Assembly (NCBI GenBank): GCA_029265355.1
Contig: JAJUJL010000005.1
Coordinates: forward strand, 18,208 to 82,207
Reading direction: 5' to 3'
Length of the DNA: 64,000 nucleotides
Source of the DNA: Chloroflexota bacterium
Lineage (GTDB): Bacteria; Chloroflexota; Anaerolineae; Anaerolineales; UBA4823
The notes beneath the pieces are model-generated. The model did no database searches and was not told where the DNA came from. It saw nothing but the letters and a program-made list of their open reading frames with translations. The position numbers and the translations under genes were made by a program. Of this stretch, positions 1 through 64,000 are shown one piece after another; position 1 is the stretch's first letter; the number at the start of each line of letters is the position of its first letter.

Positions 1-115
1 TATCGGTGAAATCCGACTGCAATTCGCCAAAGATGGCTCAGTAAAGGGTTTTGTCTTACACAGTTGGGGCGTCATTGGCCTGAAATTCAAGAAGCGGATG
101 AGTTCTTAGCATTCA

Positions 116-1558
116 TCATGGCGCCAAACCCAGCAATCTGGCCGCGCTGGCGGTCAGAAAGGTCACCAGGAAGGCCAACCCCAGCGGCATCAGCGCACCG
201 AACGCCGCCCACTTGCGGCTGTTGGTTTCCTTGTATATGGTCAGGATGGTGGTGGCGCACGGGTTATGCAGCAGCGAGAAGAGCATCAGGTTCACCGCGG
301 TGAGCATACTCCAGCCGTGCGAGCCAACCAACAGCGTGCGCAGCCCCTCCAGCGAGGGGATATCGGTCATCATACCCGTGCCCATGTAGACCATCATCAT
401 GGTCGGTACCACGATTTCGTTGGCCGGTATGGCAATGATATAAGCCAGCAGGATGACGCCGTCCAATCCGATCAGGCCTCCCAGGGGGTTCAGGAAATTA
501 GCGATGTGCTGCGCCAAACTGACGCCCGCCACATTGATGTTGCCCAAGACCCAGATGACCGCTCCGGCGGGCGCGGCGGTGCCCATGGCGCGCAGTAATA
601 CGAAGATGGTGCGATCAATCAGCGAGGTGTACAGGATGCGCCCAATATTCGGCACTCGGTAGGGAGGCAACTCCAGGGTGAAAGCTGAAGCCTCGCCTTT
701 GAGCAGTGTCCGCGACAGCGCCCAGGAGACCACCAGGGTGAAGAAGACGCCAATCAACACGACCAATACTACAGAGCCGGCTGCCGCCAGCGAGGCAAAC
801 AGCGGCGGAAAGGCGGCGGCGACAAACACGGTTGCCAGCATAATCAGGGTCGGGAAGCGCCCGTTGCACGGCACGAAGTTGTTGGTCAGTATGGCGATCA
901 GCCGCTCGCGCGGCGAGTCGATCACCCGGGTAGCGATTACGCCAGCGGCGTTGCAGCCAAAGCCCATCGCCATGGTCAGTGACTGCTTGCCGTGCGCGCC
1001 GGCGCGCTTGAAGAGCCAGTCCAGGTTGAAAGCCACCCGCGGCAGGTAGCCCAGGTCCTCCAGAATGGTGAACATGGGGAAGAAGATGGCCATGGGCGGT
1101 AACATGACGCTGACCACCCAGGCCAGGCCGCGGTACACGCCGTGCCACAGGAAGCCGGTGATCCACCACGGGATGCCGATAGTAGTGAACAGCGCCGCTG
1201 CCTGCTCCTCGACCCAGAACAGGGCATCAGCCAGCATTTTGGATGGCACATTGGCGCCTACGATAGTCAGCCAGAAGACGGCTGCCAGCATGAGCAACAT
1301 GATCGGCAGACCGAAGATAGGCGAGGTGACCAGCCGGTCGATGCGCTGGTCGAGGTCATAGCGCGCTTCGCCTTTGGCGTGCACCGCCCGGCGAGCGATG
1401 GTTTCCGCCTCGGCATACAACGATTTAACGATTTCATCACGGAAATTGTCGCCCAGTTTCGGACGCAGCGCTTCCACCCGCGCCAGCAGATCCTGCGGGC
1501 TGAGTGGGCTTTCTGTCTGGCTTTGCGATGGATGTGTAGGATTAGAGAGAGTCATCAT
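116..1558 (-). CDS. feoB: Ferrous iron transporter FeoB, membrane (permease) half, encoded separately from the GTPase half
   Basis: 480-aa multi-pass hydrophobic ORF. The N-terminal segment (YDLDQRIDRLVTSPIFGLPIMLLML) and later gate-like hydrophobic repeats look like the FeoB region that follows the G/helical domains. It starts 15 nt after the stop of the G-domain ORF, with its own ATGATG and an upstream GGTGGTG. Confidence 0.85.
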   Translation of the reverse strand: MMTLSNPTHPSQSQTESPLSPQDLLARVEALRPKLGDNFRDEIVKSLYAEAETIARRAVHAKGEARYDLDQRIDRLVTSPIFGLPIMLLMLAAVFWLTIVGANVPSKMLADALFWVEEQAAALFTTIGIPWWITGFLWHGVYRGLAWVVSVMLPPMAIFFPMFTILEDLGYLPRVAFNLDWLFKRAGAHGKQSLTMAMGFGCNAAGVIATRVIDSPRERLIAILTNNFVPCNGRFPTLIMLATVFVAAAFPPLFASLAAAGSVVLVVLIGVFFTLVVSWALSRTLLKGEASAFTLELPPYRVPNIGRILYTSLIDRTIFVLLRAMGTAAPAGAVIWVLGNINVAGVSLAQHIANFLNPLGGLIGLDGVILLAYIIAIPANEIVVPTMMMVYMGTGMMTDIPSLEGLRTLLVGSHGWSMLTAVNLMLFSLLHNPCATTILTIYKETNSRKWAAFGALMPLGLAFLVTFLTASAARLLGLAP

Positions 1559-1573
1559 GCACCACCATTAAGT

Positions 1574-2422
1574 CTATTGGCGCCCTTCCAGGGCAATCTT
1601 GCCGCTGAAGCGGGTATCCTGGCGACGCTGGGCGCTGGTCAACTCGACCAACTCGCCGCTGAGCAGCGCTTGCTGTACGCGGGCGTCGCCGTCCAACAGG
1701 CGAATGGCAATCCAGCGTGGGTTGGGCACCGACGGCGCAAGCTGCTGAATGTAAGGCACCAGCTCATCCACCGCCCGCTGGAACTCCGCTGTGCCGCGCA
1801 CCTGGCGCGGCTGGGTAAGGATTTCGCCGCTGATCACACCATCGATCGTAGTCAGCAAGGTTTGCAAGCCTTCACCGGAGCGGGCAGTGACCGGAATAGC
1901 CGGCACGCCCAGGTCGCGCGATAGGCTGCGCGTGTCCACCTCGATGCCTTTGCGGCGGGCCTCGTCCATTAAGTTCACCGCTACCACTACTTTATCGGTG
2001 ATTTCCATCACCTGCAACACCAGGTTGAGGTTGCGCTCCAGGGCGGTGGCGTCGGTGACCACCACAGTGCAATCGGGCTGCCCGAACAAGATGAAGTTGC
2101 GCGCCACTTCTTCATCCTGCGAGGCGGAGAGCAGCGAGTAGGTGCCAGGCAGGTCAACCAGCTTGTAGCGGACATGGTTGAACTCGTAGCCGCCTTCGGC
2201 GCGGGTGACAGTCTTGCCGGGCCAATTGCCGGTGTGCTGTTTCAGGCCGGTCAGGGCATTGAACAGGGTGGATTTTCCAGTATTGGGATTGCCCGCCAGC
2301 GCCACCACCCGGTCGAAATTGTCGATTTTCAAGCCCATCTGCGCCAGTTGGGCGTTCGCCGGACAGGTTTCGCAAGGACTCTGCTCAATTTTTAACGCCA
2401 CCATCTTTCGTTCGCTCATCAA
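1574..2422 (-). CDS. feoB: FeoB N-terminal GTPase (G-domain plus helical domain) protein
   Basis: 282-aa ORF with G1 GNPNTGKST, G3 DLPGTYS and G4 NLMD motifs. It ends before any transmembrane segment. Confidence 0.9.
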   Translation of the reverse strand: MMSERKMVALKIEQSPCETCPANAQLAQMGLKIDNFDRVVALAGNPNTGKSTLFNALTGLKQHTGNWPGKTVTRAEGGYEFNHVRYKLVDLPGTYSLLSASQDEEVARNFILFGQPDCTVVVTDATALERNLNLVLQVMEITDKVVVAVNLMDEARRKGIEVDTRSLSRDLGVPAIPVTARSGEGLQTLLTTIDGVISGEILTQPRQVRGTAEFQRAVDELVPYIQQLAPSVPNPRWIAIRLLDGDARVQQALLSGELVELTSAQRRQDTRFSGKIALEGRQ

Positions 2423-2445
2423 AATACCTCCATCATGAAATAATC

Positions 2446-3462
2446 TCAGTTCAGCGGGCGCACCCAGATCTGGTCGGCCTGCTCTTTGCGCAAGGCGATC
2501 AAGGTGCCGCGCACACGATAGGCGCGCGGATCGCCGAAGAAATTGCGCATTTCCGGCTGCAGACGCGCCCCGGGGGTCATACCCAGGTCCAACAGACGGC
2601 GCCGGGTGTAGCCCTGGCAGGCTTCATCCAACGCTACTACCTCGGCCACAGTATCATCAGGCAGTTCGGAGAGCGGCATGCTGCCGTTGCCGGCCGCCTG
2701 AGTATCAGGGATCGGTTCCAGGAAAACATTGGCCGCTACCGCCGGCGCCAGGCGAAATTCGTTTTCACCATCGGACAGCACGATGCGCTGCGGACTGGCC
2801 TCCAGGACACGCACCACCTGCCCCAGGCGCAACCCCTCCGCCAGAATCTGAGCATAAGCCAATGGGGGTTCGTCCTCCAAATGGATGATGCGTCCGGGCG
2901 TCTCGCCTTTCCAGGCGGTGAGCGGCATGCCCTGCGCGACAGCCACTTGCCCGTCGCGGCCGGGAATGGGATCGCCATGTGGATCCTGGCGGGGGTATCC
3001 CAGGGCAGCTTCCAACTCATTGAGCTGTTCAGCCGTCAGGCGATGCTCGCGACGCTCAGCCTCGCGGTGCACCTGGTTGAGCGGCAGGCGCGCCTCGGTT
3101 GCCAGGTAGCTTTCCCACAGGCGGTGGGCGCGCACGATGTGCATGGCCCAGCGCTCGCCCTCAGCGGTGAGGTGCAGCCCGCCATCCTGCGAGATGATCA
3201 GTCCCTGCGACTCCATGCGCGTGATCAGCCGCAGCACGTCTGAGCCAGACAGGTGCATGGCGCCGGCCAGCGCTTCCGGCGCGGCGTGGCGCCCACTCTG
3301 TTCTTGCTTGAGCAGATATTTGAGGGCATCTTCGACCAGTTCGCGTTGCCCGCTGCGGCTGTTCATGCGCCAGCGCGCCAGCACGCCTCGCTGCGGATGA
3401 AAAACGGCTGCCAGCAACAGCGCCAGCAACAAACCCCAGAAAATGACCGGTAAGAAATTCAT
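2446..3462 (-). CDS. Membrane-anchored DtxR-like protein with two C-terminal FeoA/SH3-like domains
   Basis: N-terminal hydrophobic helix (MNFLPVIFWGLLLALLLAAVF). Next comes a wHTH plus dimerisation region paralogous to the adjacent DtxR (HRLWESYLA, VHREAERREH, DPHGDPIPG). Two SH3-like segments follow; the last (RRRLLDLGMTPGARL) is FeoA-like. Its start overlaps the upstream dtxR stop by 4 nt (ATGA). Confidence 0.75.
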   Translation of the reverse strand: MNFLPVIFWGLLLALLLAAVFHPQRGVLARWRMNSRSGQRELVEDALKYLLKQEQSGRHAAPEALAGAMHLSGSDVLRLITRMESQGLIISQDGGLHLTAEGERWAMHIVRAHRLWESYLATEARLPLNQVHREAERREHRLTAEQLNELEAALGYPRQDPHGDPIPGRDGQVAVAQGMPLTAWKGETPGRIIHLEDEPPLAYAQILAEGLRLGQVVRVLEASPQRIVLSDGENEFRLAPAVAANVFLEPIPDTQAAGNGSMPLSELPDDTVAEVVALDEACQGYTRRRLLDLGMTPGARLQPEMRNFFGDPRAYRVRGTLIALRKEQADQIWVRPLN

Positions 3463-4127
3463 AGCACCTCCACATAGATCTGGCGAGTAACCCGCGGGCC
3501 AAGCACCACTACATGTGCGCCCACCTGCAGGCTGAGATTGTCATCGAAACAGGAGCGTTCCAGAACAGTCAATTCGGCCCGCGGTACCAGCCCCACTGAA
3601 TACAGGTAGCGCAGCAGGTCGGCGTCATCATCTTCCACACGCTCCACCCGGGCGCTCTGCCCGCTCTGGAGCTGGTCCAGGCTGAGCGTGGAATGGGGCG
3701 GCAGTATCAGCTCACGGGTTGGGATGGGTTGCCCATGCGGGTCCACCTGCGGTTCGCCCAGCCGCTGGGCAATGCGCTCCTCCATCTCCTCGGAAATGAC
3801 ATGCTCCAGGCGATCGGCCTCGCCATGCACCTCATCCCAGCCGTAGCCCAGAGTTTCGTGCAGGAAAAGCTCCAACAGGCGGTGATGGCGGATGATCTCC
3901 AGCGCCACCTGGCGACCAGCAGGGGTGAGCTCAACGCCGTGGTGCTTACGATACTCCAGCAACGGGGGCTCATTGGCTGCCAGGCGCTTGAGCATGCCAG
4001 TGACCGAAGCCGGGGCGACGCCCATGCGCTCTGCAATCGCATTGGTGGAAGCGCGTGGCTGCTCCAGGGTCAGCTCAAAGATGATTTTGAGGTAATCCTC
4101 TATGGCGTGGGTAAGATTTTCGCGCAT
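3459..4127 (-). CDS. DtxR/MntR-family metal-dependent transcriptional repressor
   Basis: 222-aa ORF with N-terminal HTH (IEDYLKIIFEL...), metal-site block HHRLLELFL...VHGEADRLEH, DPHGQPIP, and a C-terminal SH3/FeoA-like domain. Confidence 0.9.
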   Translation of the reverse strand: MRENLTHAIEDYLKIIFELTLEQPRASTNAIAERMGVAPASVTGMLKRLAANEPPLLEYRKHHGVELTPAGRQVALEIIRHHRLLELFLHETLGYGWDEVHGEADRLEHVISEEMEERIAQRLGEPQVDPHGQPIPTRELILPPHSTLSLDQLQSGQSARVERVEDDDADLLRYLYSVGLVPRAELTVLERSCFDDNLSLQVGAHVVVLGPRVTRQIYVEVL

Positions 4128-4147
4128 CGGTTTCTGTGCCAGAAGAA

Positions 4148-4167
4148 AATTTAGGGTTAACTAAATT
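4148..4167. promoter_or_regulatory. Candidate DtxR/MntR-family operator
   Basis: Palindrome AATTTAG-N6-CTAAATT in an AT-rich island. It lies immediately downstream of the predicted -10 of the dtxR-feo promoter. Confidence 0.45.
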
Positions 4168-4169
4168 AT

Positions 4170-4197
4170 ATTTTAGTCAATTAGATATAGCTGTCAA
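4170..4197 (-). promoter_or_regulatory. Sigma-70-type promoter of the dtxR-feo operon
   Basis: On the minus strand: TTGACA, 16 nt, TAAAAT. Confidence 0.5.
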
Positions 4198-4229
4198 GAG
4201 GCAAAACAAGCAGATAAATCCGATCTGGG

Positions 4230-4258
4230 TTGACAACTTGCCATTCGTTTCATAAAAT
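4230..4258 (+). promoter_or_regulatory. Sigma-70-type promoter of acs
   Basis: TTGACA, 17 nt, TAAAAT. Confidence 0.5.
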
Positions 4259-4333
4259 GACTGCTACTTATCGCCGTCGATCGCAGCCCGTCACCGCCAC
4301 CAAAAAAATATCTTCACGCCAAAGGAGAGACGC

Positions 4334-6241
4334 ATGAATCAGCCAGCCAATCGCAACAACAGCCTGGAAGGCGAGGTGTTTTATCCGCCCGAGGAGATCG
4401 TTGCCAACGCCAATATCCAGGATTTCGATGCTTTGTATCGCTACTCGATAGAAGATCCACAAGGGTTTTGGGCCGATCGCGCCGCAGAGCTGGATTGGTT
4501 CCAAAAGTGGGAGAAGGTGCTGGATGACAGCCACCCGCCCTTCTTCAAGTGGTTCGTGGGCGGCAAGGTGAACATCGTGCACAATGCCCTGGATCGCCAC
4601 ATGAAGACCTGGCGCAAGAACAAGCTGGCGCTGATCTGGGAAGGCGAACCCGGCGACCAGCGCACCTTCTCCTACCACGCTCTCAACCGGGAGGTGTGCA
4701 AGTTCGCCAACGTGCTGCGCAGCATGGGCGTGCGTAAGGGCGACATTGTCACCATCTACCTGCCGCGCATCCCGGAGCAGGTGATCGCCATGCTGGCGTG
4801 CGCCAAGATCGGCGCCCCCCACAGCGTGGTGTACGGCGGCTTCAGCGTGGAAGCGCTGGCGGAGCGCATCGAAGACGCTCAGAGCCGGGTGTTAGTCACC
4901 GCCGATGGCGGCTGGCTGCGCGGCAAGATCGTCGGGCTGAAAGATATCGTGGACGAGGCCATCTCTCGGCAACCCACCATCGAGTCGTGCATCGTGGTCA
5001 AGCGCACCGGGCAGGAGATTTACATGGAAGCTGGGCGCGACTATTGGTACCACGACCTGATGAGCCTGCCCATCGCCAGCCCGCTGTGTTACACCGAGCC
5101 GGTCGACGCCGAAGACCCGCTGTTCATCCTCTACACCTCCGGCACCACCGGGCGGCCCAAAGGTGTGGTGCACACCCACGGCGGCTACATGGTCTACACC
5201 TACACCACGTTGAAATATGTCTTCGATATCAAAGATGAAGACCGCTACTGGTGCGCGGCCGACCCGGGTTGGATCACCGGGCACAGCTATATTGTCTACG
5301 CCCCGCTGTTGACCGGCGCCACCAGCTTCATGTACGAGGGCGCGCCGAACTACCCTTACCCCAATCGCTGGTGGCGGCTGATCGAGAACTACGGCATCAC
5401 TATCCTATACACAGCGCCAACCGCCATCCGCGGACTGATGCGTTTCGGAGAGGCCTGGCCTAACCGCCACGACCTGAGCAGCCTGCGCCTGCTGGGCAGC
5501 GTCGGCGAGCCGATCAATCCCGAAGCCTGGAAGTGGTACTACAACGTGATTGGAAAGGGACGCTGCCCGATCATGGACACCTGGTGGCAAACCGAAACTG
5601 GCGGCTTCATGATCTCGCCGGTGCCAAGCACCCCGCTTAAACCTGGCTCGGCGACCAGGCCGCTGTTCGGCATCGAAGCCGACGTGGTCGACGAGAGCGG
5701 CAGGCCGGTGCCCGCAGGGGAGGAAGGCTACTTGGTGATCAAGAAGCCCTGGCCCGGTATGCTGCGCACCATCCTCAAAGACCCCGAACGCTACAAGACC
5801 CAGTACTGGGGCAAGTTCGGCAACATGTACCAGGCTGGCGACTCAGCCCGCAAAGACAAGGACGGCTACATCTGGGTGATCGGGCGCATGGACGACGTGA
5901 TCAAGGTGTCTGGCTACCGGTTGGGCACCGCCGAGGTAGAATCCTCGCTGGTCAGCCACCCAGCGGTGGCAGAGGCGGCAGCCATCGGCTTGCCCCACGA
6001 GCTGAAGGGCAATGCCATCCACGCCTACGTCATCCTGCGCGCCGGCTACGAGAAGAGCGACAAATTGGCTGAAGAGCTGCGCAACCACGTGGCGCACGAG
6101 ATGGGTCCGATCGCCAGGCCAGAAGACATCACCTTCGTGGATAATCTACCCAAAACCCGGTCGGGCAAGATTATGCGCCGCCTGCTGCGCGCCCGGGCGC
6201 TGGGTCAGCCGGAGGGCGATATCAGCACGCTGGAGGAGTAA
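4334..6241 (+). CDS. acs: Acetyl-CoA synthetase (acetate--CoA ligase)
   Basis: 635-aa ORF with the AMP-binding motif [19 protein letters not shown] and C-terminal [19 protein letters not shown] Shine-Dalgarno sequence upstream. Confidence 0.95.
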
Positions 6242-6254
6242 TATCCAATGATGG

Positions 6255-6292
6255 CGACATCCCCCGGTGAAGAGCCGGGGGATGTCGATTCT
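6255..6292 (+). terminator. Intrinsic terminator after acs
   Basis: 13-bp stem CGACATCCCCCGG / CCGGGGGATGTCG with a 7-nt loop, followed by ATTCT. Confidence 0.65.
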
Positions 6293-6469
6293 ATGAGTTG
6301 TCCATGTACACAGGTCAAAGTAATTAACACCGGTGCGAATATTAGAGACGTCACTGCTTTTCTTGCAGGATCGCCAATGTAAAGACCCTGCCCACCAGGG
6401 TTCAGGCGTGTTAAAATCACTTCGATTTGTGGCCGAGTGGAATGCTGCCATTCAGCCGGGAGTGCGTGC

Positions 6470-7369
6470 ATGGCTGAGAACATCGTCAAAGTGCTGCTGG
6501 TCGAAGACAATCACGACTACGCCTGGATGCTGCGCTTGATCTTGAACCAGGTCGCTCCTAACCGCTATGAGCTGGTTCATAACGAGCGCCTGTCCGAGGC
6601 GCTGCAATCCCTGCAGCAGCAGCAATACGATGTGATCCTGCTGGACCTGTCCCTGCCTGATAGCCGCGGCTTCATCACTTTCTCCCAGCTCTACGAACAC
6701 GCTGCCCATATCCCGATCGTGGTGATGACCGCCATGAACGACAAAGAGCTGGCGTTGCGAGCAGTGCGCGCCGGGGCACAGGACTACCTGGTAAAGGGTG
6801 AGATGGATGTCAACCGCCTGGTGCAGGCCATGCAGTATGCCGTCGAACGACACCAGATGGTCGAAAACCTGCGCCGCCTATCCTTGCTAGATGAACTGAC
6901 GGGGCTGTTGAACCGGCGCGGTTTCCTGACGCTGGCCGACCAGCAAATGAAAATCGCCCAGCGCTCGAGCCGGCCGCTGATGCTCTTTTTTGCCGACCTG
7001 GACGGCTTGAAGCTGATCAACGATCAGTGCGGGCACGCCGAAGGCGACCGGGCGCTGAAGCGCGTGGCAGCCGTCCTGCGCGAGACCTTCCGCTCATCGG
7101 ACTTAATTGCCCGGCTGGGGGGCGATGAGTTCACCGTGTTGGCGATCGACGCCCCGCTCAGCAACGAAGAAACGATGCGGGCGCGCCTGTACGAAGTGCT
7201 CGAGCGTCACAACCAGGCGGACGGCGGCGTTGCGATCTCGCTCAGCCTGGGTGTGGCGCGCTACGACGCCCAACACGCTGGCATCGATCTGGTAGAGCTC
7301 ATGGCGCGCGCCGACCAGGAACTGTACGAGGATAAAGCCCGTAAACGGAGCGGCCCGAGCGAGCCATGA
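6470..7369 (+). CDS. Response regulator with GGDEF diguanylate cyclase output domain
   Basis: Receiver domain (VLLVEDN..., DVILLDLSLPD) followed by a GGDEF domain (RLGGDEF) with RSSD (RxxD) five residues upstream. Start chosen at the ATG preceded by GGGAG; the ORF extends upstream to 6437. Confidence 0.9.
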   Translation: MAENIVKVLLVEDNHDYAWMLRLILNQVAPNRYELVHNERLSEALQSLQQQQYDVILLDLSLPDSRGFITFSQLYEHAAHIPIVVMTAMNDKELALRAVRAGAQDYLVKGEMDVNRLVQAMQYAVERHQMVENLRRLSLLDELTGLLNRRGFLTLADQQMKIAQRSSRPLMLFFADLDGLKLINDQCGHAEGDRALKRVAAVLRETFRSSDLIARLGGDEFTVLAIDAPLSNEETMRARLYEVLERHNQADGGVAISLSLGVARYDAQHAGIDLVELMARADQELYEDKARKRSGPSEP

Positions 7370-7959
7370 ACCAGGCATTGCGAACGCTGTGCGTGTATTG
7401 CGGTTCGTCAGATCGCGTCCACCCGGACTATTTGCAGGCTGCCCGGGAGATGGGCGCCGCAGCGGCGCGACGCGGCCTGGAGATCGTTTACGGCGCTGGC
7501 AGCACCGGGTTGATGGGCGCACTGGCAAACGGTGCGATCGAGGCCGGCGGGCGGGTGATTGGCGTCATCCCGGGTTATTTCAACACACCCCAATTGGCAC
7601 ACAATGGCCTGGCGCGCCTGGAGGTGGTGGACACCATTCACACTCGCAAGGCGCGCCTGGTTGAGCTGGGAGATGCCTTCATCGCCTTACCGGGCGGTTA
7701 TGGCACCTTCGAGGAATTCTTCGAGGTGCTCACCTGGTCGCAGATCGGCCTGCATGCCAAGCCGATCGGACTGCTCAACGTGCGCGGCTATTTCACACCC
7801 CTTTTGGAGATGGTTGAACACGCCCGTCGAGAGGGCTTCATCTATGACGAGCATCGGGCGCTGTTCAGCGCCTGTGATGACCCCGAGACCCTGCTCGACG
7901 CGCTGAGCAACCACCAGCACCCGCATGGGTTGGAGCGCTGGCTGAGCCGAGAGGATTAG
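7366..7959 (+). CDS. LOG-family (TIGR00730-like) nucleotide phosphoribohydrolase
   Basis: 197-aa ORF with the PGGYGTFEE motif and Rossmann-like layout. Its ATG overlaps the stop of the GGDEF gene (ATGA). Confidence 0.85.
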   Translation: MNQALRTLCVYCGSSDRVHPDYLQAAREMGAAAARRGLEIVYGAGSTGLMGALANGAIEAGGRVIGVIPGYFNTPQLAHNGLARLEVVDTIHTRKARLVELGDAFIALPGGYGTFEEFFEVLTWSQIGLHAKPIGLLNVRGYFTPLLEMVEHARREGFIYDEHRALFSACDDPETLLDALSNHQHPHGLERWLSRED

Positions 7960-7968
7960 CCGCGGAAA

Positions 7969-8934
7969 TTAAACGGGGTTCACAGCAAGGCGACTGGCCT
8001 TCAGCGCGACCCAATCCCCCATCTGGCGCGTTTCTTCCAGGCGGCAGCCTGCATTTTCCAGCGCCGCAATCACCCCCTCTTTTTGCTCTGCCAGGATACC
8101 GGACAAGATCAGCGCCCCGCCTGGCGCAACCAGCTCTGCCAGCCCATCATCCAGCAGGCGGATGATCACCGGCGCCAGGATGTTCGCCAGCACTACCGGC
8201 GCCTGGTGCAAACCAAAGGCGCCGGACTTGATTTCTTGCAGCGAGCCCAGCGCAATCTCGAAGCGCTCGCCGACCTGGTTCAGGGCCGCATTTTCCCTGG
8301 CTACCCGGATGGCTTCATCATCGATATCCACGCCCAGGGCGCGAGGCGCGCCCAGCTTGAGGGCTGCCACCGCAAGAATTCCTGAACCGCAACCGACGTC
8401 GATCACCTCGCTGCCGGAGGTTTTACCCGAATAGCAGGTTTCCAAAAGCTCCAGGCAAAGCTGGGTGGTGGGATGCGTGCCAGTGCCAAAGGCCATGCCC
8501 GGATCGATGCGCACCGCGATGCGCTCCGGCTGCGGCGATTCCAGCCAGGAGGGCACGATGATCAAGCGCTTCCCAATGGCTACCGGGCGGTAGTGCTGCT
8601 TCCAGGCTTGCGACCAGTCCTGCTGCTGCACGTTGCGAAATTGCGGCGCTGGCATGGGAAGGATGCGACCGAGGTAATACAACCCTTCCTCGATGGCGCG
8701 GCGTTTCTCTTCCAGTGTATCGTCTACGGGCAAGAAAGCATAGACGCGCAGTGGACCAACCGGGTGACCTTCGCTGTCGTCATCGTTGGCCGCCACCGCC
8801 GTCGACTCGATCACCACGCCGCCTGGAGCATGCCGCGAGAGCACTTCAGCGATCGCTTCGGCTTGCTCGCCATCCACTACCAGGGAAATTTCCAGCCAGC
8901 TCTCTTCGGCCAACTCAGCCGCCTCCCAGGGCAT
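7969..8934 (-). CDS. prmA: Ribosomal protein L11 methyltransferase
   Basis: [13 protein letters not shown] and SAM-binding [10 protein letters not shown] motifs. Lies downstream of dnaJ as in many bacteria. Confidence 0.9.
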
Positions 8935-10048
8935 CTTTCAGCCAATCCAGGAAGCCGCGCTCCTGCGGGTGAACTTCGCTCCCCAGGCTCTTCGCCAGTT
9001 GTTCGAAGAGCTGGCGCTGCTCATTGGTCAAACGGGTAGGGATAGAGACGTTGACCACCACGTGCTGGTCGCCGCGCCCGCTGCCGCGCAGTTGCGGCAC
9101 GCCTTTGCCGCGCAGGGTTAGAACTTTGCCGGGCTGCGTCCCGGGAGGAATCTTGAGGCTGGTTGGGCCATCGACTGTCGGCACCTCCACCTCAGCGCCC
9201 AGGGCGGCCTGCGCCACATTGATATCCAGATCAAGCAAGATATCCTGGTCACGACGCCGGAAGAATTTATGCGGGCGCACATTGATGGCAACGAACAAGT
9301 TGCCAGTAGGCCCGCCGTTCACGCCGGGCTGGCCCTCACCTGCCAGGCGGATCTGGGTGCCAGTATCCACACCTGCCGGCACACTGATGATCTTTTTGCG
9401 TGTGCGCCGCTCGCGTCCCGATCCGTTGCAGGTAATGCAAGGAGAGGCGATCACCTCGCCGGCACCGCCGCAGTTCGGGCAGGTGGATACCTGAACCATC
9501 GAACCAAGGATGGTCTGGCGCACCTGGCGCACTTCGCCCACCCCATTGCAGGTGGAACAGCGCACCGGTGTGGTGCCTGGCTTGGCGCCTGTGCCGCCGC
9601 AGGTGCTGCAGATTTCATCGCGAGTAATCTCGATCTCTTTATCTGCTCCAAAAACAGCTTCCTCGAAGGTCAGGTCGAGGCGCATCTGCAGGTCGGCGCC
9701 GCGCCGCGGGGCGTTTCGGGCGCGGCGTTGACCGCGCCCAAAACTACCAAAGCCAAACAGATCGCCGAAAATATCGGCGAAGTCGGAGAAATCTACGTTG
9801 CTGAAGTCTGGCACTCCCCCCGCTGCATTCACACCGGCGTGACCAAAGCGGTCGTATGCCTGGCGTTTTTCAGCATCGGAGAGCACAGCATAGGCCTCGT
9901 TGATCTCCTTAAAGCGCTCTTCAGCGTCCTGGTCCTTGTTGACATCCGGGTGGTATTGTCGGGCCAGTCGCCGGAAAGCCGCCTTCAGATCGTCGTTGGA
10001 GGCAGTTCGGGGAACGCCCAGTATTTCGTAGTAATCTCGCTGTGCCAT
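8915..10048 (-). CDS. dnaJ: Molecular chaperone DnaJ
   Basis: J-domain with HPD (YHPDVNKD), a G/F-rich region, and four CxxCxGxG zinc-finger repeats. Confidence 0.97.
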
Positions 10049-10086
10049 ATTCTCCGCTTTGCCAGGCCGAGCTCAATCAGGCTGGC

Positions 10087-11988
10087 TCATAGGTTGCGAA
10101 ATTCGCCGTCTACCACGTCTTCGCCGCCTGCGGGTTTTTGGCCGGGTTGCTCGCCTTCGGCCTGCCCGCCGGCAGCCTGCGGTCCTGCCTGCTGATAAGC
10201 CGCCGAACCAACCTGGGAGAGCGCCTGGTTGAGCGCCTCGGTCTCGCGGCGGATCGCCTGCACATCATTGCCTTTCATCGCCTCGCGCACCTTAGCAACG
10301 TGCGTCTCAACCGTGCTCTTTAGATCGCCCGGCACTTTGTCGCCCAGGTCGCGCAGCACCTTTTCAGCGGTGTATGCGGCGTTATCGGCGTTGTTCCTGG
10401 CCTCAACCAGCTCTTTGCGCTGGCGGTCCTCATCGGCATGCTTTTCGGCTTCTTTGCGCATGCGCTCCACCTCTGCTTCGCTGAGGCCAGAGGAGGCAGT
10501 GATGGTGATGTGCTGGCTGCGGCTGGTCGCTTTGTCGACGGCGGTCACCTTGAGGATGCCATTGGCGTCGATATCAAAGGTGACCTCGATCTGGGGAATG
10601 CCGCGCGGCGCGGGCGGAATGCCATCCAAAATGAAGCGACCCAGAGACTTGTTATCCGCCGCCATGGGGCGCTCGCCCTGCAGCACGTGAATTTCGACCT
10701 GCGATTGGTTGTCCGAAGCTGTCGAGAATATCTGGCTCTTGCGAGTGGGAATGGTGGTATTGCGCTCGATCATCGGGCTGGCGACTCCGCCCAGGGTTTC
10801 CACCGACAGGGTCAGCGGGGTGACATCCAGGAGCAGGATGTCCTTGACCTCGCCGCCCAGCACGCCTGCCTGGATGGCCGCGCCGACCGCCACAACCTCG
10901 TCCGGATTGACGCCCTTGTGTGGTTCTTTGGAGAACAATTTGCGCACGGCTTCTTGAACGGCAGGCATGCGCGTCATGCCACCCACCAGCACCACTTCAT
11001 CCACTTTGTCGGCTGTCAAGTCGGCGTCTTTGAGCGCCTGGCGCACCGGGCCCAGGGAGCGTTCTACCAGGTCGCTGGTAAGCTGCTCCAGCTTGGCGCG
11101 GGAGAGGGTCTTCACCAGGTGCTTGGGGCCGCTGGCGTCGGCGGTGATATAGGGCAGATTGATCTCGGTCTGCACCAGACTGGAAAGCTCGATCTTGGCC
11201 TTCTCGGCAGCTTCCTTCAACCGCTGCAGCGCCTGGCGATCCTTGCGCAGATCAATGCCCTGTTCGCGCTGGAATTCATCCGCCAGGAAATCGATGATGC
11301 GCTGGTCGAAATCATCGCCGCCCAGGAAGGTATCACCGCTGGTGGAGCGCACCTGGAACACACCGTCGCCGACGTCCAGGATGGAGATATCGAAGGTGCC
11401 GCCGCCCAGGTCATACACAGCGATCACCTCATCTTTTTTCTTATCCAGCCCGTAGGCCAGAGAAGAGGCGGTCGGCTCGTTGATAATGCGCAGCACTTCC
11501 AGGCCGGCGATCTTACCGGCGTCTTTGGTAGCATTGCGCTGGGCGTCGTTGAAATAAGCGGGCACAGTGATGACCGCCTGGGTGACGGGCTCGCCCAGGT
11601 AAGCTTCCGCATCGGCCTTGAGCTTGCCCAGGATCATGGCAGAAATTTCGGGAGCCGAGTACTCACGCCCGCCCAGCACAACGCGCACATCGCCGTTGGG
11701 GGCCTCGGTCACTTTGTAGGGCACGCGACTCAGGGCGCGCTGCACTTCGGGATCGTTGAATTTGCGCCCCATGAAGCGCTTGATGGAGAAGATGGTGTTC
11801 TCCGGGTTGACCACAGCCTGGTTGCGCGCCACCCGCCCCACCAGGCGTTCGCCGTTCTTGTTGATCGCCACCACCGAGGGCACCAGCCGCTCGCCTTCCG
11901 CTGAGGGGATGACCACCGGTTCCCCGCCTTCCATAACTGCCACGACCGAGTTGGTTGTGCCCAGGTCGATGCCAATGATTTTAGACAT
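10087..11988 (-). CDS. dnaK: Molecular chaperone DnaK (Hsp70)
   Basis: [10 protein letters not shown] and DLGGGTFD signatures over a 633-aa ORF. Confidence 0.98.
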
Positions 11989-12087
11989 AAGAGTTCCTCC
12001 GCTTTGATCTCAAGTGAAATCTTGATTGGCGTTTGTTTTGATCGGATGAAAGGAATCAATGCGTGCGGTGCAGTTATCGTGCCACCC

Positions 12088-12681
12088 TTAACGTGCGACG
12101 CGCACCAGCGCCGGGCGGATAACCCGCTCGCCCAGGCTGTAGCCCTGTTTGACCACTTCGATAATCTGCCCGCTCTCGAACTGCTCGCTGGGCTCGTGGG
12201 AAATGGCTTCGTGCAGGTTGGGGTCGAAGTGCTTGCCCTCCGCGGGTATGGGGGTCAATCCTTCTGCCTCCAGGATGGAAAGCAGCTTGCGATAAATCAA
12301 CTCGATGCCGTTCGCCCAAACTGCGCCGTCTCCTTGCTCGGGCCGGTTCTTCAAAGCCCGGTCAAGATCGTCCAGCACCTCCAGGTAGCGCTTGATCACG
12401 CTGGCAGTCGCATTCTGGTAAGTTTGCGCCTGCTCGCGCTCAACGCGTTTCTTGTAATTGGCGAATTCGGCCCGCGAACGCTGCCAGCCGTCCAGGTACT
12501 CATTGGCCTTGGTCTGCCAGGCTTGCAGATCACTCTGCAAAGCCTCGATATCAGCTTGCGTCATGGCTGTCGCCTCGGGCGCCGCCTCAGCAACCACATC
12601 TTCATTTTGTGATGTCTCCGGATGCACAGCATTTGCATCATCCATATACACTTCCTCCAAACGAGCGGTGTCGTTTACCAT
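12088..12681 (-). CDS. grpE: Nucleotide exchange factor GrpE
   Basis: 197-aa ORF with a coiled-coil N-terminus and a GrpE-like C-terminal beta domain. Sits between hrcA and dnaK. The exact start is uncertain. Confidence 0.9.
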   Translation of the reverse strand: MVNDTARLEEVYMDDANAVHPETSQNEDVVAEAAPEATAMTQADIEALQSDLQAWQTKANEYLDGWQRSRAEFANYKKRVEREQAQTYQNATASVIKRYLEVLDDLDRALKNRPEQGDGAVWANGIELIYRKLLSILEAEGLTPIPAEGKHFDPNLHEAISHEPSEQFESGQIIEVVKQGYSLGERVIRPALVRVAR

Positions 12682-12689
12682 TCAACAGA

Positions 12690-13727
12690 TCAATCGTCTG
12701 CGTGCAGCTCGATGACCAGGTCGCTCAACAGCCCGGCGACAAAACGCACCGTAGAAATCGTACGCCCATACGCCATGCGGATCGGGCCGAGCACCCCTAG
12801 CGCGCCGGTGGCCAGGCCGGGAGCGCCGTAGCGCGCCAACACCATCGAGCAGTCGCGCAGCTCTTCCCAAGTACCCTCTCCACCGATCAGGACCTGCACC
12901 CCGCCAACGTTACTGGTAAATACAGTGCGGCTGATCAAGTCTTCCAGCAGCGAGCGCTCTTCCAGGATGCGCAGCGCTTTGCGCGCCACTTCGACCTCCG
13001 AAAATTCGGGCTCCGCCAGCACATGGGTAATGCCATCGCGGTACACCTCGCCGCTCAGCACCTGGACGGATTGGCGCATATCGCCGACGATCAGCTTGAG
13101 CACGTCTTGCTCCAGCGGGTCGAAACTGCCCGAGAGAGAGGCAATCTGCTCCCCGGTCAGCCCATAGCAAAGGCTGTTCAGCCGGGTTGCCGCCTGGCTG
13201 AGCCGCTCCTGGGAGACGGGCTCTGCCAGGGAAAGCATCTGCTGGCGAACATCGCCGCCCGCCAACACCAGCACCAACAGCACCTGTCGGCCGCGCGTGG
13301 CGATCAGCTCAAGATGCTTGAAAATGACTGATTCAGCGTGCGGCGCAGTTACCAACGCAGCCGCCTGAGATTGGTTGGCTAAAACGGAAACCGCCAGGCG
13401 CATCCAACGATCCAGGTCCCTGCCAGCCTGGTAGAACTGGTGGGAGATGGTGCGCTGCGTGGTGGCGGGTAGCTCGGTGTGCCCCATCAACTGGCGCACA
13501 AAATAGCGGTAGCCATCCTCCGACGGCACCCGACCAGCGGAGGTGTGCGGCTGGCGCAGGTAGCCCATGTCGGTGAGCGCTTTGATCTCATTGCGCACGG
13601 TCGCCGAGCTGTACTCCAGCCCGTAGACCTCCACCAGGCGCCCGGAACTCACCGGTTGGGCGTTCTCGATATAGTCGCGGATCACCAGGGTAAGGATCAA
13701 TTTCTGGCGGTCAGTAAGGTTATCCAT
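12690..13727 (-). CDS. hrcA: Heat-inducible transcription repressor HrcA
   Basis: 345-aa ORF with an N-terminal wHTH (LTDRQKLILTLVIRDYIE). It is the first gene of the dnaK operon and is preceded by a CIRCE element. Confidence 0.95.
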   Translation of the reverse strand: MDNLTDRQKLILTLVIRDYIENAQPVSSGRLVEVYGLEYSSATVRNEIKALTDMGYLRQPHTSAGRVPSEDGYRYFVRQLMGHTELPATTQRTISHQFYQAGRDLDRWMRLAVSVLANQSQAAALVTAPHAESVIFKHLELIATRGRQVLLVLVLAGGDVRQQMLSLAEPVSQERLSQAATRLNSLCYGLTGEQIASLSGSFDPLEQDVLKLIVGDMRQSVQVLSGEVYRDGITHVLAEPEFSEVEVARKALRILEERSLLEDLISRTVFTSNVGGVQVLIGGEGTWEELRDCSMVLARYGAPGLATGALGVLGPIRMAYGRTISTVRFVAGLLSDLVIELHADD

Positions 13728-13745
13728 CGTTCACTCGACTAAATT

Positions 13746-13772
13746 TTAGCAGTCTCACCTTGAGACTGCTAA
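13746..13772 (-). promoter_or_regulatory. CIRCE operator (HrcA site) upstream of hrcA
   Basis: TTAGCAGTC-N9-GACTGCTAA, a perfect inverted repeat between the predicted promoter and the hrcA start. Confidence 0.85.
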
Positions 13773-13785
13773 CACTTGCACAGAT

Positions 13786-13814
13786 ATGATATCACCAAGA
13801 ACAGCGAGCGTCAA
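13786..13814 (-). promoter_or_regulatory. Promoter of the hrcA-grpE-dnaK-dnaJ operon
   Basis: On the minus strand: TTGACG, 17 nt, TATCAT, just upstream of the CIRCE element. Confidence 0.5.
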
Positions 13815-13851
13815 GCAAAGCCCTGCCTGGAAAGAAATTTCTGATATTCGG

Positions 13852-14595
13852 TTAACGATTCGGGTTTGGCTGGCAATAGCGACGCAATTGGCGTACTGCG
13901 CCAGCCATATCGGGCGGGTAAGGTGCGTGGAATTCCAGCCGTTCACCGCTGTGTGGATGCTGCAACGCCAGGGAAAACGCATGCAAGCCAGTGCGCTTCA
14001 GGATCGCACACTCGCCTTTTACGCCTGGGCAAAAGCCGGGTTTGAGCTCAGAAAGCAGCAAATACCCGGGCGCCCCATACAACAGATCGCCTGCCAGGGG
14101 GTGCCCCAGCGCTGCCAAATGGGCGCGCACCTGGTGGGTGCGCCCGGTGAGAAGCTGTGCCTCGAGCAAGGTGTAGCGCCCGAAGCGCTCCAACACCCGC
14201 ACACGGGTGTGAGAGGGTTTGCCGCGTTGCAGATCGACCACGGTGCGATGCCTGCGGTCGCCGTTGACACGCAGAGCCAGCTCGATCTCGCGCTGCTGCC
14301 AATCAGGGTCCCCGACAACCAGGGCATGATAGCGTTTATCGACCCGGTGCTGGTCGAACTGCGTGTTGAGATGACGATGGGCGTGGGCGCTGCGCGCCAG
14401 GATGAGCACACCGCTGGTCTCGCGATCCAGGCGGTGGACAATCCAAATGCGTCCAAACTCCGGCTCCAACAGCTTGCGCACATGCGGCGCTGACAGATCA
14501 TAGCCGTCTGGCAGAGTGAGCAAGCCGGCGGGTTTGTTCAAGACCAGCAGGCTCTCATCTTGCCAGAGTATCTGTTTATGTAGAGCGATCATCAT
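13852..14595 (-). CDS. RluA-family pseudouridine synthase
   Basis: Catalytic motif HRLDRETSGVLILA. Start set at the internal ATGATG (14595) so that it does not overlap the upstream MFS gene; the ORF extends to 14697. Confidence 0.85.
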   Translation of the reverse strand: MMIALHKQILWQDESLLVLNKPAGLLTLPDGYDLSAPHVRKLLEPEFGRIWIVHRLDRETSGVLILARSAHAHRHLNTQFDQHRVDKRYHALVVGDPDWQQREIELALRVNGDRRHRTVVDLQRGKPSHTRVRVLERFGRYTLLEAQLLTGRTHQVRAHLAALGHPLAGDLLYGAPGYLLLSELKPGFCPGVKGECAILKRTGLHAFSLALQHPHSGERLEFHAPYPPDMAGAVRQLRRYCQPNPNR

Positions 14596-14614
14596 CCATT
14601 GGGCTTGGGCAAGC

Positions 14615-15838
14615 TCAGGCTGCCGAGGCAACCATGGCGCGTTTTTCTTTGACCCCAAGCATACATAAACCTGCCAGCGCCATAAAGAGCGCGGCAAAGA
14701 AAAACATGATGCGGTAGTTGCCTCCAGTCAGGTCCACCAGGATGCCTACCACCTGCGGTCCGGCAACTGCGGCGATGTTAGACGCCAGGTAATACAACCC
14801 CGTGAACGCGCCAATGCGAGCATCGCCGCCCACATCATACACCATAGGCAGCGAGTTGACGTTGATCAAAGCCCAGAAAAACCCTGCCGCCACCAGTAGC
14901 ACGATCAGCATCGGCTCATTTTGCACCACCAGACCGTACAGAAACAGCACAATCATGCCACCAATGCCCGTCAGGATCACCCTGCGCCGCCCCAGGCGGG
15001 TAGCCAGGAGTCCGGATGGTACAGCGAAGATGACGAACATCAGCGCCAGGCCGGAGGTGAGGATCGCCATGCGTCCCTCGCCGATCCCCAGGCTGAATTT
15101 TCCAAAAGAAGAAAGCCAGGTTTCGACAGCGTTATACCCGATGAACCAGAACAGGATTGCCAGCAAAATCAGCAAGCCCGACCTGTCGGAGGCGTTGAGC
15201 ACCTCTTTCAGGTTGGCGATGAAGCCTGCCCCACGGTCTTCCTTGGCTTCTTTTTCGATTGTTTCGGGCTCGCGCACCAGCGCCAGCACCAGCGTGATCG
15301 CGCCCAGCATGACCAGGCTGCCAAACACGAAGGGAGTGATACGCCCCAGCTTATACAACGTGCCGCCCACCAGGAAGGCAGCGATCGCGCCCAGCCCGCC
15401 CATCAGGTTGATGACGCCATTGGCTGTGCTGCGTTGGTGGGCGGGAAACAGATCCCCCAACAGTGCAATGGTTGGCGAACGGAACAGCGCCATCGCCAGG
15501 TTGGTGAAGAGGATGGCAAACATCACCCCCACCGGCGAGCGCATCGCTGGCACGAGAACGAAAAAGAGCGCTGCCAGCGGGGCGCCGAGCAGCATCCACG
15601 GCTTGCGCCGGCCCAGGCGGGTGCGGGTGCGGTCTGAGCGCTCGCCAACGAGCGGCTGCACAAACATGTTCAGGTAGTTGTCCCAGGTCATGATGAACCC
15701 GATCAGTGTCGCCGAGAGACCAAAATCATCGCGCAAGAAGACGGGCACGAAATTATTGAAGATCGGCCAGATCAGACTGATGCCGAAGAAACCAAACCCG
15801 AGCAGGAAGGTCTTGCCGTAGGGAAAGCGCTCTTTCAT
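14615..15838 (-). CDS. MFS transporter (sugar/GPH-SLC45-like)
   Basis: 407-aa 12-TM-type hydrophobic ORF with the [10 protein letters not shown] loop motif. Its start overlaps the trmD stop (ATGA). Confidence 0.8.
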
Positions 15839-16593
15839 CGTTCATCCTCCGGTGCAGTTGGAATCTCGCCGGCTTGCAGCCGGGACAGGAATTTGCGGTC
15901 CATTTCGGAAAGCTCTGCCTTAGCCAGCAGGTCTGGGCGGCGCTGCCAGGTGCGCAACAAGGATTGCTCGCGCCGCCAGCGGGCGATGCGCCCGTGGTCG
16001 CCGGAAAGCAACACCTCTGGAACGCGCCAGCCGCGAAACTCCGGCGGGCGGGTATAGTGCGGGTATTCCAGCAGGCCGCTGGCGTGCGAATCGTCCCAGG
16101 CGCCATCCGGGTCGCCTAGCACACCCGGTAGCAGGCGAGCGACCGCGTCGATGATCACCAGAGCGGGCAGTTCGCCTCCGGTGAGCACATAGTCACCGAT
16201 AGAGATCTCATCGCTGACCAGGTGCTGGTGGACGCGCTCGTCAATGCCTTCGTAGCGCCCAGCAAGCAGGGCAAAGCGCGGCAGGGAAGCCAGCTCTTGC
16301 GCCACCGCCTGGGTGAAGAGCCGCCCCTGGGGGGTGAGCAAAATCAGCGGGCAGGCGGGTGGCGCGCCCAGCACCGCCTCCACCGCGGCGAAGATCGGCT
16401 CTGGCTTCATCACCATACCACCGCCTCCGCCGTAAGGCATATCGTCGCACACGTGGTGCCGGTCGGTGGTCCAATCACGGATGTTATGCACCTGGATGGC
16501 GATCAGCTTTCGCTGAATGGCGCGCTGCATGATGCTGGCTTGCAAATAGGGTGTGATGACCTCAGGCAGCAAGGTAAAAACATCGATTTGCAT
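15835..16593 (-). CDS. trmD: tRNA (guanine37-N1)-methyltransferase
   Basis: 252-aa ORF with typical TrmD blocks ([36 protein letters not shown]). Confidence 0.95.
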
Positions 16594-16654
16594 GCCTTGA
16601 TTGTAGCTTAATTGTTAGAAAGCGGCTGCGACTTCTCATCTAAACCTGTTTTCC

Positions 16655-16684
16655 TTGACTAGCATTTCCTAAAAATGGTAAGAT
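16655..16684 (+). promoter_or_regulatory. Promoter upstream of the TPR gene pair
   Basis: TTGACT, 18 nt (ending TGg), TAAGAT. The -10 ends 6 nt before the ATG at 16691. Confidence 0.4.
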
Positions 16685-16690
16685 CAAAAC

Positions 16691-17932
16691 ATGTATCTTC
16701 GTGGAAGTCACTGGAAAATGGACACGCGCCGTAAGCGCCGCTCCAACCCCTGGCGCGTCGCGCTGTTACTGGCGCTGATCATCATCCTTTTGTACCTGAA
16801 CCAGGTGGTGGTGCCTGCCACCCCGCCGCTGTTCATTCCCACCCCGACGCCCACGCGCTCCCCCGAATCCTTCGTCAGCGAAGCCGAGGAGCTTTACCGC
16901 GCAGGAAAACTGGCGCAAGCCATCACAGCGTACAAGCAAGCCATCGCCTCCGACCCCAACAACCCTTCGAACTACCTGGAGCTGGCGCGCATTCAGATTT
17001 GGAACGGAGACTATGAAGAAGCGACGGTCAACGCCGAAAACGCCTTGTTGAAAAATTCCAACAACGCCCTGGCGCACGCCATCCGCGCCTGGGCGCGCAG
17101 CGCCCAGGGCGATCACCTGGAAGCCGAGGGCTCGATCAAACGCGCCCTGGAATTGGAGCCCAACAACGCCCTGGCGCACGCGGTCTACGCTGAGATCTTG
17201 CTCAACAAAGGCGATTTTGGCGATATCGAGAAAGCCATCCAGCAGTCCAACATCGCCAAAGAGCTGGCGCCCAACATGCTGGAAGTGCACCGCGTGCGCG
17301 GCCTGGTGCTGCTCAACACTCAAAACACCAGCGAAGCGATCCAGGAGTTGAAGGCCGCGATTGCCCTCAACGATAAGATCGCCGATCTGCACCTCAACTT
17401 GGGTTTCGCCTACCGCGTCAACAACGAGAACGACCTGGCAATCGAAGAGCTGCTCTCGGCGTTTGCTCTCAATCCCGACTCGGCTGCCGCCCCCACTGAA
17501 ATCTCGCTGGCGTATGCCAATGATGGCCAATTTGGCAAAGCGGTGCAGTACGCCGAGCAGGCAGTCGCCGTGGATCCCAGCAACGCCCGCCTGTGGGGCA
17601 ACCTGGGGGTGATGTACTACCGCAACGCCGAACTTTCCAAAGCCATCCCGGCGCTGGCGCTGGTTGTCAAGGGCGGTAAAACTGAAGACGGTGTGACGGT
17701 CGAAGGCCTGCCGTTGGGATACAACACCGTGGCGCAGTATTATTGGTTCTACGGTTTTGCCCTGGCAAAGAGCAACCGCTGCGAAGAGGCGGTGCCGGTC
17801 TTCCAGGCGCTGCTGAACGGCGTGCCAGATTATGAACTGGCGGTGGAAAATGCCAAGGCCGGCATCGAGCTGTGCCAGGAGAGCCTTGGCACGCCGCTGG
17901 CGCCGACCGAGACGCCCACGCCCACCCCCTAA
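16691..17932 (+). CDS. Membrane-anchored TPR-repeat protein
   Basis: Basic N-terminus, one TM helix, a PTPTPTR linker, then repeated TPR-like units. Paralogous to the next gene. An alternative start is at 16718. Confidence 0.8.
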   Translation: MYLRGSHWKMDTRRKRRSNPWRVALLLALIIILLYLNQVVVPATPPLFIPTPTPTRSPESFVSEAEELYRAGKLAQAITAYKQAIASDPNNPSNYLELARIQIWNGDYEEATVNAENALLKNSNNALAHAIRAWARSAQGDHLEAEGSIKRALELEPNNALAHAVYAEILLNKGDFGDIEKAIQQSNIAKELAPNMLEVHRVRGLVLLNTQNTSEAIQELKAAIALNDKIADLHLNLGFAYRVNNENDLAIEELLSAFALNPDSAAAPTEISLAYANDGQFGKAVQYAEQAVAVDPSNARLWGNLGVMYYRNAELSKAIPALALVVKGGKTEDGVTVEGLPLGYNTVAQYYWFYGFALAKSNRCEEAVPVFQALLNGVPDYELAVENAKAGIELCQESLGTPLAPTETPTPTP

Positions 17933-17944
17933 GTTCATCAACTC

Positions 17945-19351
17945 ATGGAACGCAAACTGGTCGGCAAGCAGCCGACTTTCAGACCCAAGAAATCGCTCAA
18001 TATCTACCGCGTTGCGCTGTGGTTGGCGCTCATCCTGGCCGGCATCGGGGTGCTGTTGGGCATCCAACGCCAGCAGATCGAACCGCTTTTCCGGCCCACG
18101 CCCACCCCGACGCGCACCGCCTATTCGTACATCCAGGAAGCCCAGGCCTACTTCCAGGCGGGCAAGCTGTACGATCCCGACCCGCCTGCCCCACAGCCAC
18201 CCCGCCCGGATGCGATCGACTCTTACCAGCGCGCCCTGCAAGTCGATCCCAATAATGCGCTGGCCTGGGCTGAGCTAGCGCGCATCCAGACCTACTCGAT
18301 CACCATGCTGAGCACAGACCCCGCGCGACTGCAGCGGCTGGAAGAAGCGCTGCAGTCGATCAACCGCGCGGTCGAAATCGATCCAGAGAACAGCACCGTG
18401 CGCGCCGTGCGCGCCTTTGTGCTCGATTGGTACGCTTCCAGCCCGCTGGTTTCTGAGGAGCAAACGCAGGAGCTGCTGCTGGAGGCGGAGAGCGAAGCGG
18501 TGCGCGCTTATGGCCTGGACCCGGATAATGGCCTGGCGCTGGCTTATTACGCTGAAGTGCTGCTCGATCAGCAGAAATGGTCGCAGGCGGAGCAGAACGC
18601 AGCGCGTGCGGTGGCCCTCTCTCCTGAAGTGATGGACGCCCATCGCGTGTACGCCACCGTGCTCGAATCGCTGGGGCAGTACAACAGCGCCATCCGCCAG
18701 TACCTGGAGGCGGCGGCGATCAACCCCAATCTGACCTTCCTGTACGTGTATATCGGGCGCAACTATCTCGGCTTGCGCCTGTACGAACGCGCCCTGGAGT
18801 ATTACGCCCGCGCCGCAAACATCAACAAGCAGCTTGGCGTCGAAAACCCCATCCCCAATATCGAGATCGCCAAGACCTACGCACAGCAAGGCGAGTTCTT
18901 CATCGCTGCCCGCAATGCAGAGACCGCCCTGAGCTATGATCCCACCAACGCCAACACCTATGGTCAGCTCGGCATCATCTATATCCGCTCGCGCAACTAC
19001 GAGGGCGCTATGCCGGTGCTGAAGTGTGCGGTGCGCGGCTGCACCGCCGAAGAAAATGAAGTCGGCGGCGTGGCAGTTCAGGGGTTGCCGCTCACTAACC
19101 TGACCGTAGCCTATTACTACGTGCAGTACGGCACCGTGATGGCTTTTCTCAGCCGACCCGAAGCGGGTCAAAATTTCTGCCCCGAAGCGCGCCAGGTGCT
19201 GGAGGAGGTACGCCAGGCTTACGCCAGCGACCCGATCCTGATCAGCATTGTCGAAGACAGCGAAGGCATCTGCCGCAACCTGGAGAGACAGCAGGCCGCC
19301 ACCCCTGACGCTACGCCTACCCCTGCCTCGCCAGAAGCGTCTAACCCCTGA
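17945..19351 (+). CDS. Membrane-anchored TPR-repeat protein (tandem paralogue)
   Basis: Same layout as the preceding gene (TM helix, PLFRPTPTPTR, TPR units, C-terminal PT-rich tail). Confidence 0.8.
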   Translation: MERKLVGKQPTFRPKKSLNIYRVALWLALILAGIGVLLGIQRQQIEPLFRPTPTPTRTAYSYIQEAQAYFQAGKLYDPDPPAPQPPRPDAIDSYQRALQVDPNNALAWAELARIQTYSITMLSTDPARLQRLEEALQSINRAVEIDPENSTVRAVRAFVLDWYASSPLVSEEQTQELLLEAESEAVRAYGLDPDNGLALAYYAEVLLDQQKWSQAEQNAARAVALSPEVMDAHRVYATVLESLGQYNSAIRQYLEAAAINPNLTFLYVYIGRNYLGLRLYERALEYYARAANINKQLGVENPIPNIEIAKTYAQQGEFFIAARNAETALSYDPTNANTYGQLGIIYIRSRNYEGAMPVLKCAVRGCTAEENEVGGVAVQGLPLTNLTVAYYYVQYGTVMAFLSRPEAGQNFCPEARQVLEEVRQAYASDPILISIVEDSEGICRNLERQQAATPDATPTPASPEASNP

Positions 19352-19387
19352 ATTGTCAGAGTTTTGTTAATTTTTGTATACTACCCC

Positions 19388-19416
19388 TTGACTCTCGCTT
19401 GAAATGTGGGTATGAT
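19388..19416 (+). promoter_or_regulatory. Promoter of groES-groEL
   Basis: TTGACT, 17 nt, TATGAT. Confidence 0.6.
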
Positions 19417-19426
19417 TTGCTAAGAT

Positions 19427-19453
19427 TTAGCAGTCGTGCACTTAGACTGCTAA
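19427..19453 (+). promoter_or_regulatory. CIRCE operator upstream of groES
   Basis: TTAGCAGTC-N9-GACTGCTAA, 10 nt downstream of the -10 hexamer. Confidence 0.9.
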
Positions 19454-19509
19454 ATCACATTTGTTTGCCTGAACGACAATCCAATTTCATTTTTTGAGGA
19501 GGTTCGTGT

Positions 19510-19809
19510 ATGTCCACTGTTCTCAAACCCCTGGGTAGCCGCGTGGTCGTGGAACCAATGGAGCAAGAGGAAGTCACTCCTGGCGGCATCGTTCTCCCCG
19601 AAACTGCCAAAGAAAAACCCCAAAAAGGCACCGTGATTTCGGTTGGCCCTGGCGACCGCGATGAGGACGGCGATCGCATACCGCTGGATGTCAAAGTCGG
19701 CGACATCGTGCTGTTCGCTAAGTATGCCGGCACCGAGATCAAGATGGATGGCAAGAAGCTGCTGATCCTCAAAGAAAACGATCTGCTGGCAATCATCGAG
19801 ACCAAGTAA
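19510..19809 (+). CDS. groES: Co-chaperonin GroES
   Basis: 99-aa [11 protein letters not shown]...GGIVLPE..., with a GAGGAGG Shine-Dalgarno sequence upstream. Confidence 0.97.
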
Positions 19810-19857
19810 GATCCGTTATCAAATCTTTCATCACGAACTAAAAGGAGTATAGTTTCC

Positions 19858-21492
19858 ATGTCCGCTAAACAACTGGTATTTTCCGAAGAAGCCCGCCGCC
19901 GTCTGCAGCGTGGTATGGACCTTCTGGCGACGGCTGTCGTCACCACCCTGGGCCCCAAGGGTCGCAACGTGGCGATCGACCGCAAGTTCGGCTCTCCCAC
20001 CATTACCCACGACGGCGTCACCGTTGCCAAAGAAATCGAGCTGGAAGACCCCTTCGAGAATATGGGCGCCCAGCTTTTGAAGGAAGCCGCCACCAAGACC
20101 AATGACATCGCTGGCGACGGCACCACCACCTCCACCGTTCTGGCACATTCCATCGTCACCGAAGGTATGAAGAACCTGGCCGCCGGCGCCAACCCGATGC
20201 TGCTCAAGCGCGGCATCGAGGCCGCCACCCGCGCCGTTTCCGAGCGCATTCGCGAACAGGCCATCGAAATCACCACCAAGGAAGAAATTGCCAACGTCGC
20301 TTCCATCTCCGCCCAGGATCGCACCATCGGCGAGCTGATTGCCGAGGTGATGGATAAGGTTGGTAAAGATGGCGTCATCACCGTGGAAGAGTCCAAGGGT
20401 CTGGAATTCGAGACCGAGTACGTCGAGGGTATGCAGTTCGACCGCGGCTACATCTCGCCCTACTTCATCAGCGACCCCGAGCACATGGAAGCTGTGATCC
20501 AGGATCCGTATATCCTGATCTATGACAAGAAAATCTCCGCCGCGGCTGACATCGTGCCCTTGCTGGAGAAGATGGTGCAAGTTGGCCGCCGCGAGCTGGT
20601 GATCATCGCCGAAGATGTGGATGGCGAAGCTCTGGCGACCCTGGTGCTGAACAAGCTGCGCGGCATGCTCAACGTGCTGGCGGTCAAGGCGCCCGGCTTC
20701 GGCGATCGCCGCAAGGCGATGCTGCAGGATATCGCTGTTCTGACCGGCGCTTCGGTCATCTCCGAAGAAACCGGCCGCAAGCTCGAGACCGCCACCATCG
20801 CCGACCTGGGGCGCGCCGAGAAAGTCGTCGCCACCAAAGACGATACCACCGTGGTGGGCGGCAAGGGTGACCCCAGCCAGATCAAGGGGCGCATCGAACA
20901 GATCCGCGTCGAGATCGAAAAGAGCACCAGCGATTACGACCGCGAGAAGTTGCAGGAGCGCCTGGCCAAGCTTTCCGGCGGCGTCGCCATCATCCGCGTG
21001 GGCGCAGCCACCGAGACCGAGCTGAAAGAAAAGAAGCACCGCGTCGAAGACGCTCTCTCCGCAACCCGCGCTGCCGTTGAAGAAGGCATCGTTCCGGGCG
21101 GCGGCGTCGCTCTGGTGAACGCCTTGAGCGCGCTGAACGATATCACCATGGACAACGATGACGCCCAGATCGGTGTGAACATCGTGCGCAAGGCCCTGGA
21201 AGTGCCCATCCGCAAGATCGCTGAGAACGCCGGACAGGACGGCTCGGTGGTGCTGGAAAACGTGCGCCGCCAGCAGAAGGAAACCGGCAACTCCAATGTG
21301 GGCTACAACGTGATCAGCGAATCCTACCTGGACATGGTCAAAGACGGCGTGATCGATCCTGCCAAGGTGACCCGCGGCGCACTCGAGAATGCCGCTTCCA
21401 TCGCCGCCATGATCCTGACCACCGAAGCCCTGGTAACCGACCTGCCTGAGAAAGAGAAACCGGCTGCTACGCCTCCGATGCCGGAGTACTAG
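19858..21492 (+). CDS. groEL: Chaperonin GroEL
   Basis: 544-aa ORF with AGDGTTT and [12 protein letters not shown] signatures. Confidence 0.98.
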
Positions 21493-21516
21493 ATCGAAGG
21501 CCTGGTATGACTTTTG

Positions 21517-21556
21517 GGGTTTGCTGGCGAGGCTGCTTGCCAGCAAACCCTTTTCG
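21517..21556 (+). terminator. Intrinsic terminator after groEL
   Basis: 12-bp stem GGGTTTGCTGGC / GCCAGCAAACCC followed by TTTTCG. Confidence 0.75.
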
Positions 21557-21587
21557 ATTAAATAAAGAGCATTAAATCACCGCAGTT

Positions 21588-21617
21588 TTGACAAAATCCT
21601 GCATTGTATGTTAAAAT
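21588..21617 (+). promoter_or_regulatory. Candidate promoter of rnj
   Basis: TTGACA, 18 nt, TAAAAT. Implies a ~220-nt leader. Confidence 0.45.
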
Positions 21618-21710
21618 CTATTACGAACAGACGTTCAGTCTCAGTGCAAGTGATCAGGCTCGACCTTCTTTCTGGCTGTTAGTGTGCTTTTCAATCCAAG
21701 ACAAATCGAA

Positions 21711-21762
21711 AGCCCTGGCCGGTGATGCGCGCGAGCGCAATGCGCACCTGACGGGGCTTTTT
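21711..21762 (+). promoter_or_regulatory. Terminator-like hairpin inside the rnj leader
   Basis: GC-rich imperfect hairpin (AGCCC...GGTG..CGC / GCG..CACC...GGGCT) followed by TTTTT, about 80 nt before the rnj ATG. Confidence 0.3.
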
Positions 21763-21840
21763 GGTATATCTAGCGGGGCGTTTGGACGGGCGACGCTTGC
21801 CCAAATGCCCACACAAGTAATTTTTTAGTAAGGAAGTAAC

Positions 21841-23481
21841 ATGAGTAAGATATTACGTATCATTCCAATCGGAGGCCTGGGGGAAATCGGCAAGAACATG
21901 ATGGTCTACGAATATGGAGACAACCTTTTAGTTGTGGATGCCGGCTTGATGTTCCCCGAGAACGACATGCTGGGCATCGATTACATTATTCCCGATTTCC
22001 AGTATGTGCTGCAGAACCGGGACAAGGTGCGCGGGGTGATCGTCACCCACGGGCACGAAGATCACACCGGCGCAATCAACCACTTGATGGAGCAGGTCAG
22101 CGCGCCGATCTACGCCACACCGCTGACGCGCGGCCTGTTGGAAGTCAAATTGTCTCGCGGCGGCCTGCTCAACCAGGTGAAGATCAACACCGTGCAGGCC
22201 GGCGACACCATCCAGGTCGGCCCCTTCCAGGTGGAATTGTTCCACGTGTGCCACTCCATACCCGACGGCGTCGGGCTGGGCATCACCACACCTGCCGGTT
22301 TGGTGGTGCACACCGGCGACTACAAATTCGACCACACACCGGTCGACAACTGGCCCACCGACTACGCCGCCCTGGCTCGCTTTGCCGAGAAGGGTGTGCT
22401 GGCGCTGCTGGCCGACTCGACCAACGCCGATAAGCCCGGTTGGACGCCCTCTGAGCGGGTCATCGACCCAGCCTTCGACGAGGTCTTCCGCAGCGCGCCC
22501 GGGCGCATTATCATCGCCAGCTTTGCCTCGCTGATCTCGCGCATGCAGCAGGTGGCCAACGCCGCCGAGCGCCACCAGCGCAAGATGGCTTTCGTGGGCA
22601 CCAGTATGGTGGAGAACGCCCGCATGGCGCGCAAGCTGGGTTACCTGGACATGCCCGATGAGCTGCTGGTGCCGATCGAGCAGGCTTTGAAAATGCCCGC
22701 CCGCCAGGTGGTGTTAATGACCACCGGCACGCAGGGTGAGCCGACCTCCATCATGGGACGCCTTTCCACCGGAACTAATCGCCAATTCGACCTGATCGAA
22801 GGCGATACGGTGGTGCTCTCATCACACCCTATCCCGGGCAACGAGGAAAGCGTCAGCCGCACCATCAACCGCCTGTTTCGGCGCGGCGCCAACGTCATCT
22901 ATCAGGCGATTGCGCCGGTGCACGTCTCCGGACACGCCAGCCAGGAAGAGATGAAGCTGCTGCTGCACCTGGTGAAGCCCAAACACTTCATCCCCATCCA
23001 TGGCGAGCTGCGCCACCTCAAGCAGCACGCCAACCTGGCGCGCACTGTGGGCCTGGACGCCGAGCAGATCGCAGTGATTGAAAACGGGCAGGTGATCGAA
23101 TTCTCGAACGGTGAGATGAGCCTGGGCGAGCGCCTGCCGGGCGGCTACGTCTTTGTTGATGGCTCTGGCGTGGGCGAAGTCGGGCCAACCATCATGCGCG
23201 AGCGCGAGATCCTGGCGCGAGACGGCTTCGTGCTGGTCAGCATCCCGTTGGATCGCACCTCTTGCCGCTTGAAAGGCACACCGGAGATCATCACCCGCGG
23301 CTTTGTCCAGCCACGCGACGCTGAGGACCTGATGGAAGGCGCCCGGCGCGTGGTCAGCGAAACCGTCGACTGCACCGCCAATGGTCGTATGCAGGCGGAC
23401 CTGGAGCAAACGCTGAAGTCCTACTTCTACAGCCGCACCAAGCGCCGCCCGATGGTGTTTGTCACCGTCAGCCAATCGTGA
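21841..23481 (+). CDS. rnj: Ribonuclease J
   Basis: Metallo-beta-lactamase motif VTHGHEDHTGA, beta-CASP layout, and an N-terminus (IIPIGGLGEIGKNM) typical of RNase J. Confidence 0.92.
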   Translation: MSKILRIIPIGGLGEIGKNMMVYEYGDNLLVVDAGLMFPENDMLGIDYIIPDFQYVLQNRDKVRGVIVTHGHEDHTGAINHLMEQVSAPIYATPLTRGLLEVKLSRGGLLNQVKINTVQAGDTIQVGPFQVELFHVCHSIPDGVGLGITTPAGLVVHTGDYKFDHTPVDNWPTDYAALARFAEKGVLALLADSTNADKPGWTPSERVIDPAFDEVFRSAPGRIIIASFASLISRMQQVANAAERHQRKMAFVGTSMVENARMARKLGYLDMPDELLVPIEQALKMPARQVVLMTTGTQGEPTSIMGRLSTGTNRQFDLIEGDTVVLSSHPIPGNEESVSRTINRLFRRGANVIYQAIAPVHVSGHASQEEMKLLLHLVKPKHFIPIHGELRHLKQHANLARTVGLDAEQIAVIENGQVIEFSNGEMSLGERLPGGYVFVDGSGVGEVGPTIMREREILARDGFVLVSIPLDRTSCRLKGTPEIITRGFVQPRDAEDLMEGARRVVSETVDCTANGRMQADLEQTLKSYFYSRTKRRPMVFVTVSQS

Positions 23482-23487
23482 AAAATT

Positions 23488-23521
23488 CCGGGGTTGGCGG
23501 GTGAACACCTGCCAACCCCGG
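23488..23521. terminator. Hairpin terminator between convergent rnj and pcm
   Basis: 14-bp stem CCGGGGTTGGCGGG / CCTGCCAACCCCGG with one G-U pair. Confidence 0.65.
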
Positions 23522-23525
23522 ATGA

Positions 23526-24179
23526 TTATTCGCGCCAGCCGTGGCGCCCGACCAGCGGCACAAAAGCCACCGGTATGCTGACATCTTGCTCGTAGCTGGC
23601 TCCCTTGCGCTGCCAGCGCTCCAGGAACTGCGCCCCGCGACTGCCCACCGGGATCACCAGCCGCCCGCCCTGCGCCAGTTGCTCCAGCAGCGGGCGCGGC
23701 GCCTCCGGCGCCGCGGCTGTCACCAGGATGGCGTCGTAGGGAGCGTGCTCCACCAATCCCAGCGTTCCATCTCCCACATACACCCGAACATTGTCCAGGC
23801 CAAGCACCTGCAGCTCTTTTGAGGCTCGTTTCGCCAACAGCTCATGACGCTCGATGGTGTAGACCTGCTTTGCCAGGTGCGCCAGCACCGCCGCCTGGTA
23901 GCCAGAACCCGTGCCGACCTCCAGCACCTTCTCTTCACCCTGCAGCGCCAGCATCTGGCTCATCAGGGCGACGATAAACGGCTGCGAAATGGTCTGGCCC
24001 TCGCCTATCGGGATGGGTCCATCGCTGTAGGATAGATCGCGGTACTGGCGAGGCACGAAGCGGTGACGGGGCACGTTGCGCATGGCTTGTAACACGCGTT
24101 GGTCGACAATGCCGCGCCGCTCGAGCTGGTCGGCGACCATTTGCAGGCGCTCGATCTGGTAATGCTGCTCCTCGTCCAT
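23526..24179 (-). CDS. pcm: Protein-L-isoaspartate O-methyltransferase
   Basis: SAM-binding LEVGTGSGYQAAVLA and GQTISQPFIVA motifs. Start set at the internal ATG (MDEEQ...) to avoid overlapping the upstream gene. Confidence 0.88.
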   Translation of the reverse strand: MDEEQHYQIERLQMVADQLERRGIVDQRVLQAMRNVPRHRFVPRQYRDLSYSDGPIPIGEGQTISQPFIVALMSQMLALQGEEKVLEVGTGSGYQAAVLAHLAKQVYTIERHELLAKRASKELQVLGLDNVRVYVGDGTLGLVEHAPYDAILVTAAAPEAPRPLLEQLAQGGRLVIPVGSRGAQFLERWQRKGASYEQDVSIPVAFVPLVGRHGWRE

Positions 24180-24220
24180 CCAGAACTCTCCGCCCCGTCG
24201 ATTTTTTCGGTGCTTCCGCC

Positions 24221-25231
24221 TCAAATTTCGCTGGCAGACAGCCCGCTGACCAGCGTGCGCCAAAAGGCATCGCGCTCGCCGGGTTTATAGGGAATATACA
24301 GCGCCAGGCGATCTACCATGCCATGATACTTCTCCAGCAACAGCGCTGGCAGCTCTTCCGGGCGCCCGCGCACGGCAAAGACGCGCAGCATGTCGTCGCT
24401 GATCAGGGCTGCCATATCGCCCCATGCCCCGCGCGCTGCCAGCGGAGAGAGTTGCTCGGCAATTTCGCTCCAGCCGTGCAGCGCCATTACCGAGCGATAG
24501 GAGGGCGTGGAGGCGTAGAATGCCACCTGGGCGCGCACGAACAGCTCCTCCTCCGGCGAGGTGATCACAAAGGCTGTGGTGAACAGGCGCACATCGGACG
24601 GCGAACGCCCACCGCGCTGCGCTCCTTCGCGGATCGCCGGCAGCAGCACTTCCTGGATGTAGCGGCGGCTGTGGAAGGGATGCACCACAAAGCCATCAGC
24701 AGCCTCGCCTGCCAGCTTTGCCAGCCCAGTGTTGACCCCGGCAATGTAAATGGGTATCTGGGGGTTTTGAATGCGCCCCGGGTTGAAAAAAGGAGACATC
24801 AGGGTCAGCTTGTAGTACTCGCCGCGAAAGTCCAGGCGAGCGTCGTTCTGCCAGGCATACCAAAAGGCGCGGATCGCCTGCAACTGCTCGCGCAACTTGC
24901 CGACCACCGACTCGGGCCAGGGCATGCCGAAGCGCCGCTCGATGTGCGCCTTGACCTGCGTGCCCAGCCCTAAAATAAAACGCCCGGGCATGGCTTGCGC
25001 CAGGTCCCAGGCGGTGTAAGCCATCGTTGCCGGGCTGCGGGCAAAAGATACCGCCACACCGGTGCCAAAGCCCAGGCGCTGCGTGTGCTCTGCAATCAAC
25101 GCCCCCGGCAAGAAAGGATCGTGCATGGTTTCCATCGACCACAGCGCCTGGAAACCCATCTCCTCGGCTGACCGGGCAATGCCTGGCACCTCCTTCAACC
25201 CCACCGGCGGCAACGCTGCATCGAAGATCAT
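24221..25231 (-). CDS. Luciferase-like (LLM-class, probably F420-dependent) oxidoreductase
   Basis: 336-aa TIM-barrel-like ORF resembling the LLM family. AGGAGG Shine-Dalgarno sequence upstream. Confidence 0.75.
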   Translation of the reverse strand: MIFDAALPPVGLKEVPGIARSAEEMGFQALWSMETMHDPFLPGALIAEHTQRLGFGTGVAVSFARSPATMAYTAWDLAQAMPGRFILGLGTQVKAHIERRFGMPWPESVVGKLREQLQAIRAFWYAWQNDARLDFRGEYYKLTLMSPFFNPGRIQNPQIPIYIAGVNTGLAKLAGEAADGFVVHPFHSRRYIQEVLLPAIREGAQRGGRSPSDVRLFTTAFVITSPEEELFVRAQVAFYASTPSYRSVMALHGWSEIAEQLSPLAARGAWGDMAALISDDMLRVFAVRGRPEELPALLLEKYHGMVDRLALYIPYKPGERDAFWRTLVSGLSASEI

Positions 25232-25262
25232 GGCAAGCCTCCTATTAATGTATCATTCTGAG

Positions 25263-25297
25263 GGAGCCCTTCGCAAGCTCAGGATGACATCCTCTTG
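25263..25297. repeat. Palindromic intergenic element carrying the TCATCCTGAG(C) motif
   Basis: TCATTCTGAG-N15-CTCAGGATGA. The 11-mer TCATCCTGAGC on the minus strand recurs at 33738..33748 on the plus strand. Confidence 0.5.
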
Positions 25298-25360
25298 TGT
25301 GGACTACGAAGTACGAGCAGCTTTTCCCTGAGCAAGGGGACGGTGTGTGAAATTTAGTAC

Positions 25361-26029
25361 TCAGGTCACGCGCTGCTTCGTCCAATGCAGCAGCCACACT
25401 TCTGTCCGCAGCAGCAGGTAGACAAAGATCACTTCCACGCCAGATCCGATCACCAGGCGCAGTCCGCGATCGGGTATCGCACCTTCTCCGATGAACACAA
25501 TCACACAAGCCCAAAACAGCCAGGCCCAGCCATTCTTGCGCCACAGTAGCAACCCGACCACCAGTGCCACACCGATCGAGAGAAAAGACGCCAGCGGTGG
25601 TCCAGCGGAGCGCTCTGCGATATAGCGCGCCACACCATCCAGCTCGGTGTAAACCAACTCCAGTCCCACCAAGCGCGTGGCCGCGCCTGTGACAATCACC
25701 AGCAAGGTGAGCGCCCAGGCGCTATAGCGTGCCCAGGTTTTTGCCGCCCAGGCCTGCCCGGCGAGATAAGCCTGCTCCCACACTGCCACGATCAGCCAGG
25801 GCAGCATGAATTGCTGCGCGATGAAACGTCCCAGGCTAAGCGACTGTAGTAGGGACCCCTCACCTAACACCAAACCCATTGCCAGGATCAAATTATCGTA
25901 GAACGTTCCCAGGATCACCGCCAGGATGAAAAACGTGCCAATGCGCCGCGTCTGGCGGTAAATGGCGACTCCCCAGGCAAACAATGCCAGGTGCGCCAGG
26001 GCGTAAACAATGTACAGCGCCTCAGCCAT
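25361..26029 (-). CDS. Hypothetical multi-pass membrane protein
   Basis: 222-aa ORF with about 6 hydrophobic helices. Its start abuts the stop of the upstream M42 peptidase gene (TAGATG). No recognisable motif. Confidence 0.6.
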   Translation of the reverse strand: MAEALYIVYALAHLALFAWGVAIYRQTRRIGTFFILAVILGTFYDNLILAMGLVLGEGSLLQSLSLGRFIAQQFMLPWLIVAVWEQAYLAGQAWAAKTWARYSAWALTLLVIVTGAATRLVGLELVYTELDGVARYIAERSAGPPLASFLSIGVALVVGLLLWRKNGWAWLFWACVIVFIGEGAIPDRGLRLVIGSGVEVIFVYLLLRTEVWLLHWTKQRVT

Positions 26030-27082
26030 CTAATCTGCCAGCAGGTACGCCACCAACCACTGGCTGGTCGCCAAAAGCGCCTGGTTGTGGGTGCGCTCGT
26101 AACTGTGCGAGGCATCCACGCCAGGTCCGATCAAAGCCACAGCCACATCGCCGCCGGCGCGCCAATAGGCCTCCCCATCCGAGCCGTAGTAGGGGTAAAT
26201 ATCCACCTTGTAGGGAATGCCGTGCTCGTCTGCCAGTCTTCTTAAGCGCTGGCTCAAGCCGTGGTGGTACGGCCCACCCGAATCCTTGACGCACAGCGTG
26301 GCGTGGAACTCGTCCGAGTTCTGTCCCTTGCCCAGGGCTGCCATGTCCACCGCCACCAGCTCGGCCATCTCCGGGGGAAAGCCTGAGGCCGCGCCGTGCC
26401 CCACCTCTTCATAATTGCTGATCAAGATAACGGTATCCTGGGCGGGCTGCAGGCCTGCCTCGTACAACGCCTTGACCGAGGCCAGGATATTGGCTACGCA
26501 GGCTTTGTCATCCAGGTGGCGCGAGCGCACGAAGCCATTATTCAGCTCGACGCGTGGGTCGAAAGCCACAAAATCGCCCACCTCGATGCCAAACTGGCGC
26601 GTCTCAGCCGGGTTGGAGGTGCGCACGTCCAGGCGCACTTCCATTACATCGTCATCGCGCTTGATCTCGTTGACCTGGTTGCCATGCACGTGGCCAGAGG
26701 CCTTTTCGAGCAGGATCGAGCCGCGCACCGCCTCCCCTGTGGCGGTGAGCACCGTGCAGCCTTCGCCTTCCACAGTGTTCCAGGCATAACCGCCGATCTT
26801 GCTCAGCTTCAGCCGCCCATTGGATTTGATCTCTTTGACCATGGCGCCCAGCGTATCCACGTGGGCGGTCAGGCCGCGCGGCGCATGCGAGCGCCTGCCT
26901 GGCCAATGCGCCACCAGGCCGCCCTTGCGCGTGCGTCGCAGAGAAAGCTGCGGAAAAGCGCTGAAAGCCTGCTCGGTCAGAGCGATGGCTTGGTCGGTGT
27001 AGCCGGTTGGGCTGGGCGTGTTCAGCAAGCTGACGAGAAACTGGTTCAGGTAGTCGAGGTCGATTTCGGGGAGTTGTGGCAT
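26030..27082 (-). CDS. M42-family metallopeptidase (aminopeptidase/endoglucanase-like)
   Basis: 350-aa ORF with M42-like metal-ligand blocks (HVDTLG, NYEEVGHGAA, DSGGPYH). Confidence 0.82.
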   Translation of the reverse strand: MPQLPEIDLDYLNQFLVSLLNTPSPTGYTDQAIALTEQAFSAFPQLSLRRTRKGGLVAHWPGRRSHAPRGLTAHVDTLGAMVKEIKSNGRLKLSKIGGYAWNTVEGEGCTVLTATGEAVRGSILLEKASGHVHGNQVNEIKRDDDVMEVRLDVRTSNPAETRQFGIEVGDFVAFDPRVELNNGFVRSRHLDDKACVANILASVKALYEAGLQPAQDTVILISNYEEVGHGAASGFPPEMAELVAVDMAALGKGQNSDEFHATLCVKDSGGPYHHGLSQRLRRLADEHGIPYKVDIYPYYGSDGEAYWRAGGDVAVALIGPGVDASHSYERTHNQALLATSQWLVAYLLAD

Positions 27083-27091
27083 GAGGGATAC

Positions 27092-27520
27092 TTACCCGCC
27101 TTCGGTGAGTTGTTCAAAGGATTGTATAGCCGCCCGCCAATGGGGTGGGATCGGGATGGTTTGACCGCTGGCGTAATCGTAGGTGACCAGCACACTGCTG
27201 CCGTTCGCCAGCTCACGCCCGTCGCGGCTGTCCTCTATACTGTAGACCATATCGAAGCTCTTGTTGCCCAGGCGCGTCACGCGGGCGCCCACCCGCACCG
27301 GTTGCCCGAACAGCACCGGGCTTTTGAAGGTGATGATGATTTCCGCCAGGATAATGCCGATGTCGAGGAACGAGTCGCTCCGCCACAGCCCCAGGGAGCG
27401 GATATACTGGATGCGGGCTTGCTCCATGTAGGTCAGGTAGCGGGCATTGTTCAGGTGCCCCTGGGGATCAAGGTCGCCATAGCGCACTTCGATGGGGTGG
27501 TAGAAACGGAAGGAGGACAT
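27092..27520 (-). CDS. Acyl-CoA thioesterase, hotdog fold (YbgC/4HBT-like)
   Basis: 142-aa ORF with the N-terminal YGDLDPQGHLNNARY motif. Confidence 0.85.
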   Translation of the reverse strand: MSSFRFYHPIEVRYGDLDPQGHLNNARYLTYMEQARIQYIRSLGLWRSDSFLDIGIILAEIIITFKSPVLFGQPVRVGARVTRLGNKSFDMVYSIEDSRDGRELANGSSVLVTYDYASGQTIPIPPHWRAAIQSFEQLTEGG

Positions 27521-27786
27521 ACCGTGATTATACCCGGAGCAGGCGACTCAGACACTGCTTCCAGGGGGCAATCTTGGAACGAAGATGTTATCCGGATTTG
27601 ACAAGATACAGCTAAAGGCATTTCCATGAACGCCATGATCAGGCTTCCGTTGTCAGTGCTGGTTTCGGCACACCGTATTTCTACATTCCTCTAACCCGGC
27701 GTTTATATTCCTCCAACACGAGCGGCTTATACTTGGGAGGATCGCCGTGGGAGCCGGCGCAGCTTATCGTTCAGAACAGGCATCAA

Positions 27787-28182
27787 ATGATGAGTACAGA
27801 AAACACGGCTCAATTCAAAGGCCAGACTTATCTCAACCTGGAAACCTTCCGCAAGAGCGGCCTGGGCGTGCGCACCCCGGTGTGGTTCGTGGAGCAGGAT
27901 GGCATCCTCTACGTGCGCACCATCGATGGCTCGGGCAAGGTCAAGCGCATCCGCCGCAACAGCCAGGTGCGCGTAGCGCCCTGCAAAGTGGACGGTACCC
28001 TGCTGGGCGAATGGGTGGACGGCCGCGCCCGCCTGGTGGACGAGCAAACCGCCAGGATGGTCAACCGGCTGCTGCGCCGCAAGTATGGCTTGCAGAAGAT
28101 GCTGTTTGACGTGATGGGGCTCGTTCGCAAGCGCCAACCCGCGACGATCGAAATTCGCCTGGATAACGCCACGCTGGCCTGA
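27787..28182 (+). CDS. PPOX-class (pyridoxamine 5-phosphate oxidase-like, probably F420-dependent) protein
   Basis: Small split-barrel-like ORF (LNLETFRKSG...PVWFV...LYVRT). Start uncertain; the ORF opens at 27733 with TTG. Confidence 0.65.
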   Translation: MMSTENTAQFKGQTYLNLETFRKSGLGVRTPVWFVEQDGILYVRTIDGSGKVKRIRRNSQVRVAPCKVDGTLLGEWVDGRARLVDEQTARMVNRLLRRKYGLQKMLFDVMGLVRKRQPATIEIRLDNATLA

Positions 28183-28230
28183 TATCCATCAGCGAAAACA
28201 AACTTATTGGTAACCTGAGGGAGAATAAAC

Positions 28231-30816
28231 ATGAACCTGGATCGCTATACCCAAAAATCACAAGAAGCCCTGTTCAGCGCCCAGCGCCTGGCCGAGTCGC
28301 TCAACCACCAGAGCATCGAGCCGGCGCACCTGCTGCTGGCGCTGCTGGAGCAGGAGGACGGGGTGGTACCCGCCCTGGTAACGCGCATCGCCGGCAGCAC
28401 GCTGGCGCTGCGCGAAGAAGTGCAGCAGGAACTGGAAAAGCGCCCCAAAGTGTACGGCGGCGGGGGGCAGGTGGGGCTTTCCCGGCAGACCTCCGATGTG
28501 CTGGCAGCCGCCGAGCGCTACGCCAAGGGCATGTCCGACGAGTACGTCTCCACCGAGCACATCCTGCTCGGACTGGCTGAGTCCAGCGAGGGGCGCCGCC
28601 TGGAGCAGTACGGGCTGACCAAGGACGCCATTCTGAAAGCCCTGGCCAGTGTGCGCGGCACGCAGCGCGTCACCAGCCAGGAGCCGGAGAGCACCTACCA
28701 GGCGCTGGAAAAATACGGCCGCGATCTGACCGCCCTGGCGCGCCAGGGCAAGATGGACCCGGTCATCGGGCGCGATGAAGAGATCCGCCGCGTGGTGCAA
28801 ATCCTGTCGCGGCGCACCAAGAACAACCCGGCCCTGATCGGCGACCCCGGCGTGGGCAAGACCGCTATCGTCGAGGGCCTGGCGCAGCGCATCGTCAACG
28901 GCGACGTGCCGGAGGGTCTCAAGCGCAAGCGCCTGGTGCAGCTCGACATGGGCGCGCTGGTGGCAGGCGCCAAGTACCGCGGCGAGTTCGAGGAGCGCTT
29001 GAAAGCCGTGCTAAAGGAGATCGCTGACGCCGCCGGCGAGATCATCCTGTTCGTGGATGAGATGCACACCGTGGTAGGCGCTGGCGCAGCCGAAGGCGCC
29101 ATGGATGCCGGCAATATGCTCAAGCCGATGCTGGCGCGCGGTGAACTGCACATGATCGGCGCCACCACCATCGACGAATACCGCAAGCACGTGGAGAAAG
29201 ACCCCGCCCTGGAGCGTCGCTTCCAGCCGGTGCTGGTGGAAGAACCCTCTGTAGAAGAAACCATCAGCATCCTGCGCGGGCTGAAAGAGCGCTACGAAGT
29301 GCACCACGGTGTGCGCATCACCGACCCGGCAGTGATCGCCGCCGCCACCCTCTCCCACCGCTACATCGCTGACCGGCACCTGCCCGACAAAGCCATCGAC
29401 CTGATCGATGAAGCCGCTGCCCGCCTGCGCACCGAGATCGACTCCAAGCCTTCGGCGCTGGACGAAGTCGATCGCAGCGTGATGCAATTGGAGATCGAAC
29501 GCGAGGCGCTGAAAAAAGAAAAAGACAAAGCCTCCAAAGAGCGTTTGGAAAAGCTGGAGCGCGAATTGGCCGACCTGCGCGAGCAGTCCAGCCAACTGCG
29601 CAGTCGCTGGGAGACGGAGAAGACTGCCATCGCCGAGCTGCGCAGCATCAAGGAGCAGATCGAGCAGGCGCGGGTCGAGATGGAACAGGCCGAACGCCGC
29701 GCCGAGTTGGAGAAAGCGGCCCGCCTGCGCTACGGCACGCTGCGCGAGCTGGAAATGCGCCTGGCGGAGGGCGAGCGCCGCCTGAAAGAGCTGCAGCAGC
29801 AAGGCGCCTTGCTCAAAGAAGAGGTGGACGCTGAGGAGATCGCCCAGGTAGTCGCACGCTGGACCGGCGTGCCGGTTTCGCGCCTGCTGGAGGGTGAGAT
29901 GGAAAAGCTGGTGCACATGGAAGAGCGCCTGCACCGGCGCGTGGTGGGGCAGGAGGGCGCCCTGCGAGCGGTATCCAACGCCGTGCGCCGCTCGCGCGCC
30001 GGCTTGCAGGATCCCAACCGCCCGATGGGCAGCTTCATCTTCCTGGGTCCAACCGGCGTGGGCAAGACCGAGCTGGCGCGCGCCCTGGCGGAATTCCTGT
30101 TCGACGACGAGCGCGCCATGGTGCGCATCGACATGAGCGAATACCAGGAGAAGCACACCGTCTCACGCCTGGTGGGGGCGCCTCCGGGCTACGTGGGCTA
30201 CGATGAGGGTGGGCAGCTCACCGAAGCAGTACGCCGCCGCCCGTACAGCGTGGTGCTGTTCGACGAGATCGAGAAAGCCCACCCGGAGGTGTTCAACGTG
30301 CTGCTGCAGCTCCTGGATGACGGTCGCCTGACCGATGGCCATGGGCGCACGGTGGACTTCCGCAACACGCTGGTGATCATGACCAGCAACCTGGGCAATA
30401 CCTTGTGGGAAGGCGGGCGCAGCGCCACGCGCGACGAGGTGCAGCGCGTGCTAGCGGCCCATTTCCGCCCCGAGTTTCTCAACCGCATCGACGAGATCGT
30501 CATCTTCCATGCCTTGAGCCGCGCGCACCTGGCAGAGATCGTGGACATCCAACTGCGCCTTGCTGCCGCCCGATTGAATGAGCGCGGTTACACCCTGGAG
30601 GTGAGCGAGGCGGCTCGCGAATTCCTGGCGGAAGTGGGCTATGACCCGGATTACGGCGCCCGCCCGCTGAAGCGCGCCATCCAAAGAGAGCTGCAGGACC
30701 CGCTGGCGCTGCGACTGCTCTCCGGCGAGTTCCCCGAGGGCAGCATCATTCGCGTGGATCGCGGCGCAGAAGGATTGGAATTCACGCCTGTGCTGCAGGC
30801 GGAAGTGATCGAGTAA
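28231..30816 (+). CDS. clpB: ATP-dependent disaggregase ClpB
   Basis: 861-aa ORF with two AAA+ modules ([16 protein letters not shown]) separated by a long coiled-coil middle domain. Confidence 0.97.
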
Positions 30817-30861
30817 AATCAAGCCACCCGGCGAATTTTCCCGAGCTTAAGCTTGTTGACC

Positions 30862-30900
30862 AGCGCAGCCTGAGCAACTCAGGCTGCGCTGGTTTGTTTG
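30862..30900 (+). terminator. Intrinsic terminator after clpB
   Basis: 13-bp perfect stem AGCGCAGCCTGAG / CTCAGGCTGCGCT with a 3-nt loop, followed by GGTTTGTTTG. Confidence 0.8.
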
Positions 30901-31178
30901 CGAGCAGAGTATTCAAGTGCAGCGTGGCTCATCAACAATAGCTGTCCCCTGGCGTCCGTCTGGTGGATAGGGGGCCACTGGCGTCATGTTGATCATCCCA
31001 TTTTCCGATGTCAGGGTCATTCATTTGCGTCTTGCATAACAAGAAGTAGGGCAAGCTGTCAGCTTGCCCACCCACCCCGAACAGGCTGACAGCTCGTCCT
31101 ACGATGGTTGAGGCCAGGATGTCGCCTATCCAATCCCCATAAATCGAGTAAAATGTCAGCAGGGCGCCTCTGCTGACC

Positions 31179-31634
31179 ATGATCTACCGCCAAAAAGTCT
31201 ACGCCTACATCACCCGCGGCGATGAGCTGCTGGTCTTCCGCCACGTCGACTTCCCCGATGCCGGCATCCAGGTGCCGGGGGGCACGCTGGAAGCAGGCGA
31301 GGACCCTGCTCAGGGCGCGCTGCGCGAGGCGTCGGAAGAGACCGGGCTGGAAAGATTACAGGAGGTTGGGTATTTGGGCGCGCACGAGTGGCGTTTTGCC
31401 GATGGTCGCCAGGAGGCGCACCTGAGGCACTTCTACCATCTGCTCAGCGACAAGCCTATGCCGGAAACCTGGCAGCATGCCGAGATGCACCCCAGCGATG
31501 GCACGCCCGGCGAGATCCTGTTCGAGTTCTACTGGACGCCGCTTTCACAGGCGAGCGCAGTGCTGCACCCGTACTATGTGGCTTTCATAGAGGCGCTTCA
31601 GCAGAAGCTTGGTTTAAAAAATTGGCGCAAATAA
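31179..31634 (+). CDS. NUDIX hydrolase
   Basis: Nudix box GGTLEAGEDPAQGALREASEETGL. Confidence 0.8.
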   Translation: MIYRQKVYAYITRGDELLVFRHVDFPDAGIQVPGGTLEAGEDPAQGALREASEETGLERLQEVGYLGAHEWRFADGRQEAHLRHFYHLLSDKPMPETWQHAEMHPSDGTPGEILFEFYWTPLSQASAVLHPYYVAFIEALQQKLGLKNWRK

Positions 31635-31640
31635 GAATTA

Positions 31641-31707
31641 ACCGCAAAGGCGCAAAGAACGCCCGTTTGATTTCGTGGAATTCAGGCGATCTTGGCGCAT
31701 TGGCGGT
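31641..31707. repeat. Imperfect palindromic intergenic element after the NUDIX gene
   Basis: 22-nt arms ACCGCAAAGGCGCAAAGAACGC / GCGATCTTGGCGCATTGGCGGT (18 of 22 complementary) with a 23-nt spacer. Confidence 0.5.
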
Positions 31708-31807
31708 GAAATCATGTTTTAACCGTGGAAATCTTCGTCCTCTGTGAAGAGATTTTTAGCATCTGCGAGAGCCTGCAAACTCAACCCGAAAAACAAGGAG
31801 CCACCCC

Positions 31808-33745
31808 ATGTCAATTACCGCCCCATACGGATCCTGGAAATCGCCCATCACCTCCGAGCTAATCGTCTCGAAGAACATCTCGCTGGGCAGCGCCTTCTTC
31901 GCCGGCGAGGACATCTACTGGATCGAAGCACGCCCCTCCGATGGCGGGCGCCAGGTGCTGGTGCGTCGCACACTCGATGGGCAGATCAGCGATGTCACCC
32001 CTGCCCCGTTCAATGTGCGCACCCGGGTGCATGAGTACGGTGGGCGCTGCCATGTTATCCACGACGGTGTGCTGTATTTTGCCAACTTCGCCGACCAGCG
32101 CCTGTACGCTCAGAAGATCGGCGGCGATCCACAGCCGCTCACGCCCGAAGGCGAATTGCGCTACGCTGACCCCATTGTGGATGCTGCCCGCCGGCGGTTG
32201 ATCTGCGTGCGCGAGGATCACACCCAGCCAGGCAAAGAGGCGACCAACACGCTGGCGAGCATTGACCTGACGGACGGCGCCCGGCAGGCGGTGCTGGTTT
32301 CTGGACATGACTTCTACTCCGACCCGCGCCTGAGCCCGGATGGCAGGCGCCTGTCCTGGCTCGCCTGGAACCATCCCAACCTGCCCTGGGACGGCACCGA
32401 GCTGTACGTGGCTGAGCTGCAGGCAGATGGCTCCCTGGGCACGGCTGTGCTGGTCGCCGGCGGACCGGAAGAGTCCATCTTCCAGCCGGAATGGTCGCCA
32501 GACGGTGTGCTACACTTCGTCTCCGACCGCAGCGGCTGGTGGAACCTGTATCGCTGGGCTGGCGGGCAGGTGGAAGCTCTGCATCCGATGGAGGCCGAGT
32601 TTGGCCTGCCGCAGTGGGTGTTTGGCATGGATACCTACGGTTTTGCTTCGGCAGAACGCATCATCTGCACCTTCACTCGGAATGGCGTCTGGCAACTCGC
32701 CAGCCTGGACCTGCGCACGAAAGAACTTACCCGCATTGCCACTCCCTACTCGGATATTCTGCGCCCAGACGTCAAAGGCAACCAGGTGCTTTTCCTGGGC
32801 GCCTCGCCCACCATACCCTTCTGCGTAGTGAAGCTCGACCTGTCCAGCGGACAGATGGAGACGCTGCGCTGCTCCAGCCAGGTGGAGATCGACCCCGGAT
32901 ACCTGAGCCTGCCGCAGGTGATTGAATTCCCCACCGAGAATGGGCAGACCGCCTTCGCCAATTTCTACCCGCCACAAAACAAGGATTACACCGCGCCGTC
33001 CGGCGAACTCCCACCGCTGATCGTGCACAGCCACGGCGGGCCAACCTCGGCGTATTCAACCGCCTTCAACCTGGGCACCCAATTCTGGACCAGCCGCGGC
33101 TTCGCGGTGGTGGATGTCAACTATGGCGGCAGCACCGGCTACGGGCGCAAGTACCGCGAGCGTTTGAATGGGCAATGGGGCGTGGTGGATGTGAACGACT
33201 GCGCCAATGCGGCGCGTTACCTGGCTTCCCAGGGGCTGGTGGACGGCGCGCGCCTGGCGATCAGCGGCGGCAGCGCTGGCGGCTACACCACGCTGTGCGC
33301 CCTGGCGTTCACGGATGTATTCAAAGCCGGCGCCAGCCATTTCGGCATCGGCGACCTGGAGACTTTCGTTTACGACACCCATAAATTCGAATCGCGCTAC
33401 CTGGACCGCCTGGTAGGACCCTACCCGGAACGCAAAGACCTGTACCGCCAGCGCTCGGCGATCCATTACGTCGATCAGATCAACTGCCCGGTAATTCTGT
33501 TCCAGGGACTGGAGGACAAAATCGTGCCGCCCAGCCAGTCGGAGACCATGTTCGCTGCAGTGCGCGCCAAAGGCTTGCCGGCAGCCTACGTGCCCTTCGA
33601 GGGCGAGCAGCACGGCTTCCGCAAAGCCGAGAATATCCGGCGCGCCCTGGAAGGCGAGCTGTATTTCTACGCCCGCATCTTCGGCTTCGAGCTGGCGGAA
33701 CCAGTCGAGCCGGTGAAGATAGAGAATCTCGAGATGTCATCCTGA
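31808..33745 (+). CDS. S9-family serine peptidase (prolyl oligopeptidase / dipeptidyl aminopeptidase-like)
   Basis: N-terminal beta-propeller-like region and a C-terminal alpha/beta hydrolase with nucleophile elbow GGSAGGY and late D...H (EGEQHGF). AAGGAG Shine-Dalgarno sequence upstream. Confidence 0.88.
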
Positions 33746-33748
33746 GCG
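33736..33748 (+). repeat. Second copy of the GTCATCCTGAGCG motif
   Basis: Shares TCATCCTGAGC with the element at 25263..25297. The motif supplies the stop codon of the S9 peptidase gene. Confidence 0.35.
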
Positions 33749-33819
33749 CCAATCCTGCGGATTAGACAGCGAAGGATCTGTGTGACGATCTTGAGAGATG
33801 TTTCGCCTCTACATCAATC

Positions 33820-33894
33820 CGTAGGGGTAAAGCATTTGCCTGGAGCAGCACGCCTCTCAACAGGAGGGGTATTGGCAAATGCTTTACCCCTACG
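33820..33894. repeat. Perfect 21-bp inverted repeat with 33-nt spacer
   Basis: CGTAGGGGTAAAGCATTTGCC ... GGCAAATGCTTTACCCCTACG. It ends 12 nt before the ATG at 33907. Confidence 0.6.
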
Positions 33895-33906
33895 AAAGAC
33901 ATAGCC

Positions 33907-34863
33907 ATGCACGATCCTCCTGCAAACCCGATTAATCAGATTCTCTTCTGGCTCCTCCAGGGTGATCCATCCATCCGTTGGCAGGTGCAGCGCGATCTGC
34001 TGGACGCCCCTGCTGAAGCCTATGAAGCCGAACGGCGGCTGGTCGCCAGCCAGGGCTGGGGGGCGCGCCTGCTGGAAAGACAGGATCCCGGCGGCACGTG
34101 GGGCGGCGGGCTGTACAGCCCCAAGTGGATCTCCACCACTTACACGCTGCTGACGCTGCGCTTCCTGGGGCTGCCGGCGGAAAACGAGCAGGCGCAGCGC
34201 GGCTGCCAGATGCTTCTCGATCGCGGTTTTTACCAGGACGGCGGCATCAATTACTCCACCGGCACATCTAAATACAGCGAAACCTGCGTCACCGGTATGG
34301 TGCTCTCGATCCTGGCGCACTTTCACTACCCCGACCCGCGCCTGGAGCGCCTGGCGGAGCACCTGCTGCGCCAGCAGATGCCCGACGGCGGCTGGAACTG
34401 CGAATCGTATAAAGGCGCCACGCACAGCTCGTTCCACACCACCCTTTCTGTACTGGAAGGGCTGCACCTTTACGAGCAGCTCGACCCGCCCGGTAAGGGC
34501 GCGCTGCGCCAGGCGCAGGCAAACGGCCGCGAGTTCCTGCTACAGCACCGCCTGTACCGCTCGCACCGCACCGGGGAGGTGGTGGATGACGCCATGACGC
34601 GCTTTGCCTTCCCGCCGCGCTGGCGCTATGACGTGCTGCGCGCCCTGGAATACTTCGCCGCCTGCCGCGCCGACCGTGACCCGCGCCTGCAGGATAGCCT
34701 CGATCTGTTGGTCAAGAAGCGCCTCGCAGACGGGCGCTGGCCTGCCTTCCGCGGCATGAGCGGGCGCACCTACTTTGAAATGGAAACGCCCGGCGAGCCG
34801 GGACGATGGAATACCTTGCGCGCTTCGCGCGTGCTGCGCTGGTGGGGAAATTTGTCAAAATAA
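33907..34863 (+). CDS. Hypothetical protein, possibly alpha/alpha-toroid (prenyltransferase/terpene-cyclase-like repeats)
   Basis: 318-aa ORF with recurring D/PGGW-type motifs (DPGGTWGGG, QDGGINY, PDGGWNCE, ADGRWP). The fold assignment is recognition only. Confidence 0.55.
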   Translation: MHDPPANPINQILFWLLQGDPSIRWQVQRDLLDAPAEAYEAERRLVASQGWGARLLERQDPGGTWGGGLYSPKWISTTYTLLTLRFLGLPAENEQAQRGCQMLLDRGFYQDGGINYSTGTSKYSETCVTGMVLSILAHFHYPDPRLERLAEHLLRQQMPDGGWNCESYKGATHSSFHTTLSVLEGLHLYEQLDPPGKGALRQAQANGREFLLQHRLYRSHRTGEVVDDAMTRFAFPPRWRYDVLRALEYFAACRADRDPRLQDSLDLLVKKRLADGRWPAFRGMSGRTYFEMETPGEPGRWNTLRASRVLRWWGNLSK

Positions 34864-34967
34864 TTCGGATTCAGCCGTATCTCTTTTGCGAATCGTGCGT
34901 CATAGTATATGGATTTCAAAAACTCCTTCAGCCGGCCCGCAGGGTTTCCTGCGATCTCCTCTCTCTC

Positions 34968-35001
34968 GGGGGCGTGCCCACTCCACGCCCCCGGATTTTT
35001 T
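34968..35001 (+). terminator. Intrinsic terminator about 105 nt after the 33907..34863 gene
   Basis: GGGGGCGTG / CACGCCCCC stem with a 7-nt loop, followed by GGATTTTTT. Confidence 0.7.
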
Positions 35002-35061
35002 ATTAAGCACGGGCTTGCGCATGGCGGCCGTTCACAACCGCCATTTAATATATAATCATCG

Positions 35062-38000
35062 GTGGAGGTGAAATTGCCACGTTTGAAGCTGTACACCCTG
35101 GGAGCGGCGCGCATCGAGCTGCAGGGCAAAGCGGTCACGCTCGACCGCGCCCAGGCTGCTGGTTTGCTCTTCTACCTGGCCGCCAGCGGCAAAGCTCACA
35201 GTCGTGAAACCCTCGCGGCAATGTTTTGGCCAGACAGCGAAACCAGCCGCGCCTTTGCCTACCTGCGACGCTCGATCTTCGCCATCAAGCAAGCGTTGGG
35301 CGAAAGTTGGCTGGCGACTGACAGGGAACTGGTCGCCCTCGCTCGTCCAGGTGATACCTGGCTGGATGCCGCCGAGTTCCGCCGCCTGGTGGCTGCTGCC
35401 CGCCGACACGCACACGCCTCCCCGCAGGCTTGCTCGGAGTGCAGAGAAATGCTGGAAAACGCCGCAAACCTGTACCAGGGCGATTTTTTGGCAGGTTTCA
35501 TCCTGCGCGACAGCCCAGAGTTCGATGACTGGCGTTTCTTCCAGAATGAGGAGTTGCGCCAGCAAGCCGCCTGGGTGCTTCAGGCGCTGGCGATCCATCA
35601 CCAGCGCAGCCAGGAGCTAGAAGAGGCGCTGGCGTACGCCCGCCGCTGGCTGGCGATGGACGCACTGCACGAACCAGCTCACCGCCTGCTGATGGAGCTT
35701 TACGCCCAGCACGGTCAACGCAGCGCCGCTATGCGCCAGTACGAGGAATGCCTTAGATTGCTGCAGGAGGAATTGGGCGTCAAGCCTGAGCCGGAAACAG
35801 CCGCACTGGCGCAGCGCATCCGCCGCGGCGAGGTGCACAAGCTGGATGCGAGCTCGCTCTCTGTTGGCGCATCCGCGCCTGAACAACCATTCCCAGCGGC
35901 AGCCACCTCGCCCCCGGCTGAAAGCGCCGCGCATGTCCGTCCGCCGGTGCACCTGCCAGTGCAGACCACCCCGTTTGTGGGCCGTGAAAGCGAGCTGGCC
36001 GCGATCAGCCAGTTGATCTTAAACCAGGACTGCCGCCTGCTAACGCTGCTTGGCCCAGGCGGCATTGGCAAAACGCGCCTGGCGCTTCAGGCAGCGCTTC
36101 AGGCAGCGTCAGCCAGCAACGGGCGCTTTGCTCACGGCGTGTACTTTGTGCCTTTGGCGTCCGTGCAAGATGCCGAGGGGCTGCCCCAGGCGGTGGCTGG
36201 TACGCTGGGGCTGACCTTCCGCAGCCAGGAAATCATGGGCGTGGAAGGACAATCGCCCCTCGAGCAGTTGCTGGATTACCTGCGCCCGCGGCGCATGCTG
36301 CTGGTGCTGGATAACTTCGAGCAGCTCGTCCCGACGGCTGGCACTCTCTCCAGGATGCTGGAGACGGCGCCAGCCTTGCAGATCATTGTCACCTCGCGCC
36401 AGCGGCTGGATTTGATGGAAGAGTGGGTGATGGATGTGCGCGGCATGGACCTGCCGCCGGAGGAGACGCACAGCGCCATGGAAACATCCAGCGCCGTGCG
36501 CCTCTTTGTACAGGCTGCCCGCCGGGCGCAGGTCGATTTTCAGCTCGGCCAGGCTAACTATGCCCACGTGGCGCGCATTTGCCGCCTGCTGCAGGGAACG
36601 CCGCTGGGCATCGAGCTGGCGGCAGCCTGGGTCAAGCTGCTCTCGTGCCAGGAGATCGCTGTTGAAATCACGCGCAGTCTCGACTTCCTGGAAACCAGTC
36701 AGCGCGGCTACGCCGAGCGACACCAGAGCTTGCGGGCGGTTTTCGATCATTCCTGGGCGCTGCTTTCGGCTGCCGAGCGGCAAGCCCTGCAGCGCCTGTC
36801 GGTCTTCCGCAGCGCTTTCCACCGGGAGGCTGCTCAGCATGTGGCAGGCGCCTCCCTGGGTATGCTCAAGGCCTTGGCCGATCGCTCGCTGTTGCGTTCC
36901 ACCGAGCATGGGCGATTTGCCATCCACGAGTTGCTACGCCAGTTCGCCTGGGAGAGGCTGTCGGCTTCTCCTGGCGAGCCACAGGCCACGCAGCAACGCT
37001 ACGCCTGTTACTACATCAATTACCTGGATGAGATCTCGGCCGGGCTGTACGGTCACGGGCAGACCGAATCGCTGGCGCGCATCCAGGAGAATTGGGAAGA
37101 TGTGCGCGTTGCCTGGAGGCTGGCGCTGCTCGATCAAACCATCAGCCTGCAAGCCGTATCGCGAGCCACAGATGCAATCTGGCTGTACTTCAGTATGCGC
37201 GGGCAGCAGCACGAAGGGCGCGTGGAGTTCGAAGGCGCCATCGCGCAGGTGCGCAAAGCGCACCTGGCTCAACCGGAGAGCCAGCGGCTGAGCGGTTTGC
37301 TGGCGATGTTGCTGGGAAGCGCCTGGAGCATTCACTCGCGGATCGAGTGGAACGAGGCGGTTCACGCCCTGCGCCGGGAGGCGCTCTCTCTGATGCCACA
37401 GTTGCCTGAAGCGTTGCACGCTTCCCTGGCGCTGCGGCTGGCGTTTGGCGTCTGGGCGCTGCCCCAAGAGGAAATCTCTGCCCTGATCGAACAAAGCGTT
37501 GCCGTATTCAAGCGCACCGGCAACCGCTGGGCAGAGGCCATGGCATACCTCGTGATCGGGGACTGGACTGGCACGAGCGGCGGCGAGCGCACCTGGAGCA
37601 ATTACCGGCAGGGTCTGGAGATCATGAAGGAGTTGGGCAATCCCTGGGGGACAGCGCTGGCGCTGCGCTCGTTGGCTGGATTGAATTTCCTGCTGGGTGA
37701 ATACCAGCAGGCAGCCGAGCTGCAGCAGCAGTCCCTGGCGCTGTTCCGTCAGTTTGGCGACCGCTGGCAAGCGACGTACTGCATGCTAGAGCTGGGCCAA
37801 CTAGCCTCAGCGCAGGGTGATTACGAGGCTGCAGTCGCCTGGTACCAGCAGAGCCTGGCCCACGTGCGCGAGATCGGCGACCTGGGGCTGCTCGCCGTGC
37901 ACCTGGAAAGTCTGGGACACACCCTGCTGCTGCAGCAAGAGTACCAGGAAGCGGAAGCTGCTTTCCAGGAAAGCCTGGCGCTATCTCAGCAAACCGGGAA

Positions 38001-38514
38001 CACGCGAGAGGTGGGCATGGCGCTAAGCAACCTGGCGAACATCGACCGGGCGCTTGGTCGCCCGGTGCAAGCCCGCCAGCGCCTGGTAGAAGCGCTGCCG
38101 CTCTTGGAAAGCGCTGGCGAACAGTGGAGTGTACTGGTATGCGTCAAACGCCTGGCAAGCGTATGCATCGAACAATCTTGCAGCGAAGATGCCCGCTCCT
38201 ACCTGCAGCGCTCCCTGGAGCTGGCTTTAGAGTTGGACCTGCCGCTCGAGATCTGCGATGTGTTGGTGCGCGCCGCAGCCTGGATGTTCGAGCAAAACCG
38301 CGCCGAGCGCGGGGTCGAGCTGGCTGCGATGTGCCTGGCGCAAACCTCGATCTTGATGGAGTCGCGCGAAGATGCCATGCACCTGTTGGCGCAGGGAGAC
38401 GACTTGCTGGATGAACAAACCTTTGAGGCGGCTGCCGCCCGCGGACGCGAGCTGGAACCAAAGACCGAACTCAAAGCCATTCTGGCAGAGCTGCAGCCTC
38501 AAGACGCCGGATGA
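35062..38514 (+). CDS. SARP/AfsR-like regulator: OmpR-type wHTH + BTAD + NB-ARC-like P-loop NTPase + TPR array (STAND class)
   Basis: 1150-aa ORF. BTAD signature (HEPAHRLLMELYAQHGQRSAAMRQYEECLRLL), Walker A GPGGIGKT (36052..36075), Walker B-like LLVLDNFEQ, and TPR-like repeats in the C-terminal half. GTG start; the exact start is uncertain. Confidence 0.85.
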   Translation: MEVKLPRLKLYTLGAARIELQGKAVTLDRAQAAGLLFYLAASGKAHSRETLAAMFWPDSETSRAFAYLRRSIFAIKQALGESWLATDRELVALARPGDTWLDAAEFRRLVAAARRHAHASPQACSECREMLENAANLYQGDFLAGFILRDSPEFDDWRFFQNEELRQQAAWVLQALAIHHQRSQELEEALAYARRWLAMDALHEPAHRLLMELYAQHGQRSAAMRQYEECLRLLQEELGVKPEPETAALAQRIRRGEVHKLDASSLSVGASAPEQPFPAAATSPPAESAAHVRPPVHLPVQTTPFVGRESELAAISQLILNQDCRLLTLLGPGGIGKTRLALQAALQAASASNGRFAHGVYFVPLASVQDAEGLPQAVAGTLGLTFRSQEIMGVEGQSPLEQLLDYLRPRRMLLVLDNFEQLVPTAGTLSRMLETAPALQIIVTSRQRLDLMEEWVMDVRGMDLPPEETHSAMETSSAVRLFVQAARRAQVDFQLGQANYAHVARICRLLQGTPLGIELAAAWVKLLSCQEIAVEITRSLDFLETSQRGYAERHQSLRAVFDHSWALLSAAERQALQRLSVFRSAFHREAAQHVAGASLGMLKALADRSLLRSTEHGRFAIHELLRQFAWERLSASPGEPQATQQRYACYYINYLDEISAGLYGHGQTESLARIQENWEDVRVAWRLALLDQTISLQAVSRATDAIWLYFSMRGQQHEGRVEFEGAIAQVRKAHLAQPESQRLSGLLAMLLGSAWSIHSRIEWNEAVHALRREALSLMPQLPEALHASLALRLAFGVWALPQEEISALIEQSVAVFKRTGNRWAEAMAYLVIGDWTGTSGGERTWSNYRQGLEIMKELGNPWGTALALRSLAGLNFLLGEYQQAAELQQQSLALFRQFGDRWQATYCMLELGQLASAQGDYEAAVAWYQQSLAHVREIGDLGLLAVHLESLGHTLLLQQEYQEAEAAFQESLALSQQTGNTREVGMALSNLANIDRALGRPVQARQRLVEALPLLESAGEQWSVLVCVKRLASVCIEQSCSEDARSYLQRSLELALELDLPLEICDVLVRAAAWMFEQNRAERGVELAAMCLAQTSILMESREDAMHLLAQGDDLLDEQTFEAAAARGRELEPKTELKAILAELQPQDAG

Positions 38515-38525
38515 CCAACGCATGG

Positions 38526-38553
38526 CAGGCTGCGCCGTCGTCGACGCAGCCTG
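38526..38553 (+). terminator. Hairpin after the STAND regulator gene
   Basis: CAGGCTGCG-N10-CGCAGCCTG followed by TTCATATT (weak U tract). Confidence 0.45.
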
Positions 38554-38623
38554 TTCATATTCCGCGCAAAGTTTTTGCGGCGCGGCACCCACGATGGATG
38601 CTTAGCAGCCCTGGCGAAAGAAC

Positions 38624-39151
38624 TCACCCGCCAATGGCGTTGATCAGCGCCGCCGAGCCGCCCAGCAGGAAACCCAGAGCGATATTGCCGATAATGATGA
38701 CTACAAAACCAACCGCGATCGTGATCAGCGCTTTCATGTTGTCGAGATCCAGGCCCTGGCGCACGGCGATGAAGCCGGCAGCCAGGCTCCAGATCAAACC
38801 GATAAACGCGCCAATGCAGGGAATGATGCTCAAAAGTTGCGGCGCGTAAGCGAAGCCGAGCACGCGCAGCATTTCTTCGATGGTTGCCTGGCCGCCAAAG
38901 AGAGTCGTGCCGACAAAATAGGTGACCACTGCCCAAACGATCCAGCCCACAAATGTCCAGATCAGCGTGCCAAAGAAGCCACCCATGCCCCCTGTCCCGC
39001 TCACCATCGAACCGAACAAGCTGCCCAGGCTTGCCAACACAGCCACCACGGCGACTATGATCACCGCTTGCATCGTAGCTGCCGAGTCGTGCTCAACCTC
39101 TTCGAAGGTTTTTACATCCAACTTGAAAACTCCAATGATGCGCTCTAACAC
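38624..39151 (-). CDS. Yip1-domain membrane protein
   Basis: 175-aa ORF with a soluble N-terminus (IIGVFKLDVKTFEEVEHD) then 5 hydrophobic helices. GTG start preceded by AGGAG. Confidence 0.7.
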   Translation of the reverse strand: MLERIIGVFKLDVKTFEEVEHDSAATMQAVIIVAVVAVLASLGSLFGSMVSGTGGMGGFFGTLIWTFVGWIVWAVVTYFVGTTLFGGQATIEEMLRVLGFAYAPQLLSIIPCIGAFIGLIWSLAAGFIAVRQGLDLDNMKALITIAVGFVVIIIGNIALGFLLGGSAALINAIGG

Positions 39152-39261
39152 TGTCCACTCCTTTCTTTGAACTCCTGAGGGATATATGTCTCAAAGTATA
39201 ACCCTTCTGTGATGGATCGGATACACATGATACATGACGGATTTTACATTTCATATCCAAT

Positions 39262-39291
39262 TTGACAGCTAACCCTGCAATGTGGTAAACT
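39262..39291 (+). promoter_or_regulatory. Promoter of the SAM-riboswitch/metH operon
   Basis: TTGACA, 18 nt ending TGg (extended -10), TAAACT. It lies about 38 nt upstream of the riboswitch P1. Confidence 0.5.
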
Positions 39292-39328
39292 GCGCAGCAT
39301 CAACGCACTGGAGCTCATCATCCAGGCG

Positions 39329-39530
39329 CTCATCCAGAGAGGCGGAGGGACCGGCCCTGTGAAGCCTCGGCAACCGGCTAAAGCCGGCAAACGGTAAGCG
39401 CTGCGATCAGCAAACCGGGAGCAATTGCAAAGCTCAACGGGTTAAAGGTTGCAGGTGACCGTCTTTAGAGAGGGTGCCAACTCCGGCAGCGGATGCCAGC
39501 CATATGGCTTGCAGCCACTGGAAGATGAGG
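39329..39530 (+). promoter_or_regulatory. SAM-I (S-box) riboswitch aptamer
   Basis: Conserved blocks CTCATCCAGAGAGGCGGAGGGACCGGCCCTGTGAAGCC..GGCAACC ... GGTGCCAACTCCGGCAGC ... GGAAGATGAG. P1 pairs CUCAUC with GAUGAG. Confidence 0.9.
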
Positions 39531-39553
39531 AATGAAAGCACGCGCTTTTGCAG

Positions 39554-39580
39554 CCTCTCTTCCGGAGAGGTATTTTTTTA
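39554..39580 (+). terminator. Riboswitch expression-platform terminator
   Basis: CCTCTC / GAGAGG hairpin followed by TATTTTTTTA. The 5' half (CCTCTCTTCC) can alternatively pair with the P1 3' strand GGAAGA(T)GAGG, forming the antiterminator. Confidence 0.75.
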
Positions 39581-39583
39581 TCT

Positions 39584-40036
39584 ATGGAAAAGATGAAGGT
39601 ATTCATTGCCGCCCCTCGCCCGATAAAGGAGCCCGGTTACGCCGGGGAAATCCGCGCCGCGGTCGAGGTCACCCGTCAAGTCGGACATCAACCTTTCCTG
39701 GCTTACGAAGAGATCACCCGGCGCGGCCTGGTCGATCCGGCAGCCTTCATGCCTTTCGTGCGCCAGCATCTTCACACCTCCCAGCTTATGCTGCTGCTGT
39801 ACTCGCCGGCGCTGCGCGGTGGATTGATTGAGGCTGGCATCGCTTATGCCCTGGATGTGCCAGTCTGGCTGCTGCACCGCGCCGGGCTGGTGGTTTCCTC
39901 TTCGGCGTTGGGCTGCGCCCAGCAGATCTGTTGCTACACCAGCGCCGGCGATCTCAAGCCAGCCCTTTCCGGGCTGTATCAAACTCAACTGCCGGCAGAC
40001 CTATCTCACTTGCCGGTACATGGAGACAGTAGATGA
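39584..40036 (+). CDS. Uncharacterised small protein, flavodoxin-like / nucleoside 2-deoxyribosyltransferase-like fold suspected
   Basis: ORF between the SAM-riboswitch terminator and metH. GC3-rich codons; its stop overlaps the metH ATG (ATGA). MKVFIAAP... and ...GGLIEAGIAYALDVPVWLL resemble the beta1 strand and G-x-x-E-x-G-x-A region of NDT-like proteins. Start chosen after the terminator. Confidence 0.6.
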   Translation: MEKMKVFIAAPRPIKEPGYAGEIRAAVEVTRQVGHQPFLAYEEITRRGLVDPAAFMPFVRQHLHTSQLMLLLYSPALRGGLIEAGIAYALDVPVWLLHRAGLVVSSSALGCAQQICCYTSAGDLKPALSGLYQTQLPADLSHLPVHGDSR

Positions 40037-43000
40037 AAAGGATTTACACAAACCGCGCCTACCTGGATGCGCTGCAGGAGCGCGTGCTGGTCTTCGATGG
40101 CGCTATGGGCACCAACCTGCAGGCTCAGAAGCTGAGCGCCGAGGATTTCGGCGGTGAACGGTACAACGGCTGTAACGATTACCTGGTGATCAGCAAGCCG
40201 GAAGCTGTCGAAAAAGTGCACCGCGCTTTCCTGGAAGTCGGCGTGGATGTGCTGGAAACCGACACCTTCCGTTCCAACCGCCTGACGCTAGCGGAATACG
40301 GCCTGGAAGGACAGACGCTGGAAATCAACCGCGCTGCGGCTGCCCTGGCGCGCCGCCTGGCAGACGAGTACAGCACGCCGGAGAAACCGCGCTTTGTTGC
40401 CGGCTCGATCGGACCGTCTGGCAAGCTGCCCTCCGCTGATGATCCGGAACTGTCCAACATCAGCTTCGATGAGTTGAGCGATATCTTCCGCCAGCAGGCG
40501 GTGGGCCTGATCGAGGGGGGGGTGGACCTGCTGCTGATAGAAACCTCGCAGGATATCCTGGAGGTGCGCGCCGCGGTCGCTGGTATCTTCCAGGCTTTCG
40601 AAGAGACCGGGGTGCACCTGCCCATCCAGGCGCAGGTGACCCTGGACACCACCGGGCGCATGCTTCTGGGCACCGACATTGCCGCGGCGCTTTCGATCCT
40701 GGAGGGGCTGGGCATCGATGTGGTTGGACTGAACTGCTCCACAGGCCCCGAGCACATGCGCCAGCCGATCGCCTATCTGGGGGAGCACGCCGTCCTGCCG
40801 GTTTCGTGCATACCCAACGCTGGCCTACCACTGAACGTGGATGGCGAAGCCGTCTACCCGCTGGAGCCGCAGCCATTCGCCGAAGCGATGCTCGAGTTCG
40901 TGGAGAAGAACCACATCTCGGTGGTCGGCGGCTGCTGCGGCACCACACCCGCTCACTTAAAGCTGCTGGTTGAAAAACTCAACGGCAGGAAGCGCCCACC
41001 GCGCCCACAAACGGATGCGCCGCGCCTGGCCTCCGCCACGCAAGCGGTTGCTATGCATCAGGTGCCGCCGCCCTTCCTGATCGGCGAGCGCTGCAACGCC
41101 CAGGGCAGCCGCAAGTTCAAGCGCCTGCTACTGGCGGAAGATTACGACTCCATCCTGGAAATTGCTCGCGAGCAGGTGGAGGGCGGCGCACACGCGCTGG
41201 ACATCTCGGTAGCGGTGACAGAGCGCCCCGACGAGGGCGAGTTGATGCGCAAGGTGGTCAAAAAGCTGGCGATGGGCGTGGAAGCGCCGCTGGTCATCGA
41301 TACCACCGAGCCTGAAGTGATGGAAATTGCGCTCAAAACCGCCCCCGGGCGCTGCTTGATCAACTCCACCCACCTGGAATCTGGTCGCGCCCGGGCTGAT
41401 CGCGTCTTCAGCCTGGCTAAAGCGCACAACGCCGCCGTCCTGGTGCTGACCATTGACGAAGCCGGCATGGCAAAGACCGCCCAGGCCAAGTTGGATGTGG
41501 CGCGGCGCATTTACCAGATGGCGGTCGAAGAGCATGGGCTGCGCCCGGAGGCGCTGGTATTCGACACCCTGACCTTTACCCTGGCGACCGGCGACCCTGA
41601 GTTTGCCGCCTCAGCCATCGAAACCATTGAGGGCATCCGCCGCATCAAGCAGGAGCTGCCCGGGGTGCTCACTTCCCTGGGGGTCAGCAATGTCTCTTTT
41701 GGATTGGCGCCGCATGCCCGCCCGGTACTGAACAGCGTCATGCTCTATCACAGCGTCCAGGCTGGATTGGATATGGCCATCGTCAACCCGGCGCACATCA
41801 CTCCCTACGCCGAGATTCCGGAGCAGGAGCGCGCCCTCTGCGAAGACCTGATTTTCAACCGCCGGGCAGACGCTCTGCAGCGTTTCATTGAGCACTTCGA
41901 GAGCGCCGGTCGCTCCGAGTCGGATAACGCCAGCAAGTCTGATCCGACTGAAGGGATGACGCCAGCCGAGCGGCTGGGCTGGCGCATCCTGCACCGCCAC
42001 AAGGAAGGCGTCGAGGCAGATATCGATGCCTTACTGGCAGCGGCAAGCGAGGGCAGCCGGCACGAGAACGCGGTGAGAATTCTCAACACCATCCTGCTGC
42101 CGGCCATGAAAGAAGTCGGTGATCGTTTTGGCGCCGGCGAGCTGATCCTGCCCTTTGTGCTGCAATCGGCAGAGGTGATGAAGAAAGCCGTCGCCCACCT
42201 GGAACAGTACCTGGAACGCCTGGAGGGAACCACGAAAGGAGTGGTCGTGCTGGCGACGGTGTATGGCGATGTGCACGATATTGGTAAGAACCTGGTCAAA
42301 ACCATCTTATCGAACAATGGCTACACGGTCATCGACCTGGGCAAACAGGTGCCGGCAGAGACGATCATCAGCAGGGCGGTGGAGGCCAAAGCCAGCGCGA
42401 TCGGGTTGAGCGCCCTGCTGGTCAACACCAGCAAACAAATGCCATTGATCGTCAACGAGTTGCAGCGGCGGGGACTAAATTTCCCTGTGCTGGTGGGCGG
42501 CGCCGCCATCAACCGGCGCTTTGGCTGGCGCATCCTGTACACCGAAGACGGTCGGCCCTACGAACCGGGCGTGTTTTATTGCAAGGATGCCTTCGAAGGG
42601 CTGGCGGTGATGGATGCTTTGGTGGACGAGCAGGCGCGCCCGGTGTTGCTGGAACAATTGCGGCGCGATGCCGGTCGCGAGATCGAGCGCACTGCCAAGA
42701 CACGTTCACAAGCCTCGGTGGCGCGGCGCAGCGTGACGCCGGCCGCCTCGATCCCCCGCCCGCCCTCCTGGGGGCCGCGCGTGGTGCGCCAGATGCCGCT
42801 GGAGCTGGTCTTCCAGCACCTGTACAAAAACGAGTTATTTCGTCTTTCCTGGGGCGCCAAGAACGCCCACGGCGAAGAATGGGAGCGCCTGCAAGCCGAG
42901 TTCGAAACCCGCTTGCAGAAGATGCAGCGCGAAGCGCTGCGCAGCGGCTGGCTGGTTCCCCAGGGCACCTACGGCTACTGGCCCGCCCAGGCAGATGGCG

Positions 43001-43539
43001 ATGAACTGGTGCTGTATGACCCAGCTACGCTCTCCTCCCAGCCGGTGGAAATCCAGCGCTTCGCCTTTCCGCGACAGCCGGATGGCGACCAGCTCTGCCT
43101 GGCGGATTACTTCGCATCCGTGGAAGACGGCGTGATGGACGTGGTGGCATTTCAGGTGGTGACCGTGGGACAGGAAGCTACCGAGCGCTTCGACCGCCTG
43201 CAGGCTGCCGGCGACTACTCGGAAGCCTACTTCTTGCACGGGCTGGCTGTGCAAACCGCCGAAGCTGCTGCTGAATACCTACATCGCCATATCCGCCGTG
43301 AGCTTGGCCTGGAACCAGAGCAGGGCAAACGCTATTCGTGGGGCTATCCAGCCATCCCTGACCTGGAGGATCACCGCAAAGTGTTCGATTTGCTGCCCGC
43401 CGAGGAGCAATTGGGCATGGGACTGACCGCAGCCTACCAGCTTCTGCCAGAACAATCCACCGCCGCCATCATCGTGCACCATCCCCAGGCCAGGTATTAC
43501 AGCGTCGGCGAAAGCCGGGTTGAGCAGTTGATGAGATGA
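40033..43539 (+). CDS. metH: Cobalamin-dependent methionine synthase (full length)
   Basis: 1168-aa ORF with an Hcy-binding domain (GLNCSTGP, GGCCGTTP), pterin-binding domain, B12-binding DxHxxG (GDVHDIGKN) and a C-terminal reactivation domain. Confidence 0.95.
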   Translation: MKRIYTNRAYLDALQERVLVFDGAMGTNLQAQKLSAEDFGGERYNGCNDYLVISKPEAVEKVHRAFLEVGVDVLETDTFRSNRLTLAEYGLEGQTLEINRAAAALARRLADEYSTPEKPRFVAGSIGPSGKLPSADDPELSNISFDELSDIFRQQAVGLIEGGVDLLLIETSQDILEVRAAVAGIFQAFEETGVHLPIQAQVTLDTTGRMLLGTDIAAALSILEGLGIDVVGLNCSTGPEHMRQPIAYLGEHAVLPVSCIPNAGLPLNVDGEAVYPLEPQPFAEAMLEFVEKNHISVVGGCCGTTPAHLKLLVEKLNGRKRPPRPQTDAPRLASATQAVAMHQVPPPFLIGERCNAQGSRKFKRLLLAEDYDSILEIAREQVEGGAHALDISVAVTERPDEGELMRKVVKKLAMGVEAPLVIDTTEPEVMEIALKTAPGRCLINSTHLESGRARADRVFSLAKAHNAAVLVLTIDEAGMAKTAQAKLDVARRIYQMAVEEHGLRPEALVFDTLTFTLATGDPEFAASAIETIEGIRRIKQELPGVLTSLGVSNVSFGLAPHARPVLNSVMLYHSVQAGLDMAIVNPAHITPYAEIPEQERALCEDLIFNRRADALQRFIEHFESAGRSESDNASKSDPTEGMTPAERLGWRILHRHKEGVEADIDALLAAASEGSRHENAVRILNTILLPAMKEVGDRFGAGELILPFVLQSAEVMKKAVAHLEQYLERLEGTTKGVVVLATVYGDVHDIGKNLVKTILSNNGYTVIDLGKQVPAETIISRAVEAKASAIGLSALLVNTSKQMPLIVNELQRRGLNFPVLVGGAAINRRFGWRILYTEDGRPYEPGVFYCKDAFEGLAVMDALVDEQARPVLLEQLRRDAGREIERTAKTRSQASVARRSVTPAASIPRPPSWGPRVVRQMPLELVFQHLYKNELFRLSWGAKNAHGEEWERLQAEFETRLQKMQREALRSGWLVPQGTYGYWPAQADGDELVLYDPATLSSQPVEIQRFAFPRQPDGDQLCLADYFASVEDGVMDVVAFQVVTVGQEATERFDRLQAAGDYSEAYFLHGLAVQTAEAAAEYLHRHIRRELGLEPEQGKRYSWGYPAIPDLEDHRKVFDLLPAEEQLGMGLTAAYQLLPEQSTAAIIVHHPQARYYSVGESRVEQLMR

Positions 43540-43549
43540 GGGTTATGCT

Positions 43550-45442
43550 ATGAGTGAGATGGGTGACGCATCTGCAGAAAAAGCGAACAAGTTCTTGGCT
43601 CTTTTAGAGAGCTCCAGCGTGCCAATCCTGGGCGACGGCGCCATGGGTACCATGCTGAACGCCCGCGGCGTCAACTTCGAGCAGTGCCTGGATGCTTTGA
43701 ACCTTACCCGCCCAGCCCTGGTGGCGGAAATTCACCGCGCTTATATCGATGCCGGCGCCCAGGTAATCCAGACCAATACCTTCGGCGCCAACCGCTTCAA
43801 GCTGGCCGCTCATGGCCTGGAGGACAAAGTGGCCGAGATCAACCGCTCTGGCGTCGAGCTGGCGCGGCGCGTGGTGATGGCATCTTTCAAGGATGTGCTG
43901 GTGGCTGGCGATGTCGGCCCGCTGGGTGTGCGCATGGCGCCCTACGGTCGCGTCCAGCCCGAACAAGCACGCCGCGCCTTTGCCGAGCAGATCGTCGCCC
44001 TGGCAGAAGCCGGCGCAGACCTGATCATCATCGAGACTTTCAGTGACGCGTATGAGATCCGCGAGGCGGTGGCCGCCGCCAAAGAAGTCACCTCCCTGCC
44101 GGTGATCGCTTCGATGACCTTCACGCGGGACGACCGCACACTGCTGGGCGATTCGCCGACCCGTGTGGCAACCTTGCTGGTGGAAAGCGGCGCAGACCTG
44201 ATCGGCGTCAACTGTTCCGGCGGGCCAGCCCAGTTGTGGCGCATCCTGCGCCAGATGCGCGCCGTTGCACCCCAAGCGCGCTTCTCGATCATGCCCAACG
44301 CCGGCTGGCCCGAGCAGGCTGGCGGGCGCATTATGTACCCGGCCAACCCGGATTACTTTGGCGAATATGCCCTGGCTTTTTGCGAGGCGGGTGCAGTGCT
44401 GGTCGGCGGTTGCTGCGGTACAACTCCCCAGCACATCGCGGCCATGCGCCGCGCCCTGGACGAGCAATCCACCGGCTGCGCTCCCACAGCAGGAGAGTTG
44501 TCGCTGCCCTTCGAGAGCGAGGAGCCGTTCAGCTCGCCCGACCGGCCCTCCCACATGGCGCAGAAACTGGCGGCTGGGCAGTTTGTGGTTTCGGTGGAAA
44601 TGGATCCACCGCGCGGCCTGTCGGCCCACAAACTGCTGGCAGGCGCCAGTCTGCTGGCAGAAGCAGGGGCAGATGTGATCAACGTCGCCGATTCCCCCAT
44701 GGCGCGCATGCGCATGAGCCCCTGGGCGGTGTGCGACCTGGTGCAGCGCACCGTGCAGGTGGAAACGACCCTGCACTTCCCCACCCGCGGTCGCAATCTG
44801 CTGCGCGTGCAGGGCGATCTCCTGGCAGCGCACGCCCTGGGCATTCGCAATGTCTTTGTGGTGATGGGCGACCCCACCTCCATCGGCGACTACCCCGAAG
44901 CCATGGACGACTACGACCTGGTGCCTTCTGGCCTGATCAAGCTGATCAAGCAAAACTTCAACGCCGGTGTGGACCACGCCGGCAGCGATATCGGCCAGCC
45001 AACCGCTTACTTCGTGGGCTGTGCATTGAATCTGACTCCTCAGGATGTGGACCGGGAAATCAAGAACCTGCGCCGAAAAATCGAGGCGGGCGCAGACTTT
45101 GTGCTCACCCAGCCGGTGTACGAACCAAAACTGGCGGAAGCCTTCCTGCAGCGTTACGCCGACCAGTTCGGCCCGCTGCACACTCCCGTATTAGTGGGCG
45201 TGCTGCCGCTCTACAGCGCCCGCCATGCCGCCTTCCTGCACAATGAAGTGCCAGGCATCTCGATCCCGGAAGAGATGCAGCAGCGCATTCGCCAGGCTGG
45301 CGAGGCCGCGCCGCGCGAGGGGATTCAGATTGCTCTTGAGTTAGTGGAGCAGATGCGTTCCTGGGCCGCCGGCATCTACATTATGCCGCAGTTCAATCGC
45401 TACGACCTGGCAGCCGAGATCATCGAAGGGGTGCGTCAATAA
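43550..45442 (+). CDS. yitJ: Bifunctional homocysteine S-methyltransferase / 5,10-methylenetetrahydrofolate reductase (YitJ-like)
   Basis: The N-terminal Hcy-methyltransferase domain has intact Zn-Cys motifs (GVNCSGGP, GGCCGTTP). The C-terminal half is MTHFR-like. The fusion architecture matches B. subtilis YitJ. Confidence 0.88.
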   Translation: MSEMGDASAEKANKFLALLESSSVPILGDGAMGTMLNARGVNFEQCLDALNLTRPALVAEIHRAYIDAGAQVIQTNTFGANRFKLAAHGLEDKVAEINRSGVELARRVVMASFKDVLVAGDVGPLGVRMAPYGRVQPEQARRAFAEQIVALAEAGADLIIIETFSDAYEIREAVAAAKEVTSLPVIASMTFTRDDRTLLGDSPTRVATLLVESGADLIGVNCSGGPAQLWRILRQMRAVAPQARFSIMPNAGWPEQAGGRIMYPANPDYFGEYALAFCEAGAVLVGGCCGTTPQHIAAMRRALDEQSTGCAPTAGELSLPFESEEPFSSPDRPSHMAQKLAAGQFVVSVEMDPPRGLSAHKLLAGASLLAEAGADVINVADSPMARMRMSPWAVCDLVQRTVQVETTLHFPTRGRNLLRVQGDLLAAHALGIRNVFVVMGDPTSIGDYPEAMDDYDLVPSGLIKLIKQNFNAGVDHAGSDIGQPTAYFVGCALNLTPQDVDREIKNLRRKIEAGADFVLTQPVYEPKLAEAFLQRYADQFGPLHTPVLVGVLPLYSARHAAFLHNEVPGISIPEEMQQRIRQAGEAAPREGIQIALELVEQMRSWAAGIYIMPQFNRYDLAAEIIEGVRQ

Positions 45443-45448
45443 ATACGG

Positions 45449-45489
45449 TTTGGGAATTGGCAGACGCCGGGCGCCTGCCAATTCCCAAA
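45449..45489. terminator. Bidirectional hairpin terminator between yitJ-like gene and the convergent small membrane protein gene
   Basis: 15-bp perfect stem TTTGGGAATTGGCAG / CTGCCAATTCCCAAA. Confidence 0.75.
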
Positions 45490-45519
45490 GTACTTCAAGG
45501 GTTGTTTCTGCAGCGCAGT

Positions 45520-45906
45520 CTAGATTGCCGGAGGAATCTCGTCATCCTGCCTGGTTTCTGGCTGCTCGGACGTGGCGGGCGGTTCACCAGAGGGGGATTG
45601 ATCGAAGCTGGCTATGGGCGGCGCGGTGATCACCGCTTCGGCTGCCGGGGCAGGCTTGCTGTTGCGCAGGGTGATTACACCCACCACAACCGGCACGGCG
45701 ACACCGATCACACCCAGGCACAGCGCCACCAGGCCCAAGGTGATGGCTGCGGCAGGATCGTTGCTTCCACCAATATCGATATCTGCGCCGGGCACCATTC
45801 CCACGAAGGAGAAGATTGAACCAAAGCACAGGGCAAATAAACCCGGGCAACCGCACAGCAGCGTGGTGGCAACTGTGGCAATAATTCCAGTAGTCCGCTT
45901 ATCCAT
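45520..45906 (-). CDS. Hypothetical small membrane protein
   Basis: Two predicted TM helices then a Pro/Ala/Glu-rich tail. ATG preceded by AAGGAGAG at 6-nt spacing, with a hairpin terminator downstream. No recognisable family. Confidence 0.6.
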   Translation of the reverse strand: MDKRTTGIIATVATTLLCGCPGLFALCFGSIFSFVGMVPGADIDIGGSNDPAAAITLGLVALCLGVIGVAVPVVVGVITLRNSKPAPAAEAVITAPPIASFDQSPSGEPPATSEQPETRQDDEIPPAI

Positions 45907-45938
45907 CAAGCACTCTCCTTTGCGAATAAATCATCAGA

Positions 45939-45979
45939 GTGCTGAGCACAGCCTTTGCTGTACTCAGCACCCGCTTTTT
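45939..45979. terminator. Hairpin between pheT 3' end and the start of the small membrane protein gene
   Basis: GTGCTGAGCACAGC-CTTT-GCTGTACTCAGCAC (one mismatch). The T-run (CCGCTTTTT) lies only on the plus-strand side, so strand assignment is ambiguous. Confidence 0.45.
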
Positions 45980-46060
45980 CACATTTACTAAGTATACGTC
46001 AAAAAGGCCACACCGGCACGCAAAATTGTTATTAGTGGTGAATGCTCACTCAGCGAATCT

Positions 46061-48622
46061 TCAGGCGCTGCGGATGCGTGCGTTGAGCTCCTGCTCCAGT
46101 TTGCGCATGATGCGTTGGCGGATCTTGGCAGCCTCGTCGTCGGTCAACGTGCGGTCTTCAGCCTGGTAGGTCAGGCTATACGCCAGGCTTTTCTTGCCCT
46201 CTCCCACCTGCTGCCCGCGGTAAACATCAAACAGGCGCACCTCAGTCACCGCTTTGCCGCCCGCGCTGCGGATGACGCCTGCGACGGCGGCGGCAGGCAC
46301 GCTTTCATCGACGATCACCGCCAGGTCTTCCAGCACAGGCGGGAAGGCTGGCACAGGGGCAACCTCGTGGCGGTCTGGGATAGCGTGCAGCAGGGTGTTG
46401 AGATCGAAATCCGCCGCCAACAGCGCGCCAGCAGGCAACTCGAAGCGCTCGCGCACCTGGGGGTGCAACTCGCCCATCCAGCCGAGAGGCTGGTCATTCA
46501 CCAGCACCCTGGCGCATTTTCCAGGGTGGAAGGATGGATGTGCGCCAGGTTCGAAGCGAGCAGCGGCGATGTGCAGCCCATCCAGCACGGCTTCCACAAT
46601 GCCCTTGAGATCGTAGAAATCCATCATGAGGTTATCGGCGGGCTGCCAGCCGGGCAAGGCGCGCGGTCCGGTGAGCATAATCACCAGGCGCGGCTGCTCT
46701 TCGGGCAGATCTCCATCTTCCGAAGCGAAGAAAACTGGCGCAATTTCGAACAGCGCCAGGCGCGGTCGCAGGCGTGCATTGCGTTCCACCACCTCCAGCA
46801 GGCTCGCCATCAGGCTCTGGCGCAGCACGTTGCGATCAGAGACGATTGGGTTTGCCAGGCGCACATAGGGGCGATCATTGGCAGCGGTGCCCGGCGCCAG
46901 GCGGCGCGCCTCGCGCTCCGGCGAAGTCATGCGATAAGTGATGGTTTCCTGCAAGCCCAGGCTGACCAGCAAATCGCGCAGGCGCTCTTCGCGTTCCATC
47001 AGCGGGTTGCCAAGCTGTGGCGGCAGCTCATCTCGCAGGCGGGTTTCGGGGATGCGCTCGAAGCCGTAGACGCGGGCGATTTCCTCCATCACGTCGGCCT
47101 TGCCGACCACACCTGTGCCGATATCCAGGCGGTGATCCGGCGCAGCGGCGATGACGCGCCCGCTGTCGATCTGCACGCTGAACTCTAAACGCTGCAAAAT
47201 GTCCGCAATTTGCTGTACATCGAGCGCTATACCCAACCAACGCTGCACATCGGCAGGAGTGACCTCCACAACGGGAGTTTCGGGGGGAAGGGGGTAGTTG
47301 TCGATCAAGCCGCGATAAACCACCCCTCCACCCCACAGGCGCATCAACTCCAGGCAGCGCAGCACGCCGCGTGAGGCCATGGCGGGATGCACACCGCGCG
47401 AGAAGCGGTAGGCAGCTTCGGAAAGTAAGCGCTGCTTGCGCGAGGTTTTGCGCACATTGATGTAATTCCAGGCAGCGCCTTCCAGCAGCACATTGGTTGT
47501 CTGGTCGTTGACCTCCGACTCGAGGCCGCCCATGATGCCGGCGATGGAAAGTGAACCGGCGGTGTCGCACACCAGCACCGTGTCGCTGTCCAGCTCGCGA
47601 TCCACGCCGTCCAGCGTGGTCAGCCGCTCGCCCGGTTTTGCCGTGCGGGTGATGATGGTTGGCGCCTGCCCCCCGGCGCGGCGCACCAGGGTATCGTAAT
47701 CGAAAGCATGCAAAGGTTCGCCCACTTCCAGCATGGCATAGTTGGTGGCGTCAACGATATTGTTGATCGGACGCACACCTGCCAGGCGCAGGCGCAGTTG
47801 CACCCAGTATGGGCTGGGCGCGATTTTCACGCCCTCGATGTACCCCAGCACGAAACGCGGATTGAGCTTCGGGTCCTGGATATCGATGTACGCCAACCCC
47901 TCGACGCCGGGGCCATCCGCCTGCACGGTGAAGCGCGGCGGGCGCAGCTTCTGACCAGTGATCGCAGCCACTTCGCGGGCAACGCCAATGATGTTGGTTG
48001 CGCGGATGATATTGGGTGTGATGGCGATGTCCAGCACCGCATCCCCCATGTAATCGACCAGCGGCATACCCACCGGGGCTTCGTCGTCCAGGAAGATAAT
48101 GCCCTCGTGTTCGTCCGAAATGCCCAGTTCTTTCTCCGAACAAGCCATCGAGTAGGAGTCTACACCGCGGATCCTGGCGCGCTTCAGCGTGGTGAGCACC
48201 TGTCCCGGCTGGTGGCCATCGAAAATGCGGGCGCCTTCCCGGGCATAGCACACCTTGATGGGCTTCTCCAATGGGCCGATGCCTTTGTATGGAAAGAGGT
48301 TGGGCGCGCCGGTGAGCACGATGTGCTCTTGCTGCCCATCGTCCAGCCGGCAAAGCACCAACCGGTCGGCGTTGGGATGCGGCATCACTTCCAACACCGC
48401 CCCAACCACGATCGTCTCTGGATCCCATGCCAGGCCTGAGATTTTCGTTTCTGGGCGCGAGGGCGCGTCAGAGCGCCCCTGGGATTTGCCCTCCGGCATA
48501 GGAATGCCCACATAGCGGATTTCTTCCACTTCAAGACCCGCCATGGTCAGCTCATGGGCCAGATCCTCGATCGAAAGGCTGATATCAACATATTCACGCA
48601 ACCACGAAATGGGTACTTTCAT
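46061..48622 (-). CDS. pheT: Phenylalanine--tRNA ligase beta subunit
   Basis: 853-aa ORF with N-terminal MKVPISWLREYV and B3/4, B5 and FDX-ACB-like regions. Its start overlaps the pheS stop by 1 nt. Confidence 0.95.
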   Translation of the reverse strand: MKVPISWLREYVDISLSIEDLAHELTMAGLEVEEIRYVGIPMPEGKSQGRSDAPSRPETKISGLAWDPETIVVGAVLEVMPHPNADRLVLCRLDDGQQEHIVLTGAPNLFPYKGIGPLEKPIKVCYAREGARIFDGHQPGQVLTTLKRARIRGVDSYSMACSEKELGISDEHEGIIFLDDEAPVGMPLVDYMGDAVLDIAITPNIIRATNIIGVAREVAAITGQKLRPPRFTVQADGPGVEGLAYIDIQDPKLNPRFVLGYIEGVKIAPSPYWVQLRLRLAGVRPINNIVDATNYAMLEVGEPLHAFDYDTLVRRAGGQAPTIITRTAKPGERLTTLDGVDRELDSDTVLVCDTAGSLSIAGIMGGLESEVNDQTTNVLLEGAAWNYINVRKTSRKQRLLSEAAYRFSRGVHPAMASRGVLRCLELMRLWGGGVVYRGLIDNYPLPPETPVVEVTPADVQRWLGIALDVQQIADILQRLEFSVQIDSGRVIAAAPDHRLDIGTGVVGKADVMEEIARVYGFERIPETRLRDELPPQLGNPLMEREERLRDLLVSLGLQETITYRMTSPEREARRLAPGTAANDRPYVRLANPIVSDRNVLRQSLMASLLEVVERNARLRPRLALFEIAPVFFASEDGDLPEEQPRLVIMLTGPRALPGWQPADNLMMDFYDLKGIVEAVLDGLHIAAARFEPGAHPSFHPGKCARVLVNDQPLGWMGELHPQVRERFELPAGALLAADFDLNTLLHAIPDRHEVAPVPAFPPVLEDLAVIVDESVPAAAVAGVIRSAGGKAVTEVRLFDVYRGQQVGEGKKSLAYSLTYQAEDRTLTDDEAAKIRQRIMRKLEQELNARIRSA

Positions 48623-49683
48623 CAGAACTGCTCCAGGAATCGCATATCATTTGACCAGAAATAACGGATATCTTCGATGCGGTGCAGCAGCATCGCCAGG
48701 CGCTCTGGCCCCATGCCAAAAGCAAAGCCAGAGTAGCGCTCAGGGTCGTATCCACCGTTGCGCAGCACATTGGGATGCACCATGCCAGAACCCATGATCT
48801 CCAGCCAGCCGCTGTACTTGCACACCGGGCAGCCCTCACCGCCGCACACAAAACACTCGAAATCCACTTCCGCCGAAGGTTCGGTGAAGGGAAAGTGCGA
48901 GGCGCGGAAGCGCGTGCGCACATTCTGCCCAAACATGCGCCGGGCGAAATCGCTGATCGTGCCTTTCAGGTCGCCGAAAGTCACCCGCGCCCCAACCGCC
49001 AGGCCTTCCACCTGAGTGAACTGGATCTCAGAGCGGGCGCTGACCTGCTCGTAGCGGAAGCACATCCCCGGCAGGATGATGCGAATGGGCGGCGGGTTGG
49101 CCGGGTCCAGCGCGGCAAAGTGGCGCATGGCGTGGATCTGCCCTGGCGAGGTGTGGGTGCGCAGCAGCACCGGGTTATCGCCGCGTTCTTTGCCGGTGTC
49201 GATGTAGTACGAGTCCTGCATGTCACGCGCCGGGTGATTGGGGGGGAAGTTGAGCAGTTGAAAGTTGTACTCATCTGTTTCAACTTCCCGTGAGCGGAAG
49301 ACCTGGAAGCCCATCTCGGCAAAGACCTGATAGATCCTGCGCAGCGTTTGCGTGGCAGGGTGCAGCCGCCCGTGAGCCAGCGGCCGGCCCGGCAGGCCAA
49401 CATCCAGGCGCTCGGCCTGCAACGCACGCGCCAGGGCAGCCTCTCGCAGCGCAGCCGATCGCTCTGCCAGGGCAGCTTCGAGAGCCTGCTTGACCTCATT
49501 GGCGCGCTTGCCAACCACCGGACGCTCTTCCTTGCTCACTTTGCTCAAGCCAGCAAAGACCATCATGAGCGGCGAGCTGCGCCCCAGGTGTGCCACCCGC
49601 CACTGCTCCAGGCTGGCCTCATCGCTGGCATTCTGCAGCGCAGCCAGCCCATCTTGTTCGATGCGATCCAATTGTTCAATCAT
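48622..49683 (-). CDS. pheS: Phenylalanine--tRNA ligase alpha subunit
   Basis: Class II aaRS motifs (FRxE-type CFRYEQVSARSEIQFTQVEG, GFAFGMGPERLAML). Start set at the ATG preceded by GGAGGTG; the ORF extends to 49719. Confidence 0.95.
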   Translation of the reverse strand: MIEQLDRIEQDGLAALQNASDEASLEQWRVAHLGRSSPLMMVFAGLSKVSKEERPVVGKRANEVKQALEAALAERSAALREAALARALQAERLDVGLPGRPLAHGRLHPATQTLRRIYQVFAEMGFQVFRSREVETDEYNFQLLNFPPNHPARDMQDSYYIDTGKERGDNPVLLRTHTSPGQIHAMRHFAALDPANPPPIRIILPGMCFRYEQVSARSEIQFTQVEGLAVGARVTFGDLKGTISDFARRMFGQNVRTRFRASHFPFTEPSAEVDFECFVCGGEGCPVCKYSGWLEIMGSGMVHPNVLRNGGYDPERYSGFAFGMGPERLAMLLHRIEDIRYFWSNDMRFLEQF

Positions 49684-49747
49684 CCGCTTCACCTCCACGT
49701 TCAGGTGGGTACCCTGCACCTGTGGTTAAGTTTGTTGGGGACTGGCT

Positions 49748-50048
49748 ATAAACGAGAAAGCCCGCCCCACAACTGGGACGGGCGAAAACCCGCGGTACCA
49801 CCCAGGTTGGCCGCCGGTGCGCGGCCCTCCTCTGCAGCCAGGCAAATTCAGACCTGGCTCCCCCGGATAACGCTGGGGCTGCGTCCCGGGCTACTTGACT
49901 CTGCACAGCAGAGCGTTGACGCCGGGCAGCTCGAGAGGGAACTTCTGCCAGCTTCCACCCGGCGGGGTCTCAGTCAATTCCCGCCTCCCTGTTGGCTTCG
50001 GGCTGCGCAAGCAGCGCTGGCTTACTTTCCTCTGTCGTCGCTGTTATG
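49748..50048 (-). promoter_or_regulatory. T-box leader (tRNA-sensing riboswitch) of pheS-pheT
   Basis: On the minus strand: AGGGAG box, GGTGGAAGC, and the T-box sequence CTGGGTGGTACCGCGGG (plus-strand 49789..49804). A terminator follows: GCCCGTCCCA / TGGGGCGGGC plus TTTCTCGTTT. Confidence 0.85.
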
Positions 50049-50054
50049 AAGGCA

Positions 50055-50082
50055 ATTATCTACGAAATGATAAGGCTGTCAA
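50055..50082 (-). promoter_or_regulatory. Promoter of the pheST T-box leader
   Basis: On the minus strand: TTGACA, 16 nt, GATAAT. The -35 overlaps the stop region of the upstream hydrolase gene. Confidence 0.5.
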
Positions 50083-51620
50083 GAAGAGATTATGTAGACA
50101 TGCTGACGGATTGCCAGCAGGGTGCGCAAGGCGCCCCACCCCAGCGTGAAAATAAGGATAACCAGGTAAAGCAAGCCCACCTCAGGATTGAAGGATAGCG
50201 ATAGCATCAGTGTGGTGTTGGATTGTGGAATTTCCCAAAACAAGATATACCCCGCCAGAACCAGATCGAGCAACGGCAGCAGCGCCCAAAACACCAATCG
50301 GTTCTGCCGAGAATTCACCGAGCGGCGGACTTGAGAACTGCCTGGGAACAGGCGGCGGATTGACCAAATAAAGCTGGCGAGCAATACCAGCACGACAACC
50401 ATGCCGACGTATTGTCCATACTGCGTCATGAAATCATCACTGCGGGAAAAAATCGCCGGTTCCAGCCCCAGGGCGAGCAGGGCGGTGTTCCAGGCAATAT
50501 TTTCGTACTCGAATGTACGGCGCTGATCGGTCTTGTTCATCAAGATCGCCACACCCAGTTCCTGCTCGGGTATCAAAAGCATAAGGCTCTTAAAATTCGC
50601 CCATTCGCCACCGTGAGAAATGCCCGTGGGGGTGGGTCCGCCAGGGGGCGCCGCATCTGGGAATGGAAAAACGGTCCACCCCATGGCGTAACTGACCTGC
50701 TCCCCAATTTGCACCCCGGGAAGGTGCAGCTCTTCCATACTTTCTGGAGACAGGATCACCGCGCCATCTGAGGAGCGCCCCTGATTGAGATGAGCGATCA
50801 GGTAATGGGCCATGTCTTCTGCGCTGGCAAACAACCCTGCCGAGGGCGTCACCGTCCGGGAGTAGGGCATGAAACGGTCATATTCCAAAGTCATTCCAAA
50901 GAAAGCGATGTAGCCGCTGGAAACTCTGCCGGCCTGCGCCTTGCTCAAGGAGGTAAATGAGTTCTGCATTCTTAATGGGGCAAAGATTTTTTCCTCGATG
51001 TAGGTCTCGTATGGCATTCCCGATACAGTTTGGATGAGCAAACCCAAGATATCGTAGTTTGTATTGGAATACTCAAAGCGCTCACCCGGAGCGGCGCTCA
51101 ATCTCGATCTGCTCAAACGGCGCACGCTCATCTCCAGCGCATCATCCATACTGTCCCGCTCCAGGTTTCTTTCATAACCCTCCAGCTCAGAAAATCCACT
51201 CGTCTGGTAGAGAAGCTGGCGGACCGTGACCTGGGATGAAGCCTGCGAATCTGCCACTTCAAACCAGGGCAGGTATTCCTGCACGGGAGCATCCAGGCGA
51301 AGCTTGCCCGCCTCAACCAACTGCATGATCCCCAGGGCAGTGAAGGATTTGCTCATCGAAGCGATGAGAAATGGCGTTTGAGGCGTCACCGGGCGCCCGC
51401 CCACGCCGGCTGTGCCATAGCCGCGCAGATAGGCAATCTGGTCGCCGCGCACGATGGCGATCGCCAGTCCAGGGATCCGCAATTCCTGCAGTTGCTCTTC
51501 GATGTAAGTATCCATATCGGGCTGCGAGATTTCTGCATGCGCCGGTTGATCCTGAACGAGCCAGAGGATGGTCAGAAGCAAGAAAACAACTGCCAAGTGC
51601 TGTGCCATGAGCTTACGCAT
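50079..51620 (-). CDS. Serine hydrolase (class C beta-lactamase / PBP4-like fold) with C-terminal transmembrane region
   Basis: SxxK (SMSKSF) and YxN (YSNTNY) motifs, an N-terminal signal-like helix and about 4 C-terminal hydrophobic helices. Start set at the internal ATG; the ORF extends to 51680. Confidence 0.8.
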   Translation of the reverse strand: MRKLMAQHLAVVFLLLTILWLVQDQPAHAEISQPDMDTYIEEQLQELRIPGLAIAIVRGDQIAYLRGYGTAGVGGRPVTPQTPFLIASMSKSFTALGIMQLVEAGKLRLDAPVQEYLPWFEVADSQASSQVTVRQLLYQTSGFSELEGYERNLERDSMDDALEMSVRRLSRSRLSAAPGERFEYSNTNYDILGLLIQTVSGMPYETYIEEKIFAPLRMQNSFTSLSKAQAGRVSSGYIAFFGMTLEYDRFMPYSRTVTPSAGLFASAEDMAHYLIAHLNQGRSSDGAVILSPESMEELHLPGVQIGEQVSYAMGWTVFPFPDAAPPGGPTPTGISHGGEWANFKSLMLLIPEQELGVAILMNKTDQRRTFEYENIAWNTALLALGLEPAIFSRSDDFMTQYGQYVGMVVVLVLLASFIWSIRRLFPGSSQVRRSVNSRQNRLVFWALLPLLDLVLAGYILFWEIPQSNTTLMLSLSFNPEVGLLYLVILIFTLGWGALRTLLAIRQHVYIISS

Positions 51621-51951
51621 GCAGTGTTGGTCCACGAATCTCCTTGCCAGCGCTGCAAGTTCTTTCCAACTCAGCAGCATATTCCTACTAATTTTGTCTA
51701 AATACCCCGCTTATTTTAACCGAAAATTGCCACGCGCCCCAGGTGGATTTGTGGCGCGGACGCCTTCTCAATGGAGCCATTGCGCCAGGCAGGAACGGCT
51801 ATGTTATTTGCAAAACTGTAAAGCCATTTTGCCATCATACCGGCTTTAATAGAGATATCTAAAACGCATAGCCGCCCGCCAGTTTATGAATGCGGTTATA
51901 ATCCTGGGAGTGAGCCGATCAAAGAGCAATCCGGTAAAGAACTATCCATTG

Positions 51952-52863
51952 ATGAAGCAGGCTGCGCTAGCCTGGCTGGGCGCAGCGGCAGTCATTCTCC
52001 TGCTTTCAGCCTGCGGACGCGGACTGGCGCTTCCAGCGCTGCAGCCATCGCCAATGGCGCCCCTGGCGACCCAGACGCCGGCCCTGCACACCGCCACGCC
52101 TTTCCAGCCTTCGCCGACCAGCGAGCCTTTGGCAGCGCTGGTCAACGGCGAGCCGATCGTTTTGGTGCAGTTTCAGGCTGAGCTGGCGCGCTACCAGGCC
52201 GCGGCTGGCACAGAACTGGCAACCCAAGATCAACAGCGCGTGCTGCAAGCGATGATCGACCAGCTTCTGCTGGCGCAGGCTGCAACTGAGGCTGGCTATG
52301 TCTTGGATGAATCCGCTTTGCAAACCCGGCTGGAGCAGCTCAGCACCGAGGTTGGCGGGCAGCAAGCCCTGCTGGATTGGATGGCCTCCAACGGCTACGT
52401 GCCGGAAACGTTTCGCCAGGAGCTGGCGCAGGCTGCCGCGGCAGCCTGGATGCGCGACCAGATTGCGGCTTCTGTTCCACTGACAGGGGAGCAGGTGCAC
52501 GCCCGCTGGCTGCGATTTAACAATCGAGATGAGGCGCAGCAAACCCTGGCGCAGATTCGCGCTGGCGCCGATTTCGCCGCCCTGGCGGCCGAGGCTGACC
52601 CGCTGGCTAAAGGCGATTTGGACTGGTTTCCGCGCGGCTACCTGGTGGATGCGGCTTTGGAAGAGGCTGCCTTCCTACTTCAACCTGGCCAGGTCAGCGA
52701 GGTGATCGAAAGCAGCCTGGGCTTCATTCTGCTGCAGGTCATCGAGCGCGACCCGGCTCGCCCATTGAGTCCGGATGCGCTGCTGCAGCTTCAATCCCAG
52801 GCTGTGCAGGACTGGTTGGAGCAGCGCCGGGCTGAGAGCGCTATACAAATCTACTTGCCCTGA
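51952..52863 (+). CDS. Parvulin-type peptidyl-prolyl isomerase lipoprotein (PrsA/SurA-like)
   Basis: Lipobox-like LLLSAC after a signal helix, a SurA-N-like helical region, and a C-terminal PPIC rotamase region (FILLQVIERD...). The ORF extends upstream to 51886. Confidence 0.78.
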   Translation: MKQAALAWLGAAAVILLLSACGRGLALPALQPSPMAPLATQTPALHTATPFQPSPTSEPLAALVNGEPIVLVQFQAELARYQAAAGTELATQDQQRVLQAMIDQLLLAQAATEAGYVLDESALQTRLEQLSTEVGGQQALLDWMASNGYVPETFRQELAQAAAAAWMRDQIAASVPLTGEQVHARWLRFNNRDEAQQTLAQIRAGADFAALAAEADPLAKGDLDWFPRGYLVDAALEEAAFLLQPGQVSEVIESSLGFILLQVIERDPARPLSPDALLQLQSQAVQDWLEQRRAESAIQIYLP

Positions 52864-52922
52864 GCAGCGCGCCAAGCGGCCCGGCTCAGCTTTTGCATCA
52901 TGACGAACACAGGGATGTGCTT

Positions 52923-53675
52923 ATGGATACCTTTGATTATCAAGATCCCGAACAAGCGAAACGCAGAACGTCGAATTTGATTTGGAATGTGCTGACGATG
53001 CTGGTCTTGTTGGCAACGATAGCATTGGCAGGCATGATATTGAGCATTTTCCTAAACCCGTATTCCGCGTTCAATCCTTTTCCGCCGCCCACCCCGCCGG
53101 TGCTGCTGCAACTTCCCACGCTGACGCCCACCCCGCTGGTGATCTTCGAGCCAACCTGGACGCCGGTGCCCAGCCTGACTCCCACGGCGACCTTCACGCC
53201 TCGCCCCACCGAAACGCTGATTCCTACTGAGACGCCCTTTCCCCTGTTCACACCCACCACATCCTCAACCGGCAGTGCGCCAGCCTCCAGCATGCCCTTT
53301 ATCGTGGCGCAGGGCAGCCCGGTTGCCATATCCAGCGCTGCCTTTTACCCCGAATTGGGCTGCAATTGGATGGGTGTTGCTGGACAGGTGCTGGATTTGA
53401 GCGGCGCGCCGGTTGCCACCGGCGTAGTCATCCAATTGAGCGGCGTCCTGGGTGGACAGTTTTTGGAAATGACCAGCCTGACCGGCGTCGCCCCCCAGTA
53501 TGGACCCGCTGGCTACGAGTTCTTCTTGCTGGACAAGCCCATCGCCTCCAACCGCACCCTGTGGGTGCAACTCCTCGATCAAGCCGGCTTGCCCATGTCG
53601 GAGAAAATCTACTTCGAAACTTTCGACGCCTGCGAGAAAAACCTGATCTACATCAACTTTCGCCAGGTGCGCTAA
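52923..53675 (+). CDS. Hypothetical membrane-anchored protein with Pro/Thr-rich linker
   Basis: One TM helix, a long PT-rich segment, and a ~130-aa C-terminal domain with no motif I recognise. An alternative start is at 52893. Confidence 0.6.
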   Translation: MDTFDYQDPEQAKRRTSNLIWNVLTMLVLLATIALAGMILSIFLNPYSAFNPFPPPTPPVLLQLPTLTPTPLVIFEPTWTPVPSLTPTATFTPRPTETLIPTETPFPLFTPTTSSTGSAPASSMPFIVAQGSPVAISSAAFYPELGCNWMGVAGQVLDLSGAPVATGVVIQLSGVLGGQFLEMTSLTGVAPQYGPAGYEFFLLDKPIASNRTLWVQLLDQAGLPMSEKIYFETFDACEKNLIYINFRQVR

Positions 53676-53682
53676 AAAAAAA

Positions 53683-53723
53683 CAGGGCATTACCAGGCGA
53701 AAAAACCGCCTGGTAATGCCCTG
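53683..53723. terminator. Bidirectional hairpin terminator
   Basis: 17-bp perfect stem CAGGGCATTACCAGGCG / CGCCTGGTAATGCCCTG. The A9 run on its plus-strand 5' side gives a U-run for the minus-strand Nfo-like gene. Confidence 0.75.
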
Positions 53724-53739
53724 ATCAATGGCTGCGCCG

Positions 53740-54588
53740 CTACATTTCCTGCCACACTTTCATCGCATAAACTGCATCATCTTCCAATACCGGGCTTTCG
53801 ATCAATATCCTTCCCCGGCACTCAAAGGCTTTCAAAGCCTGGTAGATGGCTTTCAGGTCCAGGTCTGACTCTTCCAGAGGCAGGTGCTCGCGTTCACCTT
53901 TTTCGGAATACTCGATGCCGGAGAGGTGACAGTGCAGGTCTTGCAGTTTTTCCGGTCCCAGCGCTGCTGCATAGGTTTCCAACAGGCGCGACCATTCATC
54001 ATAGGAATTCATCGAGCCATCTCCGGGGCGGGCATGCAGGTGTGCAAAGTCGATGCACGGCAGCACGCCTTCGATCTCGCGGCTCATCATCAGCGTGTCT
54101 TCCAGCGAACCCAGCATCGCCGATTTGCCCATTGTCTCAGGGCGGAGAATGACTGGATTGCCGGCGGCGCGCAGCTCCTCCAGGCAGCCTTGCAGGCGCG
54201 GGATGGCAACTCGCAGCGCCTCCGCCGCCGGGCGTTCGAAATACGAGCCAGGGTGGAAAACAATGTCCGTTGCGCCAGCCAGGTTTCCGTAGTGAGCAGC
54301 ATCCATTAAGCGCTGGCGAGACTTGGGCCACTCCTGCTCATCGGCGTTCAAGTTGATGTAGTAGGGAGCATGCACGCTGATGGCGACATCCTGTTCCTGG
54401 GCAGCCGCCCGAATGGCAAGGCAGGTTTCCTCAGAGACGCGCACCGAGCGCACCCAACCCAGCTCAAGACCATGCAAACCCAGTTCAGCCAGGTGGAGCA
54501 CCGCTCCCACACTGCCGCCTGGCTTCTTGGGAGTGGAAAGAGGAGAACCCACGGTGCCAAAGCGAAAGGAAGCGTTGGGATCGAACAT
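53740..54588 (-). CDS. Xylose-isomerase-like TIM-barrel protein, endonuclease IV (Nfo)-like
   Basis: 282-aa ORF. HAPYYINL resembles the Endo IV HAPYLINL block, and later H/D/E metal-ligand positions are plausible. Confidence 0.65.
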   Translation of the reverse strand: MFDPNASFRFGTVGSPLSTPKKPGGSVGAVLHLAELGLHGLELGWVRSVRVSEETCLAIRAAAQEQDVAISVHAPYYINLNADEQEWPKSRQRLMDAAHYGNLAGATDIVFHPGSYFERPAAEALRVAIPRLQGCLEELRAAGNPVILRPETMGKSAMLGSLEDTLMMSREIEGVLPCIDFAHLHARPGDGSMNSYDEWSRLLETYAAALGPEKLQDLHCHLSGIEYSEKGEREHLPLEESDLDLKAIYQALKAFECRGRILIESPVLEDDAVYAMKVWQEM

Positions 54589-54667
54589 TGTTAACTCCTA
54601 TACCCTCTGAATAAGGATGGTGAACGCATTGATCAGCGGCGGTGGCGCCTGGCCCGGCGCCACCAAC

Positions 54668-55069
54668 CTATAATTCCGGAAACAATGCCCGCAGGCGATC
54701 CCACAGCGGCGGTCCCAGGATGAGCAATCCAATCACCACCGAACTGCCTGCGGCAATCAGCACTGCGGCCGCGCCGACGTCTTTGCCCACCCGCGCCAGC
54801 TCGAGCTGCTCGTGCTGGCTGGCAAGGTCGACCACCGCTTCCAGGGCAGTATTGATAAATTCCGCCGTCCATACCATGGCGATGGCGATCACGATCGTAG
54901 CCCATTGGCCGGCGCTGATCTGCAGCCAAAAGCACAGCGCAATCACCACGGCGCTCACCGCGGCGTGGATCCAGGCATTGCGCTGCGTGCGAAGCACGAA
55001 CCACCAGCCCTGAAAGGCATAGCGGAACGAACGCGCTCGCGATGAAAAGAACTCCCACATGGCAGGCAT
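54668..55069 (-). CDS. dgkA: Diacylglycerol/undecaprenol kinase (DgkA family)
   Basis: 133-aa 3-TM ORF with N-terminal SFRYAFQGW...RTQRN and TAxE motifs. Follows ybeY. Confidence 0.85.
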   Translation of the reverse strand: MPAMWEFFSSRARSFRYAFQGWWFVLRTQRNAWIHAAVSAVVIALCFWLQISAGQWATIVIAIAMVWTAEFINTALEAVVDLASQHEQLELARVGKDVGAAAVLIAAGSSVVIGLLILGPPLWDRLRALFPEL

Positions 55070-55072
55070 CGG

Positions 55073-55543
55073 CTACTCACTCAGCGCAGGCCCGCGGATG
55101 GCGCAACCCAAATCAGCCAGCACCTGGGCTTGCAGCGCCCACATGGCAGCTTTGTCTTGCGCTGCAGCGTGATCATAGCCTGCCAGGTGCAGCACGCCAT
55201 GCACTGCCAGCAATTGCAGTTCATCCAGCGGGCTGTGCCCGGTGGCTGCCGCCTGCGCCTGGGCGCGCGGCAAGGAGATGATGATATCCCCCAGGTACTG
55301 CGCGCCGCTCTCCGGATCCATCTCTCCAGCCGGAAAGGAGAGCACATCGGTAGGGGCATCGAGGCCCCGGTACTCGCGATTGAAGCGCTGGATCGTCTCA
55401 TCGTCTGCCAGCAGGATGCTGAGCTCTGCATCCTGCTGGTGGATGGCTTCCAGGCAGGCTTGCGCAGCGACTTCCAGTCGGTGCAGGTAAACCTCCAGGT
55501 CACGGTCGGTTTCATATCGCTCTTCAGCTTGCACGTAAATCAT
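55073..55543 (-). CDS. ybeY: rRNA maturation endoribonuclease YbeY
   Basis: Zinc motif HGVLHLAGYDH. Confidence 0.93.
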   Translation of the reverse strand: MIYVQAEERYETDRDLEVYLHRLEVAAQACLEAIHQQDAELSILLADDETIQRFNREYRGLDAPTDVLSFPAGEMDPESGAQYLGDIIISLPRAQAQAAATGHSPLDELQLLAVHGVLHLAGYDHAAAQDKAAMWALQAQVLADLGCAIRGPALSE

Positions 55544-57798
55544 CTGCCGCTCTCCTGGGTGGCTGGTTGAATCCTTTCCGGGCCAGCATCTGCCGCTTCT
55601 GGAGACTCTTTTGACACTTCACCCTTCGCCTTGCGCGGCTCCGCAATGGGGCGGGTGGCTTCGCTCATTGAGCGAGGCTCACTCCCAGAAAGGAGGCCGC
55701 GAGGAAGTGTATCCACTTCCAATTGGGCTTTCTTCTCCAGGCGAGGATATTCGATGCGCGGGTGATAGATGCCGCGCAAGGTTGCTGTGAATGAATCCTG
55801 GATTTTTTCCAGATCCCGCAAGGTAAGGTCTGTATCATCGAGCTCGCCGGAAGACATGCGTTGCTCGATCACGCTCTTGATCAAGGCGCGCACTTCTTCC
55901 TCATTGCGTGGGCGCTCGGCGCGCACGCGCGCCTCGCAGCCATCTGCCAGCATCAGGATAGCCGTTTCGCGCGATTGGGGACGGGGACCGGGGTAACGAA
56001 ACTGTTCCACATCCACCCGGCTCTCGTCGCCGCCGGCAGCCTCGACTGCTTTGACATACTGGTAACGAGTGATCATGGTGCCATGATGCTCGAGGATGAA
56101 ATCGCGAATGCGCTGAGGCAGGCGGTACTTTGTAGCCAGGGCGACTCCCTCGGTGACATGGCGGATGATAATTGCTGCGCTGGTCAGCGGATCCAGGCTG
56201 TCATGCGGATTGGGTGATCCGGGCAGTTGATTTTCGATAAAGAATTGCGGATTGCTCAGCTTTCCAGCGTCATGATAGACTGCGCCGACGCGCGTCAGGA
56301 GCGTGTCCGCTCCAATGCGCTCGGCAGCCTGCTCCGCCAGGTTAGCTACCTGCAGGCTATGTTGGTAGGTGCCGGGAATATTGCGCAGCATCTCTTGCAG
56401 CAATGGATGATCGGCGCGCGAGAGTTCCATCAATTGCAAGGCAGTCGTCATTCCCATAAACTGCGCCAGGAAGAATTGCAGGAGCACCCCCATAGCTGCC
56501 GAAGCAATGCCGTTTAGGAAGGAAGCTCCGCTCAAGGTTGCCAGCGTGGTCCAATCGGTCGAAGCATCGGGCAGGCGGTAAATAATCGTCACCAGTGCAC
56601 CGGAGGCAGTAATCGCCGCTCCCGCCATGAAGAATGCCGTCACCCGACGAGCGCGGCCCAGGCTCATCACGCCGAAATAGCTGGTCAGAATATAGAAACT
56701 GGTCAATTCCAGTGCATTGGGCAATTGAAAAGCCACCAGAATCGAAAGGGGCAGCGAGGAAATCAGCGCCGGTTGTGTACCAAACAACACCGCTACGGTC
56801 ATCCCATAGGCGGCCAGGGGAAATATGTAGGCCAGGGATGGGCTGCCATAAGCCACCAGGCGACCGATCATCAGGAAAGCCAAAAACAAGACGGTCACCA
56901 GGGTGAGGCCGCGCAAATCCCGATTCAAAGCCCGGCTGCGCCTGATGTAAAGGATCAAAAAAGTTAAAGAAAGGATCAGCAAGCCCAACACGCTGACCAG
57001 GTCTTTCCAATCCAACACGGGCTGTGAAAGGCCCATCTCCCGCAACGCCTCAACATCCAGCTCTGAAACGATCGCCCCTCTTTGCACCACGGTTTCGCCG
57101 GATTTGAACGTGCGCATGACGGGGGCAACCGCGCTGGCTGCTTCCTGGCGTGCAGCTTCGGTCAGGCTTTCGCTGTAGAAACTATTGGGAGCTACAAAAG
57201 CAGCCGTCAGTTCCGCAACGATTTGAGATTGCTCTTCGGTCAACGATAAGCTGACCAAGGAGGGAATGCTGCGACGCACATCTTCCAGGCGATCATCCCG
57301 AATGACACCGCGCATCACCTGTTCCAAGACGCTGATCGCTTCTTGCTGTACTGCCTGCCAACGCGACTCGCTCAAAGCCAGGATGCGATTGGCCGTGTCC
57401 TGTTGGAGGTGAATTTCATCCAGGGCAGCCAGGTCATTGAGCTTCTCTTCGGTGGAAGCGAAGGCATCCGCTCGCACGCTGGTGATAAAGGTCAGCGCTG
57501 TGCGCAACTGCTCCAATTGGCGCCGGGCGATACTGGTATCGGGCAGCGTGTAGACGGGCTGCACGGCGCGGGCTGCGGCTTCGCGCTGCTGCTGGGTGCG
57601 CACCTCGCTGGTAAAAGTGATGTCGGCTGGCGCAAGGATATCTTGATACGCAACCTGTCCAGCTTGCAATGAGGACGACGAAGCAGGGATGATCACCTGC
57701 AGGATCAAGGAAAGTAAAGTCACCCCCGAGTAAATCAATATCAATAACAAAAAAAACAGGGGCCGCCGGAGAGGCCGACGGAGTTTTGTTTCTGCCAT
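55540..57798 (-). CDS. pgpH: 7TM-HD membrane phosphohydrolase (PgpH/YqfF-like)
   Basis: Large extracytoplasmic N-terminal region, a 7-TM block, and a C-terminal HD domain (HSLQVA..., YHDAGK). Conserved position upstream of ybeY. Confidence 0.85.
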   Translation of the reverse strand: MAETKLRRPLRRPLFFLLLILIYSGVTLLSLILQVIIPASSSSLQAGQVAYQDILAPADITFTSEVRTQQQREAAARAVQPVYTLPDTSIARRQLEQLRTALTFITSVRADAFASTEEKLNDLAALDEIHLQQDTANRILALSESRWQAVQQEAISVLEQVMRGVIRDDRLEDVRRSIPSLVSLSLTEEQSQIVAELTAAFVAPNSFYSESLTEAARQEAASAVAPVMRTFKSGETVVQRGAIVSELDVEALREMGLSQPVLDWKDLVSVLGLLILSLTFLILYIRRSRALNRDLRGLTLVTVLFLAFLMIGRLVAYGSPSLAYIFPLAAYGMTVAVLFGTQPALISSLPLSILVAFQLPNALELTSFYILTSYFGVMSLGRARRVTAFFMAGAAITASGALVTIIYRLPDASTDWTTLATLSGASFLNGIASAAMGVLLQFFLAQFMGMTTALQLMELSRADHPLLQEMLRNIPGTYQHSLQVANLAEQAAERIGADTLLTRVGAVYHDAGKLSNPQFFIENQLPGSPNPHDSLDPLTSAAIIIRHVTEGVALATKYRLPQRIRDFILEHHGTMITRYQYVKAVEAAGGDESRVDVEQFRYPGPRPQSRETAILMLADGCEARVRAERPRNEEEVRALIKSVIEQRMSSGELDDTDLTLRDLEKIQDSFTATLRGIYHPRIEYPRLEKKAQLEVDTLPRGLLSGSEPRSMSEATRPIAEPRKAKGEVSKESPEAADAGPERIQPATQESGR

Positions 57799-57848
57799 GT
57801 TTACTCAACCAAACGGAAAAGTCAATTCACACAAACCAGTAAAATTAC

Positions 57849-58295
57849 TCATCCCCCCAGCAAACGGCGCACTACCTGGCTGGCTTCATTGCCGGTGGCT
57901 CGCCCTTGCAGGCGCGGCATGAGAATTTTCATCACAGCGCCCATCTGAGCAGGGCCGCTTGCGCCTGCCTCCAGGATTGCCTGGCGGGCCAGGCTCTCCA
58001 GCTCCTGTGGGCTAAACGCTTGCGGCAGGTAAGACTGCAGCAATTGCGCCTCCGCTTGTAAATCCGCAATCAAATCCTGGCGCCCGGCGCGCTGTGCATC
58101 GGCGATTGATTCGCTGCGCGACTTAATCTCTTTTTGCAGCAGGCTGACCAATCCAGTCTCATCCAGGGGCTGGCCTCTCTCGACCTCGGCCAGCCGGATG
58201 TTGGTCAGCGCCATGCGCAGGGTGCGCTTAACAAGCTCATCTTTGTTGCGCATAGCGGTTTTCAAGTCATTTTCCAGCCGGGTCTTCAGTTCCAT
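57849..58295 (-). CDS. GatB/YqeY-domain protein
   Basis: 148-aa ORF with an N-terminus (LKTAMRNKDELVKRTLRM) typical of YqeY. Confidence 0.85.
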   Translation of the reverse strand: MELKTRLENDLKTAMRNKDELVKRTLRMALTNIRLAEVERGQPLDETGLVSLLQKEIKSRSESIADAQRAGRQDLIADLQAEAQLLQSYLPQAFSPQELESLARQAILEAGASGPAQMGAVMKILMPRLQGRATGNEASQVVRRLLGG

Positions 58296-58318
58296 AGCTT
58301 CATTATACTGTTTTTTCG

Positions 58319-58341
58319 TTGGAAAAGGGATATTTTTCCAA
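58319..58341. promoter_or_regulatory. Palindrome in the yqeY / cytochrome b divergent intergenic region
   Basis: TTGGAAAA-N7-TTTTCCAA. No known operator consensus recognised. Confidence 0.25.
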
Positions 58342-58470
58342 GGGGTCGAGAATTCATCAGATTTTCACATCCTGCACACAACATCTTCAAACCCGTAATC
58401 TATACTGCCATCATCAGGCAGAACGTTCGAAATAACGCACAAATTACACGCTACTGAGTGGAGTTATGAG

Positions 58471-59886
58471 ATGAGTGAACAAGATCAGATTGTTGATACC
58501 CCGGCGCAAACATTCCTGGGGCGCATCTGGCAGGCCCTGGGTCCTACCGGGCTTCCCAGCGACGACCGCGGGCGCATGCGCATGGTGGTCGATAACCTGG
58601 TGCTGCACCTGCACCCAACCAAAGTCCCCACCCGCACTTTGAGCTGGACATATACCTGGGGGCTGGGCGGCCTGACCAGTTTACTGGCTGTCATACTGGT
58701 GCTGACAGGCATCTTTCTCCAAATGAACTACACCCCCAGCCCATCCCAGGCTTACCTGGATATTCTATCGCTGCGCACCAACACCTGGTTTGGCGATCTG
58801 CTGCGTAACCTGCATCATTGGTCGGCAAATTTGCTGGTGGTGACCGCTTTTCTGCACCTGCTGCGGGTATTCTTCACCGGCGGGCACCGCGCCCCGCGCG
58901 CTACCAACTGGATCGTGGGTGTGCTGATGCTGCTCTTGGTGTTGGCAGCCAATTTCACCGGCTATCTGCTGCCCTGGGATCAGCTCGCGTATTGGGCTAT
59001 CACGGTTGGCACCAGCATCATCAATTACGTTCCCATCGTGGGCGGTTTTCTGAACCGGCTGCTCTTGGGCGGGCCAGAGGTGGGAGCGCCGACGCTGCTG
59101 AACTTCTACTCGCTGCACATCAGCTTCATCCCGGTGACGATGGTGATGCTCATGTCGCTGCACTTCTGGCGAGTGCGCAAAGATGGGGGATTGACCGTGC
59201 CGCGCCGCGCCAAAGAAAGCGAGCCGCCCAAGATCGAACGCGTCACCACCATCCCGCACCTGGTGCGCCGAGAGCTGGTATTTGCTGTCGCCTGGATTGC
59301 CATACTACTGGCCTGGTCGATGCTGGTGCCAGCGCCGTTGGAAGGCATTGCCAATCCCGATCTGAGCCCCAATCCGGCCAAAGCGCCCTGGTACTTCCTC
59401 GGATTACAGGAGCTACTGCTGCACTTCCATCCCCTGGTTGCGGCGGTGATCATCCCGGGCCTGGCGCTGGGCGCTCTATTGCTGCTGCCTTTCTACGATA
59501 TCCAGATCAGCAGCGTGGGTGTTTACTTCCGCTCTCTACGCGGCCGTTTTTTGAGCCTGCTGGCATTGGGAACGGCGCTGTTGATCACCCCCGCCTGGGT
59601 GCTGCTGGATGAATACCTGCTGGACTGGAGCGCCTGGCTGGCAAGCTGGCCCAGCCTGATCTCCAACGGGCTGGTGCCGCTGGCAGTAGTTGTGTTGGGG
59701 CTGGTTGCCCTGGATGAGCTGGTGAAGCGCGGGCTGCGCGCCACCCAGGAAGAGCGCATCCTGTTCATTTTCGTCTTCCTGGTAACAGCCCTGGTCGTTC
59801 TGACCGCCATTGGCATCTTCTTTAGAGGCCCCGGGATGAGCCTGTACTGGCCCTGGGACATCCCGACAACGCATCTCTCACTCTGA
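58471..59886 (+). CDS. Cytochrome b (bc/b6-type, extended C-terminus)
   Basis: RNLH-x13-H on one helix and H-x14-H on a later helix (counted in the translation). 471 aa with additional C-terminal TM helices. Confidence 0.85.
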   Translation: MSEQDQIVDTPAQTFLGRIWQALGPTGLPSDDRGRMRMVVDNLVLHLHPTKVPTRTLSWTYTWGLGGLTSLLAVILVLTGIFLQMNYTPSPSQAYLDILSLRTNTWFGDLLRNLHHWSANLLVVTAFLHLLRVFFTGGHRAPRATNWIVGVLMLLLVLAANFTGYLLPWDQLAYWAITVGTSIINYVPIVGGFLNRLLLGGPEVGAPTLLNFYSLHISFIPVTMVMLMSLHFWRVRKDGGLTVPRRAKESEPPKIERVTTIPHLVRRELVFAVAWIAILLAWSMLVPAPLEGIANPDLSPNPAKAPWYFLGLQELLLHFHPLVAAVIIPGLALGALLLLPFYDIQISSVGVYFRSLRGRFLSLLALGTALLITPAWVLLDEYLLDWSAWLASWPSLISNGLVPLAVVVLGLVALDELVKRGLRATQEERILFIFVFLVTALVVLTAIGIFFRGPGMSLYWPWDIPTTHLSL

Positions 59887-59973
59887 ACCCCCAGTCGGGC
59901 AGTCGATATTTCAATTCATTCAGGATGACACCGCTACGTTTAGATTGACACATCACTCAATGAAGAGGCGATT

Positions 59974-60489
59974 ATGCAAACAACGAGTCTGCACACAACA
60001 ATCCAGACAGAAACCGGCAAACCGGTCTCCCGCCGGGACGCGCTCAAAACCATCTGGGCAGCCCTGGGCGGTATGGTTGCACTGGAATTCACCGGCCTCG
60101 CCCTGGCATATATGCAGCCACGCCTGGCGCAGGGAGAGTTCGGCAGCGTGATGAGCGTGGGCGCAGTAGAAAACTTCCCCAACAACTCGGTCACGCACAT
60201 CCCGAATGGGCGCTTTTACCTGGTGCGCCTGGCAGATGGCGGCTTCCTGGCTGTCTACCAGCGCTGCACCCACCTGGGCTGCAGCGTGCCCTGGGATCAA
60301 TCTCAAGGCATGTTCGTCTGCCCATGCCACAACTCGCAGTTTTCTCCAGATGGGCAGGTGCTCAACCCGCCCGCTCCCCGGCCCCTGGATTTGTTCCCCA
60401 TCACGATCACCGATGGCATGATTGAAGTCGATACAGGCGTTTCGATCACCCGCGAAACTGCGCATCTGGCTCAGGTGGTGTACCCATGA
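59974..60489 (+). CDS. Rieske [2Fe-2S] protein
   Basis: CTHLGC and CPCHNSQF boxes. The twin-arginine-like N-terminus (SRRDALKTIW) is followed by a hydrophobic helix. Confidence 0.9.
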   Translation: MQTTSLHTTIQTETGKPVSRRDALKTIWAALGGMVALEFTGLALAYMQPRLAQGEFGSVMSVGAVENFPNNSVTHIPNGRFYLVRLADGGFLAVYQRCTHLGCSVPWDQSQGMFVCPCHNSQFSPDGQVLNPPAPRPLDLFPITITDGMIEVDTGVSITRETAHLAQVVYP

Positions 60490-61988
60490 AAATCTCAAGC
60501 AGAGCAGTTGAATTTTCGATCGGCATTTTTGCAACCCTGATGATCGCCACTGGCATCCTGCTGTACGTCTTTCAGGAACCGGGACGCATCGCTGCCGCGC
60601 AGGAAGCGCAGATGCGCACAGACCTGGACGAAGCCATGACGCTATACGCCGAAAACTGCGCTGTGTGTCACGGTATCCAGGGAGAAGGCATTGGCGCTAC
60701 CCCCGCTTTGAATTCGGAAGCGCTGGCGCAATCCGATTACACCAGCCTGGAAAAGATTATCGCCCGCGGCCTGTACGGCACCGCCATGCCCGCCTGGAGC
60801 AAAGAGGACGGCGGACCTTTGAGCGACTACCAGATCAGCCAAATGGTGACGCTGATTCAGTACGGTGACTGGCAACAGGTGCAGGATCGCATCGTCAACC
60901 TGGGATTGGCGCCGCGCATCCCCTTTGCCGCCGAAATCGATCCGCAAACGCTGGAAGATGTCGCAGCCTTGCCGGGAGGCGACATTCTGAGCCAGGGATT
61001 GCAGCTCTACGCCGCGGAATGCGTCGCCTGCCATGGCGCCGACGGCTCAGGTACCGCGCTGGCGCCTGCCATCAATGATCCCGTGCTGCGCGAGAAATCG
61101 GCTGACGAATTGGAGCGTATCCTGCGCAATGGCGTGGCGGGCACCTTGATGGCTTCCTGGGACAATGTCCTGACCGATGATGAGATCATCGCCCTGATTG
61201 AGCTGGTGCAGCGTTGGGACGAGGTGCCCGCTGGGGCAATTCCGGCGCCCGAACAGCCGGTTCCGGTCACCGCCGAGAGCCTGGCGTTGGGGAGCGAGCT
61301 GTACACCGCCAATTGCTCGCGCTGTCACGGACCGGAAGGGCAGGGCACGCCGCGCGCCCCGGCGTTGAACGTCAAATCTTTCCTGAGCGAAACCGTGGAT
61401 GCCGCCATTCAGCAGATCGTCGCCCTGGGTGTACCAGGCAGCGCCATGCCTGCCTGGGGCGACCGCCTGAGCGAGGCCGAGATCATGGCATTGGTTGGTT
61501 TCATCCGCTCATGGGAACCCAATGCGCCCGAGGTGGCAACGCCGGCGCGCGGCGGTGGGCCGTGGTGGCAGTCAAGCAGCAGCGCGGGCGGGCAAAGCAG
61601 CGCGGCTCAAGGGGCGGGACGCGGCGGCGGGCAGGGCGGGCCTCCCTGGTTGCGTTCAGGAAGCAACAACCAGGCGCCCAGCCTGCCGGGAGGCGGCATT
61701 CCATCCAGCGGCGCCTCAGGGCAGGGCAACAACGCGCCAGGCAGCGCGGCAGGTCAAACCGCCGCTCAAGGACAGGCAGCTCACCAGGCTGGCGGGCAGG
61801 CGGCTCAAACCGCCAGCGGGCACCAGGCGGGCGCAGGGGGCGGGCCTCCCTGGGCTGTCGCCGAGCAGCCCCTGCCCTGGTACCAGCAGTTGGACTGGAG
61901 GCAGGCAGCGCTGGTTGGCTCCACAGCAGGCTTATCGCTGGCGTTGATGGCGGTTGGCCTGGTGGGTTTGCGGCGGCTACCCCAATAA
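60486..61988 (+). CDS. Membrane-anchored tri-haem c-type cytochrome
   Basis: Three CxxCH motifs (CAVCH, CVACH, CSRCH), each followed by a (A/L)M(P/A)(A/S)W Met-ligand block. N-terminal TM helix, a Gly/Gln/Ala-rich low-complexity segment and a C-terminal TM helix. ATGA overlap with the Rieske gene. Confidence 0.85.
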   Translation: MKISSRAVEFSIGIFATLMIATGILLYVFQEPGRIAAAQEAQMRTDLDEAMTLYAENCAVCHGIQGEGIGATPALNSEALAQSDYTSLEKIIARGLYGTAMPAWSKEDGGPLSDYQISQMVTLIQYGDWQQVQDRIVNLGLAPRIPFAAEIDPQTLEDVAALPGGDILSQGLQLYAAECVACHGADGSGTALAPAINDPVLREKSADELERILRNGVAGTLMASWDNVLTDDEIIALIELVQRWDEVPAGAIPAPEQPVPVTAESLALGSELYTANCSRCHGPEGQGTPRAPALNVKSFLSETVDAAIQQIVALGVPGSAMPAWGDRLSEAEIMALVGFIRSWEPNAPEVATPARGGGPWWQSSSSAGGQSSAAQGAGRGGGQGGPPWLRSGSNNQAPSLPGGGIPSSGASGQGNNAPGSAAGQTAAQGQAAHQAGGQAAQTASGHQAGAGGGPPWAVAEQPLPWYQQLDWRQAALVGSTAGLSLALMAVGLVGLRRLPQ

Positions 61989-61995
61989 GTACCTC

Positions 61996-62034
61996 GACTC
62001 AAAAGACAGGCTTATGACGCCTGTCTTTTGAGTC
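61996..62034. terminator. Bidirectional hairpin terminator between cytochrome c gene and etfA
   Basis: 16-bp perfect stem GACTCAAAAGACAGGC / GCCTGTCTTTTGAGTC with a 7-nt loop. Confidence 0.8.
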
Positions 62035-62059
62035 AAGAGGGGGCAGTGCCCCCCGGCTG

Positions 62060-63100
62060 CTATTTACCCAATCGCTTGCGCAGCGCTTCGGTCAGGGCGG
62101 GCAGGATCTCGTACAGATCACCCACCACTCCGAAGCGCGCCATCTTGAAGATCGGCGCTTCCGGATCTTTGTTGATCGCCACGATCACCTTGCTGGTGCG
62201 CATACCGGCCTGGTGTTGAATGGCCCCGGAGATACCCGCAGCGATGTACAGGTCGGGCGAGACCACTTTGCCCGTCTGCCCCACCTGGTGCTCATAGGGG
62301 ATGTAGCCAGCGTCCACCGCGGCGCGGCTGGCGCCCACCGCTCCCCCCAACACCGAGGCCAGATCACCAACCAATCTGAAGCCTTGCTGAGCGCGCCAGA
62401 TCTCGGCTTGCTTTTCGTCCAAACCGGCCGGCGGCGAGAGCTTCGGGTTGTTGGACACGCCGCGTCCGCCGGAAACGATCACCGCGGCATCGTTCAGGCT
62501 GACGCCGCCCGCCGAACCGGTGTAACCGGTGACACGGGTGGTGATGTCTGCTTCGGAAACTGCGGGAGCGACCGCGCGTGGGCTGCCGCTCCGGGAGGCA
62601 TCGGCCGTCGGTTTGGCAAAGGCGCGAATACGGGTGGTGATCATCACCGGTTTGGCGCTGCAAACGGTTTTGGCAATCAACTTGCCGGCGTACACCGGGC
62701 GAGTAGCTACAATTTGCCCGCCTTCCACTTCCAGGGCAGTCACGTCTGGCATGACGCCGGTGTCCAGGTCCACCGCCGCCATGGCAGCGACCTCGCGACC
62801 GGCGGTGGTGGTGGGGAAAAGCACGGCTTCTGCGCCGCGGGCTAAAGAGGACACCAGGCTGGCATACGGTTCTGCGCGGTAGTCTGCCAGAGTGGCATCG
62901 TCACAGTACAGTGCTTCATCTGCGCCGTAGTGGAGAGCTTCTGCAGCGACTTGCTGCGAGCCGCTGCCCAGCGCCAGGGCAGTCACGCCGCCGCCCAATT
63001 TTCCTGCCAGCATCAAGCCAGCGCCGAGCGCCTCCCAGGAAGCCTGGTTAGCCTTGCCATTTTTCTGATCGATGAAAACCAGGATTTTGTTGCTCATCAC
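62060..63100 (-). CDS. etfA: Electron transfer flavoprotein alpha subunit
   Basis: C-terminal FAD-binding block PDLYIAAGISGAIQHQAGM. 4-nt overlap with etfB. Confidence 0.92.
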   Translation of the reverse strand: MMSNKILVFIDQKNGKANQASWEALGAGLMLAGKLGGGVTALALGSGSQQVAAEALHYGADEALYCDDATLADYRAEPYASLVSSLARGAEAVLFPTTTAGREVAAMAAVDLDTGVMPDVTALEVEGGQIVATRPVYAGKLIAKTVCSAKPVMITTRIRAFAKPTADASRSGSPRAVAPAVSEADITTRVTGYTGSAGGVSLNDAAVIVSGGRGVSNNPKLSPPAGLDEKQAEIWRAQQGFRLVGDLASVLGGAVGASRAAVDAGYIPYEHQVGQTGKVVSPDLYIAAGISGAIQHQAGMRTSKVIVAINKDPEAPIFKMARFGVVGDLYEILPALTEALRKRLGK

Positions 63101-63876
63101 AGCACCTTCTCCGCCAGCAGTTTATCTGCAAGTTGCTCCGCAATTTCCTGTGCACTACTGCCAGCGATGATCTCGGTCTTAATTTCGCGGGCAGGCGGGT
63201 TTTCCACCTTGGGCCAGCTTACCACGGATACCGGGGCAGCCAATCCCAGGTCGCCAAGCCCCCAGGTGGGAATGTTGGCACGCGAGGCTTTGCGAATGCC
63301 CATGAAAGACGGATAGCGCGGCTCGCCGAAATCTTTGACCACGCTGATGACGGCTGGCAGCTTGCCCTGCACCACCTGGCGTCCATCTTCGACAGAACGC
63401 TCCACCTGGATGGTGCGGCTGCTGCTGTCCAATTGCGAGATCCTGGAAACCAGGGTCAGAGCGGGCCAGCCCAGGATGCGCGCCGTCTGCGCCGCAGTCA
63501 CGCCCATATCGCCATCGATCGCCTGTCGCCCAAAGGTGACCAGGTCAACATCGCCGATCTTGCGGATGGCAGCCGCCAGGGCTTTCGCCACGGCCTGGCT
63601 ATCTGCGCCTGCCAGCGCTGGGTCAGAGATGAGCACGGCCTCAGAGCAGCCCATCGCCAGGGCATGTTTGAGGGCCTCCTTGGCGCTTTCTCCACCCAGG
63701 CTGACTGCGATGACATCGCCGCCGTGCGCTTCTTTTTGCACCAGGGCGGCCTCCACCGCATATTCATCCCAGGGGTTGATCACCAGCGGCGCTTCACCCC
63801 AACTGACTTGCCCGTTTTCCACCGTCATTTTCGCGGCGGAGTCGGGTACCTGTTTGACACACACAACGATTTTCAA
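63097..63876 (-). CDS. etfB: Electron transfer flavoprotein beta subunit
   Basis: N-terminus MKIVVCVKQVPD is typical of EtfB. Confidence 0.92.
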   Translation of the reverse strand: MKIVVCVKQVPDSAAKMTVENGQVSWGEAPLVINPWDEYAVEAALVQKEAHGGDVIAVSLGGESAKEALKHALAMGCSEAVLISDPALAGADSQAVAKALAAAIRKIGDVDLVTFGRQAIDGDMGVTAAQTARILGWPALTLVSRISQLDSSSRTIQVERSVEDGRQVVQGKLPAVISVVKDFGEPRYPSFMGIRKASRANIPTWGLGDLGLAAPVSVVSWPKVENPPAREIKTEIIAGSSAQEIAEQLADKLLAEKVL

Positions 63877-64000
63877 AGCAGCCTCCTTTTATTGGGTAAT
63901 TGTGTCTGGTGGTTATCATGCGATTGAAAGCTCATTGCCAGGTAGCCGCATCGTAGGGGGGCAATTCACAGCGCAGCGGCGCGTCGCGGCGGTACTCCAG

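Follow-up and report, generated by a model that had tools for sequence, protein, structure and literature searches.

The window, by which we mean the whole stretch of 64,000 nucleotides of DNA from a Chloroflexota bacterium that was analyzed, contains a small gene (39593..40036, + strand) that sits between a SAM-I riboswitch and metH on the same strand. The SAM-I (S-box) aptamer (39327..39531, +) was identified with Rfam RF00162, whose gathering score of 44.4 it exceeds at 68 bits (E 1e-13), and it carries insertions of ~85 nt in the P3 arm and ~20 nt in P4. The expression platform (39518..39579, +) was delineated by a terminator scan, which found a hairpin at 39553-39571 followed by a T-run at 39573-39579, and by an MFE fold. 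The 3' strand of P1 (39518-39530) can pair with the 5' arm of the terminator (39553-39565) to form a competing antiterminator, and it is this antiterminator that the MFE fold of 39505-39600 gives (z = -3.1). A promoter-like site at 39262..39291 (+), composed of TTGACA, an 18-nt spacer and TG-TAAACT, scored 10/12 in a consensus scan and is a match to the consensus only. These RNA elements, which are evident from sequence and folding, lie directly 5' of the small gene, and the assignment of the gene to an S-box element in the first-pass annotation is therefore upheld. They suggest the following response to SAM: at high SAM, the P1 helix of the aptamer would form and the terminator (39553-39579) would halt transcription, while at low SAM the 3' strand of P1 would pair with the 5' arm of the terminator and allow read-through.

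Downstream of the small gene, metH (40033..43539, +) encodes a cobalamin-dependent methionine synthase that is complete in its five domains (PF02574, PF00809, PF02607, PF02310, and PF02965). Its ATG at 40033 overlaps the TGA of the small gene at 40034-40036, so the ATGA junction described earlier is indeed present in the sequence, and because the stop and start codons overlap in this way, translation of the two genes is probably coupled. A yitJ-like gene (43550..45442, +), which encodes a fusion of a homocysteine S-methyltransferase domain (PF02574) and MTHFR (PF02219), begins 10 nt past the metH stop, and the gene that follows it is convergent, leaving the yitJ-like gene as the last of the operon. 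The small gene would thus be the first cistron of a SAM-repressed operon with the order SAM-I riboswitch, small gene, metH, and yitJ-like gene.

The reading frame of the small gene is open from an ATG at 39584 (MEKMKVF...) to the TGA at 40034-40036, and translation from that ATG, which had been taken as the start, would give 150 aa. The conserved start is, however, the second in-frame ATG at 39593 (MKVF...), which gives 147 aa. Most homologues begin at the equivalent position, and a locus with 67% identity (L011) has no upstream ATG and carries AGGAGA 4-5 nt 5' of the ATG corresponding to 39593; the earlier proposal is probably off by 9 nt. The GGAGAGG at 39564-39570, which had been suggested as a Shine-Dalgarno sequence, lies 13 nt 5' of the ATG at 39584 and 22 nt 5' of that at 39593, and such distances make this role doubtful. 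The description of the ORF as GC3-rich holds only in part, since its GC3 is moderately high at 0.67, compared with 0.77 for metH and an overall GC of 0.61. That the ORF is a genuine protein-coding gene, as the first-pass annotation assumed, is almost certain from its conservation, its shared motifs and its dN/dS of 0.18-0.32, which indicates clear purifying selection. About 60 distinct homologues were found; 29 word-indexed homologues are 40-93% identical and have invariant motifs in common, and 37 profile matches score below 1e-10. Wherever a source is named, the homologues come from MAGs of Chloroflexota/Anaerolineae, with at least 26 GTDB genomes carrying the gene, and the database copies are all labeled “hypothetical protein” except for one automatic “nucleoside 2-deoxyribosyltransferase” call.

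Comparison of loci of ~12 kb from these relatives showed that the linkage to metH and to S-box elements, for which a survey of gene neighborhoods had been proposed, is conserved. A homocysteine methyltransferase gene, usually metH, follows the small gene on the same strand in 38 of the 51 informative lineages, with metH at a distance of 200 nt or less in 25 lineages and of 0.2-2.3 kb in 9. In four lineages (L036, L075, L076, and L077) the adjoining gene instead encodes a stand-alone, B12-independent PF02574 methyltransferase, and the ATGA overlap is found with this enzyme as well; overlap of the stop codon with the start of the methyltransferase gene occurs in 11 lineages. The upstream neighbors are highly variable while the pair of small gene and methyltransferase gene persists. 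After dereplication to 54 lineages, a same-strand SAM-I aptamer was detected upstream of the small gene in 14, L011 and L037 among them, and in 11 of these 14 the distance from the end of the aptamer to the start codon is 52-170 nt. These calls are from Rfam scans, and a regular expression for the S-box core missed one of them (L006). In L043 and L060 the aptamer precedes the small gene although no methyltransferase gene adjoins it. Membership of the small gene in the S-box regulon is accordingly very likely. The linkage to metH may in part come from shared ancestry within one class, and in 13 lineages the small gene is kept with no methionine gene nearby, which means that its function does not strictly depend on the methyltransferase. 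Genes for nucleotide house-cleaning (HIT, HD_3/YfbR-like, and Ham1) recur in the same neighborhoods. An anti-phage defense effector of the NDT-like/TIR-like kind was considered and rejected, as PADLOC gave no defense-system match for the small gene and its neighbors are housekeeping and methionine genes.

Direct searches with the small protein gave little: the search of Pfam returned only a sub-threshold match to PF05014 (12 bits for the window protein against a cut-off of 28.8), that of NCBIfam returned no match, and PDB sequences were not matched by either the protein or the family profile. Sub-threshold matches to PF05014 recur in 24 of 30 family members (best E 5.5e-5). Homology was therefore established transitively, through bridging relatives. 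The family profile aligns with these more distant relatives in hhalign at a probability of 99.8 (E 3e-29); they in turn match BcmB in the PDB at 2.5e-11 and Rcl/DNPH1 at 1e-7, in alignments that pair the Glu residues, and some of them exceed the threshold of PF05014 itself. The structural evidence agrees well with this relationship. The AlphaFold (AF2) model (pLDDT 88, pTM 0.83) is a three-layer alpha/beta structure with five strands, and the best 50 Foldseek matches in the PDB are all BcmB/MilB/BlsM, DNPH1/Rcl or NDTs, with E values from 9e-6 to 7e-4 and TM-scores normalized by target length of 0.54-0.80. The assignment by eye of the fold to the nucleoside 2-deoxyribosyltransferase-like branch has thus proved correct, both by Foldseek on the model and by the profile comparisons, and there is little doubt that the protein is a divergent NDT-superfamily member. 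Within the NDT/DNPH1/MilB superfamily, it and its homologues form a small clade of their own, so far confined to Anaerolineae.

Residues that are expected to line the active site were compared using the numbering of the 147-aa protein and counts over 54 representatives unless stated otherwise, with equivalences taken from profile alignments and spacing, not from model coordinates. The G-x-x-E-x-G-x-A motif that had been recognized by eye is present as G77-L-I-E80-A-G82-I-A84, and its Glu aligns with the nucleophile of Rcl/DNPH1/MilB/BcmB, the equivalence to BcmB and Rcl being obtained via the bridging profile. E80, the predicted nucleophile, is invariant (54/54), but retrieval of the loci relied on the peptide patterns LRGGLIExG[IM] and VS[SH]S[AM]LGCA, and the invariance of the segment from L74 to G82 is therefore partly an ascertainment effect. 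The aromatic residue of beta1 is F4 (48/50), which aligns with BcmB F29, the equivalent by spacing of MilB F17; in MilB, Phe at this beta1 position admits the 2'-OH of ribose, whereas Tyr is found in deoxy-specific enzymes (PMC10603095). The acid/base Asp of the catalytic triad (DNPH1 D80 and MilB D78; for its role, see PMC10603095) is absent, and the aligned position is Val56 (Val in 49/54), directly followed by a near-invariant Arg57. Also absent is the Ser six residues before the Glu (DNPH1 S98 and MilB S97), which binds the 5'-phosphate (PMC4081090, PMC10603095); an invariant Leu74 stands in its place and is followed by an invariant Arg75. S102 (53/54), S104 (51/54), and C108 (invariant) are further conserved, and an acidic E40 in the beta2-alpha2 segment lies near MilB E62, an equivalence that is uncertain by ~2 residues. 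With the catalytic Asp and the phosphate-binding Ser both missing, the protein could be non-catalytic or use unfamiliar chemistry.

The reading we prefer is that the small gene is a real, SAM-controlled NDT-like gene whose product is an active N-ribosyl enzyme serving the methyl cycle, and for this statement as a whole a probability of about 0.45 seems appropriate. That the protein is active as an N-ribosyl hydrolase or transferase has a slightly better than even chance. Its substrate would be a ribonucleoside-type compound that carries something other than a plain phosphate at the 5' position, and the enzyme would cleave or transfer the N-ribosyl bond. Since the gene is linked across lineages both to SAM riboswitches and to homocysteine methyltransferases with two unrelated types of cofactor, the best guess for the substrate is an adenine nucleoside arising from SAM use, namely SAH or adenosine, or, with less likelihood, MTA or 5'-deoxyadenosine. 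A putative N-ribosidase activity toward a nucleoside derived from SAM is plausible, while a substrate specifically of the SAH/adenosine/MTA type can be suggested only tentatively. Removal of the substrate might keep the flux from homocysteine to methionine running when SAM is scarce. A narrower version of the proposal, which we consider rather unlikely, is that the protein is an unrecognized, SAM-riboswitch-controlled N-ribosidase of the NDT superfamily that hydrolyzes SAH or the adenosine released from it. In that case Glu80 would work together with an Arg-rich pocket (R57 and R75) that takes the place of the usual Asp/Ser site, and the enzyme would provide Anaerolineae with a third, non-orthologous route for clearing adenosyl compounds, besides those linked to MtnN/Pfs and AhcY, with the homocysteine passing to MetH or to the stand-alone methyltransferase.

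Another possibility, with a similarly small share of the probability, is that the protein is an N-glycosidase of nucleotide-pool house-cleaning, comparable to DNPH1 or MilB, with a modified (ribo)nucleoside monophosphate as its substrate and the nearby HIT, HD_3/YfbR-like and Ham1 gene products as its functional kin. Its position at metH and the riboswitch would then be incidental and follow from a gene order that is conserved in Anaerolineae. The nearest structures are in fact N-glycosidases for CMP/hmCMP and hmdUMP, and because the HIT, HD_3/YfbR-like and Ham1 genes recur in its neighborhoods, a general nucleotide role would fit equally well. Genes for HIT, HD_3/YfbR-like 5'-nucleotidase, Ham1, and HAD proteins recur just 3' of metH; in L027, where metH is absent, the very next gene after the small gene is HD_3, and the 13 lineages without a methionine gene nearby point in the same direction. 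The replacement of the phosphate-binding Ser by an invariant Leu is, however, at odds with a nucleotide substrate, and in several clades a SAM riboswitch stands directly 5' of the small gene, even in L006, L043, and L060, where metH is missing or lies at a distance of 2 kb. Moreover, synteny alone hardly explains ATGA coupling to two kinds of homocysteine methyltransferase, or a pair that persists beside varying upstream neighbors.

The missing catalytic Asp raises the less probable alternative of a non-catalytic, ligand-binding accessory protein, whose NDT-like pocket would bind a nucleoside (SAM, SAH, or adenosine) and which would serve as a modulator or chaperone for the homocysteine-binding module (PF02574) of MetH, of the stand-alone methyltransferase and of YitJ. 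PF02574 is the sole domain common to all of the coupled partners, and the tight overlap of stop and start codons in 11 lineages hints that the protein and the methyltransferase are made in stoichiometric amounts. Nevertheless, all 54 representatives retain the nucleophilic Glu within an unchanged G-G-x-x-E-x-G setting (subject to the ascertainment effect described above), which is usually a sign of catalysis, no fusion to a methyltransferase domain was detected among the family members, and the small gene persists in 13 lineages without an adjoining partner.

A cobalamin-related helper of MetH, either a flavodoxin-like partner in reductive reactivation, as the first-pass annotation had also proposed, or a protein that handles the nucleotide loop of cobamides, is quite improbable. 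The three-layer alpha/beta fold is flavodoxin-like, and in most lineages the gene is immediately 5' of that for a B12-dependent enzyme, but neither Pfam nor the best 50 Foldseek matches include a flavodoxin or a B12-binding domain, the FMN-loop and DxHxxG motifs are absent, and no cobalamin riboswitch was found in any scanned locus. What largely rejects this idea is the ATGA coupling of the small gene to a B12-independent, PF02574-only methyltransferase in the four lineages named above. Finally, a spurious ORF or plain spacer in the leader between the riboswitch and metH, which might be argued from the shortness of the ORF and its want of curated annotation or an above-threshold Pfam or NCBIfam match, is refuted by conservation and selection, as ~60 lineages keep the ORF at identities down to 40% with invariant motifs and a dN/dS far under 1, and the confident fold prediction and demonstrable homology to a known superfamily leave it a vanishingly small chance.

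The present findings extend the SAM riboswitch regulon by a protein family that had no annotation and suggest that an N-glycosidase scaffold of the NDT type has been recruited to the step from homocysteine to methionine in Anaerolineae, a widespread and poorly studied class of sediments, sludge, and oceans. The coupling to both B12-dependent and B12-independent methyltransferases makes this a sharp, testable hypothesis. Should SAH or adenosine turn out to be the substrate, the activated methyl cycle would gain a new enzyme, and the metabolism reconstructed for these MAGs would have to be revised; a general nucleotide hydrolase would instead extend a known superfamily to a modest degree. Our literature searches for NDT-like proteins linked to metH, S-box elements or methionine salvage found nothing relevant, in agreement with the remark in the first-pass annotation that no such partner of MetH or member of the S-box regulon was known to be described.

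Among known systems, the CMP (hydroxymethyl-CMP) N-glycosidases BcmB/MilB/BlsM (PDB 4jen, 4jem, 4ohr, and 5vto) are the best structural matches, with TM-scores (target length) of up to 0.80. They share with the small protein an alpha/beta fold of ~130-170 residues, the nucleophilic Glu at the same G-x-(G)-x-x-E-x-G helix start, and, in the case of MilB, Phe instead of Tyr in beta1 (F4 corresponding to MilB F17) and the acidic E40 near MilB E62. They differ in sequence, with an identity of 15-18%, in the changes of MilB Asp78 to Val56 and Ser97 to Leu74, and in the Phe22/Arg23 loop, which is K-V-P-R in the small-protein family (A-P-R-P-I-K in the window). Their genes belong to antibiotic biosynthesis clusters, in contrast with the SAM-regulated methionine operon of the small gene. 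DNPH1/Rcl, the 2'-deoxynucleoside 5'-phosphate N-hydrolase (5-hydroxymethyl-dUMP N-hydrolase), is similar in that the bridging profile pairs its Glu104 (rat E93) with E80, and its partner-subunit Ser (rat S117) aligns with S102. Of its Y24/D80/E104, however, only the Glu is kept (Y to F and D to V), the phosphate ligand S98 is gone, and DNPH1 is a deoxy-specific sanitizer of the nucleotide pool. The NDTs (PF05014; PDB 1f8x, 8pqp, and others) share the fold and, as the motif would predict, a covalent-Glu mechanism, whereas the family members all fall under the gathering threshold of PF05014, lack the Asp and have another genomic context. The MTA/SAH nucleosidase MtnN/Pfs and the SAH hydrolase AhcY clear adenosyl by-products of SAM and return homocysteine to methionine synthesis, the task proposed for the small protein, but their likeness to the small protein would be one of function only, because their folds, those of PNP/UDP phosphorylases and of an NAD-dependent hydrolase, respectively, are unrelated and no similarity in sequence or structure was found. 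The S-box regulon of Firmicutes comprises, for example, the metE, metK, yitJ, metIC, and mtn genes of Bacillus, with yitJ as a classical member. Although we found no NDT-like gene described as a member, and the small gene is restricted to Anaerolineae, that regulon and the operon in the window have in common the aptamer class, the terminator/antiterminator platform and the control of methionine genes, including one that is yitJ-like. The small gene is very probably a new member of the S-box regulon, tied to homocysteine methylation and not to cobalamin.

The small open reading frame (ORF) proposed in the first-pass annotation was confirmed on the forward strand, running in frame from an ATG at 39584 (MEKMKVF...) to a TGA at 40034-40036, as was its overlap with metH, whose ATG lies at 40033 in an ATGA junction. 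The start codon had, however, been set at 39584, whereas the conserved start, used by most homologues, is the second in-frame ATG at 39593 (MKVF..., 147 aa); residues are numbered on this 147-aa form throughout. L011, one of the related loci carrying a homologue (67% identical), lacks the upstream ATG and has AGGAGA 4-5 nt 5' of the ATG matching 39593. The GGAGAGG of the terminator arm, previously suggested as a possible Shine-Dalgarno sequence, lies 13 nt 5' of the ATG at 39584 and 22 nt 5' of that at 39593 and is therefore a doubtful ribosome-binding site. Downstream, metH (40033-43539, +) encodes a protein with the full set of five domains, the activation domain among them, and is followed 10 nt past its stop by a yitJ-like gene that fuses a homocysteine S-methyltransferase domain to MTHFR (PF02574 + PF02219; 43550-45442). 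Because of this spacing, and because the next gene is convergent, the operon order is riboswitch, small gene, metH and yitJ-like fusion, which closes the operon. The same fusion also follows metH or a stand-alone methyltransferase in L016, L022, L036, L064 and L077, the latter arrangement being that of L036 and L077. Upstream of the riboswitch, a 1150-aa BTAD/NB-ARC/TPR regulator and a divergent Yip1 membrane-protein gene occupy 35062-39151, in an order shared with the closest relatives, L011 and L037. Elsewhere in the window, 7366-7959 (+) encodes a LOG/SLOG-family protein (PF03641, E 5e-43) with no link to the operon; LOG/SLOG is a further Rossmannoid family with nucleotide-processing members.

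A word-indexed search retrieved 29 homologues (40-93% identity), none with a curated name, and an exhaustive profile search gave 37 proteins below 1e-10 and 204 below 1e-3. In public annotation the homologues are "hypothetical protein," apart from one automatic "nucleoside 2-deoxyribosyltransferase" (NDT). The motifs FMPFVRQ, ELRGGLIEAGIAYA and VSSSALGCA are conserved in their alignment, codon comparison of the small gene with L037 and L011 yielded dN/dS of 0.18-0.32 at dS of ~0.7-0.8, and all 26 matches in a species-representative genome collection are from Chloroflexota, mostly Anaerolineae/Anaerolineales MAGs. By these signatures of coding sequence, the small ORF is a gene.

The first-pass annotation had suggested looking for conserved linkage among relatives, and the neighborhoods do show it. 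When 78 related loci and the window were dereplicated at 90% protein identity, 62 lineages remained, and a homocysteine methyltransferase gene stands behind the small gene on the same strand in 38 of the 51 informative ones: metH within 200 nt in 25, metH at 0.2-2.3 kb past one to three small genes (often 4HBT thioesterase and DUF5946) in 9, and a stand-alone PF02574 homocysteine S-methyltransferase of 322-327 aa, with neither pterin nor B12 domains, in 4 (L036, L075, L076 and L077). Thirteen lineages lack such a gene over at least 1.5 kb, their neighbors being SpoIIE, RuvB, TsaE, PhyH, HD_3 and others, and in 11 the contig is too short for a call. Eleven lineages, some with metH and others with the B12-independent enzyme, have an ATGA or TGATG junction at which the small-gene stop and the methyltransferase start overlap. 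Since the upstream neighbors vary widely (Yip1, ArsR- or GntR-type HTH-PBP_like regulators, GGDEF, a sulfatase-like membrane protein and others), the pair survives rearrangements and is more than one frozen block. Distance-based clustering of the small proteins (UPGMA dendrogram) places metH-linked members in most clusters, and unlinked ones are concentrated in two or three.

Several local arrangements recur among these loci. An ArsR- or GntR-type HTH regulator with a PBP_like domain lies immediately 5' of the small gene in six: L001 (4818-5858, -), L002 (4921-5934, -), L008 (1049-2056, -), L016 (4832-6004), L022 (4883-5995) and L064 (892-2019). In the last three it adjoins a putative solute-binding protein/permease/ATPase cluster, as judged from ORF N-termini only, and in L016 its stop overlaps the small-gene start. 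In a lower-GC clade the small gene is followed by genes for a 4HBT (hotdog) thioesterase, a Cys-rich DUF5946 protein or both. A SAM riboswitch was detected ahead of them in L006 (4190-5172), L043 (1971-2396), L060 (5273-5713) and L068 (5567-5992); no aptamer was found in the other such loci, L019 (6399-6821), L020/L056, L062 and L063. The metH genes in two pieces and different frames in L008 (2682-6358, where the gene caller gave only the C-terminal fragment), L017 (6447-9993) and L064 (2438-5980) are frameshifts, pseudogenes or assembly errors.

The single SAM-I (S-box) aptamer found in the window (39327-39531, +; 68 bits against an Rfam gathering score of 44.4) is preceded by a promoter-like site (39262-39291, +) and followed by a terminator hairpin (39553-39571, +) with a T-run directly 3'. 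In the fold of 39505-39600 (z = -3.1), the P1 3' strand (39518-39530, +) pairs with the terminator 5' arm as an antiterminator, and the expression platform is, by this predicted pairing, a classical transcriptional OFF switch. The aptamer is unusually long, at 205 nt against a 108-position model, with insertions of ~85 nt inside the P3 arm and ~20 nt in P4, an expanded form kept in L011 and L037. Among the 54 lineages with at least 300 nt of upstream sequence, 14 have a same-strand SAM-I aptamer above the Rfam threshold 5' of the small gene. In 11 of them its end is 52-170 nt from the start codon (the window, L006, L011, L028, L037, L043, L044, L060, L072, L075 and L077), and in 3 it lies 0.9-1.7 kb upstream, with same-strand ORFs between (L051/54, L066-68 and L076). 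A riboswitch also lies directly before the small gene in loci without an adjacent methyltransferase gene, namely L060 (none within 2.4 kb downstream), L043 (none in the remaining 0.8 kb of contig) and L006 (metH only after 2 kb; here a terminator hairpin stands between aptamer and small gene). By its predicted regulatory elements, the small gene therefore belongs to the S-box regulon independently of the methyltransferase gene. Rfam scans revealed no cobalamin riboswitch or further Rfam family in any locus.

The AlphaFold2 model of the protein is confident (pLDDT 88, pTM 0.83) and comprises five beta-alpha units and a disordered tail (138-147). All of the best 50 Foldseek PDB matches fall within a single superfamily (E 9e-6 to 7e-4; TM-score normalized by target length, 0.54-0.80) and are CMP N-glycosidases (BcmB, MilB and BlsM), DNPH1/Rcl or NDTs. 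Direct comparison with Pfam gave only a sub-threshold match to PF05014 (E 0.2), such matches being found in 24 of 30 family members (best 5.5e-5), and neither the protein nor its family profile retrieved any PDB sequence. More distant relatives of ~130 aa from the profile search form a bridge: hhalign connects them to the family profile with probability 99.8 (E 3e-29), some exceed PF05014's own threshold, and their profile matches BcmB at 2.5e-11, Rcl/DNPH1 at ~1e-7 and NDTs at 1e-5 to 1e-4 in the PDB. Sequence homology, traced indirectly through these relatives, thus agrees with the predicted fold, and the by-eye assignment to the NDT-like branch was correct. A broader NDT-like clade with a EKGVGLGIEAGYA motif bridges the family to PF05014; some of its members are fused to NUDIX, class I methyltransferase and DinB/MST domains (the distant relatives P0075, P0091 and P0100).

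Residue equivalences were derived from profile alignments leading from the family through the bridging relatives to the PDB, with residue roles taken from published work (PMC10603095, PMC4081090). E80, invariant in 54 of 54 sequences, falls at the position of the covalent nucleophile (rat Rcl E93, human DNPH1 E104, MilB E103, BcmB E115). F4 (48/50) aligns with BcmB F29, the counterpart of MilB F17 and DNPH1 Y24; MilB Phe17 accommodates the ribose 2'-OH, and F17Y moves preference to deoxyribose (PMC10603095), so the family, having the MilB-type Phe, looks ribo-tolerant. S102 (53/54) matches rat Rcl S117, with which one subunit contributes to the phosphate site of its neighbor. The position of the triad Asp (DNPH1 D80, MilB D78) is occupied by Val56, followed by Arg57 (49/54), and the Ser that binds the 5'-phosphate, six residues N-terminal to the Glu (DNPH1 S98, MilB S97), is replaced by invariant Leu74, followed by invariant Arg75. 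E40 (51/54) falls in the beta2-alpha2 segment holding MilB E62 and DNPH1 E55/H56, in a register uncertain by ~2 residues. C108 is invariant, and we know of no counterpart. Retrieval of the loci by peptide patterns from L74-G82 and VSSSALGCA accounts for part of the invariance of these segments (an ascertainment effect), although pattern-free homologue sets show the same conserved core. In our reading, the scaffold and nucleophile of an N-ribosyl hydrolase/transferase are kept and the pocket for the ribose and 5'-group is rebuilt; the protein belongs to the superfamily, yet falls outside the DNPH1/MilB nucleotide-hydrolase type.

At low SAM, read-through and coupled translation would produce the small protein with the methyltransferase, and E80 may cleave or transfer an N-ribosyl bond; we put the probability of such catalysis at roughly 0.55. 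A role in the activated methyl cycle is favored over a cobalamin-related one because the regulatory signal is SAM and the partner homocysteine methyltransferases include both B12-dependent and B12-independent enzymes. MetH reactivation and the SAM-/SMM-dependent PF02574 enzymes both involve SAM/SAH chemistry, and both consume homocysteine. That the substrate is of the SAH/adenosine/MTA type is a tentative suggestion: the absence of the phosphate-binding Ser, together with the two newly conserved Arg, would fit a 5'-substituent with a carboxylate, as in SAH, and adenosine or MTA/5'-deoxyadenosine might be acted on instead. Adenosine removal pulls the AhcY equilibrium.

Nucleotide house-cleaning genes, namely HIT, HD_3/YfbR-like 5'-nucleotidase (fused to HIT in L002), Ham1/ITPase-like and HAD, recur directly behind metH (L001, L002, L016, L017, L021, L022, L027, L028 and L038), with HD_3 in L027 standing directly after the small gene and metH missing there. 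They would suit a DNPH1/MilB-like nucleotide-pool hydrolase only incidentally linked to metH, but the lost phosphate-binding Ser and the riboswitches directly in front of the small gene make this unlikely. A protein that binds nucleosides without catalysis and partners the PF02574 module is more improbable still. The flavodoxin-like helper for MetH reactivation offered in the first-pass annotation, or one handling cobamides, has little to commend it, given B12-independent partners and SAM as the regulatory signal. A spurious ORF is scarcely conceivable with such codon conservation.

A full-text literature search found no NDT-like protein tied to metH, S-box elements or methionine salvage, in line with the earlier statement that none was known. 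The finding is a solid, phylogenetically narrow comparative-genomics lead. The small-gene protein resembles NDT/DNPH1/MilB enzymes in fold and nucleophile, but it lacks the triad Asp and the phosphate-binding Ser, two features by which the active site of nucleotide N-glycosidases is defined. It forms a new, divergent branch within an established superfamily, and its regulatory and metabolic setting is likewise new.
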